Of a stretch of DNA of 64,000 bases, positions 1 through 64,000 are shown one piece after another. This stretch comes from Myxococcota bacterium (GTDB lineage: Bacteria > Myxococcota_A > UBA9160 > UBA6930). The position numbers and the translations under genes were made by a program. The notes under the pieces are model-generated. The model did not search any database and was not told the DNA's origin. It saw only the letters and a program-made list of their open reading frames with translations. Numbering within the stretch: position 1 is the first letter of the stretch; each line of letters opens with the position of its first letter. The stretch is from contig OZ245015.1 in assembly GCA_965223705.1 (NCBI GenBank), positions 3,232,001-3,296,000 on the forward strand. Reading direction: 5' to 3'.

Positions 1-682
1 CGTCTTCGGTCCCGCCCATCAATTGATACCAATGAGCGCCGACGTAAGGGGCGAACTCCCGCTTCCACTCGTAACGAAGACGCAAGCCGAGCTCGAGTTC
101 ACTCAGGCCACTGCCGATTCCGAACTCATCGGCGGACGACGCCGCTCCTTCGATCTCGAGTCGAGGCTCGAGAATTGCGCGTCGTGTGATCCGCACATCG
201 CGCGCCGCGGTCAAGCGCAACGAGAGGTCGCCGTCGTCGCTGAAGAACACCTCTGGCGTGAGATCAAAGCCGTAGGGCGCGTGCCCTCGGAAGCCTACCG
301 CGGCGAACGCACGTCCGCGGTCGGTCTCTGGCCCGAAAGCAAGATCCTGGCGAATCCCGAAACGGACGTCCCAAAACGGTGTCAGCGATCGGCCGTACAG
401 GAGTTGCACCTCTGCTTCGCCCCCCGCGGCGCGCGATGTGCGATGCTCGCCCTCCGTCCGGAGCCAGAGTTTGTGGAGGTCGCCACCGACGAACCCTTCG
501 ACCTCCCAACGCAGCAGCTCCTCCCCGTCACTCAGCCGGAACTCGAGCTGCTCGGCGATGAGGAAATGAAGAAGACGGTCGCCGTGCGGCATAGCGCCAT
601 GCCGGGTCGCTTGGGACGCCGCGCCCTCCGGGCACACGACGAAGAGGGCGACCATCAAAAACGCAGCGCACTTCTCGGTCAC
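1..682 (-). CDS. copB: Copper resistance protein B (outer-membrane CopB/PcoB), 3' end runs off the window
   Basis: Not in the ORF track because there is no stop in the window. Hand translation from GTG682 (GTGA overlap with the copA stop) gives a signal-like N-terminus, then ...WEVEGFVGGDLHKLWLRTEGE...LELGLRLRYEWKREFAPYVGAHW, which are typical CopB motifs. Confidence 0.9.
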   Translation of the reverse strand, partial: MTEKCAAFLMVALFVVCPEGAASQATRHGAMPHGDRLLHFLIAEQLEFRLSDGEELLRWEVEGFVGGDLHKLWLRTEGEHRTSRAAGGEAEVQLLYGRSLTPFWDVRFGIRQDLAFGPETDRGRAFAAVGFRGHAPYGFDLTPEVFFSDDGDLSLRLTAARDVRITRRAILEPRLEIEGAASSADEFGIGSGLSELELGLRLRYEWKREFAPYVGAHWYQLMGGTED

Positions 683-2427
683 GAAGCGTCTCGGGGCGGA
701 TTGCCCACCTCGATCACTCGAAACATGCCCATTTCCATGTGGTAGAGAAGGTGGCAGTGGAACGCCCAGGGGCCGGGTTCGACTGCATCGATTTGAAGTG
801 CCATTCGCTCCGCGGGTTTGACGCTGACCGTGTGCTTGAATGGTGCCTTCGGACCGTGCCCATTCTCGAGTTGCATGAACATGCCGTGCAGGTGAATCGG
901 ATGTTCCATCATCGTGTCATTCACCAAGATCAAACGAACGCGCTCGCCGTAGTTCCAGCGGATCGGACCATCGACTTCGGAAAACTTCTTGCCGTCGAAC
1001 GACCACATGTACCGTTCCATGTTTCCGGTCAAGTGAAGTTCGAGCTCTCGGTCAACGGGACGCTCGGGGAGCGGCGGTTCGAGGGCGCGGAGATCTCGAT
1101 ACACGAGCACACGGTGCGGTAGGCCGGCAAGGCCGATGCCGGGTTCGCCGAGCCGATCTCGCGAAAACTCGGCGACTCCGATGTTGCCGAAGCCGTGACG
1201 ATCGGGGCCGTGGGGGACGCCCATATCGACCATCGGATGGTGACCGTCCATCGAGCGGTGGCCCTCGTAGTGGTCGGCCTCCATCGAGCCGTGGCTCGCG
1301 TGGTGCCCCGGTGCCATCGCGTGCCCCATATCCGCCATCGTGCGAACGGGCGGTTCACGGAGCTCGGGAACGGCTGCTTCGGTGTGCGCTGCACCCGGAG
1401 AGAGCGTGCCCCGCGCAAATCCGCTCCGGTCCATCGACTCGGCGAATACGGTGTACGCGCGATCTTCGGTGGGCTCGACGACGACGTCGAATGTTTCGGC
1501 GACGCCGATCTGAAACTCATCCGTCTCGACCGGTTCGACCCGAGGACCGTCCGCCGCGACTACGGTCATTGGAAGTCCGGGAATCCGTACATTGAAGAAC
1601 GTCATCGCGGCGGCGTTGATGAATCGCAAGCGAACGCGCTCCCCGGGACGGAACGCGCCGGTCCAGTTGCCATCGGGGTGAACGCCGTTCATCAAATACG
1701 TGTAGGTGGCACCCGTGACGTCGGCGATATCCGTGGGGTCCATTCTCATGGCACTCCATGCAGCGCGATCCTTCCACGCTGCCGCGAGACCCGACGTCGC
1801 GGCGTCCTTCAGGAAATCGCCGAGCGTCTGGCTCGACGTGTTGTAGTAGTGGCTCAATTTCTTGAGTTTGTCCGCGACGGTGCGTGGATCTTCGAACGTC
1901 CAATCGGAAAGCAGCACGACGTAGTCTCGATCGATGTGAAGGTCGTCGTCTTTGGCGGGGTGAATGACGAGCGGGCCGTACGCACCCGATTGTTCCTGTA
2001 GCCCGGAGTGACTGTGGTACCAGTACGTTCCGTTTTGCCGGACGGGGAAGCGCGCCTCGAACGACTCTCCCGGCGCGACTCCCGGGAACACGACGCCGGG
2101 GACACCGTCCATTTCGAACGGCAAGAGAATGCCGTGCCAGTGAATCGACGTGTCGACCGCCATTTCGTTGGTCACCCGAAGCACCGCGTCTTCGCCCTCG
2201 CGCAACTCGATCAGCGGTCCGGGAACCGAGCCGTTGATCGTCACCGCGGAGCCCGTTCCGCCGGCAATCGAAATCGCTTCCGCGCGAACCGCGAGTTCTC
2301 GCGCACCCCGCCCAGCCCCAACACGGGCGTCGAATGGCTTGGGGAGGGGCCCAGCCCACGATGCGGTTGAACGTCCGCCGAGCAGGCTCGCGGCGACGGC
2401 TCCTTGAATAAAACGTCGTCGATTCAT
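679..2427 (-). CDS. copA: Copper-resistance multicopper oxidase, CopA/PcoA family, Tat-exported
   Basis: RRRFI Tat signal; Cu-binding motifs HWHG, WYHSH, HPIHLHG and HCHLLYHM; His/Met-rich insert. Confidence 0.95.
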
Positions 2428-4697
2428 ATCGCCTGTGCTCCGGCGATCTTGCGAAGGCGAAGTGCGTTCGAGATCACGGATAGCGAGCTCAGACTCATGG
2501 CTGCCGCGGCGAGAATCGGGCTCATGACCACACCCAGAATCGGATAGAGCGCGCCGGCCGCGACGGGAACGCCGAGAGCGTTGTAGACGAACGCGAAGAA
2601 GAGATTTTGGCGAACGTTCGCCATCGCCATACGGCTGAGACGTCGGGCCCGAAGGAGCGCGCGTAGATCGCCTCGGAGAAGCGTCACCCCTGCCGATTCA
2701 ATCGCGATATCGGTACCGGTTCCCATCGCGACCCCCACGTTCGCTTCGGCGAGCGCAGGCGCATCGTTGATCCCGTCTCCGGCCATCCCGACGATGCGGC
2801 CCTCGGCTCGGAAGTCCCGGATCACCGCCGCCTTTTCTGCGGGGAGCACGCCGGCGCGTACCTCATCGATGGAAAGCGCTTCGGCTACGTGCTCTGCGGG
2901 GGCGAGATCGTCCCCGGTCAACATCACGATGCGCAAACCCTCGGCCCGAAGGGCGGCCACGACCTCGCGCGACCCCTCCTTCAGGGGGTCCGCGACGGAA
3001 AAGACGCCGACGAACTGCCCGTCGACCGCGACCGGGAGCGACGTCTCGGGGCCGCTCCCCCCGGTCGGCTCCGGGACATCTGTCCCCCCGTCGCGAAGGA
3101 ACGACGCTTTGCCAATAGCGACCCGATGCCCGGCGACCCGCCCTCGCACGCCTCGCCCAGGCTGATAGTCGAAATCTTCGACCTTCTCGAGCGGAAGTCC
3201 GCGCTCTCTCGCCGCGTGGACGAGAGCGAGGCCAACGGGATGCTCACTGAGGGATTCGACGCTCGCCGCAAGCTGCAGGAGCCTCGCTTCGTCGAAGCGG
3301 CCCACGGTCGTCGTGCGAACGAGTGCGGGTTTGCCTTCGGTCAGTGTGCCCGTCTTATCGACCACCAATGTGTCGACGTCGCCCAAGACTTCGAGAGCCT
3401 CGGCGCTTCGAAAAAGCGCACCCTGGGTCGCTCCAATTCCCATCGCCACCATCATCGACATCGGAGTCGCCAGTCCCAGAGCACACGGACACGCGATGAT
3501 GAGAACCGCGACGGCGCTGACGATGCCGTGAGTCAGTCGCGGTTCGGGACCCCAAAGAGCCCAGGCGACCAACGCCGCCAAGGCAACGGCGACCACCGCC
3601 GGAACAAACACCCCGGCGACGCGATCCGCGACCGATTGGATCGGCGCCCTCGTTCGCTGGGCGGTGGCGACGAGTGCGATGATCTGCGACAGCACCGTGT
3701 CCTGGCCCACCCGCTCGGCGCGAATGACCAAGGCACCGGTGGTGTTGATCGTGCCACCGATCACTTCGGCGCCGACGGCCTTCCCAACCGGTAGCGGCTC
3801 GCCGCTCACCATCGACTCGTCGAGAAAACTCGTGCCTTCGAGTACGACACCATCGACCGGGACGCTCTCCCCCGGGCGAACGCGCAACCGATCGCCCACG
3901 GCGACCGCGTCGAGAGGAACCGCTCGCTCGGCTCCGCTCTCTTCCAGCCGATTCGCTGTCCGCGGGGCGAGTTCGAGCAGCGCTCGAATCTCTCCACCCG
4001 TCCGATGCCGCGCGCGCAGCTCGAGAACCTGTCCCAAAAGAACGAGCGTGACGATGGCCGCCGCCGCTTCGAAATACACGGGGACGCCGCCGCCCGGCGC
4101 GCGAAAAGCGGGGGGGAACGTGTCCGGAACGAGAAGGGCCGCGACACTGAAACCGAAGGCTGCTCCCACCCCGATCGCGATCAGGGTGAACATGTTGGGG
4201 TTCCGTTCGACAATCGACGACCAACCGCGCTGGAGGAGAGGCGCTCCTGCCCACAACACCACAGGTGTCGCAAGGACGGCTTGCGCGATGTGTGCCACGG
4301 TCGACGGCACGGCGTTCATCCACGGTCGGCCGGGCAACATATCGAGCATCGCGATGGTGACCGCGGGCACCGCCAACGCCGCGCTCACGCGAAACCGCCG
4401 CGTCATGTCGATCAACTCTTCCGAAGGGCCCTCATCTCGTGTCGGCATCAAGGGCTCGAGGCCCATCCCGCAAACGGGACAGCTCTCGAACGCATCGCGC
4501 ACTACTTCGGGGTGCATGGGACACGTAAAGGGACCCTCCGAATCTTTGGGGGCGGAGAAATCCGCGTCCGGGTCCTCGAGAAACCGCGCGAGGCAGCGCG
4601 ATGAGCAGAAGGCGTAGCGCTCGCCGGCGTGGACCGTTTCGTGGTCTCCTCCGGTAGCGACCGTCATGCCGCAGACGGGATCGCGCAGGGAAGCCAA
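2424..4697 (-). CDS. Cu(I)/Ag(I)-translocating P1B-type ATPase with N-terminal YHS and CPMHP metal-binding domains
   Basis: [50 protein letters not shown] and MSLSS motifs; TTG start. Confidence 0.95.
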
Positions 4698-4985
4698 CTA
4701 ACGCCCCCCGATGTGAGCGAAGCGGGAGAACACCTCGATCAGCTCGTCGAGCTTTTCCCTGCGCTCCTTGGCGCGGCCACTCTGGATGGCGTCGGCGACG
4801 CACGTCTCGACGTGCCCTTCGAGCAGCAGCTTGCCCGCCTTGTCGAGAGCCCCCCGCACGGCTGCGATCTGGAGCAGCACATCAACGCAGTAGCGATCCT
4901 CTTCGACCATGCGTTCGATTGCGGCCACCTGGCCGGCAATTTTCCGGAGACGCCGCCCCGCTTGGTCTCGGACTTCGGGTGTCAT
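4698..4985 (-). CDS. csoR: CsoR-family copper-sensing transcriptional repressor
   Basis: [30 protein letters not shown] gives the C-H-C Cu(I) fingerprint; first gene of the cop operon. Confidence 0.9.
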
Positions 4986-4991
4986 GACGAC

Positions 4992-5020
4992 ACCCTATAC
5001 CCCTATGGGGTATACCGCAA
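4992..5020 (-). promoter_or_regulatory. csoR promoter (TTGCGG-17-TAGGGT) with a CsoR operator between -35 and -10
   Basis: Perfect inverted repeat TATACCCC-TAT-GGGGTATA at 4996-5014 with the C/G-tract form typical of CsoR operators; the -10 ends 6 nt before the ATG. Confidence 0.85.
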
Positions 5021-5026
5021 CAACAC

Positions 5027-5845
5027 CTACCAGCTGTTCCGGAGCTCGCGCAGCTTCAGGAACACTTCCTTGGGAGACGCCTTCTCGGAAAGCTCGGGAA
5101 AACGCTCCCGGAGCCTCGCGATCACGCTCGCACTGGTCAGGCGGAAAAAGGTGTTGAATTCCTTTTCGTCCGCGAGGGAAGTAACCCGGGCCCGTTCCGG
5201 GTCGTGGTTCTTCTCGAGATCGGCGAGCAGGGCCGCTGCCGTCTCGTTGTCGGGCTCGCGGTCCAAGGTGAACTGCAAATTGTTCGTGATGTAGTCGTGT
5301 CCCGGGTAGATCAACGTCGTGTCGGGCAGTTCCGAGAGCTGCCGCGCGAATGTCTCATACAGCTCCTCGGGATGGCCACCCCCATGGCAGTTCCCAGCGC
5401 CCGCATTGAACAGCGTATCGCCGCTAAAGAGCGCCGGTGTATCCGTCTTCGACAGGAGGCACACGTGGCTCATCGTGTGACCCGGCGTATCGAGAGCGAG
5501 AAGCTCGACGGTTTTGCCCACGCGGATCACGTCCCCAGCGGACAATCCGCGATCGATGCCCTTGATGCGCGGGCCGGCGTTGCTGTGGGCCAGGAGCTTC
5601 GCCCCCGTGGCTTCGATCAGTGGGCCGTTCCCTCCGGTGTGATCTCCGTGCTCGTGCGTATTCACGATTTGAGTGATCCGCCAGCCCTTGGCTTCCGCGC
5701 GGGCGAGGCACTTCTCGTAGTCGAGGGGATCGACCGCCAGCGCCTCCCCGCTCTCTCCGCACGCGATCAGATAGTTGAAGTTGCGGTAGTCGTTTCCAGT
5801 CCAGATCTGCTCGACGATCAAAGGATGCTCCTCGGGTGCGGACAA
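5027..5845 (-). CDS. gloB: Hydroxyacylglutathione hydrolase (glyoxalase II)-like metallo-beta-lactamase fold protein
   Basis: THEHGDHTGG, TPGHT, FSGDTLF and YPGHDY motifs; C-terminal EKEFNTFFR...LRELRNSW. Confidence 0.8.
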   Translation of the reverse strand: MSAPEEHPLIVEQIWTGNDYRNFNYLIACGESGEALAVDPLDYEKCLARAEAKGWRITQIVNTHEHGDHTGGNGPLIEATGAKLLAHSNAGPRIKGIDRGLSAGDVIRVGKTVELLALDTPGHTMSHVCLLSKTDTPALFSGDTLFNAGAGNCHGGGHPEELYETFARQLSELPDTTLIYPGHDYITNNLQFTLDREPDNETAAALLADLEKNHDPERARVTSLADEKEFNTFFRLTSASVIARLRERFPELSEKASPKEVFLKLRELRNSW

Positions 5846-5866
5846 ATGTCCGGCTTGGCTCGCGCG

Positions 5867-5876
5867 ATTCTATAAT
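5867..5876. promoter_or_regulatory. Overlapping divergent -10 boxes (TATAAT on +, TAGAAT on -)
   Basis: ATTCTATAAT in the 57-bp gap between divergent genes. Confidence 0.5.
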
Positions 5877-5902
5877 GTACCGGACCCACTCGGGAGGGAA
5901 GG

Positions 5903-6268
5903 ATGAGCAACGCCGAAGCTGTCTTTCAACATCACCTGGCCGCATTCGCAGAAGGTGACATCGACGAAATCCTGAAGGACTACACCGAGGAGACGATCGT
6001 GATCTACGACGATCGGGTGGCCCGAGGAATCGACGAAATTCGGAAGTTCTTCGCCCACTGGATCGACGATCTCCTGCCCCCGGGCTGCCGCTTCGACCTG
6101 GAGCGAATGCAAGTCGAAGACGACCTCGTATTCATTACCTGGACCGCGGAAAGCGAGCGCCTCCTCTTCGAACTCGGAACCGACACGTTTCTCATTCGAG
6201 ACGGCAAGGTCGTTCGCCAAACCGTTGCCGCAAAGATCCGCGCAAAGGATGCGGCCGGAGTTTCGTGA
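5903..6268 (+). CDS. SnoaL/NTF2-like protein
   Basis: HHLAAF..GDIDEILKDY..GTDTFLIRDGKVVRQT; SD GGAGGGAAGG. Confidence 0.85.
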   Translation: MSNAEAVFQHHLAAFAEGDIDEILKDYTEETIVIYDDRVARGIDEIRKFFAHWIDDLLPPGCRFDLERMQVEDDLVFITWTAESERLLFELGTDTFLIRDGKVVRQTVAAKIRAKDAAGVS

Positions 6269-7413
6269 GCGCACTTCGCCGCATCAACGTGAGCTCCGGG
6301 CGACCCCTCGAAGCGAGGGCGTACTACTCCCGCGCGCTGCGGGTGGGAAACTCGGTCCTTCAGTCCGGTACGACATCGATCGACCGCGAGGGAAACGTGC
6401 TCGGCGAGGACGACGTCGCCACACAAGTCCGGGTCATCCTCGAGCTCGCGCGCCAGAGCATGGGTGCCGCCGAGGGCAACTTTCGGGACGTGGTTCGCGC
6501 GAGACTTCATCTGACGGGATCGGCCGAGGAGTCGCGCGCCGTCGCGACCCTCCTGGCCGGCCTCGACGGCGCTCGACCCGTGCTGACGGTCGTTCCGGTC
6601 AGTCGCCTCGCGCGTCCGTCACAGCTCGTCGAAATCGAGCTCGAGGCCATCGACGATGCCTCACAGCGCGCGACCCGCCTAGGCGACGGGCCGGCCGCGG
6701 AAACTCTGCGAATGGGCGACCGAGTGTTCGTCGGGGGGCGCTCCGACGGCTCCGGACTGATGCCGGAAGTACAAGTCGAAAAGACCCTCGCAGCGATCGG
6801 GGAGCAGCTCGCGAATGCCGGCGCGGCGCTCGAAGACTGGGTTTGCGCACGTGCATTTGTCACGGAACCCCTCTCCTTCAAGGGCTACCGAGACGCGGCG
6901 CGAGAGGCCCTCCATGGCGTGCGACCGGCGGGGTCGATCTTCGGAGTCTCTTCTCTCGGCGGTGCGGCGGTGCGAATCGAAGGCGAGGCGGTTATCGGCG
7001 CAGGTTCCCGGCGAACGGACTACGGCGGTTCCGATCTCCTGCCCTTCTCCCGGTGCGTGCGCGCCTTCGATCGGATCTTTGTCGCGGCGTCGGGAAGCGT
7101 CGACACCGACAACGCCATCCCGGTGGGAGATTGGGGAGGGCAACGGGACCGATGCACAGAAGCGTTGGAGCGCCAGCTCGTCGAGGCCGGCGCCAGCCTC
7201 GATGATGTCGTCGTCCGCCGCTACTTCACCCGCGCCGATGCCGACATGAACCGAGGCTACGGCGACGGGCCTTCGTGGTTCAAAGGGACGCGACCCGTCG
7301 CCCTCGGTTGCCGCGTTTCCCATCACGCGGACCCGGCGATACTCATTTCACTGGAGGCGGAGGCGCGCGTCGGAGCCGCGCAGCACATCGAATGGAGGGA
7401 GATCGCGGTCTAG
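6265..7413 (+). CDS. Rid (YjgF/YER057c/UK114) protein with three tandem domains
   Basis: Three repeats of (Y/F)SRxxRxGxxVxxSG...(I/V)ExEA: YSRALRVG..VEIELEA, TLRMGDRVFVGG..IEGEA, FSRCVRAFDRIFV..ISLEAEA. Confidence 0.8.
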   Translation: MSALRRINVSSGRPLEARAYYSRALRVGNSVLQSGTTSIDREGNVLGEDDVATQVRVILELARQSMGAAEGNFRDVVRARLHLTGSAEESRAVATLLAGLDGARPVLTVVPVSRLARPSQLVEIELEAIDDASQRATRLGDGPAAETLRMGDRVFVGGRSDGSGLMPEVQVEKTLAAIGEQLANAGAALEDWVCARAFVTEPLSFKGYRDAAREALHGVRPAGSIFGVSSLGGAAVRIEGEAVIGAGSRRTDYGGSDLLPFSRCVRAFDRIFVAASGSVDTDNAIPVGDWGGQRDRCTEALERQLVEAGASLDDVVVRRYFTRADADMNRGYGDGPSWFKGTRPVALGCRVSHHADPAILISLEAEARVGAAQHIEWREIAV

Positions 7414-8210
7414 AGCACTGCGAGGATCCGGAGTTCGATGCTGCGCCGCCCCAACGCGTCAGGCGGCGCGGTCGGGTCATCGAACGACGTGTGTGGACAC
7501 ACGAATGCGCGGTCCGCACGCGGATCGAACTGCTTGAACACGATCGCCTCGTCTGGCTGCATTTTCGGGAAGTAGCAAAAGCGGTGGTTCGCGTTGAACA
7601 CCGGCACCGAAGATACAGCGTCTCTTCCAGCGGCGGCGTAGACGTAATCCACCAAGTCGTCGCGCGACAGAGTCGCCGCATCGATCAGCGTGAGCGGGTT
7701 CTGCTGCACTTCACGCTCGATGGGTTGCCACACGTTGAGCCAGACGAAATCGCGGTGCGCGACTCGGTCCGGAGAGGTCCCCACGTGGGTCGCATACATC
7801 CTCTGAGCGATCTCGACAGCCAACTCGGCGCTGTAGTCGCAGTGTACGAACCGCGCGTACGCGTCGTTGAAGTCCTCGGGATTCTCCGTTCGAACGACGT
7901 GCTGCAGAAAGAGTACTTCCGAGGCGCCGGTGAACCCCCGAACGCGCTCGGCCCATTCGGCGTAGTAGCGCCCCTCGACTTCTTCGGCGTTGCGGAAATC
8001 CGAAACATCCGTCCGGTGGCGTGTGAGAAGGAAACCCGATCGGTCGAGATCGAGCTCGCCCGCGACGCTCCGGGGGCGCGCATCGGTGATGATGACCTCG
8101 CGGAACTCGGTCATCTCCCGCCGGCTCTCTCGGGATCCGATCCGCGGGAGCTCTTCGCGACCCTTCCACTCCGACTTCAAGTAGCGAACGTTTGCCCGGA
8201 TTTCGGCCAC
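7410..8210 (-). CDS. CmcJ/NvfI/AsaB-family oxidoreductase
   Basis: LDRSGF, ARFVHCDY, NVWQPI, NPLTLIDA, FKQFD, PHTSFDDP and RRSIELR motifs. Confidence 0.85.
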   Translation of the reverse strand: MAEIRANVRYLKSEWKGREELPRIGSRESRREMTEFREVIITDARPRSVAGELDLDRSGFLLTRHRTDVSDFRNAEEVEGRYYAEWAERVRGFTGASEVLFLQHVVRTENPEDFNDAYARFVHCDYSAELAVEIAQRMYATHVGTSPDRVAHRDFVWLNVWQPIEREVQQNPLTLIDAATLSRDDLVDYVYAAAGRDAVSSVPVFNANHRFCYFPKMQPDEAIVFKQFDPRADRAFVCPHTSFDDPTAPPDALGRRSIELRILAVL

Positions 8211-8255
8211 GGCGGTTCCTCTTCGTTCCTACTGTAGCTTCCGCCGAACCAGAGG

Positions 8256-9530
8256 CTACGAGGGCATGGACTTCAAGTAAGCGCGCAGGCCCTCGTTCGC
8301 GTCCGTCAGCCGCTCCCGATCCGCTACGTCGAGATATTCCGTATCGGGTGAGTTCGCGTGGTGCGCCAGATCTTGCGTCCAGGGTTGCCCGCGTTCGCGC
8401 GCCGATTCTGCCAAGACGCGATTCAGCTTCTTTCCGGATACGAGACAGCTTCGATGCTCGAGCGCCCAAGCGCGCGGTTGAAACGTATTCTCCCCGCGTG
8501 CCATCTCCGCGATCGTTCGGGCCAGACGGCCTTCCGGAACGACACGACCGGTGTCTTCGACGATATTCTTGTGGATCCCGCCTACGTGATCGTCGAGTGA
8601 GATCACCGGAACGTCGCAGAACATGCTCTCCGATAGCGCGCGGTTGCTTCCCTCCTTGAGACTCAGCAGCACAGAGCAGCGTGCCCGGCACGTGACATTC
8701 ATGACTTCTTCGAACGGGATCCGCTCGAAGAACGAGATCTGAGAGCGCACTCCGAAGTGTTCCGCGAGTCGTTCGATATCGACGCGGGTCCCCCCTTCCC
8801 AAGGCCCGCCGATGAGAGCCACCCGGTAGGTGGGATCGAGTTCGGTCAGAGAGCGAAACAACACGTGATGGCGTTTTGAGGGCCCCCAGTGGGAGTTCAT
8901 GACGAGATCGAATTCTTTCGGTTGCCCGAGGTAGGGCTCGGCAATGGAGGGATCGACCCAATCGCAAGGGCCGAGTGGAATCGGAACGAGATTGCTGTCG
9001 AGCCTTTCCAAAAACGTGAAGTCGCCTGCTTCGCCCGACAAGACGAAAATTGGATCGTCGAACTGCGTGTAGTAGAGAAGGTCCCGATCGAAGTAGCCCG
9101 ACCACGACGGCTCGAGCACCAATGTGTAGTCGTCGAGTAGCCGCCGCACATCGAGTTGGGCAGCGATCGCCGAGAGGAGCTCGGAAAACATGACGAACAG
9201 CACTCCCCGCTCGTCGCTCTTCGGGGCCTTCAACACCAGGAGGCGGCGGCCGAAGACAGACTCGAGAGGCACGGTGCTTCCGGTGGTGGCGGCGTGGGCA
9301 AGAGGCAGGAGTTCTTCCAGGTGTCCTTCACAGCGCTCGCGTATACCCGGCACGCGCGCCATGCGGTGCGCCCGGGAGATCAGCGACAGCGCTCGCTCCG
9401 AATCGCCGAGCGCCCCCAGAGCGCGACCCAAGGGATAGGCGAACCGGCTGATGGCGCTCGACCGGGTGACCCAGTCTGTGAGGTCGCGCAGGCCCAGGAC
9501 GACCGGTATCGGTAGCGCGCTTCGAAACAT
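8256..9530 (-). CDS. Glycosyltransferase, GT-B (GT4-like)
   Basis: C-terminal KRHH..LLSLKEGSNRALSESMFCDVPVI (EX7E motif); SD GAGGGGG. Confidence 0.75.
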   Translation of the reverse strand: MFRSALPIPVVLGLRDLTDWVTRSSAISRFAYPLGRALGALGDSERALSLISRAHRMARVPGIRERCEGHLEELLPLAHAATTGSTVPLESVFGRRLLVLKAPKSDERGVLFVMFSELLSAIAAQLDVRRLLDDYTLVLEPSWSGYFDRDLLYYTQFDDPIFVLSGEAGDFTFLERLDSNLVPIPLGPCDWVDPSIAEPYLGQPKEFDLVMNSHWGPSKRHHVLFRSLTELDPTYRVALIGGPWEGGTRVDIERLAEHFGVRSQISFFERIPFEEVMNVTCRARCSVLLSLKEGSNRALSESMFCDVPVISLDDHVGGIHKNIVEDTGRVVPEGRLARTIAEMARGENTFQPRAWALEHRSCLVSGKKLNRVLAESARERGQPWTQDLAHHANSPDTEYLDVADRERLTDANEGLRAYLKSMPS

Positions 9531-9585
9531 GTCCCCCTCAACGACTCGGCGGAGTATTGCGAATCGATTCGTATCGACCCAGGCG

Positions 9586-9615
9586 TTGACCCACTCCTAG
9601 TGGACGCCGTAGTCT
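9586..9615 (+). promoter_or_regulatory. Sigma70-type promoter TTGACC-18-TAGTCT, probably leaderless
   Basis: The -10 ends 7 nt before GTG9623 and there is no SD. Confidence 0.55.
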
Positions 9616-9622
9616 TCGCTTT

Positions 9623-10024
9623 GTGACAAAGACAAACGACAACAAAGCTCTCATCGAATCGATGTACCGCGCTCTCGCAGAGCATCAACCCGAGGGATTT
9701 CTCGACAGTCTCGCCGAGAACGTTCGCTGGACGATTATCGGAACGACCGAGTTCTCGAGAACCTATGAAGGAAAAACAGCGCTGATCAAAGGGTTGCTCG
9801 AGCCGTTTATGGCGAAAATGGACGGCCCCGCCGTGATCGAGCCGACGAATCTCATCGCGGAAGGTGACTTCGTCGCGATGGAGTCTCGCGGACGCGCGCG
9901 AACGGTCTACGCGAAGGACTACAACAACACCTACTGTCATATCTTCCGAATTCGCGACGCGAAAGTCGTCGAAGTCACGGAATACTTGGACACCGAGCTC
10001 GTAACCGAAGCCTTTAGCCCCTAG
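9623..10024 (+). CDS. SnoaL/ketosteroid-isomerase-like NTF2 protein
   Basis: LIAEGDFVAME..YNNTYCHIFRIRDAKVVEVTEYLDT. Confidence 0.85.
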   Translation: MTKTNDNKALIESMYRALAEHQPEGFLDSLAENVRWTIIGTTEFSRTYEGKTALIKGLLEPFMAKMDGPAVIEPTNLIAEGDFVAMESRGRARTVYAKDYNNTYCHIFRIRDAKVVEVTEYLDTELVTEAFSP

Positions 10025-10026
10025 CT

Positions 10027-10779
<753 letters not shown>

Positions 10780-10798
10780 GGCTGGTACAATCGGACCC

Positions 10799-11476
10799 AT
10801 GCTTCACCTTTTCTACTTCATCACGCGCAAAGCTTCGATGGCCGAAGAAGAGTTCCACCGCTATTGGCGCGAGGTCCACGGACCCATCGTCGAGAAGATC
10901 CCCATGCTTCGGCGCTACCAACAGAGTCACCAGCTCCCCGGAACGTCGATCGCTTCGAACTTTGACGGGGCCGCCGAGGCGTGGATAGACGATTTCGGCA
11001 GCCTGGAAGCGCTTCGTTCGAGCCCTGCGTACCTCGAGGGCGCGCTGGCCGACGAGCCAAATTTCATCGACATGAAGCGTGTCGAGTGGTTGGTGACCCG
11101 GGACAACGTCGTGCTCGACGGCGCCCAGACAGGAAAACAGGTCAAGACCGTCACCCGCGTCAAACGCAAGGAAGGGGTGACCGTCGAGGAGTTCCGGAAA
11201 CACTGGGCGGAAGTTCACGGGCCGATCGCTCTGCGCCTCCCGGGCATTCAACGCTACGTACAGAGCGCGACCGTCGACGAAGCCTATCAGTACGGCGAGC
11301 CCCGTTGGGACGGCGTCGCGCAAATTTGGGTGGATAATCTCCCCGCCTTGAAGGCGGTGCGGGAGTCCGAGACCTACACAGTCGACGCGATGAGCGACGC
11401 GTCGCTGTTTCTCGACGTGTCGGCGATCTCGGGGTTCGCGGCTGAAGAAGTCCTCGTCCGCTGGCCCAGCATCTAG
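10799..11476 (+). CDS. Tandem EthD-domain protein
   Basis: Two copies of EEFxxxWxEVHGPI..RY.QS..DGxAxxW; ATG10799 is preceded by an extended -10 (TGG-TACAAT). Confidence 0.85.
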   Translation: MLHLFYFITRKASMAEEEFHRYWREVHGPIVEKIPMLRRYQQSHQLPGTSIASNFDGAAEAWIDDFGSLEALRSSPAYLEGALADEPNFIDMKRVEWLVTRDNVVLDGAQTGKQVKTVTRVKRKEGVTVEEFRKHWAEVHGPIALRLPGIQRYVQSATVDEAYQYGEPRWDGVAQIWVDNLPALKAVRESETYTVDAMSDASLFLDVSAISGFAAEEVLVRWPSI

Positions 11477-11488
11477 CGGGGGACCGGC

Positions 11489-12556
11489 ATGAAACGATCG
11501 GTTCTTTGGATTGTGCTCAGCCTCGCTCTCGCGACCGGCTGCCGTTCCGCGAACGAGGGCTGCGAACCGGCGGGTGGCATCACTCCGATTTGCGGTTTCT
11601 TGGCCCCCGAGGACCTCGAGGTCACCGGAGCCGGAGACGCAATCATCGTCGGCGGGTTCAGTCTCGACAATGCGAACGGAGACATCCGGGCTCTCTACCT
11701 TGCCGACGAGGCCGCGGAGATCATCTACGCCCCCGACCGTGGCGGAGACAGCGTTCCGGCAGAGGCCCGCTGGGGCGACCCCACGTGCGAGGGTCCGTCG
11801 GATTCCTTCGCCGCCCACGGCATTCACCTATCTCAAAACGAGTTTGGCACCGAGACGCTCCTCGTCGTGAATCACACGGGGCGCGAGTCGATCGAATGGT
11901 TTGAAGTCTCCCGCGACACGGCTGGTCGTTACGCCGCGGAATGGAAGGGCTGCGTGATCATCGACGAAGAGCTCTGGGTGAACGATGTCGCCATGCTCCC
12001 GGAAGGCGGGTTCGTGGCAAGCCATATGATGCCTCGTGAACTGGCCAGTACGCTGTTCGACCGAAAACCCAATGACGACGTCGAGACGGGCTACCTGGTC
12101 ACATGGAAACCGGGTGACGGTTGGCAAAAGATTGAAGGTACGGAGGGGGCCCTCCCGAACGGGGTACAGGTGTCGCCCGATGGCTCGGTCATCTACAACA
12201 ATCACTATTCGGGCGATCAGACGATTGCCTTCGACCGCGTCCGCGGAAGACGAATTTGGACGACCGAGGTTCCGGGTGCTCCCGACAACATGAGCATCAC
12301 TCCGGCCGGGAAACTTCTCATCGCCGCGCATCTCGCCACACTTCGCGAAATCCGCGACTGCATGAACGAAGCGGGGCCTTTTTGTGCGCTCGGCTTCGCC
12401 CTCTTCTATCTCGACCCGGCGGACGGCGGGCTGACCCCGGTCTTCGAGTCAGCGGGGCCGCCCTTCGGAGGCTCGACAGTCGCCGTCGAAACCGGCGGCT
12501 CGATCTACATGGGCGCCTTCGCGGGGAACCGCATCGGTCGCATCGCGGCGCCGTAA
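11489..12556 (+). CDS. SMP-30/paraoxonase-like beta-propeller hydrolase, lipoprotein
   Basis: Lipobox LATGC; APEDL, PNGVQVSPDG and PDNMSI motifs. Confidence 0.8.
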   Translation: MKRSVLWIVLSLALATGCRSANEGCEPAGGITPICGFLAPEDLEVTGAGDAIIVGGFSLDNANGDIRALYLADEAAEIIYAPDRGGDSVPAEARWGDPTCEGPSDSFAAHGIHLSQNEFGTETLLVVNHTGRESIEWFEVSRDTAGRYAAEWKGCVIIDEELWVNDVAMLPEGGFVASHMMPRELASTLFDRKPNDDVETGYLVTWKPGDGWQKIEGTEGALPNGVQVSPDGSVIYNNHYSGDQTIAFDRVRGRRIWTTEVPGAPDNMSITPAGKLLIAAHLATLREIRDCMNEAGPFCALGFALFYLDPADGGLTPVFESAGPPFGGSTVAVETGGSIYMGAFAGNRIGRIAAP

Positions 12557-12564
12557 GCCGAATC

Positions 12565-14136
12565 GTGGCGAAACGGAGCTTCGTCGACGACAACGAGCGC
12601 GGCGTCCTCGCGGCCGTCTCTCGTCTCGCGACATCGAACCCGTTCCTTCCGGACCGCGTCGACGACGAGCGGAAAGCGCTCGGGAAAGCCTTCGTACGCT
12701 ACGCGCCCGTGTGGCACATGGACGGCAGACTCGAGGGGATCAACCCCAACCTCGAACCTTTGCGTCGTCTGACGGAGGAGCTCGCCGAAGCTCTACGAGG
12801 ACGCCTCCTATCCGGTGCGAGAGCGACGCGGGAAGAGCTGCAGCTCTACGAGGGCTTTGTTCGACACCTGCTCTTCTACCGGTACCACGCCGACCTCACC
12901 GAACTCATCACCGACCGCGAGCGCGGCAAGAAGGCGACGCAACGCGTCGCGCGCTGGGATTCTTTCGAAGCGGACTACTCACATTTTCTGGTCCTCGACG
13001 GAATTGAATTCCCCGTCGCCATCGACGCCGCCCACGTGTTTGCTTGGGGCTTCCAGATACGCCGCGCGTTCCACCACATCTACTGGCAGATCTACGGAAG
13101 TTCCGCCTGCATGGCCGATCTACGGGCGGCCGTCTGGCGCTCGATCTTCACGCACGACATCGACCGCTACCGGCGTTCGCTCTACGACAAGATGTCGGAC
13201 ATCCCAACGCTCGTGCTCGGCGAATCCGGCACGGGCAAAGAACTGGTGTCGCGCGCGATCGGAATGAGCCGCTACATACCGTTCGACCCGGTCAAGAAAG
13301 CGTTTGTCGCGGACTTTGCGGAAGGCCACCAGGCCGTGAATCTGCAGGCGCTTTCTTCATCGCTCGTCGAGTCAGAACTGTTCGGGCACAAACGCGGCGC
13401 CTTTACAGGCGCGGACATCGACCGTGCGGGATGGCTCGAATCGTGCGGTCCGTTTGGGACGATCTTTCTCGACGAAGTCGGCGACCTCGATCCTTCGATT
13501 CAAGTGAAATTGCTGCGTGTCTTGCAGGATCGCGTGTTTCAGCGGATCGGCGAGGTCGAGGATCGCCGCTTCGATGGAAAGATCGTCGCGGCGACGAACC
13601 GAGATCTGCGAGAAGAACGCGACCGGGGGCGCTTCCGCGACGATCTCTACTATCGGCTCTGTGCGGACGTGATTCGAACACCCACGCTTCGCGACCAGCT
13701 TCGCGACGATGTGTCCGAGTTGCGGTCACTCGTTCGAAACGTCTCGCAACGGTTCGTCGCGAGTGAAGCGGATGCCCTCACCGACGAAGTCGTCACCTGG
13801 ATCGGCGAGCACCTGCCGCCGAACTACACCTGGCCGGGGAACGTACGAGAGCTCGAACAATGCGTGCGGAGCATTCTCGTCCAGGGCCGCTACACACCGG
13901 GCGGTTCCGCACGCGAAACAGGCATCGCATCGACCATCGAGCGCGGCGAAGCCACGGCGGAAGAACTCCTGCGGGAGTACGCCACCCAGGTCTACGCGCG
14001 GGTCGGAAGCTATGAAGCGACGGCACGTGTGCTCGGGCTCGATCGACGTACGGTCAAAGCGAAGATCGACCGCGCGCGGCTCGAGCAGTTGCACGCCTCG
14101 CCAGAGGCCCGACCCCGGCGAGCCAAGAACCGATAA
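12565..14136 (+). CDS. Sigma54 enhancer-binding protein (AAA+ and HTH) with an unrecognised N-terminal domain
   Basis: GESGTGKE, ELFGHKRGAFTGA, FLDEVGD, AATNRDL, FRDDLYYRL and WPGNVRELE motifs; C-terminal HTH. Start inferred at GTG12565. Confidence 0.9.
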   Translation: MAKRSFVDDNERGVLAAVSRLATSNPFLPDRVDDERKALGKAFVRYAPVWHMDGRLEGINPNLEPLRRLTEELAEALRGRLLSGARATREELQLYEGFVRHLLFYRYHADLTELITDRERGKKATQRVARWDSFEADYSHFLVLDGIEFPVAIDAAHVFAWGFQIRRAFHHIYWQIYGSSACMADLRAAVWRSIFTHDIDRYRRSLYDKMSDIPTLVLGESGTGKELVSRAIGMSRYIPFDPVKKAFVADFAEGHQAVNLQALSSSLVESELFGHKRGAFTGADIDRAGWLESCGPFGTIFLDEVGDLDPSIQVKLLRVLQDRVFQRIGEVEDRRFDGKIVAATNRDLREERDRGRFRDDLYYRLCADVIRTPTLRDQLRDDVSELRSLVRNVSQRFVASEADALTDEVVTWIGEHLPPNYTWPGNVRELEQCVRSILVQGRYTPGGSARETGIASTIERGEATAEELLREYATQVYARVGSYEATARVLGLDRRTVKAKIDRARLEQLHASPEARPRRAKNR

Positions 14137-15379
14137 TCGGCAACAACCCGGGTACGACCCGCAACGTTCCGCTCGCGGCGACGACTCCGCCCTGGGAGAC
14201 GAGCCACAAACCCCACGAGAGGAGACCCGCGCCCATCAACAACCGCGGTGCCGAGGGCTCGGCCGCTCGCGGACGGGGCCGCTCGAAACGCGCCAGAAAA
14301 GGAACGCTCGCCAGGAGTGCCGTCGCGAAGATCGCGAGCCAAACCGGACGCGAAGCCCACCAGAGCGCGCTGTCGGGCACGACGTCGAGTCCGATCCCGC
14401 CGAGCAGCATCACCGCCGCGAACACGACGATCATCGCAGTCATGTGCCAGAGGTAGACCGTCATGATCATCCCGTTCACAAGGATCGTCGCCGTCCACGC
14501 GTTCACGTTCGTCAACCACCGGGCGATCCGGTTTTCGAGGCGCAGCACGATCCCCATCTGTGTCACGCCCAGAGCGAGGAGCGCCAAGCTCGGGGGAGAG
14601 GAGTTCGAAACGATCTCGCCCGGCCCCCCAACCATCGCCAGCGGATAGGGACCGAAGCGGATCAGGCAAGCCGTCGCGAGCGCGCCCCCCGCGGCCCAGA
14701 GAAGGGGTCGACGGATCCTCCCTGCATGCCATGCGAAGCCCAGCTGATGAACCGCGAGCCACACGAAGGCGTAGTTGGCGTAGCGAAGGCCCGGAACATT
14801 CAGTCCGAAGCCCGCACCATCGACGACAATCGCGGCGGCGACGAGAAAAGCGACAGAGCCCATTTCGAAACGGCGCCAAGCCCACGCGCAGGCCGGGACA
14901 GTCATACCGATCGCGATGTACACGGCGAGGAACCAGATCGGAACGAGCGCCGCTTGTGTGGTTTCGTGCACCAGTTTCGGATCGGCGCCGATCGCGACAA
15001 CGGCCAATCCGAGTCCGACCCAGAGCAAAAGGACCGGAAGCACGGGCGCGAACAAGCGTTCGAGACGACTCGCCAACCACGCGCTCTTCGGGGTTCCCTT
15101 GCGTCGCGCGGCCTCCCACGCGACCGCGTTCGCGTAGCCGCCCACGAAGAAGAAGATCGGCATCACCTGCACGAACAAGGTCAGCCACTGCGTCCAGGGT
15201 GCGAGAGCGAGCATGTGCCCGGGCACCAATCGACCGGCGTCGAGGTACGGCGCCGAGACCAGCCAGTGACCGAGAATGACGACCGCGATGGAAATCGCGC
15301 GCAAGAAATCGACGGTTCGGTTCCGGCTTGCAGGGGTCGCCTCAGCAAGGGTTCGGGCTCGTGTCCACAGGCTCTTCAT
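14054..15379 (-). CDS. Acyltransferase-3 family integral membrane acyltransferase
   Basis: RNRTVDFLRAISIAVVILGHW, QVMPIFFFVGGY, WFLAVY and MTVYLWH motifs. Confidence 0.9.
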   Translation of the reverse strand: MKSLWTRARTLAEATPASRNRTVDFLRAISIAVVILGHWLVSAPYLDAGRLVPGHMLALAPWTQWLTLFVQVMPIFFFVGGYANAVAWEAARRKGTPKSAWLASRLERLFAPVLPVLLLWVGLGLAVVAIGADPKLVHETTQAALVPIWFLAVYIAIGMTVPACAWAWRRFEMGSVAFLVAAAIVVDGAGFGLNVPGLRYANYAFVWLAVHQLGFAWHAGRIRRPLLWAAGGALATACLIRFGPYPLAMVGGPGEIVSNSSPPSLALLALGVTQMGIVLRLENRIARWLTNVNAWTATILVNGMIMTVYLWHMTAMIVVFAAVMLLGGIGLDVVPDSALWWASRPVWLAIFATALLASVPFLARFERPRPRAAEPSAPRLLMGAGLLSWGLWLVSQGGVVAASGTLRVVPGLLPIIGSWLAGVGPLARRATARAARGRSSL

Positions 15380-15408
15380 CGCTCTCTCCTTTTCCGTGAG
15401 CGATCTAG

Positions 15409-15425
15409 AGCAGGAAGCGTGCCGG
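15409..15425 (-). promoter_or_regulatory. Sigma54 (-24/-12) promoter
   Basis: The minus strand reads CCGGCACGCTTCCTGCT, i.e. GG-N10-GC with GGCACG, about 30 nt upstream of the acyltransferase ATG. Confidence 0.75.
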
Positions 15426-15442
15426 AGAATAAAGTCTTTTAA

Positions 15443-15455
15443 AATCAGATAGTTA
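15443..15455 (+). promoter_or_regulatory. IHF binding site
   Basis: AATCAGATAGTTA fits WATCAR-N4-TTR and has an adjacent AT tract; it lies between the sigma54 promoter and the putative enhancer. Confidence 0.7.
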
Positions 15456-15489
15456 CAGAATACTTCGGAGCTGCCTCTCGAAACAACTC

Positions 15490-15524
15490 TACATCCAATG
15501 ATCGGTCGCTGTTCAATAGATGTA
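15490..15524. promoter_or_regulatory. Putative enhancer (UAS) inverted repeat
   Basis: TACATCCAATGA-N11-TCAATAGATGTA, 10 of 12 positions symmetric. Confidence 0.6.
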
Positions 15525-15535
15525 TGTCCGGTTCA

Positions 15536-15943
15536 CTACGAGACCGGTCGGAACTGGGGCAACCACAGGCCGTCGCCCGCATCCTCGAATGTCACTTCGA
15601 CCGGCAGATCGGCGCACACGTCTTCGTGAGCGATGCCCAGGAGATTGCTGATCATCGAAATTCCCTCGTCGAGGGCGATCTGAGCCACCACGTACGGGAC
15701 GTAGTCACGAAAGCCTTCGTAATAAACCTGATGCATCCGCCCCCAAGACCAGACCGCCCCGCGCCCCGAAAGTTCGGCCCACTCGAAATCCGTGGAGCCG
15801 CAGTACGGAGAAACCGGTCCGGGTGGAAACCAAAAGCGGCCCGTCGTCAGGCAGCGTTGGGCAACGAGTCGCCGCTCTCGGCAAGCCTTCCAAAACGGTC
15901 GGTTCCAGGCGTTCATCACCGGACGCGGTCGCTCGGCGCGCAT
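15536..15943 (-). CDS. Zn-ribbon/OB-fold (DUF35, ChsH2-like) protein
   Basis: PFWKAC..QRC..PP..C..LSGRGAVWSW..PYVVAQIALDEG; ATG15943 overlaps the upstream TGA. Confidence 0.9.
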   Translation of the reverse strand: MRAERPRPVMNAWNRPFWKACRERRLVAQRCLTTGRFWFPPGPVSPYCGSTDFEWAELSGRGAVWSWGRMHQVYYEGFRDYVPYVVAQIALDEGISMISNLLGIAHEDVCADLPVEVTFEDAGDGLWLPQFRPVS

Positions 15944-17061
15944 CAGGCCCTCCGCAGGATTGCGGTGGTCAAGATGTTCGCCGCGCACGCGTACTGGATG
16001 GCTTCGCAATCTGGAATCTGCAGATTGGCTTCGCGCCGGCACTGACGTACCGCTTCGACCATCAGCGCCCAGCCCTGCATGTAGCTCTCCGAAAGATGCC
16101 CACCGTTCGTGTTCGTCGGCCAACGCCCGCGGCCGTGCTCGAGCGTACCGTCGCGAACGAATGCCCCGCCCTCGCCCTGTTCGCAGAACCCGAGACCTTC
16201 GAGGGTAAAGATCACCGTCGGTGTAAAATTGTCGTAGATCATCAAACCCGACAGCGCGTCCTGCGCGATCCCCGACCGTTCGTAGACCTGCCTGCCGATG
16301 TTCTGCAGCGCGGGAAACCAGTAGTCCGTCCGAGCGTAGGAAGCGGTCTCGAACGCGTCTTGCCGCGCAAAGCCACTCAAATAAACCGGGGGCTTACGCA
16401 GGTCGCGCGCCCGCGCAGCATTCGTAACGATCAGCGCGACGCCGCCGTCGTTGATCAAGCAGTAGTCGAGCAGATGCAGTGGCTCGCAGATCATGCGCGA
16501 TTTCTGATGATCTTCGATCGTGATGGGCGTTCTCATCACGGCTTTCGGGTTCGACGCGGCGTGCTTGCGGAACGCCACGGCGATCGACGCGAGATCTTCC
16601 GATCGCGTCCCGAACTCGATCTGGTGCCTGCGGAACATCAAAGCGTGGAGCGCCCCGGGTGACGTGAGGCCCCACGGCGACCAGGGCCATTGTCCGTCCT
16701 CGCCGCCGTACCGAACGCCCGCGGATTTGCCGTTGTTCCCATAGACCAAAGCTACGGTATCCGCCGCCCCGGAAGCGATCGCGTTCGTAGCCAATTGCAG
16801 GGACCCCCCGGCGAAACGTCCCTCGCCGGGCGTCGGCACCGTAAAGCGCGGCCGAAGGCCCGACATTTCGGCGAAGCGTTCGTAGGGGATTCGGTTGGTG
16901 ATCAATCCGTCGATATCGGAGAGGCCGATTCCCGCGTCGACGCATGCCTCATTGAGCGCTTCCAATCCCAACCCGAACGCGTCGGTCTCGGGGAAGACGC
17001 CGTAGGACGTCGTGCCCACGCCGACGAACGCGATTCGGTCGCGCAGCGGCCAGTCACTCAT
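15943..17061 (-). CDS. Thiolase-fold protein, Ltp2-like aldolase type
   Basis: NPKAVMR, EPLHLLDYC, YDNFT and NTNGGHLSESY motifs; no N-terminal catalytic Cys. Confidence 0.85.
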   Translation of the reverse strand: MSDWPLRDRIAFVGVGTTSYGVFPETDAFGLGLEALNEACVDAGIGLSDIDGLITNRIPYERFAEMSGLRPRFTVPTPGEGRFAGGSLQLATNAIASGAADTVALVYGNNGKSAGVRYGGEDGQWPWSPWGLTSPGALHALMFRRHQIEFGTRSEDLASIAVAFRKHAASNPKAVMRTPITIEDHQKSRMICEPLHLLDYCLINDGGVALIVTNAARARDLRKPPVYLSGFARQDAFETASYARTDYWFPALQNIGRQVYERSGIAQDALSGLMIYDNFTPTVIFTLEGLGFCEQGEGGAFVRDGTLEHGRGRWPTNTNGGHLSESYMQGWALMVEAVRQCRREANLQIPDCEAIQYACAANILTTAILRRA

Positions 17062-18631
17062 GGGACGACCCCTCTTCCCAATAGTCGTAAAAATTGAACC
17101 AGTTCAACGGTTCGCTTCGCGCGTGATGTTCGAGCCGCTCGGCGAAGCGCTGAACCGTGGCCGTCTTCGCCGGCAGATCGCCGCGTCGTGGCCACTCGAT
17201 GCTGTCGGAGAAAGTCTCACACCGGAGTTCGTAGTGGTCGGGATCGCGGTAGACGTTGAAGACGAGGAGTACCGGGCAACCGATGACGGAAGCCACGGAG
17301 AATGCACCGGTCGGGAAGCGCGCTTGGCTGCCGAGAAAGTTCACCGAAACAGATTCTCCCCCCGGTACGACGCGGTCACCCAGAAACGCCACCAGTTCCC
17401 CGTCTTGAACCCGACGACGTACTTCGAGCAGATGGTCGATTTCGCCGGGGCGGATGCGGATGACACGGCGTGCGAGCTCCGGGGCGAGGCTCTCGAAGAT
17501 CGCATACGACATCGCCGTGTTGTCGAACCAGGCCACGATCGACAGCGGAACATCGTCCTCCTCGGCGGCCGCGCGAAGCGCCTCATACGACCCGAAATGC
17601 GCCCCGACGAGAATGGCGCCCTGGCCAGAGCGACGCAGGCGCGCCACGTGTTCATGGCCCACGCGCGAGATCCTGAAACGATCGAGATCACCGCGCAGAA
17701 AGAAGATGCGGTCGGTCGCGCAGAACGCAAAGGTGCGAACATGTCGGTACACCGAGAGGAGCGTCGGGGGGACCCCGACGCGGCGCAGATAGCGGCGAGA
17801 GTTTCTGCGGAGCTCCGGGTCTGTCAGCACGTAGTACGCAGCGACGAACCACAGGACGAAGCGAATCGGTGCCCGCCCGAAGTAGCGACAAATGAAGAGC
17901 ACCAATCGCACACTCCGCACTCCGCCCTTCTCCGCCCGGGACATCCAGTCGCCCGATGCGGTGCCCGCGAACAAGCGCGCAAGGTTGCGATCGATCCAGC
18001 CGGGACCGAAACGTCGGAAGAGGAAGCGCCGTACGACGAACTCGACGGCGAAGAACAAGCCGATCCAAACGTAGGCCAGAAAACCGGTGTAGAAGGCCCA
18101 CCAGGAGAGCGGCGCAAACGCCGCGAGGAGCGCGCAAAGAGCCCCGTTTGCGGCGAAGAACAGACACCACGCTCGGGTCAGCGACGTGCAGTAGCGCACC
18201 TCGTCGGGTGACAAATCGCCGTCGATCTGACGCGCAACGTCTTCGACGAGCGTGGTCGGCCGGCGGAGTGAGCGCGCGAATATGAACAACAGGGTCGCGT
18301 TCATCAACACTGGGAAGAGCAAGAGGAACAGGGCATCTCGCGTCCACGCCGCCACCGCGCCGAGCGCGATCGCGGGCGCGAGCGATACCAACCCCTGGGT
18401 CCACCCGAGGGAGTTCGCGCGGCGAGTCGCAGCGACGATCGCGACCCGGAGCCCCAACGCCGCGAGTAGCCACAGGGCGACCAGACGCGTTCCCCAATGT
18501 GTCAATCCCGTATAGACGATCAGCGGGTAGGCCACCGCGAAGACGGTGGCTAGGGTCGCGAGAACCGAGTGACGGCGTGGAGCGGGACTTTCCGAAAGTG
18601 CACGCGCGGGGAGGTCGACCTCGGAGCTCAC
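17054..18631 (-). CDS. Fusion of a COG4648-like membrane domain and an LpxL-like acyltransferase domain
   Basis: N-terminal AYPLIVY..FPVLMNA..FARSL..YCTSLTRAWCLFF..WWAFYTG..EFVVRR; C-terminal ERG-like helix, ILVGAHFGSYE, FLGDR, FLG..A.FP.G and PLNWFNFYDYW. GTG18631 overlaps the upstream stop. Confidence 0.75.
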   Translation of the reverse strand: MSSEVDLPARALSESPAPRRHSVLATLATVFAVAYPLIVYTGLTHWGTRLVALWLLAALGLRVAIVAATRRANSLGWTQGLVSLAPAIALGAVAAWTRDALFLLLFPVLMNATLLFIFARSLRRPTTLVEDVARQIDGDLSPDEVRYCTSLTRAWCLFFAANGALCALLAAFAPLSWWAFYTGFLAYVWIGLFFAVEFVVRRFLFRRFGPGWIDRNLARLFAGTASGDWMSRAEKGGVRSVRLVLFICRYFGRAPIRFVLWFVAAYYVLTDPELRRNSRRYLRRVGVPPTLLSVYRHVRTFAFCATDRIFFLRGDLDRFRISRVGHEHVARLRRSGQGAILVGAHFGSYEALRAAAEEDDVPLSIVAWFDNTAMSYAIFESLAPELARRVIRIRPGEIDHLLEVRRRVQDGELVAFLGDRVVPGGESVSVNFLGSQARFPTGAFSVASVIGCPVLLVFNVYRDPDHYELRCETFSDSIEWPRRGDLPAKTATVQRFAERLEHHARSEPLNWFNFYDYWEEGSSHE

Positions 18632-19632
18632 GGGTTTTCCGGCGAGCTCCCGAGTGCACGCTCGAGCGCGGCCCACTCATCTTGTCGCCAGCGCCGCGAA
18701 AGCGCCGACTCCGAGACGAACATGTTCGACCCGTGGAAGGCCCCGGGGTATACGTGCAGTTCGGTGGGAACGCCGGCGCGCATCAGTGCCTGGGCGTATG
18801 CGACGTCTTCGTCGAGAAACAAATCGAGATCGCCGACGTTGATGTACGCGGGAGGCAGACCGGAAACGTCGCTCGCGCGGGCCGGGGCGGCGTACGGCGA
18901 GACGTCCTTGCCACCCGCTTGGCCGGCGAGATAGGCCGACCAGCCGAGTTCATTCGCTGTGCGGTTCCACAAGCGTGGATCGACGATCGCGTAACTACTC
19001 GCCGTCTCGTTGCGATCGTCCAACATCGGGAAGACCAGAAATTGAAAGCACAGCGGGACTTCGCCGCGGTCCCTCGCGATGAGCGCGCATCCGGCCGCCA
19101 AGCCGCCTCCGGCGCTCGCTCCGCCGATCGCCAATCGCGTCGGGTCGACCCCGAGGCGACCCGCGTTCTGGTGAAGCCAGCGAAGACCCGCGTAGCAATC
19201 TTCCACGGGCGCCGGGAACGGGTGTTCCGGCGCAAGCCGGTACTCGACGGACGCCACGACCGCCCGGAGACGCGCGGCGCGCGCGATGCACAGATCGTCA
19301 TCGTGATCGACAGCGCCGAGGACCATTCCGCCCCCGTGAATCCAGTACAACGCCGGGGCTTCCGCCGGGAGTCCGGCGGGGCGATAGATGCGAACCGGGA
19401 CTTCGGGATCACCCGGAGGTCCGGGAGCCGTATGGTCCTCGACGACCATGCCGTCGGGCACTTCGCCCTTGCGCAGTGCGCGACGCGATTCATCGAAGCT
19501 GGCACGGGTCCGCGGAATGTCGCTGAGGTCGAGAAAATCCCGCGGAATCGCTTCGAGGACAGCGCGATGAGCGTCGTCCAATCGAGCTAGTAGTGCTTCT
19601 TCCGTCAACGCCGGCGCTGTCTGTGTAGCCAA
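18628..19632 (-). CDS. HSL-family alpha/beta hydrolase (esterase)
   Basis: HGGG, YRLAPEHPFPA, GASAGG and HVYPGAFHG motifs. Confidence 0.93.
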   Translation of the reverse strand: MATQTAPALTEEALLARLDDAHRAVLEAIPRDFLDLSDIPRTRASFDESRRALRKGEVPDGMVVEDHTAPGPPGDPEVPVRIYRPAGLPAEAPALYWIHGGGMVLGAVDHDDDLCIARAARLRAVVASVEYRLAPEHPFPAPVEDCYAGLRWLHQNAGRLGVDPTRLAIGGASAGGGLAAGCALIARDRGEVPLCFQFLVFPMLDDRNETASSYAIVDPRLWNRTANELGWSAYLAGQAGGKDVSPYAAPARASDVSGLPPAYINVGDLDLFLDEDVAYAQALMRAGVPTELHVYPGAFHGSNMFVSESALSRRWRQDEWAALERALGSSPENP

Positions 19633-19701
19633 CGAAACCCCTCCTCGTGCGCTGGTATCCGACGATAGCGCGAGGCGTTCGTTCGGCTCGACAGATCGCG
19701 G

Positions 19702-20409
19702 CTACGCGGCGTCGTGGAAAATCACGCCGAGCGCAAAGCGGCGGCCCGCGTCGACCGGGCTCACGCCGTGCCGCAGCGACGCGCGCAACATCCCGCGCGC
19801 CCCCTGCACCGGCCGCCACGAATTCGCGAACAGGATGAGCTCACCGTAACTGGGGGCCAGCGCCACGCCGCGAGATTGCTGACGTGCTCGATTCTCGACC
19901 ACGAGAAATTCGCCGCCGCGAAAATCCCGACCCGGGCGGCTCAACAGCACCATCGCCTGGAGTGGAAACGCGACGTCCCCATAGAGGTCGCGGTGGAGAC
20001 AGTTGAAGCCGTCCGTCTCGTAGCGGAGAAGTAGCGGGGTCGGCCGCATTTGGCCCGCGCGATGACAGCGTTCGATAAATTCGGGCAATCGCGCCGGAAA
20101 CCTCTCCCTTTCGCCCACTGCGCGATTCCAGCGGTTCGCTGTCGGGGCGAGGCGCCGGTAGAGCCCGTTGCGCAGCGTCGCCACGAGCTTCGGCAAAGGC
20201 TCGTCGAAGTACGCGTAGTCCCCGACGCCGAACCGGTGGCGCGCCATCTCGACGCGTTTGCGGAACCGCCGATCTTCCCCATACAACGCGACAAGCGCCT
20301 CGCATTCCGCGGCTTCGAGGAGAGGGCCCGCTCTCGCGCACCCGCGGGCATCGAGCTCAGCTTCGATCGCCGGCCACGACAAGGCTTCGATGCGCGCGGC
20401 GAGCGTCAA
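19702..20409 (-). CDS. 2OG-Fe(II) oxygenase (DUF2086-like, Ada-associated)
   Basis: MARHRFGVGDYAYF, RPTPLLLRY, NCLHRDLYG, LRHGVS and GVIFHDAA motifs. Confidence 0.88.
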   Translation of the reverse strand: MTLAARIEALSWPAIEAELDARGCARAGPLLEAAECEALVALYGEDRRFRKRVEMARHRFGVGDYAYFDEPLPKLVATLRNGLYRRLAPTANRWNRAVGERERFPARLPEFIERCHRAGQMRPTPLLLRYETDGFNCLHRDLYGDVAFPLQAMVLLSRPGRDFRGGEFLVVENRARQQSRGVALAPSYGELILFANSWRPVQGARGMLRASLRHGVSPVDAGRRFALGVIFHDAA

Positions 20410-21482
20410 CGCGCTCGCTCGAGGTCGAGTAGCCGTCTCTTACGCTCCTCGCCCCAACGGTAGCCGCCGAGCCCCCCGCTCTTCGGAACCACGCGATGAC
20501 ACGGCACGGCGAGAGCGACCGGGTTGGTCGCACACGCTCGCGCGACGGCGCGCACCGCCCTGGGATTGCCCAAGCGACGCGCGACATCACTGTAGGAAGC
20601 GGTCTCGCCTTCCGGAATGCGGGAGATCGCGTCCCACACCCGGCGTTGAAAGGCCGTAGCCCGGACATCGAGCGGTAGCGCCGGCAGTCGAGACGTCCCG
20701 GCGAGGTAGGCCAGCAGTGCCTCGAGCGGTTCTCGCAGGCCCGCTTCGCCGCGGCGAATGGACGCGCCGGGGAACTCGTCGCGCAGTTCCGCAACAAGCG
20801 CTCGTGCCCGCTCGCCGAGGCGTACAGCGCATAAGCCCCGTTCCGTACTCGCGACGAGCAGATAACCGCCGATCGGACTTCGAACGGTGACGTAGCGAAT
20901 CGCTTCTCCCGAGCCGCCCCGACGATAGGACGAGGGCGTCATGCCGAGGCGTGCGCGGTCCGTTTCGTAGGCGCGACTGGTCGAGCCGTATCCGGCCTCG
21001 AAGATCGCTTCGACGACCGAGCCTCCCCCTGCGAGCTGCTCCCGGAGGCAGCCTTGGCGAAGTGCGTCCGCGTACTGACGGGGCGAGATGCCGACGGCGC
21101 TCTTGAAGACGCGCTGAAAATGGCTCGGGCTCAACCCGACGAGGCCCCCGAGCTCCTCCAGCGTCGGAATCCGACCGGCATTCGTCTGGATGTGGCGACA
21201 CGCCGCGAGAATCTTCGCGAGCCCGGCGCCATCCGCCTCCGACGCGGGATCGCAGCGCTTGCAGGGCCGGAAGCCGGCAGCCTGGGCGCCCTCCGGGGTG
21301 TCGAAGAACCGCGCGTTCTCCCGCCGCGGACGCCGACTCGGGCACGTCGGTAGGCAGAAGACTCCGGTGGTCTCGACGGCATAGACAAAGGAAGCGACCC
21401 CGGACGCGTCGCGCCGAAGGACCGCGGACCAACGATCATCGTCCGTCTCGGTTCGATTCACGGGTAACAGAGAAGCGGCCAT
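20406..21482 (-). CDS. ada: Bifunctional Ada regulator / O6-methylguanine-DNA methyltransferase
   Basis: Zn site FCLPTC..PCKRC, AraC-type HTH (LSPSHFQRVFK) and the PCHRV active site. Confidence 0.95.
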   Translation of the reverse strand: MAASLLPVNRTETDDDRWSAVLRRDASGVASFVYAVETTGVFCLPTCPSRRPRRENARFFDTPEGAQAAGFRPCKRCDPASEADGAGLAKILAACRHIQTNAGRIPTLEELGGLVGLSPSHFQRVFKSAVGISPRQYADALRQGCLREQLAGGGSVVEAIFEAGYGSTSRAYETDRARLGMTPSSYRRGGSGEAIRYVTVRSPIGGYLLVASTERGLCAVRLGERARALVAELRDEFPGASIRRGEAGLREPLEALLAYLAGTSRLPALPLDVRATAFQRRVWDAISRIPEGETASYSDVARRLGNPRAVRAVARACATNPVALAVPCHRVVPKSGGLGGYRWGEERKRRLLDLERAR

Positions 21483-21564
21483 GGTGAGCTCCCTCGGAAT
21501 TCATGAGTCATTCTCGACCCACTCGGGAAGCGTGGAACATCTCCCAAATGAAGCGATCCGGTTC

Positions 21565-21577
21565 TTGCGATCGAATT
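21565..21577 (-). promoter_or_regulatory. Ada box
   Basis: The minus strand reads AAT-TCGATC-GCAA(GA), matching AAT-N6-GCAA, about 85 nt upstream of ada. Confidence 0.7.
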
Positions 21578-21623
21578 CAGGATAGCCCGGCTAGAATCGC
21601 GGTGACTGCCGAGGAGGAGCGCC

Positions 21624-22505
21624 ATGCCGGAAACCGGCCGATTCGAACTCCAGCCGATCGACGCGACTTTCGGAGCCATCCTCCGTGGACAGCGCTTGGC
21701 CGCGCTCGACGACGCGGGCTTTGCGGAGCTCTATGAGCTCTGGCTCGAGCACGCTCTGCTCATCTTCCCCGACCAATGGATGAGCAACGAGGAACAGATC
21801 GCCTTCGCGAAGCGCTTCGGCGAGCTCGAGTTCGACCTGGTGCCGATCAGCAACGTCAAGGAAGACGGCACGGTTCGCCCCGACGACAACCGCGATGACA
21901 TGATCAAGATCTTGAAAGGCAATATGGGTTGGCACTGCGACAGCACGTATATGCCGGTCCAAGCCAAGGGCGCCGTGTTTACCGCGCACGTCGTTCCCGA
22001 GGAAGGCGGAGAAACCGGTTGGGCCGACATGCGCGCGGCGTACGACGCGCTCGACCCCGAGACGCGCGAACGGATCGCATCTCTGTCGGCGTTCCATTCG
22101 CTGCACTACAGCCAATCCAAGATCGGACACGTCTTCGACAAGGAAAAGAGCGACTACGGCGGGTATGGCTTTCACGACCAGGATCCGCCGCTGCGACCGC
22201 TCGTCAAGGTCCACCCCGAAACGGGCCGGCGATCCCTGCTGATCGGACGACACGCCTTTGGCATTCCGGGAATGGATCCGGACGAGTCTGAAGAGTTTCT
22301 CGAGGAGCTCGCCGCGTTCGCGTGTCGGCCGCCTCGCGTCTACCAGCATATGTGGTCACCCGGAGACGCCGTGGTCTGGGACAACCGCTGTCTCATGCAC
22401 CAGGCGTGCCCCTGGGATATGACGAAGGCGCGCGTCATGTATCACGCGCGCATCGCGGGCGATCCCAAGAGCGAGTTCGCCGCGTCCGTTTCAACCGCGA
22501 ACTGA
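21624..22505 (+). CDS. TauD/TfdA-family 2OG dioxygenase
   Basis: WHCDSTY, PLVKVHPETGR and WDNRCLMH motifs. Confidence 0.93.
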   Translation: MPETGRFELQPIDATFGAILRGQRLAALDDAGFAELYELWLEHALLIFPDQWMSNEEQIAFAKRFGELEFDLVPISNVKEDGTVRPDDNRDDMIKILKGNMGWHCDSTYMPVQAKGAVFTAHVVPEEGGETGWADMRAAYDALDPETRERIASLSAFHSLHYSQSKIGHVFDKEKSDYGGYGFHDQDPPLRPLVKVHPETGRRSLLIGRHAFGIPGMDPDESEEFLEELAAFACRPPRVYQHMWSPGDAVVWDNRCLMHQACPWDMTKARVMYHARIAGDPKSEFAASVSTAN

Positions 22506-22519
22506 ATGAGGAGCCTCCC

Positions 22520-23380
22520 GTGAAGCTGGGTGTCATGAGTTTCAATACCGAGTACTCGATCCGGGCCGACGAGCTCGCCGTCGAAGCCGAAGCGCGCGGC
22601 TTCGAATCGGTTTGGTTCCCCGAGCACACACACATCCCGGCGGGTCGGAAGACGCCCTACCCGGCGGGAGGTCCTCTCCCGAAGGAATATGTCCACATGT
22701 CGGATCCCTTTGTGAGCGCCGGGGCCGCGGCTGTCGTGACGACGACCTTGAAGATCGGAACGGGCGTCACGTTGATCCCGCAGCACGAGCCCCTCGCGTT
22801 GGCGAAGACGATCGCCACCGTCGACCGACTCGCCGAAGGTCGATTTCTCCTCGGCGTCGGGGCGGGTTGGAACCAAGACGAGATGGAGAACCACGGCGTT
22901 CGGTACGAAGAACGCTGGGCGGTGTGCATCGAGCACTTGGAAGCGCTCAAGGTGCTATGGACCGAAAAAGAGGCGTCGTACCACGGAAAGTACGTGGACT
23001 TCGACCGGGTATGGTCCTACCCGAAGCCGTATCAGGACCCCCATCCGCCGATCATTCTCGGCACGATGCCCTCCAAATACGGCCGCGCCCGGGCGGCGAA
23101 ACACGCGGACGGGTGGATCCCCGTCGGCGCTCTCCACGACAACATCGAGGCGGATATCGAGGACATGCACGACGCGTTGCGTGCGAACGGGAGAGATCCG
23201 AAGGATTTTCCGATCTCGATGTTCGACATTCTCGAGACATCCGAAGAAGACCTCAAACGGTACGCCGAGATCGGCTGTATCGAGCGTGCCATCCCGCGCT
23301 GCCCCACGGAAGACAAGGACACCGTCCTTCGTTGGCTCGATCGGTACGCGAAGATCGGCGCCGTGATTGGAGCGATGTGA
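22520..23380 (+). CDS. LLM-class putative F420-dependent oxidoreductase (Rv2161c-like)
   Basis: GFESVWFPEHTHIP, DPFV, GAGWNQDEM and PKPYQDPHPP motifs; SD GAGGAG before GTG22520. Confidence 0.9.
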   Translation: MKLGVMSFNTEYSIRADELAVEAEARGFESVWFPEHTHIPAGRKTPYPAGGPLPKEYVHMSDPFVSAGAAAVVTTTLKIGTGVTLIPQHEPLALAKTIATVDRLAEGRFLLGVGAGWNQDEMENHGVRYEERWAVCIEHLEALKVLWTEKEASYHGKYVDFDRVWSYPKPYQDPHPPIILGTMPSKYGRARAAKHADGWIPVGALHDNIEADIEDMHDALRANGRDPKDFPISMFDILETSEEDLKRYAEIGCIERAIPRCPTEDKDTVLRWLDRYAKIGAVIGAM

Positions 23381-24591
23381 ACTTCGAACTCAGTGACAAA
23401 GTGCAGGCTCTCCGGTTCCAGGTGGAGCAATTCATGCAGGAGCACGTCTACCCGCACGAGCTCGAGTACTACGCGTGGACCGACGACCAATCGAATCTTT
23501 GGACGTATCCGCCTTTCTTCGAAGGCCTGAAACAGAAGGCGAAGTCCGCCGGCATCTGGAACTGGTTTCTTCCGGCGGAATACGAGGACTGGAGCCCCGG
23601 GCTCACGAACGCCGAGTTCGCCCCGATCATGGAAGTCATGAGCCGCGTCCCGTGGGCCCAAGAAGTGTTCAACTGCAGTGCCCCCGACCGCGGCAACATG
23701 GAGGTGTTGGCGAAATACGGGACGAAAGACCAGCAAGAGCAGTGGCTCAAACCGCTGCTCGAAGGGGAGATCCGCTCGGCGTTCGCGATGACGGAACCCG
23801 CCGTCGCTTCCTCGGACGCGACGAACCTCGAGTGCGAAATCCGCCGCGACGGAAGCGACTACGTCATCAACGGACGGAAGTGGTGGACGAGCAACATCTA
23901 CAACCCGAACTGCCGATTGATGATTTTGATGGGGGTGACCGACCCGGACGCGCCGCGGCACAACCGCCAGTCGACCATCATCGTCCCCGTCGACACGCCG
24001 GGCGTCGAGCGGGTCCGGCCCCTCTACGCGCTCGGTCACTACGATTCACCCGGCGGCCACGGTGAGGTTCAACTCACCGACGTCCGGGTGCCCGCCGAAA
24101 ACCTGATCCTCGGTGAGGGTCGCGGGTTTGAGATTGCTCAAGGGCGACTCGGCCCGGGCCGCTTTCAGTACGCGATGATGTTCGTGGGCATGGCGGAACG
24201 CTGTCTCGAACTCATGTGCCAGCGGGTCACCGAACGCGTGGCCTTCGGCGAGCCGCTGGGCGCCAAGACGAGTATCCAGCACGACATCGCGCGATCTCGA
24301 AGCGAAATCGAACAATGTCGCCTGCTGGTTCTCGCAGCCGCGGACACGATGGATCGCGAGGGCATCAAGAGCGCTCGGGACTACGTGTCGATGGTGAAGA
24401 TCGTCGCACCGGAAATGTGCAACCGTGTAGCCGATCGCGCGATGCAGGCCTTCGGAGGCATGGGCGTGTGCCAAGACACGCCCATCGCGCAAATCCACGC
24501 CCTGAGCCGCTTTTGTCGCATCGCCGACGGTCCCGACGAAGTCCACATGTCTCAGCTCGGCAAACGAACGATCCGAGCCCGGGCGGTCTGA
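23377..24591 (+). CDS. Acyl-CoA dehydrogenase (ACAD10/11-like)
   Basis: FNCSAPDRGNMEVL, FAMTEPAVASSDA, AQGRLGPGR and RIADGPDEVH motifs. Confidence 0.93.
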   Translation: MNFELSDKVQALRFQVEQFMQEHVYPHELEYYAWTDDQSNLWTYPPFFEGLKQKAKSAGIWNWFLPAEYEDWSPGLTNAEFAPIMEVMSRVPWAQEVFNCSAPDRGNMEVLAKYGTKDQQEQWLKPLLEGEIRSAFAMTEPAVASSDATNLECEIRRDGSDYVINGRKWWTSNIYNPNCRLMILMGVTDPDAPRHNRQSTIIVPVDTPGVERVRPLYALGHYDSPGGHGEVQLTDVRVPAENLILGEGRGFEIAQGRLGPGRFQYAMMFVGMAERCLELMCQRVTERVAFGEPLGAKTSIQHDIARSRSEIEQCRLLVLAAADTMDREGIKSARDYVSMVKIVAPEMCNRVADRAMQAFGGMGVCQDTPIAQIHALSRFCRIADGPDEVHMSQLGKRTIRARAV

Positions 24592-24645
24592 AATGGGCTT
24601 GCCCTCGGTCCGCGTCCTCGGCAAGATCGAAGTGGAGGTTTATCG

Positions 24646-25410
24646 ATGAGCATGCCCCCGAGCGGCGAGACAAGCGGAGCGCCGGTTCCGCCCCACGCGC
24701 CGCTCCCGCGTTACTATGAGAGCGACGAGACACGTAGCCCCTACGTCATTGATCTTTTCAACAAGACCGCACACCACTACAACACGATCGAGGCGCTGCT
24801 GCTGAACGGCGGGCTCTGGTATCGCTACTACGCGTTGCGTCGAGCCGGCCTGCGAAAGGGCATGAAAGTGCTCGACGTCGCCATCGGTACCGCGGCGGTG
24901 GCTCGAGGCGCCACGCGTCTGGTCGGGCCTACGGGAAAGGTCTACGGCGTCGATCCGAGCCCGGGCATGCTGAAAGAAGCGAAAAAGAACTTCGACGGGC
25001 CGCTCACCCGGGGTTTTGCCGAGACGCTCCCCTTTCGCAGTGACTTCTTCGACTTCGTGACCATGGGCATCGCACTGCGCCACGTCTCGGACTTGCGCAA
25101 GACCTTTGCCGAATACCACCGCGTTCTGAAGCCCGGCGGCAAAGTCTGGATCCTCGAAGGGCACTCTCCCGAGAACCCCGTCGGCAATCGGGTGACCCGG
25201 TTCTTCATGGGGCGCGTCGTGCCGGGCATGACCTACCTGGCCACGCGCAGCCAGGAGGCCAAGACCTTCATGGAATTCTACTGGGACACCGTGGAACAGA
25301 GCGTCCGACCGGAGAAAATTCTCGAGACTATGTCCGACGTCGGTTTTGACCAGCCGAACCTGCGCGTGGTTTCGCCGGTGTGCGAATACACCGCGACAAA
25401 GCCCCTCTAA
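24646..25410 (+). CDS. Class I SAM methyltransferase, UbiE/MenG-like
   Basis: VLDVAIGTA, GVDPSPGML and RVLKPGG motifs. Confidence 0.85.
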   Translation: MSMPPSGETSGAPVPPHAPLPRYYESDETRSPYVIDLFNKTAHHYNTIEALLLNGGLWYRYYALRRAGLRKGMKVLDVAIGTAAVARGATRLVGPTGKVYGVDPSPGMLKEAKKNFDGPLTRGFAETLPFRSDFFDFVTMGIALRHVSDLRKTFAEYHRVLKPGGKVWILEGHSPENPVGNRVTRFFMGRVVPGMTYLATRSQEAKTFMEFYWDTVEQSVRPEKILETMSDVGFDQPNLRVVSPVCEYTATKPL

Positions 25411-25438
25411 TCCGCGCCAACCGATCGAGGAGAACACG

Positions 25439-27529
25439 ATGCGTACGGGAATTCGTCAACTGGCTCTGGCCGCACTGGTCTTGGCCGGTCCCTGGGTCGC
25501 CGGCGGGGCAACCGTCGTCGACGACGCAGCCATCGCCGACGAGTCGGACGGCGCGAACTGGCTCGCGTACGGCAAGACGCACAGCGAGAAGCGCTACAGC
25601 CCGCTGTCGCAAATCAATCTCGAGACGGTCTCCGGCCTCGGGCTCGAGTGGTTCCTCGACCTTCCGATCGATCGCACGCTCATCGGGACGCCGCTCGCCG
25701 TCGACGGCGTGCTCTATTTCACCGGCAGCTACAGCCGCACGCGAGCCGTCGATGCGAAGACCGGGAAGCTCCTCTGGACCTACGACCCCGAGTCGACGAA
25801 ACACGCGGGCGATCGACTTCGCATCATGTGGGATTCGAGCCGTGGTCTCGCTTTTTGGAAAGGCAAAGTCATCATCGCCACGATCGACGGGCGATTGGTC
25901 GCGATCGACGCGAAGACCGGGAAGAAGGTCTGGGAGACCATGACCATCGACCCCGAGAAGGCGTACTACATCACGGGCGCTCCGAAGGTCTTTCGCGACA
26001 AGGTCATCATCGGGAACGGCGGCACGGAGTTCGAGGCGGCGCGGGGCTACGTGACGGCGTACGACGCCGCGACCGGCGAGCTTGCGTGGCGCTTCTATAT
26101 CGTACCGGGCAATCCCGCCGACGGCTTCGAGAACAAGGCCATGGAGATGGCGGCAAAGACCTGGACCGGCGAGTGGTGGAAGCTCGGCGGCGGCGGCAAT
26201 ACCTGGAACGGCATCACCTACGACCCCGAGTACAACCAGATCATTATGGGAACCGGCAACGGCTCTCCCTGGAACCGCAAGGTGCGAAGCCCCGGCGGCG
26301 GCGACAACTTGTTTCTCTGCTCGCTGGTTGCCGTCGACGCGGACACCGGCGAATACAAGTGGCACTACCAGACGGTCCCGGGCGAGACCTGGGACTACAA
26401 CTCCAATATGGACGTCGTCCTGGCCGATCTCGAGATCGGTGGAGAAACCGTCAAGGCGCTCATGCACGCTCCGAAGAACGGTTTCTTCTACGTGATCGAC
26501 CGGAAGGACGGGAAGCTGATCTCCGCCGAGAAGATTGCGAAAGTCACCTGGGCTTCGCACATCGATCTCGAAACCGGGCGTCCCGTCGAAAACCCGGACG
26601 CGCGGTACGAGGATGGGGAAGCCGTGGTCTGGCCGAGCCCGTACGGCGCCCACAGCTGGCACGCCATGTCCTTCAACCCCAACACCGGGCTCGCATACAT
26701 TCCGATCATCGAGCTGCCGGGCCTGTTCCGGGATGCGGACATCGACCTCAAAGAGTACACCCCGCCGAGCTTCACGATCGAAGTCGGCGTGGAGTTCGGT
26801 CTATCGCTCGACCCAGGAGACGAAGGCACCGCGTCCCTGATGGCGTGGGATCCCATCCGCCACAAGAAGGTGTGGACGGTCCCGCTTCCCAACAACTGGA
26901 ACCCCGGAACCATGACCACAGCGGGCGATCTCGTGTTCCAGGGTCGCGCCGATAGCGAGTTCGTGGCGTACAACGCGCGGACGGGCGAAACCGTGTGGTC
27001 GCAGCGACTGGGAACTGGGATCTCGGCGCCGCCGATCACCTACAGCGTCGACGGCAAACAGTACATCTCGATCCTCGCGGGCTGGGGAGGAGCCGGCCCC
27101 GCACTCGGAGGGGTTCTCCACAACCAGCACGGTTGGGCCTACCGGGCTCACCCGCGACGCCTTTTCACCTTCGCGCTGGGCGGCGATACACCGATGCCAC
27201 CGTCGCCGCCTCCCGTCATTCCGACGCCGGTCGACGTAGCGGACTTTGAGATTGACGAAGCGCTCGCAAACGCCGGTTCGGAGATCTACAACGACACTTG
27301 TGTCATCTGCCACGGCGGCGGCGTGATCTCCGGAGGCAAAGCGCCCGACCTGCGGGCATCGCAGGTCTCACTGAAGCTCGACTCGTTTCGGGAAGTCGTA
27401 CGCGCGGGACGTCGCCCGCTCGGCATGCCGCACTACCCCGAGCTGAGCGACCAGGAGATCGAGGGCATCTTCCACTACGTGCGCCAACAAGCGCGGGTCG
27501 GCCTTCAAACCGCTTCGACCGCGCCTTAG
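25439..27529 (+). CDS. PQQ-dependent quinohemoprotein dehydrogenase (type II) with C-terminal cytochrome c
   Basis: Signal peptide, RYSPLSQIN, repeated W-docking motifs, GTGNGSPW, WDYN and the heme motif CVICH. Confidence 0.93.
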   Translation: MRTGIRQLALAALVLAGPWVAGGATVVDDAAIADESDGANWLAYGKTHSEKRYSPLSQINLETVSGLGLEWFLDLPIDRTLIGTPLAVDGVLYFTGSYSRTRAVDAKTGKLLWTYDPESTKHAGDRLRIMWDSSRGLAFWKGKVIIATIDGRLVAIDAKTGKKVWETMTIDPEKAYYITGAPKVFRDKVIIGNGGTEFEAARGYVTAYDAATGELAWRFYIVPGNPADGFENKAMEMAAKTWTGEWWKLGGGGNTWNGITYDPEYNQIIMGTGNGSPWNRKVRSPGGGDNLFLCSLVAVDADTGEYKWHYQTVPGETWDYNSNMDVVLADLEIGGETVKALMHAPKNGFFYVIDRKDGKLISAEKIAKVTWASHIDLETGRPVENPDARYEDGEAVVWPSPYGAHSWHAMSFNPNTGLAYIPIIELPGLFRDADIDLKEYTPPSFTIEVGVEFGLSLDPGDEGTASLMAWDPIRHKKVWTVPLPNNWNPGTMTTAGDLVFQGRADSEFVAYNARTGETVWSQRLGTGISAPPITYSVDGKQYISILAGWGGAGPALGGVLHNQHGWAYRAHPRRLFTFALGGDTPMPPSPPPVIPTPVDVADFEIDEALANAGSEIYNDTCVICHGGGVISGGKAPDLRASQVSLKLDSFREVVRAGRRPLGMPHYPELSDQEIEGIFHYVRQQARVGLQTASTAP

Positions 27530-28392
27530 CAGCTCGTGCTCAGTTGTCGCATCACGCGGCGACCACTCGGGTCGAAGGCGTCGCGGCGGTGCAACGCGCC
27601 GAGTGTGTCAAAGACGACGAGATCGCCGACTTCCCATTCGTGCGAATAGATGGCGTCCGGCTGCGTCGAGTGAAGATGGAGCTCTTTGAGTAGCGCACTG
27701 CTCTCGTCGCGCGGCATTCCGAGTATGCCCCGCGTCGCGCCCTTGCTCACGTAGAGTAGCTCGCGACCGGTTTTCGGATGGCGCATCACCACCGGATGCT
27801 CGGCCTCGGGAATCGGTGGGCGCTCGACGCCTTCCCGCTCGTCCCGCTCGCGCTTGGCTTCATAGCCCGGAGAGAGATCGGAATCGCCGGAGTAGTAGGT
27901 CGAAATGCTGTGGCGCGCTCGGAGCTTCCGCAACATTCGTACCTTCTCTTCTGGGAGGTCCTCGAGCGCGCGATACTGACTGCAGAAGTGGGTGCGCGGC
28001 CCGTCCTGCGGGAGTTCAACGGCGTTGAGGAAGCTCTCGAGGCCGGGTTTCGGCACATAGGAGTAATCCGCGTGCCATTCGAGCTCGGCCGAGCCGCCTG
28101 TTCCCAGCGGAATGCCGTCTTCTCCCAGCGCGTTGCTCACGGGCAAGATCTCCGGACGTTCTCCAGAATCGCGAAACCACTCCGACCCCTTGATCAGCGG
28201 ACCGAAGCTCGCGGCAAACCGCGCCAACGCTTCGTCGCTCGGCTGGGCATGTCCACGGAAGACGAGGACCAAGTGATCGCGAAGTCCCGCCTCGATCGTC
28301 GCGCGCGTGTCCGCGTCGAGTAGCTCTTCCGGTTGCCAGCCTTCGACCTGTGCCCCCAGCGGCCCGTCGAGCTTCGTGATGTGGAGTTGCAT
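27526..28392 (-). CDS. TauD/TfdA-family 2OG dioxygenase
   Basis: WHADYSY, HPVVMRHPKTGR and FDTLGALHRR motifs; ATG28392 overlaps the upstream TGA. Confidence 0.9.
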   Translation of the reverse strand: MQLHITKLDGPLGAQVEGWQPEELLDADTRATIEAGLRDHLVLVFRGHAQPSDEALARFAASFGPLIKGSEWFRDSGERPEILPVSNALGEDGIPLGTGGSAELEWHADYSYVPKPGLESFLNAVELPQDGPRTHFCSQYRALEDLPEEKVRMLRKLRARHSISTYYSGDSDLSPGYEAKRERDEREGVERPPIPEAEHPVVMRHPKTGRELLYVSKGATRGILGMPRDESSALLKELHLHSTQPDAIYSHEWEVGDLVVFDTLGALHRRDAFDPSGRRVMRQLSTSC

Positions 28393-29024
28393 CAAAACGA
28401 CCCCTTTGACTTTTGCAGTTGCTCGTATTCCTCCATCGTCAACACGCCGGCCTCGCGAACCCTTTCTTTTTCGTCGCCTTGGAGGACATCTTGGAACATT
28501 TCGATGCGTTTCCACGGAGCGACCGGTTGCGGTACCCCCGGGCGCGGGACGTGCTCGGACGCCTCGAGCTTCTTGTAACGATGGATATAGCGGGGACAGT
28601 TGATGAAGACCTCTTCGACCGACACTCGAACGGCAAGCGCCCCGTCTCGGGTCGAGACCCGTGCCGAACCGTGGACGCGGATTCGGTGGGGTTGCTCGAA
28701 ATCTATGAACAGCAGACCGACCTTGCCGTTCGTCGCGACGTTCCCGGTGGAGAGGTACATCCCGTTCCCATCGAAGATGGGAAACTCGAGGGTCTTTCGA
28801 TCGGTCACGGCCACGAAACCGGGATCACCGCCTTTATAGGAAACGGTGGGCATCCCCCGTTCATCGATGGTCGAGAGAAAGAACATGTCACGGGATTCGA
28901 TAAAGGCCCGCTCTTCATCGCTCACGAAATCGTGCACGGTGATCGAAGCGACGCGATCCGCGAGCGCACGCGAACCGAACTGATCTTGCAGAGCGCGTTG
29001 CTGTGGCGAGTAGAAATTGCTCAT
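28392..29024 (-). CDS. Pyridoxamine 5'-phosphate oxidase-like FMN-binding protein
   Basis: MFFLST..PTVSYKGGDPGFV..DGNGMYLSTGN..VGLLFIDF..NCPRYIH. Confidence 0.88.
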   Translation of the reverse strand: MSNFYSPQQRALQDQFGSRALADRVASITVHDFVSDEERAFIESRDMFFLSTIDERGMPTVSYKGGDPGFVAVTDRKTLEFPIFDGNGMYLSTGNVATNGKVGLLFIDFEQPHRIRVHGSARVSTRDGALAVRVSVEEVFINCPRYIHRYKKLEASEHVPRPGVPQPVAPWKRIEMFQDVLQGDEKERVREAGVLTMEEYEQLQKSKGSF

Positions 29025-29143
29025 CGGATGCCTCCGATGGACAGGGTACCGAAACCCGTTCGGCGTGGGATTCGCCTCCTCGGCTTTCCGTCCGGAGCCC
29101 CCGTCCCCTATAGTCCCCGACAGACGCTTCGCAAGGAGACGCC

Positions 29144-29539
29144 GTGGCCGATCAAATCCCGTTCGTCGACTACCTGGTTCTGGGAGACTCCCCGCATCTC
29201 GTGGCGCAAGAGTGCGAATCCTGTGGCGCTCGTTTCTTCGACCGGCGCAACGCCTGCGCGTCCTGTTCCGGGACCGCATTTCGCGCGGTCGATATCGCGA
29301 CGCACGGCGAGGTCCGTTCTTTTACCATCGTCGCGTTCGCGGCGCCGGGAATCGAGGTTCCGTTCGTCTCCGCGATCATCGATTGTGACGGCACCAGCGT
29401 TCGCGCCAACCTCGTGAACGTCGAGCCCGATCCCGACCACGTCAAGTTGGGTATGCCGGTTCGCCTCACAACCTTCCCCATCGGCGCCGATCAAGAAGGC
29501 GTCGAAGCAATCAATTTCGGCTTCGAGCCGGCGGCCTAG
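29144..29539 (+). CDS. Zn-ribbon/OB-fold (DUF35) protein
   Basis: CESC..CASC..GEVRSFTIV..VKLGMPVRL. Confidence 0.9.
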   Translation: MADQIPFVDYLVLGDSPHLVAQECESCGARFFDRRNACASCSGTAFRAVDIATHGEVRSFTIVAFAAPGIEVPFVSAIIDCDGTSVRANLVNVEPDPDHVKLGMPVRLTTFPIGADQEGVEAINFGFEPAA

Positions 29540-29550
29540 AGGAGCGCATC

Positions 29551-30756
29551 ATGGGTTCGGAAGACGTCTACATCCTCGGCATCAACATGACGAAGTTCGG
29601 CAAGCACCACGACAAAGACGTGCTCGACCTGGCGAGCGAAGCGACGCTGGCCGCCTTGGCGGACGGTGGCGTGACCATGGACCAGATGGGTGTGCTCGCC
29701 GCCGGCAACTTGATGGGTGGGGCGACGCCCATCGCGCAGCTCATCCAGAAGCAGTGTGGACAGACCGGTATCCCGGCGTACAACGTCTCGAATGCGTGTG
29801 CGACCGGCGCCACCGCACTCCGCGTCGCGTGCATGTCGGTAAAGGCCGGCGAATCCGATTTCGGTCTCGCCGTGGGCGTGGAGAAGCTCGCGGGAGCGGG
29901 ACTCCTCGCCGGCGGCACGAAGAAGAAAGACGGGAAGACCTGGGAACGTTCGGGTCGCTACGGCGCCGTCGCCGGCGTCGACGGTCGCATCGGCACCGAA
30001 ACCATGCCCGGCGTGTTCGCTCAGGTGGGCATGGAATACGGTCACAAGTACGGCGGCGCGAGCTTCGAGCTATTCGCGCAGATCTCGGAAAAGAATCACG
30101 CGCATTCGACCCTGAACCCCTTGGCGGCGTACACCAAGGCGATGACGCTCGAAGAGATCATGAACGACATCATGATCGCCTACCCGAACACGCGGCCGAT
30201 GTGTTCCGCCAACTGCGACGGCGCCGCTGCCGCGGTTGTCGTGAGCGGCTCGAAACTGAAGACGCTTTCGCGAGAACAACAGCGGCGCGCCGTCAAGATT
30301 CGGGCCTCCGTGCTGACGAGTGATCCTTACCAAGAAGCGTGTCAGGTCCTGCCGGACGTCAACACCTTGACGAAGAACGCGGCGAAGCAAGCGTACGAAC
30401 AGGCGGGCGTCGGCCCGGAAGATCTCGATCTGGTCGAGCTACACGACTGCTTCGCAACGGCAGAGCTCGTTCACTACGACAACTTGATGCTCTGCGGCGA
30501 AGGGAACGCCGTCGATTTCTTCAAATCCGGAGCCCCGACGCGAGACGGGCGCATGCCGGTCAACGTGTCCGGCGGGCTGCAATCGAAAGGGCATCCCATC
30601 GCCGCTACCGGGATCGCGAATATCTGGGAAGTCTGTCACCACCTGCGCGGCGAGGCGGGCCCGCGCCAGATCGAGAACGCAAAGATCGGCCTCGCTCACG
30701 TCATCGGCCTCGCTTCCGCATGTGGCGTCCACATTCTCGAGGGCAACGCCGCGTGA
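29551..30756 (+). CDS. SCP2-type thiolase family protein
   Basis: NACATG, ELHDCF and GGLQSKGHPIAATG motifs. Confidence 0.92.
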   Translation: MGSEDVYILGINMTKFGKHHDKDVLDLASEATLAALADGGVTMDQMGVLAAGNLMGGATPIAQLIQKQCGQTGIPAYNVSNACATGATALRVACMSVKAGESDFGLAVGVEKLAGAGLLAGGTKKKDGKTWERSGRYGAVAGVDGRIGTETMPGVFAQVGMEYGHKYGGASFELFAQISEKNHAHSTLNPLAAYTKAMTLEEIMNDIMIAYPNTRPMCSANCDGAAAAVVVSGSKLKTLSREQQRRAVKIRASVLTSDPYQEACQVLPDVNTLTKNAAKQAYEQAGVGPEDLDLVELHDCFATAELVHYDNLMLCGEGNAVDFFKSGAPTRDGRMPVNVSGGLQSKGHPIAATGIANIWEVCHHLRGEAGPRQIENAKIGLAHVIGLASACGVHILEGNAA

Positions 30757-31784
30757 TTCGGATCGATCGGCGCGGTTTCCTTCGAGCCGCCGCGTTCTTG
30801 CTCGCCGGCGGCCGGACCCTCCTGCATTCGGGCGACGCCCGGGCAGCGCTCTACGCCGCGCGATCCACACTGGGCCGCGAATTGGCTTGGCCCGAGATGA
30901 CCTACCGGCCCCTCGGACGGACCGGGTGGCGGGCGAGTCGGCTCGTCTTCGGTTGCGGCGCCGCGCTGTCGCGGGGACCTCGCGATGATCTTCTCGAGAT
31001 GGCCTTCGACGCGGGGATCAACGTCTTCGACGTGGGCTTCCGCGGTTATTACCGGGACGCGGAAACGAACCTCGCGGGCTTTCTTTCGCGTCACCGCGAT
31101 CGCGTGTTCCTCATCTCGAAAGCGATCCCGATGCGCGACCTCGAACCCGGCGACGCACTCCCCGCGGCACAACGGAAAGAAGCGGCTGCAAACTGGGCCC
31201 GGCAGCTCGATCAAAGCCTTGGAGAGCTCGAGGTCGAGCGCGTCGACGCGTATTACGTGATGGCCGCGAACAACACGGACCTGGTAGCGAGCGACGAGAT
31301 CCGCCGGGCCTTCGAGGACGCGAAGCGGCTCGGAAAAGTGAGCTATCTCGGGCTCAGCACCCATCAGAACGCCGAGAGCGTTCTGACCACAGCCGCTGCT
31401 ACTGGAATCTACGACTTGGCGATGATCGCCATCACCCCCGCCGGCTGGTACGACTGGAAAGAGCGCGCGGTGTTGGTCGGATCACCGCCGATGAAAGACA
31501 TCCGACCCACCCTCGATCGGGCGCGAGAGACTGGGATGGGTTTGATCGGCATGAAGGCCGGCCGCGCCCTCGCCGGCCGACGGTTTTTCGGCCGCGGCAA
31601 GCCCGAGGCGTTCGATCCTTATTACGATGAGAAACTCATGCGCGCGGGCCTATCCGCGTTCCAGCGCAGCTACGCGTACGTGTTGGCCCACGGTCTCGAC
31701 GCCGTCAATGCGGACATGCAATCGCTCTCGCACCTGCACGAGAACGCCGTGGCAGCGACGCTGTCCGACAAGCACTTCGCCTGA
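30753..31784 (+). CDS. Aldo/keto reductase-fold protein with a Tat-like signal
   Basis: IDRRGFL signal, then MTYRPLGRTG, GINVFDVG, FLISK, GLSTH and GLIGMK motifs. Confidence 0.8.
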   Translation: MIRIDRRGFLRAAAFLLAGGRTLLHSGDARAALYAARSTLGRELAWPEMTYRPLGRTGWRASRLVFGCGAALSRGPRDDLLEMAFDAGINVFDVGFRGYYRDAETNLAGFLSRHRDRVFLISKAIPMRDLEPGDALPAAQRKEAAANWARQLDQSLGELEVERVDAYYVMAANNTDLVASDEIRRAFEDAKRLGKVSYLGLSTHQNAESVLTTAAATGIYDLAMIAITPAGWYDWKERAVLVGSPPMKDIRPTLDRARETGMGLIGMKAGRALAGRRFFGRGKPEAFDPYYDEKLMRAGLSAFQRSYAYVLAHGLDAVNADMQSLSHLHENAVAATLSDKHFA

Positions 31785-31790
31785 GAAGAT

Positions 31791-32189
31791 CTATTTCTTC
31801 TCGTAGGTGAATGTCTTGTTGACGATCTTCCAGCCCTCTTCGGTCTCGAGGAGCGTCATCAGGTCCGTGTACCACACGTCGAGAAAGCGCGAGACCACGA
31901 TGACGCGCGCCATGTTCTCGCGCACGTCTGCCGACTCGACCCACCAGGCCGGCGAGCTCACCGGCGCCGGGGTGACCTTCGCGTCGTCTGCGGGCTTCGG
32001 ATCGCCCATCACCCGGTCGATCCACGCTTCGATCGGAAAAACGACCGTCTTGCCGCCGAACACACCGAAAAGCTGAGCGGAGGTGTGAAAGGTGGAACGG
32101 ATCTTCTCGTCATCCGGCCCGGCACATCCGTCGATGTACCGCTCGATGACTTCCAAGACCGCCGGGTAGTTCGACAGTTCTTCACGCAT
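31791..32189 (-). CDS. NTF2-like (lumazine-binding-2 type) protein
   Basis: YIDG..FHTSAQL..YTDLMTLLETEEGWKIVNKTF. Confidence 0.8.
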   Translation of the reverse strand: MREELSNYPAVLEVIERYIDGCAGPDDEKIRSTFHTSAQLFGVFGGKTVVFPIEAWIDRVMGDPKPADDAKVTPAPVSSPAWWVESADVRENMARVIVVSRFLDVWYTDLMTLLETEEGWKIVNKTFTYEKK

Positions 32190-32206
32190 GAGGTCTTTCT
32201 CCTGCT

Positions 32207-33007
32207 CTAGTCTTGTCGCGCCAGGAATTCGCCAAAGCGCTCGTTGAAGGCTGCCGGATCTTCCAGGTGTGGCGCGTGGCCGAGCGCCTCAAACATCACG
32301 ACTTCAGCATTCGGGATGCGCTCGGCCATGAACTCCGCACCGTCCGGCGGGCAGAAGGCGTCGTAGCGACCCTGGAAGATGGCTGTCGGAACGGGAATGC
32401 TCGGCAGCAACGAGATCAAATCTTCCGCGATCAGCGCTTCCATCAGCTGGATCCCGACGTACGCCGGACACATCATCGAGTTCTGCCAGACCCAGTCGAG
32501 CATCTGCATGCTCGGCAATTTGTGGAAGCATCGCTCCATCACGACGCGTCGATTCGCCGGCCGGTCGTTTTTCTCGCCCGCGATCACCGCGCGGACGTCC
32601 GCTTCCGCGAGGCCGTAGGGGTACTCGGGGCTCGAGACGAAACGCGGTGACGTCGGTCCGACGAGGGCCAGTTGGCTGACATGTTCTCCGATCGTCGCGG
32701 CGTACTTCGTCGAGATCCCGCCTCCTGTCGACCAGGCCGCGAGTGTCGCGTTTTCGACGTCGAGCGCCTCCATGACGCACTTGAGATCGCGACAATGGTC
32801 GTCGAACGCGTACCCCGTGGCCGGCTTGTCCGAGTGGCCGTGGCCCCGCAAATTGATCGCAATCGTTCGGTAAGAGGAAGCGAACTCCGTGACCTGGGGC
32901 TCCCAAAACACGTGGTTCGCGCTCCAGCCATGGACGAGCACCACCGGGCGCCCCTCCCCGACAGCTTCGTAGTAAATCTTTCCCGCGGCACCGTCTACGT
33001 AGGGCAT
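32207..33007 (-). CDS. Alpha/beta hydrolase (non-heme haloperoxidase/arylesterase-like)
   Basis: LVHGW, RGHGHS, AWSTGG and GHAPHLE motifs. Confidence 0.9.
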   Translation of the reverse strand: MPYVDGAAGKIYYEAVGEGRPVVLVHGWSANHVFWEPQVTEFASSYRTIAINLRGHGHSDKPATGYAFDDHCRDLKCVMEALDVENATLAAWSTGGGISTKYAATIGEHVSQLALVGPTSPRFVSSPEYPYGLAEADVRAVIAGEKNDRPANRRVVMERCFHKLPSMQMLDWVWQNSMMCPAYVGIQLMEALIAEDLISLLPSIPVPTAIFQGRYDAFCPPDGAEFMAERIPNAEVVMFEALGHAPHLEDPAAFNERFGEFLARQD

Positions 33008-33008
33008 G

Positions 33009-34190
33009 TCAGATCAAGAAGGTTCCCGGCCCGCGCCCCAGGGCGAAGCTTCCGAAGCTCGCTCCATTGTTGTCAAAGTCCGCGGCAGCGTGATGCGACG
33101 CCGTCCGCAAGCTCTCCACCAACCGTAGGATCGGCTCGCGCTCATAGACGGTATTCGCGCCGGAAGACTCGAACAGCCGTTCCGCCGCTCGCGCGCAGAG
33201 CTTCACCGCATAGGCGGCGCGCCACTTGACCGAAACGCGCTCTTCGTCGCTCGGCAAGACACCCTCGGCGAGCCAGCGTCTGTAATCGGCTTCGATGGCG
33301 CGCACGAAGTGCCTCGCAGACTCGATTTCGGCCCACGACTCGGCCACCCGCAACTGCATCGTCGGTTTGTCCGCCTTCGAGGCGCCGTCGTAGCGATCGC
33401 GTCTGCCCGCGGTTCGCTCGACGTGCGCTTCGTAGATCCGATCGGCCATCGCCAGGACCGGTCCCGTCAGGAGATACGTCAAGGAGGGCAGGATCGGATA
33501 GCGGTAGATCTCCGTCGCGTGCCGCGAAGCTGCTGGGGTCGCGCCGTCAAAGAGATCGCCGGTGGGGAGCGCGCGATGCGCCGGAACGAAGGTGTCGTTC
33601 ATCACGACATCTTTGCTGCCGGTGCCCCGAAGACCCATCACGTGCCACGTATCTTCGATCGCGTAGTCCGAGGCCGGCACCATCGCGTGGATGTGCTTCG
33701 GTGCGCCTTTCTCAGAATCCGTCTGACGGGCGCAGAACAGCCCCCAACGAGCGTGGTCGCAGCCGCTCGCGAATTGCCACTGGCCGCTCAGGCGGAAACC
33801 GCCGTCCACGGGCGTCGCCTTCCCCTGCGCGGCGAGGGTCCCGGGAATCAGCGTGTCCGGGTCGTCCTCGAAAATTTCGTCCTGGACCTCTTCGGGATAC
33901 ATGCCCATCACCCACGTGTGTGCCCCCGTCACGGTGTAGACCCAGGACGCCGCCGTACAGCCCGCCCCGAGCGCCTCCGAGACGGCGTGGAGCGTCGGAA
34001 GGCCGTGCTCATACCCACCGATTCGCCGGGGCTGGATCACCTTGAAGAGTCCCGCGTCGCGCATGGCTTCGATGCTTTTGGGATGAAGCGAGCGACGCTC
34101 GTCACTTTCGAGCTCGTAGCGACGGACTTCGTCGGCGACTTTCCGGGCGCGCGCGACGAGATCGTCGTGTGTCGGTATCGATTCTGTCAC
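33009..34190 (-). CDS. HsaA/HpaH-type flavin-dependent monooxygenase (acyl-CoA dehydrogenase fold)
   Basis: AASWV, LSGQWQFASGCDHARW and DTWHVMGLRGTGS motifs. Confidence 0.9.
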   Translation of the reverse strand: MTESIPTHDDLVARARKVADEVRRYELESDERRSLHPKSIEAMRDAGLFKVIQPRRIGGYEHGLPTLHAVSEALGAGCTAASWVYTVTGAHTWVMGMYPEEVQDEIFEDDPDTLIPGTLAAQGKATPVDGGFRLSGQWQFASGCDHARWGLFCARQTDSEKGAPKHIHAMVPASDYAIEDTWHVMGLRGTGSKDVVMNDTFVPAHRALPTGDLFDGATPAASRHATEIYRYPILPSLTYLLTGPVLAMADRIYEAHVERTAGRRDRYDGASKADKPTMQLRVAESWAEIESARHFVRAIEADYRRWLAEGVLPSDEERVSVKWRAAYAVKLCARAAERLFESSGANTVYEREPILRLVESLRTASHHAAADFDNNGASFGSFALGRGPGTFLI

Positions 34191-34211
34191 GGTCGGGTTC
34201 TCCCTCGACGC

Positions 34212-35477
34212 TCAGTGGCGCCATCGTTCGGTTGCACCGGCGCGCAACGTCGGCTCTCTCCGCTCGAGCTCAACGCCGATTTTCGGCAGAACGCGCTCCA
34301 CGAGCAGCTCGTTGCTCCGCAACAACCCGTCGATGGGGGCCGGGCCTTGGAAGATCCAGGGTACGAGCAGCTCGGTCTTTGTCAGTTCGAGCATCGCTTC
34401 GAGCTTCCGAGCGACGGTATCGATGGAGCCCGCCATCGAATAGCCGCGCTCGCGGACCGAAGCGGCGGTGTTCGGAATGGCGCCTTGCTCCCCGGGTCGC
34501 CTGAGGGCCTCGTTGAAACCGAACCAATCGTGCCAGCTCGTCCAGACGTAACCCAGCCCCTGATCCGAAATGTATTCGGCCTCTTCGTCCGTGTCGGCGA
34601 CGACGATCTCCCGGAAGTGTCCGACCCCGGCGCCCCACGGCACGTCGCGACCGGCTTCATTCGCCGCCTTGTGATAGCCGTCGAGCGCTCCGCGGACATA
34701 CTCCGGAATCGGCGTAAAGAGGATCGGCCGTGCGTCTTCGCGCGCGCACCATTCGATCGTCTCCGCACTCATCGTGAACGGCACCATGATCTCGATGGCG
34801 TCGGGATCCTGCAGGGTCTGGGGCGCAATTCCGATCTGTGTCACCTCACCACGAGCGTCGACCATCCCCTGGGCGAGCCTCCGCGTCGCCGGGTGATCCC
34901 ATGAAATTCCCTTCGGTGGAATATCCCAATGTTCGCCGTGATGGGAGAACAACGGCTCGCGCCAAGCGCGGCGGATGATATCGATGTTTTCTTGAAACAG
35001 TTCTCGGTTGATCCGATCGTGCTCCTGATATTCGGGGTCGTTCGGTGCTGTCGAGAACGCATTGTATTTCTGGCCGATCGTTCGTACATGGCGTGCTTGG
35101 TAGCCGCGCGCGAATCCGGCGAACATGCGCCCTTCCGAGAAGTGATCGAGCATCGCGAGGTCTTCCGCGACGAGAATCGGATTTCTCGCGGGCAACACCG
35201 TGCCCATTTGCCCGATCCGCAGCGTCTTCGTGAGACCCGCCGCCCAGGAACCGAGCAGAATCGGATTGTTCGAAACCTCGAGACCTTCGACGTGAAAGTG
35301 GTGCTCGGAAAAGGCGACGAAGTCGAAACCCAGTTCTTCGAGCTGGCGAATGAGTCGCGCCCCGTCGCGCAAACCGCGCTGGTAGAAATTCGGGTTTTGT
35401 CCCGCAAAACCCTTCTCGATCTCCTCCGGCGGCGCCGTCACGCTGGGGAGGAGAAAGCCGCCCATCCGAAGTTTCAT
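34212..35477 (-). CDS. LLM-class flavin-dependent oxidoreductase
   Basis: FSEHHFHVEG..NNP, NPILVAEDLAMLDH and GFARGYQ motifs; start at MKLRMGG. Confidence 0.9.
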   Translation of the reverse strand: MKLRMGGFLLPSVTAPPEEIEKGFAGQNPNFYQRGLRDGARLIRQLEELGFDFVAFSEHHFHVEGLEVSNNPILLGSWAAGLTKTLRIGQMGTVLPARNPILVAEDLAMLDHFSEGRMFAGFARGYQARHVRTIGQKYNAFSTAPNDPEYQEHDRINRELFQENIDIIRRAWREPLFSHHGEHWDIPPKGISWDHPATRRLAQGMVDARGEVTQIGIAPQTLQDPDAIEIMVPFTMSAETIEWCAREDARPILFTPIPEYVRGALDGYHKAANEAGRDVPWGAGVGHFREIVVADTDEEAEYISDQGLGYVWTSWHDWFGFNEALRRPGEQGAIPNTAASVRERGYSMAGSIDTVARKLEAMLELTKTELLVPWIFQGPAPIDGLLRSNELLVERVLPKIGVELERREPTLRAGATERWRH

Positions 35478-35491
35478 CCGCTGCTCCGTTT

Positions 35492-36637
35492 CTATTTGCG
35501 AAGGCCGGCCTCGCGCATCAAGGGCATGACGCGTTCGCCGAAGTATTTCATTTCTTCGTGGTAGTCGAGCCAGGATAGCGCCAACCCATCGAGCCCGAGT
35601 CGATGAAGTGAGAGGAGCTGGTCCACCACCTGCTCCGGGGTGCCGATCAAATGGTAGCCGCCCCACCCCGCGACGAAGCGCGAAGCCAGCGTTCGGATGC
35701 TTTCGGCGTCGCCAAACGAACCGCTCTCCACGCCGAGCAGCGCCATGATGTTGTCCGCACCTTCCCAATCTCCTTGGTCGAGGATGCGGCGGCAGAGTTC
35801 CTGGGCTTCGGCTTCGGTATCGCGACACATGACGAGACCCATACTCAAGGTGCCGATCTCTCGGCCGTGCTCGTGCGCCCTCGCCTTCACGTCTCGGATG
35901 TTGCTCGCCGTCTCCTCGTGGCTCGTAATCCCAATAAAGTTGAAGTCCACGTGCTTGGCAGAAAATTCGCGGCCCGCGTCCGAAACGCCGGCGTTGACGA
36001 GGACCGGATGAGGTTGTTGGATAGGCTTCGGCAACAGGAAGCCGCCGCGAATCTCGAAATACTCGCCTGCGTGATCGAAATCCTGCTCCGTCCAGGTGCG
36101 TTTCATGACGGTGAGCCAGTCGTCGGCAACGCGATAGCGTTCGTCATGCTCTCGCATCTCCACTCCGAACATCTCCATCTCGGGGCGAAACCATCCGCAG
36201 ACGATGTTCAGACCGAAGCGCCCCCCGGAGATGTTGTCGATGCTCGAGCACTGTTTCGCGGCGAGAAGCGGATGCACCGTTGGGACGTGGGACGTCGCGA
36301 ACACCATGATGTTCTCGGTGTTGCAGGCCATCGCCGTGGCCCAGGTGTAGACCTCGAGGTTGTTCTCGTTGAAACGCGTCGAACCGCCGAAATGCTTCCA
36401 ACGCCCGACCGGAATCAGCATCTCCATCCCGAGCCGGTCCGCCAGTTGGCTGATCTTCACGTTGTGCTCGTAGGTGGGTTCGAAGGTCGTTTCCGCGTGG
36501 GTCATCGTGCAGCCGTTGCTGCAGTTCTGACCGAAGGTGCCGAGCTTGAACGGCTGGTCGTTGAAGATCGGGACGTTTTCGCGGCGCCAGTTCCGGATAT
36601 CGTCGGGGTGGGCGTCTGCGTTCGGCGCTTCGGACAA
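35492..36637 (-). CDS. LLM-class monooxygenase, RutA/SsuD-like
   Basis: FKLGTFGQNCSNG, PVGRWKHFGG, SGGRFGLNIVCGW and PKPIQ motifs; TTG36637 with SD GAGGAG. Confidence 0.88.
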   Translation of the reverse strand: MSEAPNADAHPDDIRNWRRENVPIFNDQPFKLGTFGQNCSNGCTMTHAETTFEPTYEHNVKISQLADRLGMEMLIPVGRWKHFGGSTRFNENNLEVYTWATAMACNTENIMVFATSHVPTVHPLLAAKQCSSIDNISGGRFGLNIVCGWFRPEMEMFGVEMREHDERYRVADDWLTVMKRTWTEQDFDHAGEYFEIRGGFLLPKPIQQPHPVLVNAGVSDAGREFSAKHVDFNFIGITSHEETASNIRDVKARAHEHGREIGTLSMGLVMCRDTEAEAQELCRRILDQGDWEGADNIMALLGVESGSFGDAESIRTLASRFVAGWGGYHLIGTPEQVVDQLLSLHRLGLDGLALSWLDYHEEMKYFGERVMPLMREAGLRK

Positions 36638-36740
36638 TGCGGGGCTCCTCGTCGACCAACAGTTTAGGCGCTCTTCCGCGTCGCTGGAACTACTTGAAAC
36701 TGCGTGGCTTTCCGTGTTTTCATCGACCGAGGAGGCAACC

Positions 36741-37970
36741 GTGACAACCCGTGAATCCAACAAAGACCTGGCCCTTTCCGACCTGCGCATTCTCGATCTC
36801 ACCCGGGCGGTGGCCGGACCGACCTGCACCCGCATGCTGGTCGAGATGGGCGCAGAAGTCCTCAAGGTCGAGCCCACACCGGGGGGCGATCTCGCGCGGT
36901 CGATCTCCGTGTTTCGCAACAACCGAAGCCTCTACTTCATGCAACAAAACCGCGGGAAGAAGGGGCTCTGCATCAACCTGAAGGATCCGCGAGGCATCGC
37001 GCTCGTTGCGGAGCTCGTTCCGACGGTCGATGCCGTCGTCGAGAATTTTCGACCGGGCGTGATGGATGCCATCGGACTCGGCTACGACCGGCTTCGCGAG
37101 TTGAAGGAAGACATCATCCTGTGTTCGATCTCGACATTCGGACAGAGCGGACCGTTGTCGGCGACGCCGGGTTACGACTTCATCGCGCAGGCCTACTCGG
37201 GCATCACGTCCATGGTGGGCGAGCCGGATGAGACGCCGGCGCTCACCGGCGCGGCGATCGGCGACGCGAGCACCGGGGTCCACGGGGCCCTGGCGATCCT
37301 CGCCGCCCTCCGACGCCGCGATCGAACAGGTCGGGGCGACCATCTCGACGTATCGATTCTCGACACGTACTACAGCTATCACGATGCCAATGTGCACGCC
37401 TACAGCGGCTCGGAAGGCGAACTCGTTCCGACGCGGCAGGGCTCGCATTTCGGGCCCATCGCTCCCTGCGGCATCTTCAAAGGCCAGGGCGGCTACGTCG
37501 TCATCATGGCGTTTCTCCATCACTGGCCGGATTTCTGTCGCGCGATGGACCGGGAAGACCTGATCGAGCACCCGGACTTCCGAGACGACAGCGTTCGCGT
37601 ACCTCGGAGGCCACAACTCACGGCGCTCATCGAAGAGTGGCTTCAGGGCTTTGCCGACATCAAGAGCGCGGTCGAGCGCATGAAAGCTTTCGACGTGCCG
37701 TGCGCACCGGTGCTGTCCGTCGCCGAAACGACGCAGAACCCGCACATGCGTGCTCGCGGCACGGTGCGAACCGTCGACGACCCGCTCCACGGCAAGGTCG
37801 ACATCCCCGGAATGCCGATCAAGTGGAAAGACCACCCGAGCAACATCCCGCTCACGGCCCCAACGCTGGGCCAGCACAACGCGGAAGTCCTCGGCGAGCA
37901 ACTGGGTCGAACACCGGAAGAACTGGACGAGCTTCGCCGGGAAGGCATCCTGCTCGAGAAGAACATCTGA
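36741..37970 (+). CDS. Family III CoA-transferase (CaiB/BaiF)
   Basis: LRILDLTRAVAGP, NRGKK, ENFRPG, GYDFIAQAYSG and APTLGQHN motifs. Confidence 0.93.
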   Translation: MTTRESNKDLALSDLRILDLTRAVAGPTCTRMLVEMGAEVLKVEPTPGGDLARSISVFRNNRSLYFMQQNRGKKGLCINLKDPRGIALVAELVPTVDAVVENFRPGVMDAIGLGYDRLRELKEDIILCSISTFGQSGPLSATPGYDFIAQAYSGITSMVGEPDETPALTGAAIGDASTGVHGALAILAALRRRDRTGRGDHLDVSILDTYYSYHDANVHAYSGSEGELVPTRQGSHFGPIAPCGIFKGQGGYVVIMAFLHHWPDFCRAMDREDLIEHPDFRDDSVRVPRRPQLTALIEEWLQGFADIKSAVERMKAFDVPCAPVLSVAETTQNPHMRARGTVRTVDDPLHGKVDIPGMPIKWKDHPSNIPLTAPTLGQHNAEVLGEQLGRTPEELDELRREGILLEKNI

Positions 37971-37983
37971 ACCGCGGTGTCGG

Positions 37984-38229
37984 CTACGACGCGTCTGGGT
38001 AGTCTCGCGCGAGGACGATATTCGCCGTTTGGGTTTCGGTATCGAAGACGATTACGGCGTCGCCCGAGTCGAGAAGGCGCAGGACGTCGGTGATTTTTTC
38101 GTCGAGGCTGCGCTCGACCCGCCCGTAGTCCGTCCCGTCCCGAGTGACGAATTCTTCCACCAGAGCACGCACCGTGTCCGCGGCAAGCGCATCGCGGGGA
38201 ATCGGCAATGTCTTCGGTTCGTCGGCCAC
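37984..38229 (-). CDS. YheU (UPF0270) family protein
   Basis: LVEEFVTRDGTDYG..L..G.AVIVFD; start inferred at GTG38229. Confidence 0.85.
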   Translation of the reverse strand: MADEPKTLPIPRDALAADTVRALVEEFVTRDGTDYGRVERSLDEKITDVLRLLDSGDAVIVFDTETQTANIVLARDYPDAS

Positions 38230-38282
38230 CGACAAAGGGTAGGAGAGTTCCGGACGCGGTAAAGTCAACCGCGGGAGGTCCT

Positions 38283-38948
38283 ATGCTCAATTACGGACTG
38301 CAAGGCGATGTTGCGCTCGTCACACTCGACGACGGCAAAGCGAACGCCGTCGGTCACGCGTTTATCGAGGCTGTCAACGAGGGACTCGATCGCTCGCAGA
38401 AAGACGCGAAGGCCTGCGTGCTGACGGGTCGCCCCGGCGTATTCTCCGCCGGTTTCGATCTGAAAGAGTTCGAAAAGGGCGAGGAGGCCACCATCGCGCT
38501 GGTCGAAAAAGGTGCGGCGATGTTGTTGCGGATCTTCAGCCACCCGCAGCCCGTGGTCGCCGCCTGCACGGGACACGCCATCGCGGCCGGCGCGTTTACG
38601 CTCCTCGCGGCCGATACGCGAATCGGCGCCGAGGGCGCCTTCAAGATCGGGCTCAACGAAACCGCCATCGGGATGACCCTGCCCGTGTTCGGCCTCGAGC
38701 TGGCGAAATCCCGGCTCTCGAAGCGCGCCCAGACCGCTGCGGTCGTTCAAGCCACTCTCTATGACCCGCCCGCGGCGCGCGACGTCGGGTTCTTCGATGA
38801 AGTCGTCGCCCCGGACGCGGTCCTCGACACGGCGCTCGCTCACGCTGCGACCCTTGCGGAACACCCGCCCCAGGCCTACGCGGGGAATAAACTCGGGATC
38901 CGAGCCGAGAGCATCGCGGCCATTCAGGCGAGCTTGTCGACTTCCTAA
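38283..38948 (+). CDS. Crotonase/enoyl-CoA hydratase family protein
   Basis: LDDGKANA, FSAGFDL, GHAIAAGA and GLNETAIG motifs. Confidence 0.9.
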   Translation: MLNYGLQGDVALVTLDDGKANAVGHAFIEAVNEGLDRSQKDAKACVLTGRPGVFSAGFDLKEFEKGEEATIALVEKGAAMLLRIFSHPQPVVAACTGHAIAAGAFTLLAADTRIGAEGAFKIGLNETAIGMTLPVFGLELAKSRLSKRAQTAAVVQATLYDPPAARDVGFFDEVVAPDAVLDTALAHAATLAEHPPQAYAGNKLGIRAESIAAIQASLSTS

Positions 38949-39001
38949 AGCCAGAAGCTGGTAGACTGGCCTCGTTCCGCTGGGACTAGGAGGAGAACTA
39001 G

Positions 39002-39877
39002 ATGAGTGCACTGAAATGGAAAGTCGGCGACACCACGATCACGAAGCTCGAGGAAATCGTCTATCCCGAGTTCGCGGATGTCATTCCCGCAGCGACGCCT
39101 GAGCTCGTCAAGCAAGTCAAGTGGCTATTCCCGCATTTCGTGACGCCGGAAGGCGTATTGAGCCTCAGCATCCACTCTCTCATCGTCGAGACGCCGAGTG
39201 CCAAGCTCATCGTGGATACCTGCATCGGCAACGACCGCGATCGAAACCCGTTCGAGGTGATGCACATGTTGTCGACGAGTTATCTCGAAGACATGAAGGC
39301 TCTGGGTTACCAGCCCGAGGGCATCGACTACGTGCTGTGCACCCACCTGCATCTCGATCACGTCGGATGGAACACCCGGCTCGAAGGCGATAAGTGGGTA
39401 CCGACCTTCCCGAACGCGTCCTACCTGATGGGCAAGCAAGATCTCGATTTCTGGGGATCCGTCGATCCGAATCACGAAGAGGAGTTCTTCCAGATTCAGG
39501 CGAGGGTCTTCCAGGACTCGCTGCAACCGGTCCTCGACGCGGGCCTCGCCAAGCCGATCGAGGGCCCCGCGCCGGTGTGCGAAGGGGTCCGGCTCATCCC
39601 GACGCCGGGCCACACCCCCGGGCACTGCTCGGTCCTCATCGAATCGGCTGGCGAGTCGGCGATGATCACCGGCGACTTCATCCACCACCCGGTGCAGTTC
39701 CACGATCCCGGGCTGTGCAGCCCCTTCGACGTCGACAACGACGCCGCGGTTGCGACGCGGCGTCGCGTGTTCGCGGAATACGCGGATTCTCCGACGCTGA
39801 TCATCGGGACGCATTTCGCCGGCCCGACAGCCGGCAAGCTCGTGAAAGACGGCGACGCGTACCGCCTCGACGTCTAG
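39002..39877 (+). CDS. MBL-fold metallo-hydrolase
   Basis: THLHLDHVGWN, PGHTPGH, GDFIHH and GTHF motifs. Confidence 0.92.
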   Translation: MSALKWKVGDTTITKLEEIVYPEFADVIPAATPELVKQVKWLFPHFVTPEGVLSLSIHSLIVETPSAKLIVDTCIGNDRDRNPFEVMHMLSTSYLEDMKALGYQPEGIDYVLCTHLHLDHVGWNTRLEGDKWVPTFPNASYLMGKQDLDFWGSVDPNHEEEFFQIQARVFQDSLQPVLDAGLAKPIEGPAPVCEGVRLIPTPGHTPGHCSVLIESAGESAMITGDFIHHPVQFHDPGLCSPFDVDNDAAVATRRRVFAEYADSPTLIIGTHFAGPTAGKLVKDGDAYRLDV

Positions 39878-39916
39878 ACCGCACAGACGCCTGGCCCGGC
39901 GCGATCATCCGCCGGG

Positions 39917-40810
39917 CTAGGCGATCTCAATCTCGATCTGATCGATTACCGTCTTGTCCCCTTCGCCGCCGTCGGTCCGCGACGCGGCCGGTACGACCAA
40001 TCGGCCGAGGAGACGACTCTCCGCGTCCTTCCAGAGCCGCGTTTCCGTCGGCTCCGGCGGAAAATGGGGCGCGGGCATCGCCCCCACCGTGATCGACTGA
40101 ATCCGGGAAACGTCACCCTTGACCACCTCGCGAGCCGCGTCCTGCATCACGAGCGCCATGTTCCGAGGCCCATGGGTCAGCGGGGCGGGGTTCGGTTCCT
40201 GGACGACAAAGTGGGTCCGGTTCCAGTCGCCCGAGGGGACGGCCCAGTCGAAGGTGATGTTCTTGGCGGTGGGGCGAGCCACGGTGATATCCGCCGCGCG
40301 GTCCGGGATGGCGATACGCGGCGGCGAAAGCTTGCCGGCGTCCGGAGAGCCACAGCCCAGGAGGAAGAGCAGCATCCAGCCGTCCATGAGGCGCGTCCCC
40401 GTCGCGCTGTCCTCGATGTCAAAGTTGAAGCGGACCAGTGCGTGGCCCTTCGAAGTAGCCCCGACTTCCGAAAAACCGCTGTTGACCCGGGCACTTCCCT
40501 CGGGCGGGATGGGGGCCGCGGTCGCTACCCGACCCGAGCCCCAGCGCCCGACTTGCTGCCAGACGTCATACCCGCCGATCAGCCGATCCATGACCTCGGC
40601 GCGATTGCGCGCTGCGAGCGCCCCGTTGAAGAGCACCATCGGATGTCCGGTCGGCTGGGGGTCTCGAAGCATCCACGGACGATCTCGCTCATCGTCGATC
40701 GATGAGCCCGCCGCCCGGGCGATGAGCTGGGTGGTTTCCCAGGTCCAAGAGAACTCGTGTGAACTGAATGTGGCCCCAGCGACGCCGGGATCGACTGTGT
40801 GATTCGCCAT
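39917..40810 (-). CDS. Double hot-dog (MaoC / hydratase-2-like) protein, divergent
   Basis: SGDWNRTH..PLTHG resembles the SGDxNPxH..PILHG motif; IPDRAAD linker. Confidence 0.65.
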   Translation of the reverse strand: MANHTVDPGVAGATFSSHEFSWTWETTQLIARAAGSSIDDERDRPWMLRDPQPTGHPMVLFNGALAARNRAEVMDRLIGGYDVWQQVGRWGSGRVATAAPIPPEGSARVNSGFSEVGATSKGHALVRFNFDIEDSATGTRLMDGWMLLFLLGCGSPDAGKLSPPRIAIPDRAADITVARPTAKNITFDWAVPSGDWNRTHFVVQEPNPAPLTHGPRNMALVMQDAAREVVKGDVSRIQSITVGAMPAPHFPPEPTETRLWKDAESRLLGRLVVPAASRTDGGEGDKTVIDQIEIEIA

Positions 40811-40947
40811 GGCTCGAACCATACCGCGACCCGTCGAATGTCGGCACCGACCGAGGCCGGGGGCTCGCTGGGCGCTCGACGCCCGCCGGGTTAGTTGTTA
40901 CCACCCCGGCTCGCTGCGCGAGATGCGGGCGAACTCGGGGGACGACC

Positions 40948-41244
40948 ATGGATGACGAGACTCCGTCTCAGGTCGAAGAAGCGAATCCGTTTGCGCAGAC
41001 CGTGGCGAAAGTGCTGGCCGAAGCGCTGGCCGCCCTGCGCAAGAACGGCACGATTGAAGTCCTCGATGACAACCTCGAGCCGCTGACCCGGGAGGTCGTG
41101 GAATCGGTTCTGGAATCGAGCTCGACAAAGAAGATTCCACTACGCATCACGAAGACGTTGATCCACAGCGAGTACGTGGAAGAGGTGTACGGAACGGATG
41201 CGGAAATCGGGGAAGCGCTCCGCCCGTTCCTCGACGCGATTTAG
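40948..41244 (+). CDS. Small acidic hypothetical protein
   Basis: 98 aa with host-like codon usage; SD-like GGGGGA before ATG40948; ends SEYVEEVYGTDAEI. Confidence 0.6.
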   Translation: MDDETPSQVEEANPFAQTVAKVLAEALAALRKNGTIEVLDDNLEPLTREVVESVLESSSTKKIPLRITKTLIHSEYVEEVYGTDAEIGEALRPFLDAI

Positions 41245-41471
41245 CGGCTCCCGAGGCGGAGCTTCCGCTCTGCGAAGCGGAGCGGCACGGCGAACAGCCA
41301 CCGGGCCCCACAGCCCCGCCCGAGGTGCCCAGAGGCCCGCTCGAGCGCGCGTTCATCGAGGCGCTGCAACCGCGTTCGGCGGTAATGCAGCAGCCACCGG
41401 CGCCACGCCCAATTCATAGGCAAGGCGTAGCGGACGGCTCAATCACCGTCGTCGGGTAAATCCACTACAGG

Positions 41472-42935
41472 TCAGAGCTGATCGTATGCTTCGAGCTTCG
41501 GCTCCCGCATCTCTTCCTCGAAGCGTGTGTAGCTCCACGGCCAGCTCGCGGGGACGCCGTCCTTGTCGAGGTACCAGCTCTTGCAGCCGGTCGCCCAAAT
41601 GCTCTTTTTCGATGCCGCGATGCGATCCGCATCAAACGTGTGGGTCGCCTCCGGGCTCGCGCTGATTTCGCGGCAGCGTCCACTGCGGAGTTCGTCCATC
41701 AGCTGAAGAACGTAGGCGAGCTGAAACTCGGCGATCTGGATCAGGGAAAAGTTCCCGACCGGGCCGTTGGGACCGTTCAACATGAAGAAGTTCGGGAAAT
41801 CCGGAACGGAAATCGACAAGTACGCGACCGGCCGGCGCGCCCAGACGCGATCGAGATCGCGGCCTCCGCGCCCTTTCACGACCGTCGGTCGGATGAACCG
41901 ATCGGGCAAGAAGCCCGTCGCGAGGACCAACACGTCGAGTTCGTGGAGGACACCGTCTTCGGTGCGAACGCCCCGCGGCTCGATCTGGCGGATCCCGGAA
42001 GTCACCAAGGTCGCGTTCGGTTGTTGAATGGCCTGGTAGAAATCGGGTGAAAAAATCAGTCGCTTGCACGCGGCTCGGTAGTCCGGTCGCAACCGCTCGC
42101 GAAGCTCGGGATCCCGCACACTCTTTTCGAGATTGTCGCGACAAGCGTCCTCGATGAACTTCATAGCCGGTGAATCGGCGTCGATCACGGCGTTCGCCAA
42201 GCGATCGATGAAGAGGGTGTTCATCTCCTCGCGCATCGTCTTGAGCGCTTCGAGATCGCTTGCGAAGGCCGCTTTCTCCTCCTCGCTGTACGACGGGTTG
42301 TCGCCGGGCATGATCCACTGGGCGCTGCGTTGGAACAACGCGAAGTGCGCCACCCGGGGCACGAGAGCGGACGTGATCTGCACGGCCGTCGATCCCGTGC
42401 CGATGACACCCACCCGACGGCCGTCGAGAGGAACGTCGTGATCCCATCGAGCGCTGTGAAACGAAGCACCGAGAAATGTCTCGATGCCGGGGAAGTCCGG
42501 GATGTTCGGGTGGTGCAACACGCCCGTCGCGGCAATGACGACATCGACGGTGTCGCGGCTACCGCCACTCATTTCGAGGTGCCAGCGTCCGTCCTCGAAC
42601 TCGCAGCTCGTCACCTCCTCACCGAAATGGAAGAACGGCGTGACACTGTACTTCTCCGCGACGGATTCGAAGTACGCCTGAATCTCGGGCCCGGGAGCGA
42701 ACATATGGCTCCAGTCGGGATTCGGTTCGAAGGAATAGGTGTAGAGGTGCGCGGGAACGTCGCAGGCGAGGCCCGGATACGTGTTCTCTCGCCAGGTTCC
42801 CCCGAGGCGATCCGCCTTCTCATAGACCGCGAATTCGTATCCGGCTTCTTTCAGACGGATCGCCGTCAGGATCCCGGCCATGCCGGCTCCGATCACTGCG
42901 ATTCGGAGTTTCCGAGCTGATTTCTCGTTCGCCAA
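41472..42935 (-). CDS. Baeyer-Villiger-type flavin-containing monooxygenase
   Basis: GAGMAG, GGTWRENTYPG, FxGxxFHSARW, GTGSTA, ACKR and ATGF motifs. Confidence 0.93.
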   Translation of the reverse strand: MANEKSARKLRIAVIGAGMAGILTAIRLKEAGYEFAVYEKADRLGGTWRENTYPGLACDVPAHLYTYSFEPNPDWSHMFAPGPEIQAYFESVAEKYSVTPFFHFGEEVTSCEFEDGRWHLEMSGGSRDTVDVVIAATGVLHHPNIPDFPGIETFLGASFHSARWDHDVPLDGRRVGVIGTGSTAVQITSALVPRVAHFALFQRSAQWIMPGDNPSYSEEEKAAFASDLEALKTMREEMNTLFIDRLANAVIDADSPAMKFIEDACRDNLEKSVRDPELRERLRPDYRAACKRLIFSPDFYQAIQQPNATLVTSGIRQIEPRGVRTEDGVLHELDVLVLATGFLPDRFIRPTVVKGRGGRDLDRVWARRPVAYLSISVPDFPNFFMLNGPNGPVGNFSLIQIAEFQLAYVLQLMDELRSGRCREISASPEATHTFDADRIAASKKSIWATGCKSWYLDKDGVPASWPWSYTRFEEEMREPKLEAYDQL

Positions 42936-43037
42936 GCGTCACTCCCCTCGTGGTCCCGGTCGAGGCTGCAGGCGAAACTAGCGGAGGGGTCGGCGCCCGC
43001 CCAAACCCGGTAAACTCGGGAACCGAGGAGGTCTGCG

Positions 43038-44252
43038 ATGCGATTTGGTGTGTTTTACGAGCTGCAACTGCCGAAGCCCTGGGACGAAGACGCCGAGTAC
43101 CGGCTCATTCAGGAGGCGATCGAACAAGTTCAGCTCGCCGACGAGATCGGCATCGAACACGCGTGGGCGGTCGAGCACCACTTTCTGGAGGAGTATTCCC
43201 ACTGCTCCGCTTCCGAGGTGTTCTTGTCGACGCTCGCCGCGAAGACGGAGAACATTCGGCTGGGCTTCGGCATTCGTCAGGTCATCCCGAACTACAACCA
43301 CCCGTCGCGCTCCGCCGAGGCCGTGGCAATGCTCGATCTCGTTTCGAACGGCCGCGTCGAGTTCGGCATCGGCGAAGGAGCGACTCGGCTCGAGCTCCAC
43401 GGGTACGACATCCCGTCTCGCCGGAAACGCGCGCTCTCGCTCGAAGCCGCCGAACAGATCGCCAACATGATGGTGATGGAGCCCTACCCCGGCTACGAAG
43501 GCGAAGGTTTCTCCATGCCGTGTCGGAACGTGCTTCCGAAGCCGCGCCAGAAACCCCACCCGCCGATGTGGATCGCGTGCACGAATCGAAAGACGATCGA
43601 GATCGCGGCGCGCAATGGTCTCGGCGCCCTGGCGTTCACGTTCGTCGATCCCGAAGAAGCCAAGACGTGGGCCGACACGTATTACTCCATCATCAAATCC
43701 GAAGAGTGCGTGCCGCTGGGTCATAGCGTCAACGCCAACATCGCGATGGTGGCCGGTTTCTCGATTCATCCCGACGCGCAAGAAGCGCACCGGCGTGGCG
43801 TCGACGGGTTTGCTTTCTTCCGGTACGCCGTCAACGCGCTCGTGGCCAACGATACGAAGCCGGGTCGCAGCAGCCTGTGGGACGAGTACCTGACACTGCG
43901 CGATCGCGATCTCCCGATCCTCGACGCGCCCGGTATCGGCACGCCGGAGAACTACCGGAGCCTGGTTCGAGAGTTCGACAACGTCGGCGTAGATCAGATT
44001 ATTTTCTTGCAGCAGGGCGGCAAGAACCGCCATGAGCATATTTGCGAAAGCCTCGAGCACTTTGGCAAGGACGTCTATCCCGAGTTTGCGGCGGAGCGCG
44101 ATCAGCGCGAAGCGGAGAAAGCGAAGGAGCTCGCTCCGTACATCGAGGCCGCGCTCGCGCGCAAGAAGAGGATGCCGGAGCTCCGCGATGATGAGATACC
44201 GGTCGTCGCGGCGTCACGAGAACGCGAGTCGTACTACCAACGGGCCGAGTAG
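43038..44252 (+). CDS. LLM-class flavin-dependent oxidoreductase
   Basis: MRFGVFYELQLP, VEHHFLEEYSH and PKP.QKPHPP motifs. Confidence 0.92.
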   Translation: MRFGVFYELQLPKPWDEDAEYRLIQEAIEQVQLADEIGIEHAWAVEHHFLEEYSHCSASEVFLSTLAAKTENIRLGFGIRQVIPNYNHPSRSAEAVAMLDLVSNGRVEFGIGEGATRLELHGYDIPSRRKRALSLEAAEQIANMMVMEPYPGYEGEGFSMPCRNVLPKPRQKPHPPMWIACTNRKTIEIAARNGLGALAFTFVDPEEAKTWADTYYSIIKSEECVPLGHSVNANIAMVAGFSIHPDAQEAHRRGVDGFAFFRYAVNALVANDTKPGRSSLWDEYLTLRDRDLPILDAPGIGTPENYRSLVREFDNVGVDQIIFLQQGGKNRHEHICESLEHFGKDVYPEFAAERDQREAEKAKELAPYIEAALARKKRMPELRDDEIPVVAASRERESYYQRAE

Positions 44253-44302
44253 CGGCCGCGAGGCGCCAAAATCGTGATAGGGTAAACCGCACGGAGGCAC
44301 CG

Positions 44303-45373
44303 ATGAAATTCTCCCTGCTCTACGAACTCGAAATTCCGAAGCCGTGGTCCGCGACGGCCGAGCGCGACTGCTACATGCAAGCGCTCGAGCAGATCAAGCT
44401 CGCCGACGAGATGGGGTTCGACATCGTGTGGGAGGTCGAGCACCACTTTCTCACAGAGTATTCCCACTCCTCCGCACCGGAAGTTTTCTTGGCGGCGGTC
44501 TCGCAACACACGAAGAACATCCGAATCGGCCACGGCGTCGTGCTCCTGCCCTTCAACTACAACCATCCCCTGCACGTAGCGGAGCGTGTGGCCGCTCTCG
44601 ACATCATGTCGAATGGACGCGTCGAGTTTGGGAGTGGGCGTTCGACCACCATGATCGAACTCGGGGGTTTCGGGATCAATCCGGATGAGACCCGGGAGCA
44701 GTGGGAAGAAGGCCTCGAGGTCGTCCTCAAAGCCTGGCGGGACCAACCCATTGTGCACGAGGGGAAAAGGCTTTCGATCCCGGAGCGTGAGGTCTGGCCG
44801 AAGCCACTCCAAAAGCCGCACCCGCCGCTCTGGATGGCGGCGACGAGCCCCGACACATTCCACGTCGCCGGAGAGAAAGGCCTTGGCGTTCTCTGCTTCC
44901 AGCTCTCGGAAGAAGGCATTCTTCTGTGCCACGAGAACTATCGAAGCTCGGTGAAGAACGCGAAACCCGTGGGCGACTTCGTGAACGAAAACTTCGCCGC
45001 TCTCGCGATCAGCCACTGCGGCACGCATGCGGATACCCGACAGCGCGGCGTGGAAGCGGCGCGGTGGTTCATGCAGAAAGTGGTGGAGATTCTGATCGGG
45101 CTGCGGGACAGCGACAGCCACTCCTACGAGTACCTACGCGGCATGATCGATATGGATCACCAGCCGAAAGACGCGTCGTTCGAAGACTTGGATAACCACC
45201 CGCTCATCATCACCGGAGATCCCGAGCGCTGCATCCGAAAACTCGAGCGCGTGCAGAGCTACGGTGCGGATCAGTTCATCTGCTTCCACCAGTTCGGCGG
45301 GCTCGACCACGATCGGATCATGGAATCGATCCAGCTCTTCGGCGAGGAGATCATTCCGCACTTCAACAGCTAG
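44303..45373 (+). CDS. LLM-class flavin-dependent oxidoreductase
   Basis: VEHHFLTEYSHSSAPE, GRVEFGSGR and PKPLQKPHPP motifs. Confidence 0.92.
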   Translation: MKFSLLYELEIPKPWSATAERDCYMQALEQIKLADEMGFDIVWEVEHHFLTEYSHSSAPEVFLAAVSQHTKNIRIGHGVVLLPFNYNHPLHVAERVAALDIMSNGRVEFGSGRSTTMIELGGFGINPDETREQWEEGLEVVLKAWRDQPIVHEGKRLSIPEREVWPKPLQKPHPPLWMAATSPDTFHVAGEKGLGVLCFQLSEEGILLCHENYRSSVKNAKPVGDFVNENFAALAISHCGTHADTRQRGVEAARWFMQKVVEILIGLRDSDSHSYEYLRGMIDMDHQPKDASFEDLDNHPLIITGDPERCIRKLERVQSYGADQFICFHQFGGLDHDRIMESIQLFGEEIIPHFNS

Positions 45374-46641
45374 AGCTGCTGCAGTGCGAGGTCCACCGCG
45401 GCCAAGGTCTCGCGGACGTCGTCCTCCGTGTGTGCGAGGGAGACGTAGAACTTGCTGTCTCCCTTGAGCACGCCGTTTTCTCGTAGCACCTGATTGAAGC
45501 GCTTGAGCCTCGATCCATCGCTGCGCGCCGTGTCGCGGTAGTCCCTCACACCTTCGACGTCGAACAGGACATCGAAGATAGGCGGCTCTCCAACCACTTG
45601 CCCCGCCACACCGTGCGACTTCAAGCGATTCTCGATTCCGTGTTTCAGGGCGCGGCCTGTGGCGAAGATCTTTTCGTAAGCGCCGGGCCGCTCGAGAATG
45701 TCGAGCGTGGCGAGGCCTGCCACCGCTGCGACGGGATTGCCACTCAGCGTTCCGATCTGGGTCATGTGATGACCGGACGGGACCGCATCCACATCGAAAT
45801 GGGCCATGACGTCGGCCCGTCCGGCGATCGCCGCGAGCGGAAAACCTCCCCCCACGACCTTACCCAGCGCGCACAAATCGGGGACGACACCGTAGTATTC
45901 CTGCGCGCCGCCGTACGCGAGCCGAAACCCCGTGACCACTTCATCGAAGACGAGCAGCACGCCGTGCTCTCGGGTGACTTCTCGGAGCGCTTCGAGAAAA
46001 CCCGGCTCCGGTGGGATCAAACGCTGCATCGGCTCGACGATTACAGCGGCGAGCTCTTCGCTGTGCTCTGCAATCAATTGGCTCGCCCGTGGTGCATCGT
46101 TAAACGGCGCGATCAGGACCTCGGTGGGAACTTTCGCGGGAATCCCCGGTGAGTCGGGTAGCGCCTGGGGGAAGGCCACTGCTCGCTTCGGCGCCATACT
46201 CATGAGCGCGTAGTCGTTCATCCCGTGGAAGCCGCCTTCGAACTTCAGAATCTTGTCGCGTTGCCGGAAAGACCGAGCCGCCCGCATCGCGTAGAGCGTG
46301 GCCTCGGAACCGCTCGAGACGAAGCGGACCTTTTCGGCGCACTGGACCGCGTTCACAATGCGCTCCGCCAGCGCGACTCCGTGCTCATTGTTCGCGAAGA
46401 ACGTCGTTCCCTTCGGAATTTGCGCCTGGACCGCCGCGACGACTTCCGGGTGCGCATGACCGACGAGCATGGGCCCCGAGCCGAGCAAATAGTCGACATA
46501 GGACCGGCCGGCGACATCCCACACGCGCCCGGCCTTCCCTTCGCGAACGCCGAAGTCAAAGGAGAGGTTCCCGAAACCTCCCCCCGGCAGAACTCGGCGT
46601 GCTCTCTCAGTGAATTCGGATTCGGTTTGGGTCGGTTCCAT
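45370..46641 (-). CDS. Class III PLP aminotransferase, glutamate-1-semialdehyde aminomutase-like
   Basis: SGSEAT, KFEGGFHG, FDEVVTGFR, GKVVGGG and GTLSGNP motifs; start inferred at ATG46641. Confidence 0.88.
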   Translation of the reverse strand: MEPTQTESEFTERARRVLPGGGFGNLSFDFGVREGKAGRVWDVAGRSYVDYLLGSGPMLVGHAHPEVVAAVQAQIPKGTTFFANNEHGVALAERIVNAVQCAEKVRFVSSGSEATLYAMRAARSFRQRDKILKFEGGFHGMNDYALMSMAPKRAVAFPQALPDSPGIPAKVPTEVLIAPFNDAPRASQLIAEHSEELAAVIVEPMQRLIPPEPGFLEALREVTREHGVLLVFDEVVTGFRLAYGGAQEYYGVVPDLCALGKVVGGGFPLAAIAGRADVMAHFDVDAVPSGHHMTQIGTLSGNPVAAVAGLATLDILERPGAYEKIFATGRALKHGIENRLKSHGVAGQVVGEPPIFDVLFDVEGVRDYRDTARSDGSRLKRFNQVLRENGVLKGDSKFYVSLAHTEDDVRETLAAVDLALQQL

Positions 46642-46692
46642 ACACGCTATTGTGCCGGATTCAGCCGGCGAGCGGGCAACAAGGAGACTTTC

Positions 46693-47643
46693 GTGGCTCA
46701 TCAGACCCTAAAAGTGGGTCTTCAGCTTCCCCAAATCGAGGGGCTGCGCGGTCCTTCGGTACGCGGTTGGTCCGAGCTCCTCGAGATTTCCCGGGTCGCG
46801 GAAGACATCGGCATGGATTCTCTATGGGTCAGCGATCACTTGCTGTACCAGTTGGAAGGCGAAGATCGGGGACGCGGCTGCTGGGAAGTCTGGTCGCTCA
46901 TCTCAGCCCTCGCTGCCTCGACGAAGCGCGTCGAACTCGGAACGCTCGTCCTCGCGATGGGATGGAGGAACCCGACCCTGCTCGCAAAAATGGCGGATAC
47001 CGTCGACGAGATCAGCGGCGGTCGGCTCATTCTGGGCCTCGGCGCGGGCTACCACCGACGCGAGTACGAAGCCTTTGGATTCTCGTTCGATCACCGGGTG
47101 AGCCGTTTCGAAGAGGGTATTCAGATCGTGCACAGCCTGCTTCGCGAGGGAGCGGTCGATTTCGAGGGCCGCTACTACACCGCCCGCGAGTGCGAACTCC
47201 GCCCCCGCGGTCCGCGTGCAAATGGTCCTCCGATCTTGATCGGAACGGCCAAACCCCGGATGCTCGGACTCACTGCGCGCTACGCCGACTTGTGGAACGC
47301 GTACTACGACGATATTCACAACCAAGTGTCGGGGCTCGAACGTATCCAACCCGCGGTGGACGCCGCTTGCCGCGAAGCCGGGCGGGACCCAGGCACGCTC
47401 GAGCGCACGGTGACCCTCCTCGTCGCGGACGCAACGGCCGACCCGTGGTGGGATCGCCTGCCGGTCGAGCAGTTGGAAGGGGCTGCGCCCCTCCTCCCGC
47501 TTTCGGGCTCCGCTGACGAGCTCGCCGAGCAGTTCGCGCTCTATCACGCGCGAGGCATTTCGCAGATTCAGATTTGTCTCGAGCCGACGACCCCCGCTTC
47601 CGTCGAGGCACTCGCTCCGATTCTCGAACGCCTGAAGCGCTAG
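46693..47643 (+). CDS. LLM-class oxidoreductase (possibly F420-dependent)
   Basis: DSLWVSDH, RNPTLLAKMA and SGGRLILGLGAG motifs; SD AAGGAG before GTG46693. Confidence 0.9.
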   Translation: MAHQTLKVGLQLPQIEGLRGPSVRGWSELLEISRVAEDIGMDSLWVSDHLLYQLEGEDRGRGCWEVWSLISALAASTKRVELGTLVLAMGWRNPTLLAKMADTVDEISGGRLILGLGAGYHRREYEAFGFSFDHRVSRFEEGIQIVHSLLREGAVDFEGRYYTARECELRPRGPRANGPPILIGTAKPRMLGLTARYADLWNAYYDDIHNQVSGLERIQPAVDAACREAGRDPGTLERTVTLLVADATADPWWDRLPVEQLEGAAPLLPLSGSADELAEQFALYHARGISQIQICLEPTTPASVEALAPILERLKR

Positions 47644-47671
47644 CGTATCCACGCGCTTCGAGGAGTTCCAT

Positions 47672-48211
47672 GTGAGACGAAAATTCTGGATTCTCGTACA
47701 TCTCTACGTCGCTGCCTTCTTCGCGCCGGCCTTCCTTCTCGTCGGAATTTCCGGCGGTCTCTACCTCGTCGGTGTCAAGGGCAGGACGGAGGCCACGGCG
47801 GTTCACTTACCGACGGACGTTTCGCTCGACCCGGCTTCGGACACCTTGGGCGAGGATGTCCGTCGGGTCCTCGAGCGCGCTGGGATCGCCCACGACTTCG
47901 AGACGATCAAACGAAACGGGAATACGCTGATCACGCGTCCCAGCTCCGGCCCGCACTACGTATTCCGCGTTTCGAACGAAGGCCTGAAAGCGACGCACCA
48001 CGTTCCCGATCTCCAAAAGCGCCTCATCGAACTCCACAAGGGCCACGGCCCGAAACTCTTCAAACAGTATCAACGCGTAGCCGCAGCCGGTTTGTTGACC
48101 GTCGTCCTGAGCGGTGCCTGGCTGGGTCTTTCCGCCGCTGCGCTGCGGACTCGCATGTGGTTGGCCACGCTCGTCGGCGCGGTGTTGTTTGCATTACTCA
48201 TTTCCCTCTGA
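47672..48211 (+). CDS. PepSY-associated TM-helix membrane protein
   Basis: HLYVAAFFAP..GISGGLYL and LIELHKGHG motifs; three TM segments. Confidence 0.75.
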   Translation: MRRKFWILVHLYVAAFFAPAFLLVGISGGLYLVGVKGRTEATAVHLPTDVSLDPASDTLGEDVRRVLERAGIAHDFETIKRNGNTLITRPSSGPHYVFRVSNEGLKATHHVPDLQKRLIELHKGHGPKLFKQYQRVAAAGLLTVVLSGAWLGLSAAALRTRMWLATLVGAVLFALLISL

Positions 48212-48220
48212 GGGGTCACC

Positions 48221-49060
48221 ATGGAACTCGAAGTTCTCGCCTGGGGCTATCAACTCGTCGAAGGGCCGCGCACGGATTCCGAAGACAACTTGTATTTCAC
48301 CGACGCGTTCGGCTCGAAAGTGCTGCGTCGATCACCGAACGGAGACCTCGAGACCCTGATCCGCGACCGATCGATGGTCGGAGGGCTCGCGCTCCATGCC
48401 GACGGTGGCTTCGTGATGTCCGGACCGACCGTCGCACACTGGAAGGACGGAGAAGTACGCACCCTCCTCTCCCGAAAAGGCGTCGTCTCATTCAACGATC
48501 TCCATCCCGATCAAGCGGGCCGGATCGTCGTCGGGGCGATTCGAAGCGACGTCAATGACCTAAAGGCCGACAAGATCCCCGGTGAGTGCGTTCGGATCGA
48601 GCTCGATGGAACGGTCGACGATCTCTACGATGGTGTGGAGATCAGCAACGGCATCGGCTTTTCGCCGGACGGCGCCACGCTCTACCACGTCGATTCAACG
48701 CGGAAGGGAGTCATCACCCACGACGTCGATTCCGCGGGAGCCCTGTCCGGGAGACGGCTGATCGGTCGAGACAGTTTCGCGAGAGGCATCCCGGATGGGA
48801 TGTGTGTCGACACCTCTGGAAATCTATGGGTCGCTCACGTCGGCGGACGGCGGGTGGTGAAGCTGTCGCCGGACGGCGACGAGCTCGACGAGATCCCCGT
48901 TCCCGCGAAAGCGGTAACCAGTTGCGCGTTCGGCGGACCGGAGATGAGCGATCTCTACATCGTCACGGCCGACAACCTGGACGATGCCAGCCGCGGTGGG
49001 ACCGTCTTTCGCTGCCGGCCCGGGGTCGCCGGAGTACCGACCCCACTCGCTCGGGTTTAG
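48221..49060 (+). CDS. SMP-30/gluconolactonase/LRE family protein
   Basis: EGP, FND, SNGIGFSPDG, PDGMCVD and TSCAFGG motifs. Confidence 0.92.
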   Translation: MELEVLAWGYQLVEGPRTDSEDNLYFTDAFGSKVLRRSPNGDLETLIRDRSMVGGLALHADGGFVMSGPTVAHWKDGEVRTLLSRKGVVSFNDLHPDQAGRIVVGAIRSDVNDLKADKIPGECVRIELDGTVDDLYDGVEISNGIGFSPDGATLYHVDSTRKGVITHDVDSAGALSGRRLIGRDSFARGIPDGMCVDTSGNLWVAHVGGRRVVKLSPDGDELDEIPVPAKAVTSCAFGGPEMSDLYIVTADNLDDASRGGTVFRCRPGVAGVPTPLARV

Positions 49061-50406
49061 TGCGCCCTTCCTCGCCGGAAGGGATAAAGCACCAACCCGA
49101 TCGCGACCCAAACGCCGCAGATGACCCACTCTTGGGGCCAGATCAGTGCACCGGGGCTCCCGGGCAGGTAGAGCCCGATGATCCCGAGCGCCAAGACAAA
49201 CGCGAGAACGCCCACGGCCGTTCCAAACCGAACCCGGTATGGCCTCGGCAGGGACGGTTCCTTCTTGCGGAGGACCAAGAAAGCGAGCGCGACGATCGCA
49301 TACGCGATGATGACTCCAAGACTTCCCGCGTCGATGAGCCACACGAGTGCGGGCCGCCCGAACCAAGGAGCGAGGCACGACACCGCGCAGATGCACCACA
49401 ACACGATAGACGGCGTCGCGTAGCGCTTGTGAAGGACGGCGAACCGCGTTGGGAGCATCGCGTCCTCAGCGAGGGCGTACACCAGGCGACTCGATCCGAC
49501 GAGACAAGCGTTCCACGTCGTGACGATCCCTGCGATGCCTCCGACGATCAGGATGGTTGAGGCCCACCGCGATGACCACGCCGCCGCCGCCGCATCGGCG
49601 GTCGTCAAATCGCTCGCAGCTCGCGCCTCTCCGTCGAGGACGTACGCAACGGCCAGGATCATCGCGATATAGAAGAGTGCGGCAAAGATCATCGACGCGA
49701 CGATCAAGACGCCGATGCGCCTCGGGGGCAAGTCGATCTCCTCCGCCGCTTGGGGAATGATGTCGAAACCGAGGAACATCAGGGGGAGCATCACAACGAC
49801 AGCCAGTGCCCCGGACAGGCCGCCGTCAAACAGTGGAGCCATGTTGTCGGACGAGCCGCCCGCCGCCGCGCCGGCGATGAGAACCAAGCCGGAGAGCACG
49901 ATCACCGCCGTCACGGCACTTTGAAGCCGTGCCGCAGTGGCGATCCCGCGCACATTGACGACGGTGAGCCCGACGGCCCCGCCAATCCCGAGGGCGACAT
50001 GGCTCGCCCAGACCTCCTCTCCGGCCACCGTCCAAAGCCGCCCGATCCGAAACTCGGGAAACAGGTACGAGACCGCGACCGGAAGAGCGACCGTTTCAAA
50101 GGCGACGACCGAGACATAGCCGAGGAGCAACGCCCAGGTGCACGCGTACGACACCCCCGGGCCGAAGGCGCGAAGACTGTAGACGTGTTCGCCGCCGGTC
50201 TTGGGAAGTGCAGCGGCGAGCTCCGCGTAGGTCAATGCGATCAGCGCAACCGCGATTCCCGTGGCGAGAAAGGCCAAGACCGCGCCGAGCGAGCCGGCGC
50301 GCGCGATCCAAACGCCGGTCAGGAGAACCCAACTCCAGCCCATGATCGCACCGAAGGCCAGCGCGATGACTTCTCGTTGTCGCAGGACGCGTTTAAACGG
50401 CGGCAC
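49057..50406 (-). CDS. APC-family amino acid/amine permease
   Basis: ALAFGAIMGWSW, YAEL..P..GG and FLGFD..PQAAEE motifs, about 12 TM segments; start inferred at GTG50406, overlapping the amidase stop. Confidence 0.9.
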   Translation of the reverse strand: MPPFKRVLRQREVIALAFGAIMGWSWVLLTGVWIARAGSLGAVLAFLATGIAVALIALTYAELAAALPKTGGEHVYSLRAFGPGVSYACTWALLLGYVSVVAFETVALPVAVSYLFPEFRIGRLWTVAGEEVWASHVALGIGGAVGLTVVNVRGIATAARLQSAVTAVIVLSGLVLIAGAAAGGSSDNMAPLFDGGLSGALAVVVMLPLMFLGFDIIPQAAEEIDLPPRRIGVLIVASMIFAALFYIAMILAVAYVLDGEARAASDLTTADAAAAAWSSRWASTILIVGGIAGIVTTWNACLVGSSRLVYALAEDAMLPTRFAVLHKRYATPSIVLWCICAVSCLAPWFGRPALVWLIDAGSLGVIIAYAIVALAFLVLRKKEPSLPRPYRVRFGTAVGVLAFVLALGIIGLYLPGSPGALIWPQEWVICGVWVAIGLVLYPFRRGRAH

Positions 50407-51793
50407 GTCCGAGCTCGACGGGGCCGATCGCTTCCGCGATGGCGTGCGCGATCTCGAGCACGCCACGATCGTCCCCGACCCGACCGATGATCTGGAGACC
50501 GACCGGTAGGCCTTCGGGGGTCACAGAGAAGGGGATCGAAATCGCCGGACACCCGAGCAGGGAGATATAGAAGCACGAGCGCATCCAGTCGATGTACGTC
50601 TCCATCGGTACGCCGTCGATTTCGCGAATCCACTCCTGCTCGATATCGAAAGGCGGCACCTGCACGACAGGCGCGAGGAGGTAGTCGTAGGGCTCGAGGA
50701 ACCGAAGGAAGCGCTGGTACAGAATCCCGCGCTGAATCTCGGCCTCGGCGATTTGATCCGAGGTGAGGGCCCGACCCACTTCGATATTCCAGAGAAGCGT
50801 CTCCTTCAGCTGTGAGCACTGCTCCGGCGTGAGTTCTCGAAAGCTCGCCGCGAAGTGAAACGCCCGCAAGACTTGAAAGATGGCATCGGCGCCGTCGAAG
50901 TCCGGTTCGTCCGCTTCGATACGGCAACCGAGAGCGTCGAGAGCGCCCCGTTTGCGCTCGAGAGCGTCGCGCACCCGCCGATCCACGGGAAGCCCGCCGA
51001 GATCGGCGCTCCAAGCGAGTCGCATCCCGCGCACCTCCCGACCGAGCGGTTCGCGAAATACCGACCCGGGTTCCGGCCGTGCAAGAGGATCGCGAGGGTC
51101 CGGCCCAGCGATCGCACTCAGGAGCAACGCGCAGTCCGGGACATTGCGCGCCATCGGCCCGAGCACCGCGAGCCCGGACCAAGCCAAGGTCGCCGGCACG
51201 TTGGCCACCCGTCCCGGAGTCGGCCGCAAACCCACGACGTTGCAAAAGCTTGCAGGGTTTCGCAGCGATCCGCCCATATCGCTTCCGTCGGCAATCGAGA
51301 GCATGCCCGACGCGAGCGCAACAGCCGCGCCTCCGCTGCTACCTCCGCACGTCTTGGTCGGATCGAAAGGATTACGTGTCGCCCCGAAGACGGGATTGAA
51401 GGTCTGGGACCCGGCCCCGAACTCGGGCGTATTCGTCTTGCCGATGCTGATCGCGCCCGCTTGCCGCAACCGCGTGACGATGAGGGCGTCTTCGTCGGGA
51501 ACGAAGTCGCGAAAGAGCGGCGAGCCGTAGGTCGTCCGGATGCCCGCTGTGTCGACGAGATCCTTGTGCGCGATGGGCAGCCCGTGGAGAGGGCCGAGGG
51601 GATCCCCGCGCTGGCGCCGCGCATCGGCAGCCCGGGCGGAAGCGAGCGCACGCTCGGGACACAGCGTCACAATCGCGTTCAGTTCCGGATTCTTCGCTTC
51701 GATGATCTCGAGTGTTTCTCGAACCAGCTCTTCCGCGGAAATCGCCCCGCTAGCGAGTTGTGCCGCTCGTTCGGTTGCCGTGGCGTAGGGCAT
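50393..51793 (-). CDS. Amidase-signature family amidase
   Basis: PIAHKD, GKTNTPEFG, GGSSGG and GSDMGGSLRNPAS (Ser-cisSer-Lys triad); ATG51793. Confidence 0.93.
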   Translation of the reverse strand: MPYATATERAAQLASGAISAEELVRETLEIIEAKNPELNAIVTLCPERALASARAADARRQRGDPLGPLHGLPIAHKDLVDTAGIRTTYGSPLFRDFVPDEDALIVTRLRQAGAISIGKTNTPEFGAGSQTFNPVFGATRNPFDPTKTCGGSSGGAAVALASGMLSIADGSDMGGSLRNPASFCNVVGLRPTPGRVANVPATLAWSGLAVLGPMARNVPDCALLLSAIAGPDPRDPLARPEPGSVFREPLGREVRGMRLAWSADLGGLPVDRRVRDALERKRGALDALGCRIEADEPDFDGADAIFQVLRAFHFAASFRELTPEQCSQLKETLLWNIEVGRALTSDQIAEAEIQRGILYQRFLRFLEPYDYLLAPVVQVPPFDIEQEWIREIDGVPMETYIDWMRSCFYISLLGCPAISIPFSVTPEGLPVGLQIIGRVGDDRGVLEIAHAIAEAIGPVELGRAAV

Positions 51794-51794
51794 C

Positions 51795-52817
51795 TCAACG
51801 GGGTTCCGCTGGGTGGAAAGGATCGCAGAACACGCAACCGTCGCCGATCCCTTTCGCTTCGAGTAGCCGAGTGACGTCGTCGCACATGGCGGGCGCGCCA
51901 CACAAGTAAGCGTCGAGCGCGCTCGCGTCGGGCAGTTCGCGTTGGATCGCCTGCGTGACCCGACCGACGATCCCGTCCCAACCGCACGCTTCGGTGGGCT
52001 GGGAAAGACATGGACGGTAATCGAGATCGATGCGCCGCCCGAAGTCGGCAAGCTCGGCCTCGTAGGGGAGATCGGCTCGCGTGCGCGCTCCGTAAAACAG
52101 CGTGAACGATCGCCGATCCTCGCGTTCCGCCGCGTCGGCGAGTATCGAGAGGAGCGGCGCCAACCCCGACCCAACGCCGACCAACAGGACGGACCGATCG
52201 CCTTCCCGCAAATAGCTCTGGCCGAACGGGCCTCGTAGTGGAATCTCCGCGCCTGCGGACAGCCGATCGAGTTGTCCGGAGAAAGCGCCGTTCGGCAGCC
52301 GCTTCATCAGGAAATCGAGTCTGCCCTCGTCGCTCGGCGGGTTGGCGATGGAGTACGCACGCCACGCGGAAGCCGCTCCCGGTACGCCCAATTCGACGTA
52401 CTGGCCGGGATAGAACGCGATCGGCTGATCGGGCTCGAGGGAGAGCCGCCACAGCGTCTCCGTGCGCGCCTCTACCGAAGCGACACGCGTCATGGTCTCG
52501 GTCGGCGTCAGGACGGGGAGACTCCGCGCGTCGTCGCCCTCTTCCGCTTCGATCTCGAGATCTTCGAGCGGTACCGCGCAGCACAGGAGAGCAAAACCTT
52601 CTTCTCGCTCTTCCCGGGACAACGCGAACGTCGAAGCCCGACCGAAATCCACGTCCCCCTGGCTGAGGAAGTATTTGCACGAAGAGCAGCTGCCTTGCCG
52701 GCATCCGTAGCGAAGCGGTACGCCCTCGCGGAGCGCGGCGTCGAGAACCGTCTCGCCGGGTCTTACGGAAAACGTCGCGCCGCCGGGCTCTACCCGAACG
52801 CGAAAGGAAGTGGCCAT
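51795..52817 (-). CDS. Soluble di-iron monooxygenase reductase ([2Fe-2S]/FAD/NADH)
   Basis: CRQGSCSSC..LLCC, RAYS, GSGLAP and YLCG.P.M motifs. Confidence 0.93.
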   Translation of the reverse strand: MATSFRVRVEPGGATFSVRPGETVLDAALREGVPLRYGCRQGSCSSCKYFLSQGDVDFGRASTFALSREEREEGFALLCCAVPLEDLEIEAEEGDDARSLPVLTPTETMTRVASVEARTETLWRLSLEPDQPIAFYPGQYVELGVPGAASAWRAYSIANPPSDEGRLDFLMKRLPNGAFSGQLDRLSAGAEIPLRGPFGQSYLREGDRSVLLVGVGSGLAPLLSILADAAEREDRRSFTLFYGARTRADLPYEAELADFGRRIDLDYRPCLSQPTEACGWDGIVGRVTQAIQRELPDASALDAYLCGAPAMCDDVTRLLEAKGIGDGCVFCDPFHPAEPR

Positions 52818-52820
52818 CGC

Positions 52821-53120
52821 TCAGTCTTCAGAGAGCTGGAGCATCGCCGTCGTCACGAGGAAACTGTCGGGCTCGGTCTCGACGCGGCCGACGAACGAAC
52901 TCATGATGACCAGCCATTCGGAGAGCTCGATCGGCTCGCCGAGCTCTTCCCCGACACGATGAAGATCGATCCGGATCTCTTTTTCGTGGGTCAGCTGCCA
53001 ATACGTCTCTTTGTCTTCGATCGCGACGTCGGGGTGATCTTCTCGGAGCACGTCGAGCGTGGCGTCGGTCTCGGGACTCTTCATCAGCACCAGGACTACC
53101 CGGGAAATCGCCTCGCTCAC
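52821..53120 (-). CDS. SDIMO coupling/effector protein (MmoB/DmpM family)
   Basis: VVLVLMKS..IRIDL..V.EELG..MSSFVGRV. Confidence 0.92.
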   Translation of the reverse strand: MSEAISRVVLVLMKSPETDATLDVLREDHPDVAIEDKETYWQLTHEKEIRIDLHRVGEELGEPIELSEWLVIMSSFVGRVETEPDSFLVTTAMLQLSED

Positions 53121-54136
53121 TCGAACAACTCCGTGAGGCCGTACGACTCGACAACGTCGCGCTGGCTCTTCTGCGCGTTGTCGAACGCTTCATCGAATGA
53201 GCGGACGGGGCGGGGAATATCCTTCCAGACGGGCTCCAACGCCTTGGCCGCTTCCAGCGCGGGCGCTTGCCACGCCGCAAACCACTCTCGGATCACGTCG
53301 CGGTTTCCCGCCGCGTCGGGATTCTCGTCGGCGATCGCCATTCGAACGAGCTCACCGGCGACCGCCTGATTGCGCCGGCGGTCTCGCTCGGTGGTCAGCG
53401 CGATGACCGGGGTCGCTAAGTCTCGGTGGACCGGCGCGTTGTCTCGCAAGAGCGAACCGACACCCAGGTCGGCAACCACCGGAAGCACCGCGAAATTCGT
53501 GACGACACACAGCTCCGCCCAGTCTTCCAGTGCCATCGCCCGCTCGGCGAGCGACCGGAGCGGTTGATAGGCGGCTTCGGAAAGCCAGCGATCCTTCGCG
53601 CCGGTATCGGCAAACCCTTCGATTTCTTGTTCGAGATCCAGCATGAAGAGCACGATCGCCTGGGCGTGCCGCATGTGGTCAAAGCCTTGAAACGCCATCG
53701 CGTGCCCGATCGGGTCGGAGAGCGCTTCGCGATTCGCCACCGCGAAACTCCGAAAGAGTCCGTACTCGAAGAACGACCAGACGCGGTAGTGATCCCGCAA
53801 GACGTGCTCGACCCAGTCGCGATCGAAGGCTCGGAGAGACCCCGCCGCTTTTGCGTCGTCGACCAGGCGCGCAATCGCTCGTTCCTGCTCGGCTTGCATA
53901 CGAACGTAGCTCCGCTGCCAATAGCGACCCGGATCGCGAAAATCGTACCAGTGAGGGTGACGCAACCGCGTCGATTCCGGGCGCCACGCCGGGCGCCCTT
54001 CTTCGGTGCGCATGTAATACTGGGTGTAAGGCTGATCTGGATCCGGCTGGACGTAGGTCGAGACGGCCTCATAGTCCGATAGCCGCCGCCGCGACGGCTT
54101 GACGTAGGTGATGTCTCGAGGGGCGTCGACGCTCAC
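53117..54136 (-). CDS. SDIMO hydroxylase beta subunit
   Basis: RRLSDYEAV..VQPDP, WYDFRDP..WQRSY and DHMRHAQ motifs. Confidence 0.92.
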   Translation of the reverse strand: MSVDAPRDITYVKPSRRRLSDYEAVSTYVQPDPDQPYTQYYMRTEEGRPAWRPESTRLRHPHWYDFRDPGRYWQRSYVRMQAEQERAIARLVDDAKAAGSLRAFDRDWVEHVLRDHYRVWSFFEYGLFRSFAVANREALSDPIGHAMAFQGFDHMRHAQAIVLFMLDLEQEIEGFADTGAKDRWLSEAAYQPLRSLAERAMALEDWAELCVVTNFAVLPVVADLGVGSLLRDNAPVHRDLATPVIALTTERDRRRNQAVAGELVRMAIADENPDAAGNRDVIREWFAAWQAPALEAAKALEPVWKDIPRPVRSFDEAFDNAQKSQRDVVESYGLTELFE

Positions 54137-55695
54137 GACGCGACGGCCTCCTCTCCTGCCATCACGGGCGGCGCGACGGTGCCTTCCTCCTCCATCACAC
54201 GGAGCGGATTCTTGATCTCAAAATCCATCCGGTCGATATCGTCGATCGTCCACATGCGATCGCGGTCGAGATGTGGCTGGCCGAGAAGCGTTTTGTTGTC
54301 CGCACGCAGAAGGCCGTTCTTGCGGATGTACTCCGACAAGCTCCAGCCGTCGTAGACTTCGTCGAATGCCAGGGCGTGCAGGTAGCGGCCCGGGCTTTCA
54401 CTGAAAATGTATTCGCATGCGTCGGAACAGAACGCGTGGAGCCGCCTCTCGTGGGTGCGCACGCGACCGTGGGATGCCTCGACCGTGGGGAATACGCAGG
54501 GCATCTGACACACGCGACACAGTGTCGGCAACGACTCGAAGCCCTCAATCGAGCACGTGCCCTGGGCCGGATCGCAGAGGTCGCGGTACTGGTTCCAGAA
54601 CGCCCCGTAGCGCTCGTACCATCCCGGGGATTTCTTCTCGAACCAATCCATATCGGCTTCGGTGGGCGGATCGAAGCGCCAATAGCTCAAGGGCCAAGCG
54701 GCGAAAGCGAGCATCGCAGCCGTGTGACCCGACCACGACATTCTTTCCTTGGCCAAGTCGAACCAGCGCGGGACTTTCAATCCGAAGGGCTGGAGCTTGG
54801 CGATGTAAGCACCGGCCCAATCTTCCGCGAGCCACTCGTTCCACTTCTCCAGGTAGGAATCGCCGCGCTCCTTCTGGAAGTAGTCGTAGACCACGTGCAC
54901 AAAGGGATCGAGAAACGCGTGTTGGCGCCAAAACGCACGATCGAAGTCCTGCTGGAGCATGGGCAGGTTGTCGGGCTCGGCGAGGACCGCCGCGAGCGTC
55001 GAATACCCGTTGGCCATGTGGCGCGCTTCGTCCGATTGGATACTGAGAAACACGGTCGGAGTCGCTTGATCGCCGTTCTGTGCGGCCATCTGCGTCATCG
55101 CCACGAAGATCGAGTTCGTGTACGCCGTCTCTGCGACGACTTGAAGGTTCAGCGCGCCTTCGATGGGATCGCCCACGAAAAAGCACTCGAGCGCACTTTG
55201 GCTGGCGCGCCCGAATACATTGAGGCTTTTCAGCGGAATCGCGCGATCGAAGCCCTCGGAATCCGGAGCGTGCTTCGCCATGTACCGGTTCAGGTACGTC
55301 TCCTGGTTGACGTGGCGGACCTCGTCGAGCATCTGCGCCATGTAACCCTGCCGGAGCGCCGCGTTGTCCACCGTGTCGACGAGTTGGCCGCAGCATTTCA
55401 TCGCCCCGTACTCACCGAAGGTCAGCACCGGCAACGCGATCTTCAAGATCTCGGTCCAGCGTTCTTCGGCTTGTCCGGTCGAGCCACTGCGGGCAATCGC
55501 GTCCTCGAGTGCACCGTATTGCCGGTCGTCCTTTTCCTGCTCCATCGAGCAGTAGTCGCGGATCAGGTGCCGGAACGGGTCCTTCGTCTTCGCGGGAATC
55601 TTGTACTTCGTGGGATAGCGCTCGGGCTTCGTGTGATACGTGGGTTCCCAATCAAAGTCCTTTACGCGGTTGTGAGCTTCGACGAGGTTCTTCAC
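54133..55695 (-). CDS. SDIMO hydroxylase alpha subunit (group-6-like)
   Basis: Di-iron ligands GEYGA, DEVRH, AETAYTN and DEARHMANG; KDPF..MEQEKDDRQYG; C-terminal CRVCQMPC..FCS. Confidence 0.95.
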   Translation of the reverse strand: MKNLVEAHNRVKDFDWEPTYHTKPERYPTKYKIPAKTKDPFRHLIRDYCSMEQEKDDRQYGALEDAIARSGSTGQAEERWTEILKIALPVLTFGEYGAMKCCGQLVDTVDNAALRQGYMAQMLDEVRHVNQETYLNRYMAKHAPDSEGFDRAIPLKSLNVFGRASQSALECFFVGDPIEGALNLQVVAETAYTNSIFVAMTQMAAQNGDQATPTVFLSIQSDEARHMANGYSTLAAVLAEPDNLPMLQQDFDRAFWRQHAFLDPFVHVVYDYFQKERGDSYLEKWNEWLAEDWAGAYIAKLQPFGLKVPRWFDLAKERMSWSGHTAAMLAFAAWPLSYWRFDPPTEADMDWFEKKSPGWYERYGAFWNQYRDLCDPAQGTCSIEGFESLPTLCRVCQMPCVFPTVEASHGRVRTHERRLHAFCSDACEYIFSESPGRYLHALAFDEVYDGWSLSEYIRKNGLLRADNKTLLGQPHLDRDRMWTIDDIDRMDFEIKNPLRVMEEEGTVAPPVMAGEEAVAS

Positions 55696-55745
55696 GGAGC
55701 GCTTTCCTCCATAGGGTCGTTGCGACCCTCACGATAGAGCTGTGG

Positions 55746-55781
55746 CCAGTTTCATGATGAACCTGGTGACAACTTTGTCAA
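55746..55781 (-). promoter_or_regulatory. SDIMO operon promoter (TTGACA-16-CATCAT) overlapped by two palindromes
   Basis: TGACAA-CT-TTGTCA at 55767-55780 and CCAGTTTCAT-G-ATGAACCTGG at 55746-55766; consensus -35 at 55776-55781 on the minus strand. Confidence 0.65.
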
Positions 55782-55802
55782 TACAATTTTGGCGCGAGCG
55801 AC

Positions 55803-56579
55803 CTATTCCTCTACGAAGTGACGGGGTGCCTTCGAAAAATAGGTCTCCCGGGCAATCCGGCTGTTCTCACTGTGCCCCATCAGGGCAGCGGAGAGGTGAT
55901 CCAGGTGGTGAATCGAGCGGTCGAGGGCCTTGGCGTAGGCGTTGATCGACGCCTTGGTGCTGAAGGTCGGCCAGGCGGGTTGCCGTGCGATCTCCTCCGC
56001 CAACTCGGTCGCTCTCGCGAGAAGCGCATCCTCCGCCACCACTTCGTTGACGAAGCCGTAGTCGAGCAGCTGCTCGGCGCCGTACGTGTGGCCGAGGATG
56101 ATCATCTCTTTCGCTCGCGCGGGTCCGACGAGCTGGATCACGGCTGGGATCGTGTGCCAAGTTAAGTTGAAGCCGATGCTCACCTCGTTGATCGTCAGCG
56201 ACGTGCTCGAAGCGGCGAGCCGGAAATCGCAAGTCGCCGGAAGCACGGCTCCGCCGCCAATGCAGTACCCGTGCATACAAGCGATGGTGATGGGCGAGAG
56301 GTTCGTCAACAGGTCGGCCATTCGGGCACCCGCTTTCGACATGTCGATCGATTCCGTGGTGTTCATGCGAGGCACCTTGAGATCGGCCCCCGAGCAGAAG
56401 CTCTTCCCCTCTCCCCGGAGAATCACCACGCGAACGTCGCGCAGGCGATCGAGTGCCGCGGCCGCCGTCGTCACGTCGGCGATCAGCTGTGGGTTTACGG
56501 CGTTGTGGACCGCGGGGCGGTTCAGCACCAAATGACGGATCGGTCCGTCGCCTTCGACACGAACGGTTTCGAGTTCCAT
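55803..56579 (-). CDS. Enoyl-CoA hydratase/isomerase family protein
   Basis: LNRPAVHNA, FCSGADL and GYCIGGG motifs. Confidence 0.9.
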   Translation of the reverse strand: MELETVRVEGDGPIRHLVLNRPAVHNAVNPQLIADVTTAAAALDRLRDVRVVILRGEGKSFCSGADLKVPRMNTTESIDMSKAGARMADLLTNLSPITIACMHGYCIGGGAVLPATCDFRLAASSTSLTINEVSIGFNLTWHTIPAVIQLVGPARAKEMIILGHTYGAEQLLDYGFVNEVVAEDALLARATELAEEIARQPAWPTFSTKASINAYAKALDRSIHHLDHLSAALMGHSENSRIARETYFSKAPRHFVEE

Positions 56580-56669
56580 ACATCCTCCTCGTGCGGGTGT
56601 ACCTTACGCCCCGCCACTTCGCGAGGCTCGGCGGTTCCGGATAAACTCAGGTCTCAACCAGGAGTCACC

Positions 56670-56999
56670 ATGAGCGAAACACTGCACCCGATCGCCACTC
56701 GAATGGTCTACGAAGATGAGTTTGTGCGCGTCTGGCACCAGCACGTACCGAAAGGGGGGCGTATCGAACGCCACGAACACGAGCTCGACTATTTCCTCCT
56801 GAACGTCGCCGGCGAAGGCCCCATCGATGTGACGTTTCACGACGGAACGGGAGGTGAGCTCGGAGAATCGTTTCAGTTCGTGCCGAAACCGGGCGAGTCG
56901 GTCTTCATCCCCAAAGGACACATCGAGACCGCCGTCAACCACGGCGAGGATTTTCGCGCAGTGCTCGTCGAGCTGAAGCGTCCGGAAGGCTCCGACTAG
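56670..56999 (+). CDS. Cupin-domain protein
   Basis: VRVW..HEHELDY..IPKGHIETAVN..LVELK; SD AGGAG. Confidence 0.8.
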   Translation: MSETLHPIATRMVYEDEFVRVWHQHVPKGGRIERHEHELDYFLLNVAGEGPIDVTFHDGTGGELGESFQFVPKPGESVFIPKGHIETAVNHGEDFRAVLVELKRPEGSD

Positions 57000-57005
57000 C
57001 GCCGG

Positions 57006-57995
57006 ATGCGCCTCCGGTGGGCACTCGGCGCGCTGGCCTCACTCCTGTGCATCGTGGGCGTTGCGCTGGGCGGCGGGGTCCTTCTGGCTCACAGCGATGC
57101 CCCGAAACCCGACGCTACGGTAGACGTGTTCGGCCTCTCCGAGCTCGCCTCCCTCCCGCGACCGAACCTGCCACCCCTCCTCCGCTATCCGGCGCGGGAC
57201 GGCGCCGCTCTTCCCTACCGCTTCTACGACGCCAGGTCGGACCGCATCCTGATCCTTCTGCACGGCTCGAGCTACCACGGCGGTGGCTATCACTTGCAAG
57301 CCCATACGCTCAGTGTTTCGGATACAGCGAAGATCGTGTTGCCGAATCTGCGCGGACACTTTCAGTCGGGCGACACCCGGGGCGACGTCTCCTACATCGG
57401 CCAGTTGGAAGACGACATCGCGGACCTCATCGGGCACCTGCGCGAGCGTGGACACGATGGACCGGTCTTCCTCGCCGGCCATTCAAGCGGGGGTGGACTG
57501 GCGCTGCGCTTCGCGGGCGGGCAGCACCGCGCGCTCGTCGAAAGCTACCTCCTCCTGGCACCGGCGATTCCCGGCACGCCGGCGCTTGCGCCCGGTGCCG
57601 GGGGTTGGGCCACGCTTCACTGGAAACGGCTGGTGGGGTTGTTGTTTCTGAATCAATTCGGCGTCCATCGCTACGACGGCCTACCGATCATCGCCTTCAA
57701 TGTGCCCGAAGCCTTGCGCGACGGGTCCGAGACCCTCTCATACTCCCACCGCTTGAATCTCTCCTACCACCCGCGGCGGGACCTGCGAGGCGACCTCAAG
57801 GGCCTTGCGCCGGGCAGCCTCGTGATCGTCGGCGGCCGAGACGAAGCGGTCGACGCAAAGCCGCTCGCAGAACTCGTTTCACGACACGCGCCAGCGGTCG
57901 AGATCTCTGTGATTGAGCCCCTTACCCATTTCGGCATTCTTCGGGATGCCGGCGTCCTCGCGAACGTCCAACGCTGGCTTCGAACGTCGCAATAG
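57006..57995 (+). CDS. Membrane-anchored alpha/beta hydrolase
   Basis: N-terminal TM segment; LLHGS, LRGH, GQLEDD and GHSSGG motifs. Confidence 0.88.
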   Translation: MRLRWALGALASLLCIVGVALGGGVLLAHSDAPKPDATVDVFGLSELASLPRPNLPPLLRYPARDGAALPYRFYDARSDRILILLHGSSYHGGGYHLQAHTLSVSDTAKIVLPNLRGHFQSGDTRGDVSYIGQLEDDIADLIGHLRERGHDGPVFLAGHSSGGGLALRFAGGQHRALVESYLLLAPAIPGTPALAPGAGGWATLHWKRLVGLLFLNQFGVHRYDGLPIIAFNVPEALRDGSETLSYSHRLNLSYHPRRDLRGDLKGLAPGSLVIVGGRDEAVDAKPLAELVSRHAPAVEISVIEPLTHFGILRDAGVLANVQRWLRTSQ

Positions 57996-58001
57996 CCGCG
58001 A

Positions 58002-59207
58002 CTACTGGTAGATCTCCGCCTTCGCCCGTGCGGCTCTCACGACGGGAATTGCATCGTCCGCGGGCGCTTCCATCCAGGTTTTTCGCGCGAGCGCAGCTTC
58101 GATAAAAGGCGCAAGCTCGTCGGCCTTGCGGGCGTCGCGAGCTTCACGACGATCGACAAACTCGGGCAGCACTTGATCCCCAAAGAGCTCGAGGCTCTCG
58201 CAGATATGCTCGTGTCGGTTGTTCCCGCCCTGCTGCAGGAAGATGACTTGATCGACACCGACGTCCTCGTATGCGCGCACAAGCTCGGCGAAGTCGCTCG
58301 GCGTGCCGATTCCGGGCGCGGCGCGTTTCAGGGTCTTTTTCTTTGACTGCGCTTTGTAGTCCGACCAAAGCGTCGTCCGCCCCGGCACGTTGTCCTTCGT
58401 GACGAGGGCTCCCATCGCGTAGTTGAAGAAACGAAAGCCATCGATTCCGCGACGAACCGCTTCGTCGCGCTCATGATGCAGGGAGAACGGAGCGACCATG
58501 GCGATGTTCGCGTTCACGCAATGTCCGAGAGGGACGCAGGCCTCACTTCGAATCGTCCCGTAGTAGATATCCGCCCAGCGCTTCGCCTCGTCCGGGTCGA
58601 CGAAGCTGAACGCGAGGGCGCCGAGGCCGTTGCGTGCAGCCGTTTCGATGGTGGATCGATTCGTGCAGGCCATCCACATCGGCGGATGTGGTTTCTGCAG
58701 GGGTTTGGGGAGCACGTTTCGTGCGGGCATGGAGAAGCCCTCGCCGTCGTAGCCGGGATAGGGGTCCATCGCCATCATGTTCGCGATTTGCTCGGCCGCT
58801 TCGAGTGCGAGGGCGCGCTTCTTCTTCGCGGAGATCTGAAAGCCGTGGAGCTCCATCCGCGTCGCGCTCTCACCGATCCCGAACTCGACGCGGCCGGACG
58901 AGACAAGATCCAGCATTCCGACCGCCTCGGCGGTGCGAGCCGGGTGGTTGTAGAGGGGGATCACCTGCCGAATGCCAAAGCCCACCCGGATCCTCTCCGT
59001 CTTGGCGGCCAATGCCGAAAGGAAGACCTCGGAGGCCGAGCAGTGCGAGTATTCGTCGAGGAAGTGGTGCTCGACGGCCCACGCGTGGTCGATGCCCAGC
59101 TTGTCCGCGAGGACGACCTGTTCCATGGCCTCGCGGACCAGACGGTGCTCGGCATCGTCGTCCCAAGGCTTGGGGAGCTGCAGTTCGTAGAACACGCCGA
59201 ATCTCAT
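58002..59207 (-). CDS. LLM-class flavin-dependent oxidoreductase, close paralog of 43038-44252
   Basis: Same MRFGVFYELQLPKPWD start and co-linear motifs throughout. Confidence 0.92.
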   Translation of the reverse strand: MRFGVFYELQLPKPWDDDAEHRLVREAMEQVVLADKLGIDHAWAVEHHFLDEYSHCSASEVFLSALAAKTERIRVGFGIRQVIPLYNHPARTAEAVGMLDLVSSGRVEFGIGESATRMELHGFQISAKKKRALALEAAEQIANMMAMDPYPGYDGEGFSMPARNVLPKPLQKPHPPMWMACTNRSTIETAARNGLGALAFSFVDPDEAKRWADIYYGTIRSEACVPLGHCVNANIAMVAPFSLHHERDEAVRRGIDGFRFFNYAMGALVTKDNVPGRTTLWSDYKAQSKKKTLKRAAPGIGTPSDFAELVRAYEDVGVDQVIFLQQGGNNRHEHICESLELFGDQVLPEFVDRREARDARKADELAPFIEAALARKTWMEAPADDAIPVVRAARAKAEIYQ

Positions 59208-59286
59208 GCGACCTCCTATAACAAAGCACCGGGAGCGACCGTGCCGCGCGATGCTACCGCGATATCCTCTCCTCCCGGAGGTTCTC

Positions 59287-59748
59287 ATGATCTCAGCCAG
59301 CAAGCCTTGGAGCCGAGCGGTTCTCGCGCTCGCGCTGATCACGGGAGCGCTCGCCTGTAGCGGCCCCTTCGTCCTGCTGCCCGGCGGCGCCCTCGAGGGC
59401 AGCGTCGCGCCGACGCCGGACAACTGGGCCGCCACCGACGCGATCCAGACGATCCAGCTCGAAACCAATCCCCGAGACCCTTATTCCGTCAACCTCTGGG
59501 TCATTGCCGATGGTGAGCAGCTCTATGTTCACGCAGGCGCGAGTCGAGCCACCTGGGTCGAGCATATGGAGTCGGATCCGAACGTCCGCCTCCGCGTGGA
59601 TGACGAGATCTACGAACTCACCGCGACGCGCGTGGACAGCCAGGAAGAGTTCGACCGCTTTAGCGACCTGTATGAGAAGAAATACGATCGAAGACCGCGA
59701 AACGAGAACGTGGACGAAGCGTACTTGTTTCGACTCATCGGGCGCTGA
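59287..59748 (+). CDS. DUF2255/split-barrel-like lipoprotein
   Basis: Lipobox ALAC; PGG.L.G, PYSVNLW, DPNVRLRV..IY and Y.KKY motifs. Confidence 0.7.
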   Translation: MISASKPWSRAVLALALITGALACSGPFVLLPGGALEGSVAPTPDNWAATDAIQTIQLETNPRDPYSVNLWVIADGEQLYVHAGASRATWVEHMESDPNVRLRVDDEIYELTATRVDSQEEFDRFSDLYEKKYDRRPRNENVDEAYLFRLIGR

Positions 59749-59763
59749 TCGCGAGGGCGACGA

Positions 59764-60315
59764 ATGAACATCCGCGAACTCAACGTACAGCCGGCTTCAC
59801 CGGCAGCGCTAGCACCCTACGGAGAGCTACTGGGACCCGATCGGCCCATCGCTCATCACATCGGCGATTTCTACGAGGGCGCCGTCTCGATACACGAACC
59901 GGTGTCCTTCGTCTCAGACGAAGACACCTGCCTGTCGCTCGCGACGGTGCAGCCGCGTCCGCTCGAGATCGACTACCTCGAGCGCCACTTCAAGCACACG
60001 CAGACTTTCCTTCCGCTCGGCGGCAAACCGTTCGTCGCCGTGTTCGGTGCCCCGAACGAAGGGGACATGCCTGAACTCGATCAGCTTGAGGCGTTCCGTT
60101 TCGATGGCCGCTCGGGTTTCTGCATGCGCGTCGGAACTTGGCACGAGTTCCCGTTCGCCCTCGAAGCCGACACCCAGCTCGTCATCGTGTTGCGCAACGA
60201 AACGACGCGCGACTTAGCCGGTGACAACATCGTCGACAACGAGGCCCAGGGCGGCGATCTCGACAAAAAGAACCTGCTGAAAAGAACGGGTGTTCGAATC
60301 CGACTCCGCGTGTGA
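59764..60315 (+). CDS. Ureidoglycolate lyase-like cupin
   Basis: APYGEL, LERHFKHTQTFLPL and GTWH motifs. Confidence 0.82.
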   Translation: MNIRELNVQPASPAALAPYGELLGPDRPIAHHIGDFYEGAVSIHEPVSFVSDEDTCLSLATVQPRPLEIDYLERHFKHTQTFLPLGGKPFVAVFGAPNEGDMPELDQLEAFRFDGRSGFCMRVGTWHEFPFALEADTQLVIVLRNETTRDLAGDNIVDNEAQGGDLDKKNLLKRTGVRIRLRV

Positions 60316-60333
60316 ACCCCAGGGAGGCGTACG

Positions 60334-60795
60334 ATGAGACGACGCTACGACAAGCCAATCGCGGCGATCCTGTTTGCCGCGCTCGCGTCGGGTATCGGCG
60401 CATCGGCGGGTGCAGAGGAAGACGTCAACAAGAACTGGTGGGGTGTCGCGATCCGAGGCTACGACCCGGTTGCTTATTTCACGATGGGTGAACCGGTAGA
60501 GGGTTCGTCGGATTTCGAGCACGAGTGGCAAGGCGCAACCTGGCGCTTTGTGAATGCGTCGCATCGCGATCGATTCGCCGCCGACCCGGAAGCCTTTGCT
60601 CCGCGATACGGGGGCTACTGCGCCGGCGGTATGGCCCTGGGACGCAAGGCTTCGATCGATCCCCAGGCGTGGGTCATCGTCGACGGCAAGCTCTATTTGA
60701 ATTACGACAAGAAGAGTCGAGACAACTTTGCAAAAGATCCGGGGCCCAAAATCAAAGAGGCAGATGCCAACTGGGAATCCCTCGGACAGCGATAG
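60334..60795 (+). CDS. Secreted YHS-domain protein (Cys-containing member of the YHS selenoprotein-like family)
   Basis: Signal peptide; GYDPVAYF, P.YGGYCA and IVDGKLYLN..ADANW motifs. Confidence 0.88.
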   Translation: MRRRYDKPIAAILFAALASGIGASAGAEEDVNKNWWGVAIRGYDPVAYFTMGEPVEGSSDFEHEWQGATWRFVNASHRDRFAADPEAFAPRYGGYCAGGMALGRKASIDPQAWVIVDGKLYLNYDKKSRDNFAKDPGPKIKEADANWESLGQR

Positions 60796-60799
60796 CCCC

Positions 60800-62578
60800 T
60801 CACTCAAGCCCCGCATTGCGGAGCGCCACGGCTAACCGGCTGCGATGGGCGGAGTCCTTGAACGGCCCGTAGTTGCTGAACATCTCGACCTCGAAGAACG
60901 GGCTCAACCGCTTGACTTGTTCCGCCGAGCGTTTGGCTTCCTCAAGTCTCCCCTGCTCGGCATAGACAGCGGTCAAGACGATGTGGCCCGGAGCGAAATC
61001 GGGGTTCTGCGCGACGCTCCCCTCTAGGGTCCGCTGGGCATCGTCCAAGCGGCCCGCCAAGTAGTACGCGGTTCCGAGGTCGGCAAAATGACCCGCCTCG
61101 AGGTTCGGGTCGTAGCGAAGCGCGTTCTCGAGGGATCGTATCGCTTCGTCGGGCTGACTGAGATAGACGAGGACGGTCCCACGCATCGCGTGACTGGACG
61201 GATCGTTCGGGTTCAGGTCGATCGCACGATCGATTTGTTCTAGCGCGAGCTCGTGTTGGCCGCGCACGCTGTGAACGCGGCCCAGAATCGCGTGACCGTG
61301 CGCGAGGTTCCCGTCGATCTCGACCGACTTTCGAGCCAAGGCCAATGCGCGCTCAAGCGCGCGGTCCGGCCACTCCGTCCACCCGTCTGCCGCGTCGTCG
61401 TGATAGGTCTCGGCCAACCGCGCGTACGCCGCCGCGTAGTTCGGGTCGAGCGCTACCGCGCGCTCGAGAAAGCTCCGCGCTTCGAGGTTTCCGGAACGGG
61501 TGCGCTCCTTCAGCAACTGACGAGCGCGGAGAGCGTATTCGTAAGCAGCGAGGTTCTCCGTGGGCCGCGATGACGCGCGCGCTTGCTCGACGGCGGTAAG
61601 CCTGACGGCGAGCTGACTCGCAACTCCCTCGGTGATCTCGTCCTGAACTTTGAAGATGTCGTCGATCTTCTGGTCGTAGCGTTCGGACCAAAGCAGCACG
61701 CCGCGGGCCGCGTCACTGAGCTGGACGGCCACCCGCACGCGTTCGTCGGACCGTCGGATGGCGCCGCGAACAACGTACCGAACACCGAGTTCTGTTTTCA
61801 CCCGCTCGAGAGCGTTCTCTTCGTTGCGGTACGGCAAGACAGCGTCCCACGACATCACCAGCAGATTGGAAAAGCGGCCGAGTGCCGCGATCACGTCCTG
61901 AGTCACGCCATCGCTGAAATAGGCCTGGTCGGTGTCGCCGCTTTGATTGACAAACGGGAGAACGGCAATCTCGGGGCGACTCGCGGACGGTCTGTCGGAT
62001 CGATCGATCAGGGATAGCACCGCCGCAATCAGTAGGGCAATGCCGATCGCTGGGATCGCCCAACGCCACCCCCGGCCTCTCGTCCCCGCCGTGAGGACGT
62101 ACGGAGCGGATCCCGTGCCGCGTCGCAGGACGCGGAGACCGTCGACGTCGAGCAGAGCGCGGCGAATGACGTCCGTCACACGGACCGCGCCGCTCGCTGC
62201 GTCCGCGCGGTCGGGCCGCGGCCGACCGCGCTCAAAGATCACAACCGTGGTCTCGCTGCCTTTGCCGAGGTCGAGTGCCGCGTGTACCTCGAGTGCCGCA
62301 CGCGCCGCCTCATCCGCGTCGGCGAACGTCGCGGTGACCTCGTCGTCTTCGGCCGTCGCTTGCCCGCCAAAACCGCCGAGGAGCGAAAGCAGCCGCGAGC
62401 GATCCGCAGGAACTGGCCTTACGACGAGGGTTGCGGGGACGGGCTCCCGGGCGGAGAGGCTCGCGCGCTGTTTGCGCAGCGAAACGAGCAGAGTCGCCGC
62501 GCCCCCGAGCATGGCGACGACTTGGAGCAGACCCTCGTTTTGGTTGGCCCAATCGGCGAGGCTTGAGAACCAATCCAT
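60800..62578 (-). CDS. TolB-N/TPR protein with an eroded cyclase-like N-terminus
   Basis: IAVLPFVNQSGD..YFSDGVTQD, LGVRYVV.G, TENLAAYE and multiple TPRs. Confidence 0.82.
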   Translation of the reverse strand: MDWFSSLADWANQNEGLLQVVAMLGGAATLLVSLRKQRASLSAREPVPATLVVRPVPADRSRLLSLLGGFGGQATAEDDEVTATFADADEAARAALEVHAALDLGKGSETTVVIFERGRPRPDRADAASGAVRVTDVIRRALLDVDGLRVLRRGTGSAPYVLTAGTRGRGWRWAIPAIGIALLIAAVLSLIDRSDRPSASRPEIAVLPFVNQSGDTDQAYFSDGVTQDVIAALGRFSNLLVMSWDAVLPYRNEENALERVKTELGVRYVVRGAIRRSDERVRVAVQLSDAARGVLLWSERYDQKIDDIFKVQDEITEGVASQLAVRLTAVEQARASSRPTENLAAYEYALRARQLLKERTRSGNLEARSFLERAVALDPNYAAAYARLAETYHDDAADGWTEWPDRALERALALARKSVEIDGNLAHGHAILGRVHSVRGQHELALEQIDRAIDLNPNDPSSHAMRGTVLVYLSQPDEAIRSLENALRYDPNLEAGHFADLGTAYYLAGRLDDAQRTLEGSVAQNPDFAPGHIVLTAVYAEQGRLEEAKRSAEQVKRLSPFFEVEMFSNYGPFKDSAHRSRLAVALRNAGLE

Positions 62579-62587
62579 CGTTCCGTC

Positions 62588-63973
62588 TCAAGACCGGGCT
62601 TTCCGGACGTCTCGGTACCGGGCTCCCGGATGATCATCCGCGAGTGCCACCTGCCCGACTCCGAAATAATGTTCCCGGAGTGTCGCGGCGTCGTAGCTCG
62701 TGCGAAACAAGTTGCGCCGTTGAAGCTCGGGGACGACGAACTCGACGAAGTTCTCGGTGCCCAAAGGCTCGACGGGACACAAGAGGTTGAATCCGTCGAC
62801 TCCGCCCTCTTCCGCCCAGCGCTCGAGTTCGTCGGCGACGCGACGGGGCCCTCCCACGACGACGTGCGTAATGCTTCCCACGGAGAGATACTCGGCGACT
62901 TCGCGAAAGGTCCAAACGCGCGTCGGGTCGATGGACTGAAAGTAGTCCGAGAAGAACTGCATCCCGTCCCGTTCGGTCGATCGAAGTTCGTCGTCCGGAG
63001 CGAACTTCGAGAGATCGATCCCCGTCCAGCCGCCAAACAAGGCGAGGGCTCCCTCTGGGCTCCGTATGGCCGCAACTTCCGACCAGAGCTTCGAGGCGTC
63101 TTCGTCGGTCGCCGCACAAACGACGGCGACGCCCATCAGAATCTTCACGGAATCCTGTGCGCGACCTTCTCCACGAATCGCCTCGCGATAGCGGTCGGTG
63201 TAGGTCCGGGCGACACGGAGGTTCGGGAAGACCGTGAAGAGCACTTCTCCGTGACGCGCCCCGAAAGCGATGCCGCGTTCCGAAGACCCCGCTTGATAGA
63301 CAACCGGGGTGCGCTGGGGTGAAGGCTCGCAGAGGTGCGGTCCTTCGACGCTGTAGTACTTCCCCACATGGTTGATCTCGTGAACCTTTGCGGGATCGAT
63401 CAAGCAGTCTCCGTCCTTGTCGTAGACGATCGCCCCGTCGTCCCAGCTCTCCTCCCAAAGCCGATACACGACTTCCATGTATTCATCGGCTTGGTCGTAT
63501 CGTTCGTCGTGCGGAAGCTGCTTCGGCAAGCCCTGCCGTTGCGCGTCGGTCAAGTACGAGGTCACCACGTTCCATCCCACCCGCCCGTTCGTCAGATGAT
63601 CGAGGGTCGTAAAGTGCTTCGCGGTCAAGTAGGGCGGGAAGTAGGAGGTGCTGTAGGTGCTGGCGAATCCAAGGTGGCGGGTCTCCCGCGCCATGGCAGG
63701 AATGAGGACGGTCGGGTCATTGCACGGAATCTGCACCCCGTGGCGGATCGCATCGTGTCGAGAGCCCCGAAAAATGTCGTACGTACCGTGGACGTCGGCG
63801 AAGAAGAAGGCGTCCAGACATCCGCGCTCGGCGGTCTTCGCGCGCTCGATCCAATGGTCGAGCTGGCGATAACCGGGCACCGAGCGATCGCTTGGATGTT
63901 TCCACTGCCCTTTCGACTGCGGACACGGTGAGCACTGCGAAAATGCGTTCAGATGAAGGGTTCCCGCGGACAT
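62588..63973 (-). CDS. NtaA/DmoA/SnaA-family FMN-dependent monooxygenase (LLM)
   Basis: FFFADV, LDHLTNGRVGWNVVTS, HDERY and SPQRTPVVYQAGSS motifs; ATG63973 with SD GGAGGAG. Confidence 0.93.
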   Translation of the reverse strand: MSAGTLHLNAFSQCSPCPQSKGQWKHPSDRSVPGYRQLDHWIERAKTAERGCLDAFFFADVHGTYDIFRGSRHDAIRHGVQIPCNDPTVLIPAMARETRHLGFASTYSTSYFPPYLTAKHFTTLDHLTNGRVGWNVVTSYLTDAQRQGLPKQLPHDERYDQADEYMEVVYRLWEESWDDGAIVYDKDGDCLIDPAKVHEINHVGKYYSVEGPHLCEPSPQRTPVVYQAGSSERGIAFGARHGEVLFTVFPNLRVARTYTDRYREAIRGEGRAQDSVKILMGVAVVCAATDEDASKLWSEVAAIRSPEGALALFGGWTGIDLSKFAPDDELRSTERDGMQFFSDYFQSIDPTRVWTFREVAEYLSVGSITHVVVGGPRRVADELERWAEEGGVDGFNLLCPVEPLGTENFVEFVVPELQRRNLFRTSYDAATLREHYFGVGQVALADDHPGARYRDVRKARS

Positions 63974-64000
63974 GATCGTCTCCTCCCGGGGGAGCATATG

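What the first reader, a model, noticed from the sequence alone, without database searches (positions are those of the whole stretch)
49057..55695. Group-6-like di-iron monooxygenase joined in one operon with an amidase and an amino-acid/amine permease
Seen: six minus-strand genes in the order alpha, beta, coupling protein, reductase, amidase, APC permease. The junctions are GTGA, GTGA, a 3-nt gap, a 1-nt gap and a 14-nt overlap, with no visible terminator. There is no gamma subunit, Rieske ferredoxin, GroEL-like chaperone or alcohol/aldehyde dehydrogenase. Known: alpha-beta-coupling-reductase without gamma is the order of group-6 SDIMOs (mycobacterial propane/dioxane type), and related group 5/6 enzymes hydroxylate carbons next to O or N (THF, dioxane, NDMA). 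Inference: gaseous alkanes need neither a permease nor an amidase. This may be an undescribed SDIMO pathway for an N-containing substrate (cyclic amine, lactam or N-alkyl amide), combining uptake, alpha-hydroxylation and amide hydrolysis, in an apparently non-actinobacterial host.
Basis: partly seen in the sequence, partly recalled or inferred. Interest (0 to 1): 0.85.

Follow-up and report, generated by a model that had tools for sequence, protein, structure and literature searches.

The report
Group-6 monooxygenase with incidental amidase neighbours
These genes encode an intact iron enzyme of a known family that likely attacks short alkanes or cyclic ethers, and the amidase and transporter genes packed behind it are likely chance neighbours, because the enzyme's relatives that could be checked do not keep them.

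Summary
In detail: six minus-strand genes with exactly the junctions described. None of 28 related clusters with at least 1 kb of downstream DNA carries the amidase or permease. Two same-order genomes with the closest monooxygenase (80-81%) and amidase (71-72%) keep them on separate contigs. Permease relatives sit in an unrelated sulfur-amino-acid cluster. Tight junctions are normal here (53% of same-strand neighbours lie within 20 nt). The pocket is hydrophobic and matches that of a relative lacking the amidase. Non-actinobacterial group-6 enzymes are already in print, and the scan found one before in another genome (e1-1518025). What remains of interest: the host holds four di-iron monooxygenase clusters, and a palindrome found only twice in the genome precedes this operon and a group-7-like one. 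No RNA data were available; linkage in a sister species stayed unchecked.

The parts
55754..55781 (-). Sigma-70-like promoter (TTGACA-16-CATCAT), predicted
   Evidence: 1 site found against 1.1 expected by chance, so weak on its own; position fits the operon start
55767..55780 (.). Palindromic operator-like site TGACAA-NN-TTGTCA overlapping the -35 box
   Evidence: TGAYAANNTTRTCA occurs at 2 places in 4.56 Mb (reversed control 0), here and before the group-7-like operon at G000:C1:3298958
54133..55695 (-). Group-6 SDIMO hydroxylase alpha subunit, 520 aa; iron ligands E95, E125, H128, E189, E223, H226
53117..54136 (-). Hydroxylase beta subunit, 339 aa
   Evidence: PF02332; NF045802 below cut-off
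52821..53120 (-). Coupling protein (MmoB/DmpM), 99 aa
   Evidence: (PF02406)
51795..52817 (-). 2Fe-2S/FAD/NAD reductase, 340 aa
   Evidence: CRQGSCSSC motif
50393..51793 (-). Amidase-signature family amidase (PRK07486 subfamily), 466 aa, catalytic motifs intact; adjacent but not conserved with the SDIMO
   Evidence: distribution
49057..50406 (-). APC-family amino-acid permease, 449 aa; adjacent but not conserved with the SDIMO or the amidase

Best explanation
[quoted passage not shown] Inferred from the family: the reductase would pass NADH electrons to the di-iron centre of the alpha2beta2 hydroxylase with the help of the coupling protein, and the alcohol product would be oxidised by dehydrogenases encoded elsewhere in the genome. 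The four-gene cassette appears in many different gene contexts; here it landed ahead of a lineage-typical amidase and a permease of likely gammaproteobacterial origin, which are probably read through on the same transcript. The operon is probably repressed through a palindrome shared with a group-7-like operon 11 kb away.
For: Alpha is 56.6% identical over 96% to WP_014805366.1, the group-6 reference with a 50% cut-off; 44-45% to group 4 and about 35% to group 5. Tree: in a 15-row clade with NBB4, PH-06 and ELW1 at 86/77 support; that clade plus one group-3-like row is separated from groups 4, 5 and the group-7-like rows at 96/96. 0 of 28 clusters with intact order and at least 1 kb downstream (21 of them with at least 2.8 kb) have an amidase or permease hit behind the reductase; of all 84 loci examined, none has a permease hit and one (L124) has 32-39% amidases 5-7 kb upstream on the other strand. 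G126 and G127 (alpha 80-81%) hold the amidase (72%, 71%) on other contigs and a 43% permease on a third contig or none. G076 holds all three genes on different contigs. 15 other genomes carry a 55-61% amidase and none has the alpha gene. Permease relatives (60-67%) sit in an FMN-dehydrogenase/Cys-Met-PLP/thioesterase/gamma-glutamyltransferase cluster in 3 of 3 genomes fetched. Zn alcohol and/or aldehyde dehydrogenases follow the reductase in 5 of 22 informative relatives annotated, as in NBB4. 40 of 42 inspected active-site-region positions equal those of P0003 (81%, apparently the amidase-less L040 alpha); pocket differences from PH-06 PrmA are hydrophobic swaps. 53% of 2810 same-strand neighbours are within 20 nt and 74% of 697 convergent pairs.
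Against: No activity or expression data. The 1-nt gap and 14-nt overlap, with no clear ribosome-binding site before the amidase, point to translational coupling, which is how functionally linked genes usually look. The closest hits (alpha P0001 91%, amidase P0122 90%) could come from a sister species with the same arrangement; their DNA could not be seen. The 11-row group holding this protein is only sister to the characterised mycobacterial enzymes, none of its members is characterised, and 17 of 22 annotated relatives have no adjacent dehydrogenase, so the substrate is extrapolated across about 43% sequence divergence. Support for group 6 as a clade is moderate (86/77).
Confidence: 0.68

Rival explanations
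1. One reading: the permease imports an N-containing compound, the monooxygenase hydroxylates the carbon next to N, and the amidase opens the resulting amide or lactam; a recently assembled, lineage-specific operon.
For: Tight, probably coupled junctions and no terminator-like site; amidase motifs intact; group-6 PH-06 PrmABCD attacks THF and dioxane and group-5 RHA1 PrmABCD attacks nitrosamines (PMC11825192 Table S2); a recent assembly would not be seen in relatives.
Against: No linkage in 28 informative clusters, nor between amidase and permease in any amidase or permease locus fetched; pocket nearly identical to an amidase-less relative, with no added acidic residue; no dehydrogenase in the string to turn a hemiaminal into an amide; permease relatives point to amino-acid uptake; tight junctions are the genome norm.
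Confidence: 0.08
2. It is a group-6 enzyme, but its physiological substrate is an alkene or another small lipophilic compound shared with the co-regulated group-7-like enzyme, not a gaseous alkane or ether; amidase and permease are still incidental.
For: Shared palindrome with the group-7-like operon, beside which sits a LuxR/HapR-like TetR; the one tested group-7 enzyme oxidises alkenes (PMC11825192); epoxide hydrolases lie near two relatives (L055, L124) and glutathione transferases behind one (L115); three epoxide hydrolase homologues in this genome.
Against: Characterised group-6 enzymes act on alkanes and ethers; the closest relatives lack the palindrome upstream (0 of 21 upstream regions checked, some cut short), so the shared operator looks recent; binding is untested.
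Confidence: 0.17
3. The amidase and permease are transcribed from their own internal promoter as a separate amide or amino-acid scavenging unit and share not even a transcript with the monooxygenase.
For: 74% of convergent gene pairs in this genome are within 20 nt, so close spacing does not need co-transcription; the two genes have histories separate from the monooxygenase.
Against: No promoter-like site found inside the reductase (a simple consensus scan); amidase and permease are not linked to each other in relatives.
Confidence: 0.07

Closest known systems
Group-6 SDIMOs (propane-1-monooxygenases): PrmABCD of Mycobacterium dioxanotrophicus PH-06, the NBB4 group-6 cluster (WP_014805366.1), SmoABCD of Rhodococcus aetherivorans BCP1
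   Same: Gene order alpha-beta-coupling-reductase, no gamma or ferredoxin; 56.6% alpha identity to NBB4 and PH-06; same six iron ligands and a hydrophobic pocket.
   Different: Lies in a sister group of uncultured hosts; chromosomal; no adjacent GroEL, alcohol or aldehyde dehydrogenase or two-component regulator; followed by an amidase and APC permease; palindromic operator shared with a second SDIMO operon.
Uncharacterised group-6 sequences of subgroups A and B of Yang, Kertesz and Coleman 2025 (PMC11825192): Pseudomonadota MAGs, Deltaproteobacteria, Ca. Binataceae, Chloroflexi
   Same: Non-actinobacterial hosts; hits named Ca. Binataceae (65%) and Chloroflexi (62%) fall in the same wider clade.
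   Different: This protein heads its own well-supported sub-branch (72-91% relatives); which lettered subgroup it joins was not tested, as the review's sequences were not all in hand.
Group-5 PrmABCD of Rhodococcus jostii RHA1 and ThmADBC (nitrosamine, THF and dioxane oxidation)
   Same: Same superfamily and chemistry; the precedent for hydroxylation next to N or O.
   Different: Only about 35% alpha identity to group-5 rows and a different gene order; this genome has its own separate group-5-type cluster with GroEL at C1:1844024.

Membership tests
Group-6 SDIMO | Alpha subunit at least 50% identical (over 80% coverage) to WP_014805366.1 | tested here: met
   56.6% over 96%; criterion from PMC11825192 Table S1 and Methods
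Group-6 SDIMO | Operon alpha, beta, coupling, reductase; no gamma, no ferredoxin | tested here: met
   definition
Group-6 SDIMO | Alpha subunit groups with characterised group-6 enzymes, apart from groups 3, 4, 5, 7 | tested here: met
   15-row clade with NBB4/PH-06/ELW1 at moderate support (86/77); split from groups 4, 5, 7-like at 96/96; the single group-3-like row is a long branch. (quick tree, 69 rows) agrees
SDIMO superfamily | Four Glu and two His di-iron ligands intact | tested here: met
   E95, E125, H128, E189, E223, H226, matching PH-06 E96/E126/H129/E190/E224/H227 in PMC13471431
Group-6 SDIMO | Terminal hydroxylation of short alkanes; THF/dioxane oxidation | not testable with these tools
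   needs enzyme assays
Proposed N-substrate catabolic operon (SDIMO + amidase + APC permease) | Linkage conserved among homologous clusters | tested here: not met
   0 of 28 informative clusters; unlinked in G126, G127, G076
Proposed N-substrate catabolic operon (SDIMO + amidase + APC permease) | Single transcript over all six genes | not testable with these tools
   no RNA holder listed; DNA junctions are compatible with it
Amidase-signature family | Lys-Ser-Ser motifs (HKD, GGSSGG, GSDxGGSxR) | tested here: met
   positions 76, 150, 170 (motif wording recalled); PF01425 355 bits, NF005686 over cut-off

The most novel reading that the evidence does not exclude
A newly assembled operon in one uncultured lineage has put a group-6 di-iron monooxygenase to work on an N-containing substrate, with the permease importing it and the amidase cleaving the product: the first di-iron monooxygenase pathway for growth on a cyclic amine, lactam or N-alkyl amide.
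Probability: 0.08. Interest if true: 0.75.

Novelty: new member of a known kind. Interest (0 to 1): 0.28.

Why it matters
As it stands this adds one intact member to a rare, poorly studied group of biodegradation enzymes and shows that its uncultured sister branch is wide (27 loci at 60-79% in the genome collection, with titles from Gammaproteobacteria, delta proteobacteria, Chloroflexota, Dormiibacterota and Actinomycetota) with no tested member. It is a reasonable candidate for an alkane/dioxane screen, and the shared operator gives a handle on the inducer. If the amine or amide pathway were true it would extend di-iron monooxygenases to growth on N-heterocycles, which matters for pollutant removal, but the comparative evidence is against it.

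Tried and rejected
RNA evidence: no RNA holder listed; the contigs laid only confirm the DNA arrangement and showed no long piece from another organism. Structure prediction from an 8-sequence alignment failed (mean pLDDT 37) and was not used or searched. PDB amidase matches (best E 4e-62, GatA) do not assign a substrate. Cluster-member look-up for the closest alpha and amidase hits could not be made. Equal contig lengths between hit lists (P0008/P0127, P0046/P0320) were noticed and set aside: by a rough hand estimate about one such match per pair of 120-row lists is expected by chance; they stay unchecked. RecA against 17 genomes (15 with a match; 65-72%, and 81% for the partial same-order G062) does not name the host phylum. 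The coupling-protein search added nothing on function. Paper searches: 'di-iron monooxygenase' + 'amidase' gave one listing on 3-hydroxypyridine (listing only); one search returned only chemistry papers; and PMC13390413 (passages) had nothing on this enzyme. Rows left out of the trees: L040 and L057 (stop inside the matched span), L050 and L064 (split matches) and L067; the 24-row tree also omits the phenol and toluene rows. Misassembly was considered and rejected.
Full report
Observation. Pfam and NCBIfam give two PF02332 hydroxylase chains, a PF02406 coupling protein, a Fer2/FAD/NAD reductase, an amidase-signature amidase (NF005686 over its cut-off) and an APC permease. A consensus scan finds no terminator-like site between genes and one sigma-70-like site at 55781-55754, which is no more than chance in count. 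Contigs of public runs span the junctions in one piece, so the arrangement is not an assembly error, though those runs are one study and may be the window's source. No RNA run is listed, so co-transcription is inferred only.

What the monooxygenase is. The alpha subunit is 56.6% identical over 96% of its length to the plasmid-borne NBB4 protein WP_014805366.1 and to PH-06 PrmA. PMC11825192 (seen: parts 1-2 of 11 of the main text, passages of sections 3.6, 3.7 and 6, supplement rows and part 3 of 8) uses that protein as the group-6 reference with a 50% cut-off and defines the operon as alpha, beta, coupling, reductase. Identity to group 4 is 44-45%, to a group-3-like row 40%, to group 5 about 35%. 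In a 24-row maximum-likelihood tree the protein lies in an 11-row group (ten from uncultured or unnamed hosts plus itself) that is sister to the mycobacterial group-6 enzymes (86/77 for the 15 rows together; 96/96 against groups 4, 5 and 7-like); a quick 69-row tree agrees. All six iron ligands are present (PH-06 numbering from passages of PMC13471431). At 13 pocket positions carried over from a recalled list of methane monooxygenase cavity residues through the alignment, nine equal PH-06 PrmA and four are hydrophobic swaps (L91/V, G94/A, L169/F, I219/V). Characterised group-6 enzymes oxidise propane to hexane, THF, dioxane and chlorinated alkanes (PMC11057499, abstract and passages).

Host. 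The genome is 4.56 Mb, 95% complete, has lpxC and so is not actinobacterial. Earlier notes call it Myxococcota-like; I could not confirm the phylum. Group 6 outside Actinomycetota is in print. The genome has four SDIMO clusters; in the 225 class genomes searched an alpha subunit was found in 3, this one included.

The linkage test. I collected 27 genome-collection loci with alpha at 60-79%, 54 metagenome loci and 3 plasmid references, 84 in all. Of these, 28 have the intact four-gene order and at least 1 kb behind the reductase (21 at least 2.8 kb); the other 56 end too early or are split. None of the 28 has an amidase or permease hit behind the reductase; none of the 84 has a permease hit, and one has distant amidases upstream on the other strand. 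The closest genomes, G126 and G127 (same order, alpha 80-81%), carry the closest genomic amidases (72%, 71%) on other contigs. In G127 7.7 kb behind the reductase hold a NUDIX and a DsbA-like gene; in G126 the cluster contig ends in beta, but the amidase has no reductase upstream; the permease is 43% on a third contig in G126 and was not found in G127. The gene that faces the amidase in G127 has its 76% orthologue about 3 Mb away in this genome. Fifteen other genomes of 400 sampled from the phylum carry a 55-61% amidase; all are in the class searched and none has the alpha gene. The permease's best named relatives are gammaproteobacterial and in 3 of 3 such genomes fetched it sits among sulfur-amino-acid and glutathione genes. 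G076 has monooxygenase, amidase and permease on three different contigs. No amidase locus fetched had the permease within its flanks of up to 1.5 kb. What recurs behind the reductase instead, in 5 of 22 informative relatives annotated (91 ORFs hand-picked from a crude caller), are Zn alcohol or aldehyde dehydrogenases, as in NBB4 and BCP1; the other 17 have unrelated neighbours.

How much the tight junctions say. With a self-trained gene caller (4204 genes, start sites approximate), 53% of 2810 same-strand neighbours are within 20 nt and 29% within 1 nt, and 74% of 697 convergent pairs are within 20 nt. Read-through of the amidase and permease is therefore probable but is weak evidence of a shared pathway. 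Against my reading: the amidase has no clear ribosome-binding site, which suits translational coupling, and the nearest proteins in the big collection (alpha 91%, amidase 90%) have no DNA I could see, so a sister species may share the string.

Regulation. Following the lead of e1-9956040 I checked the upstream palindrome: TGAYAANNTTRTCA occurs at two places in the genome (reversed control none), over the -35 box of this operon and in front of the beta-coupling-alpha-reductase operon 11 kb away, whose neighbour is a TetR most like Vibrio OpaR/HapR/LuxR. That operon is called group-7-like from its order and its clade of gammaproteobacterial rows; the group-7 reference itself was not in hand. Shared control with an alkene-type enzyme fits a hydrocarbon-like inducer better than an amine, but binding is untested and the closest relatives lack the site.

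Mechanism, shown and inferred. Shown: intact four-component group-6 enzyme, conserved metal site, hydrophobic pocket, variable neighbours. Inferred: NADH-driven O2 activation and hydroxylation of a short alkane or cyclic ether; onward oxidation by dehydrogenases elsewhere; repression through the palindrome; amidase and permease as passengers.

Literature gap. A search for 'di-iron monooxygenase' with 'amidase' returned one unrelated listing and the scan's notes hold no such combination. The library lacks most subscription papers, and bioRxiv supplements were closed, so absence from print is not established. The scan has already reported a group-6 operon in another genome (e1-1518025).

Verdict. 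A new member of a known kind, in an uncharacterised branch. The amine or amide pathway remains possible only as a recent, lineage-specific assembly (about 8%). Interest 0.28.

Noticed in passing
G000:C1 3284-3288 kb, 3299-3303 kb, 1844-1850 kb, 2768-2773 kb: The genome holds four di-iron monooxygenase clusters (group 6, group-7-like, group-5 type with GroEL, phenol hydroxylase), while an alpha subunit was found in only 2 of 224 other genomes of its class.
   Followed up: partly
window 55767-55780; G000:C1:3298958-3298971; L066:1013-1026: The palindrome TGAYAANNTTRTCA occurs twice in the genome, before this operon and the group-7-like one, and also before a group-7-like operon in L066; a LuxR/HapR-like TetR lies beside the second site. 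Lead from e1-9956040.
   Followed up: partly
L054, L059, L060: Split group-6 clusters in Chloroflexota and Dormiibacterota records: alpha stands alone, with beta (and in L060 coupling and reductase) 3-8 kb away on the opposite strand.
   Followed up: no
L140, L141, L143: Metagenome contigs with two alpha-subunit copies close together and a reductase in front of one of them.
   Followed up: no
L180, L181, L182: Conserved gammaproteobacterial cluster: FMN dehydrogenase, CoA-binding protein, Cys/Met PLP enzyme, this APC permease family, thioesterase, gamma-glutamyltransferase.
   Followed up: partly
window 25439-27526 (+): PQQ alcohol dehydrogenase with a C-terminal cytochrome c domain, a candidate for oxidising the monooxygenase's alcohol product.
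   Followed up: no
window 22520-63880: At least seven luciferase-like monooxygenase genes, two TauD dioxygenases and a flavin monooxygenase in one window, mostly packed with unrelated neighbours.
   Followed up: no
L047:4170-6908: Acetone carboxylase subunits (Hydantoinase_B, gamma) lie 2.6 kb upstream of a group-6 cluster in this record.
   Followed up: no
L040: The record title labels this genome Spirochaetales, whereas the genome search places it in the same order as the window's host; one of the labels is off.
   Followed up: no
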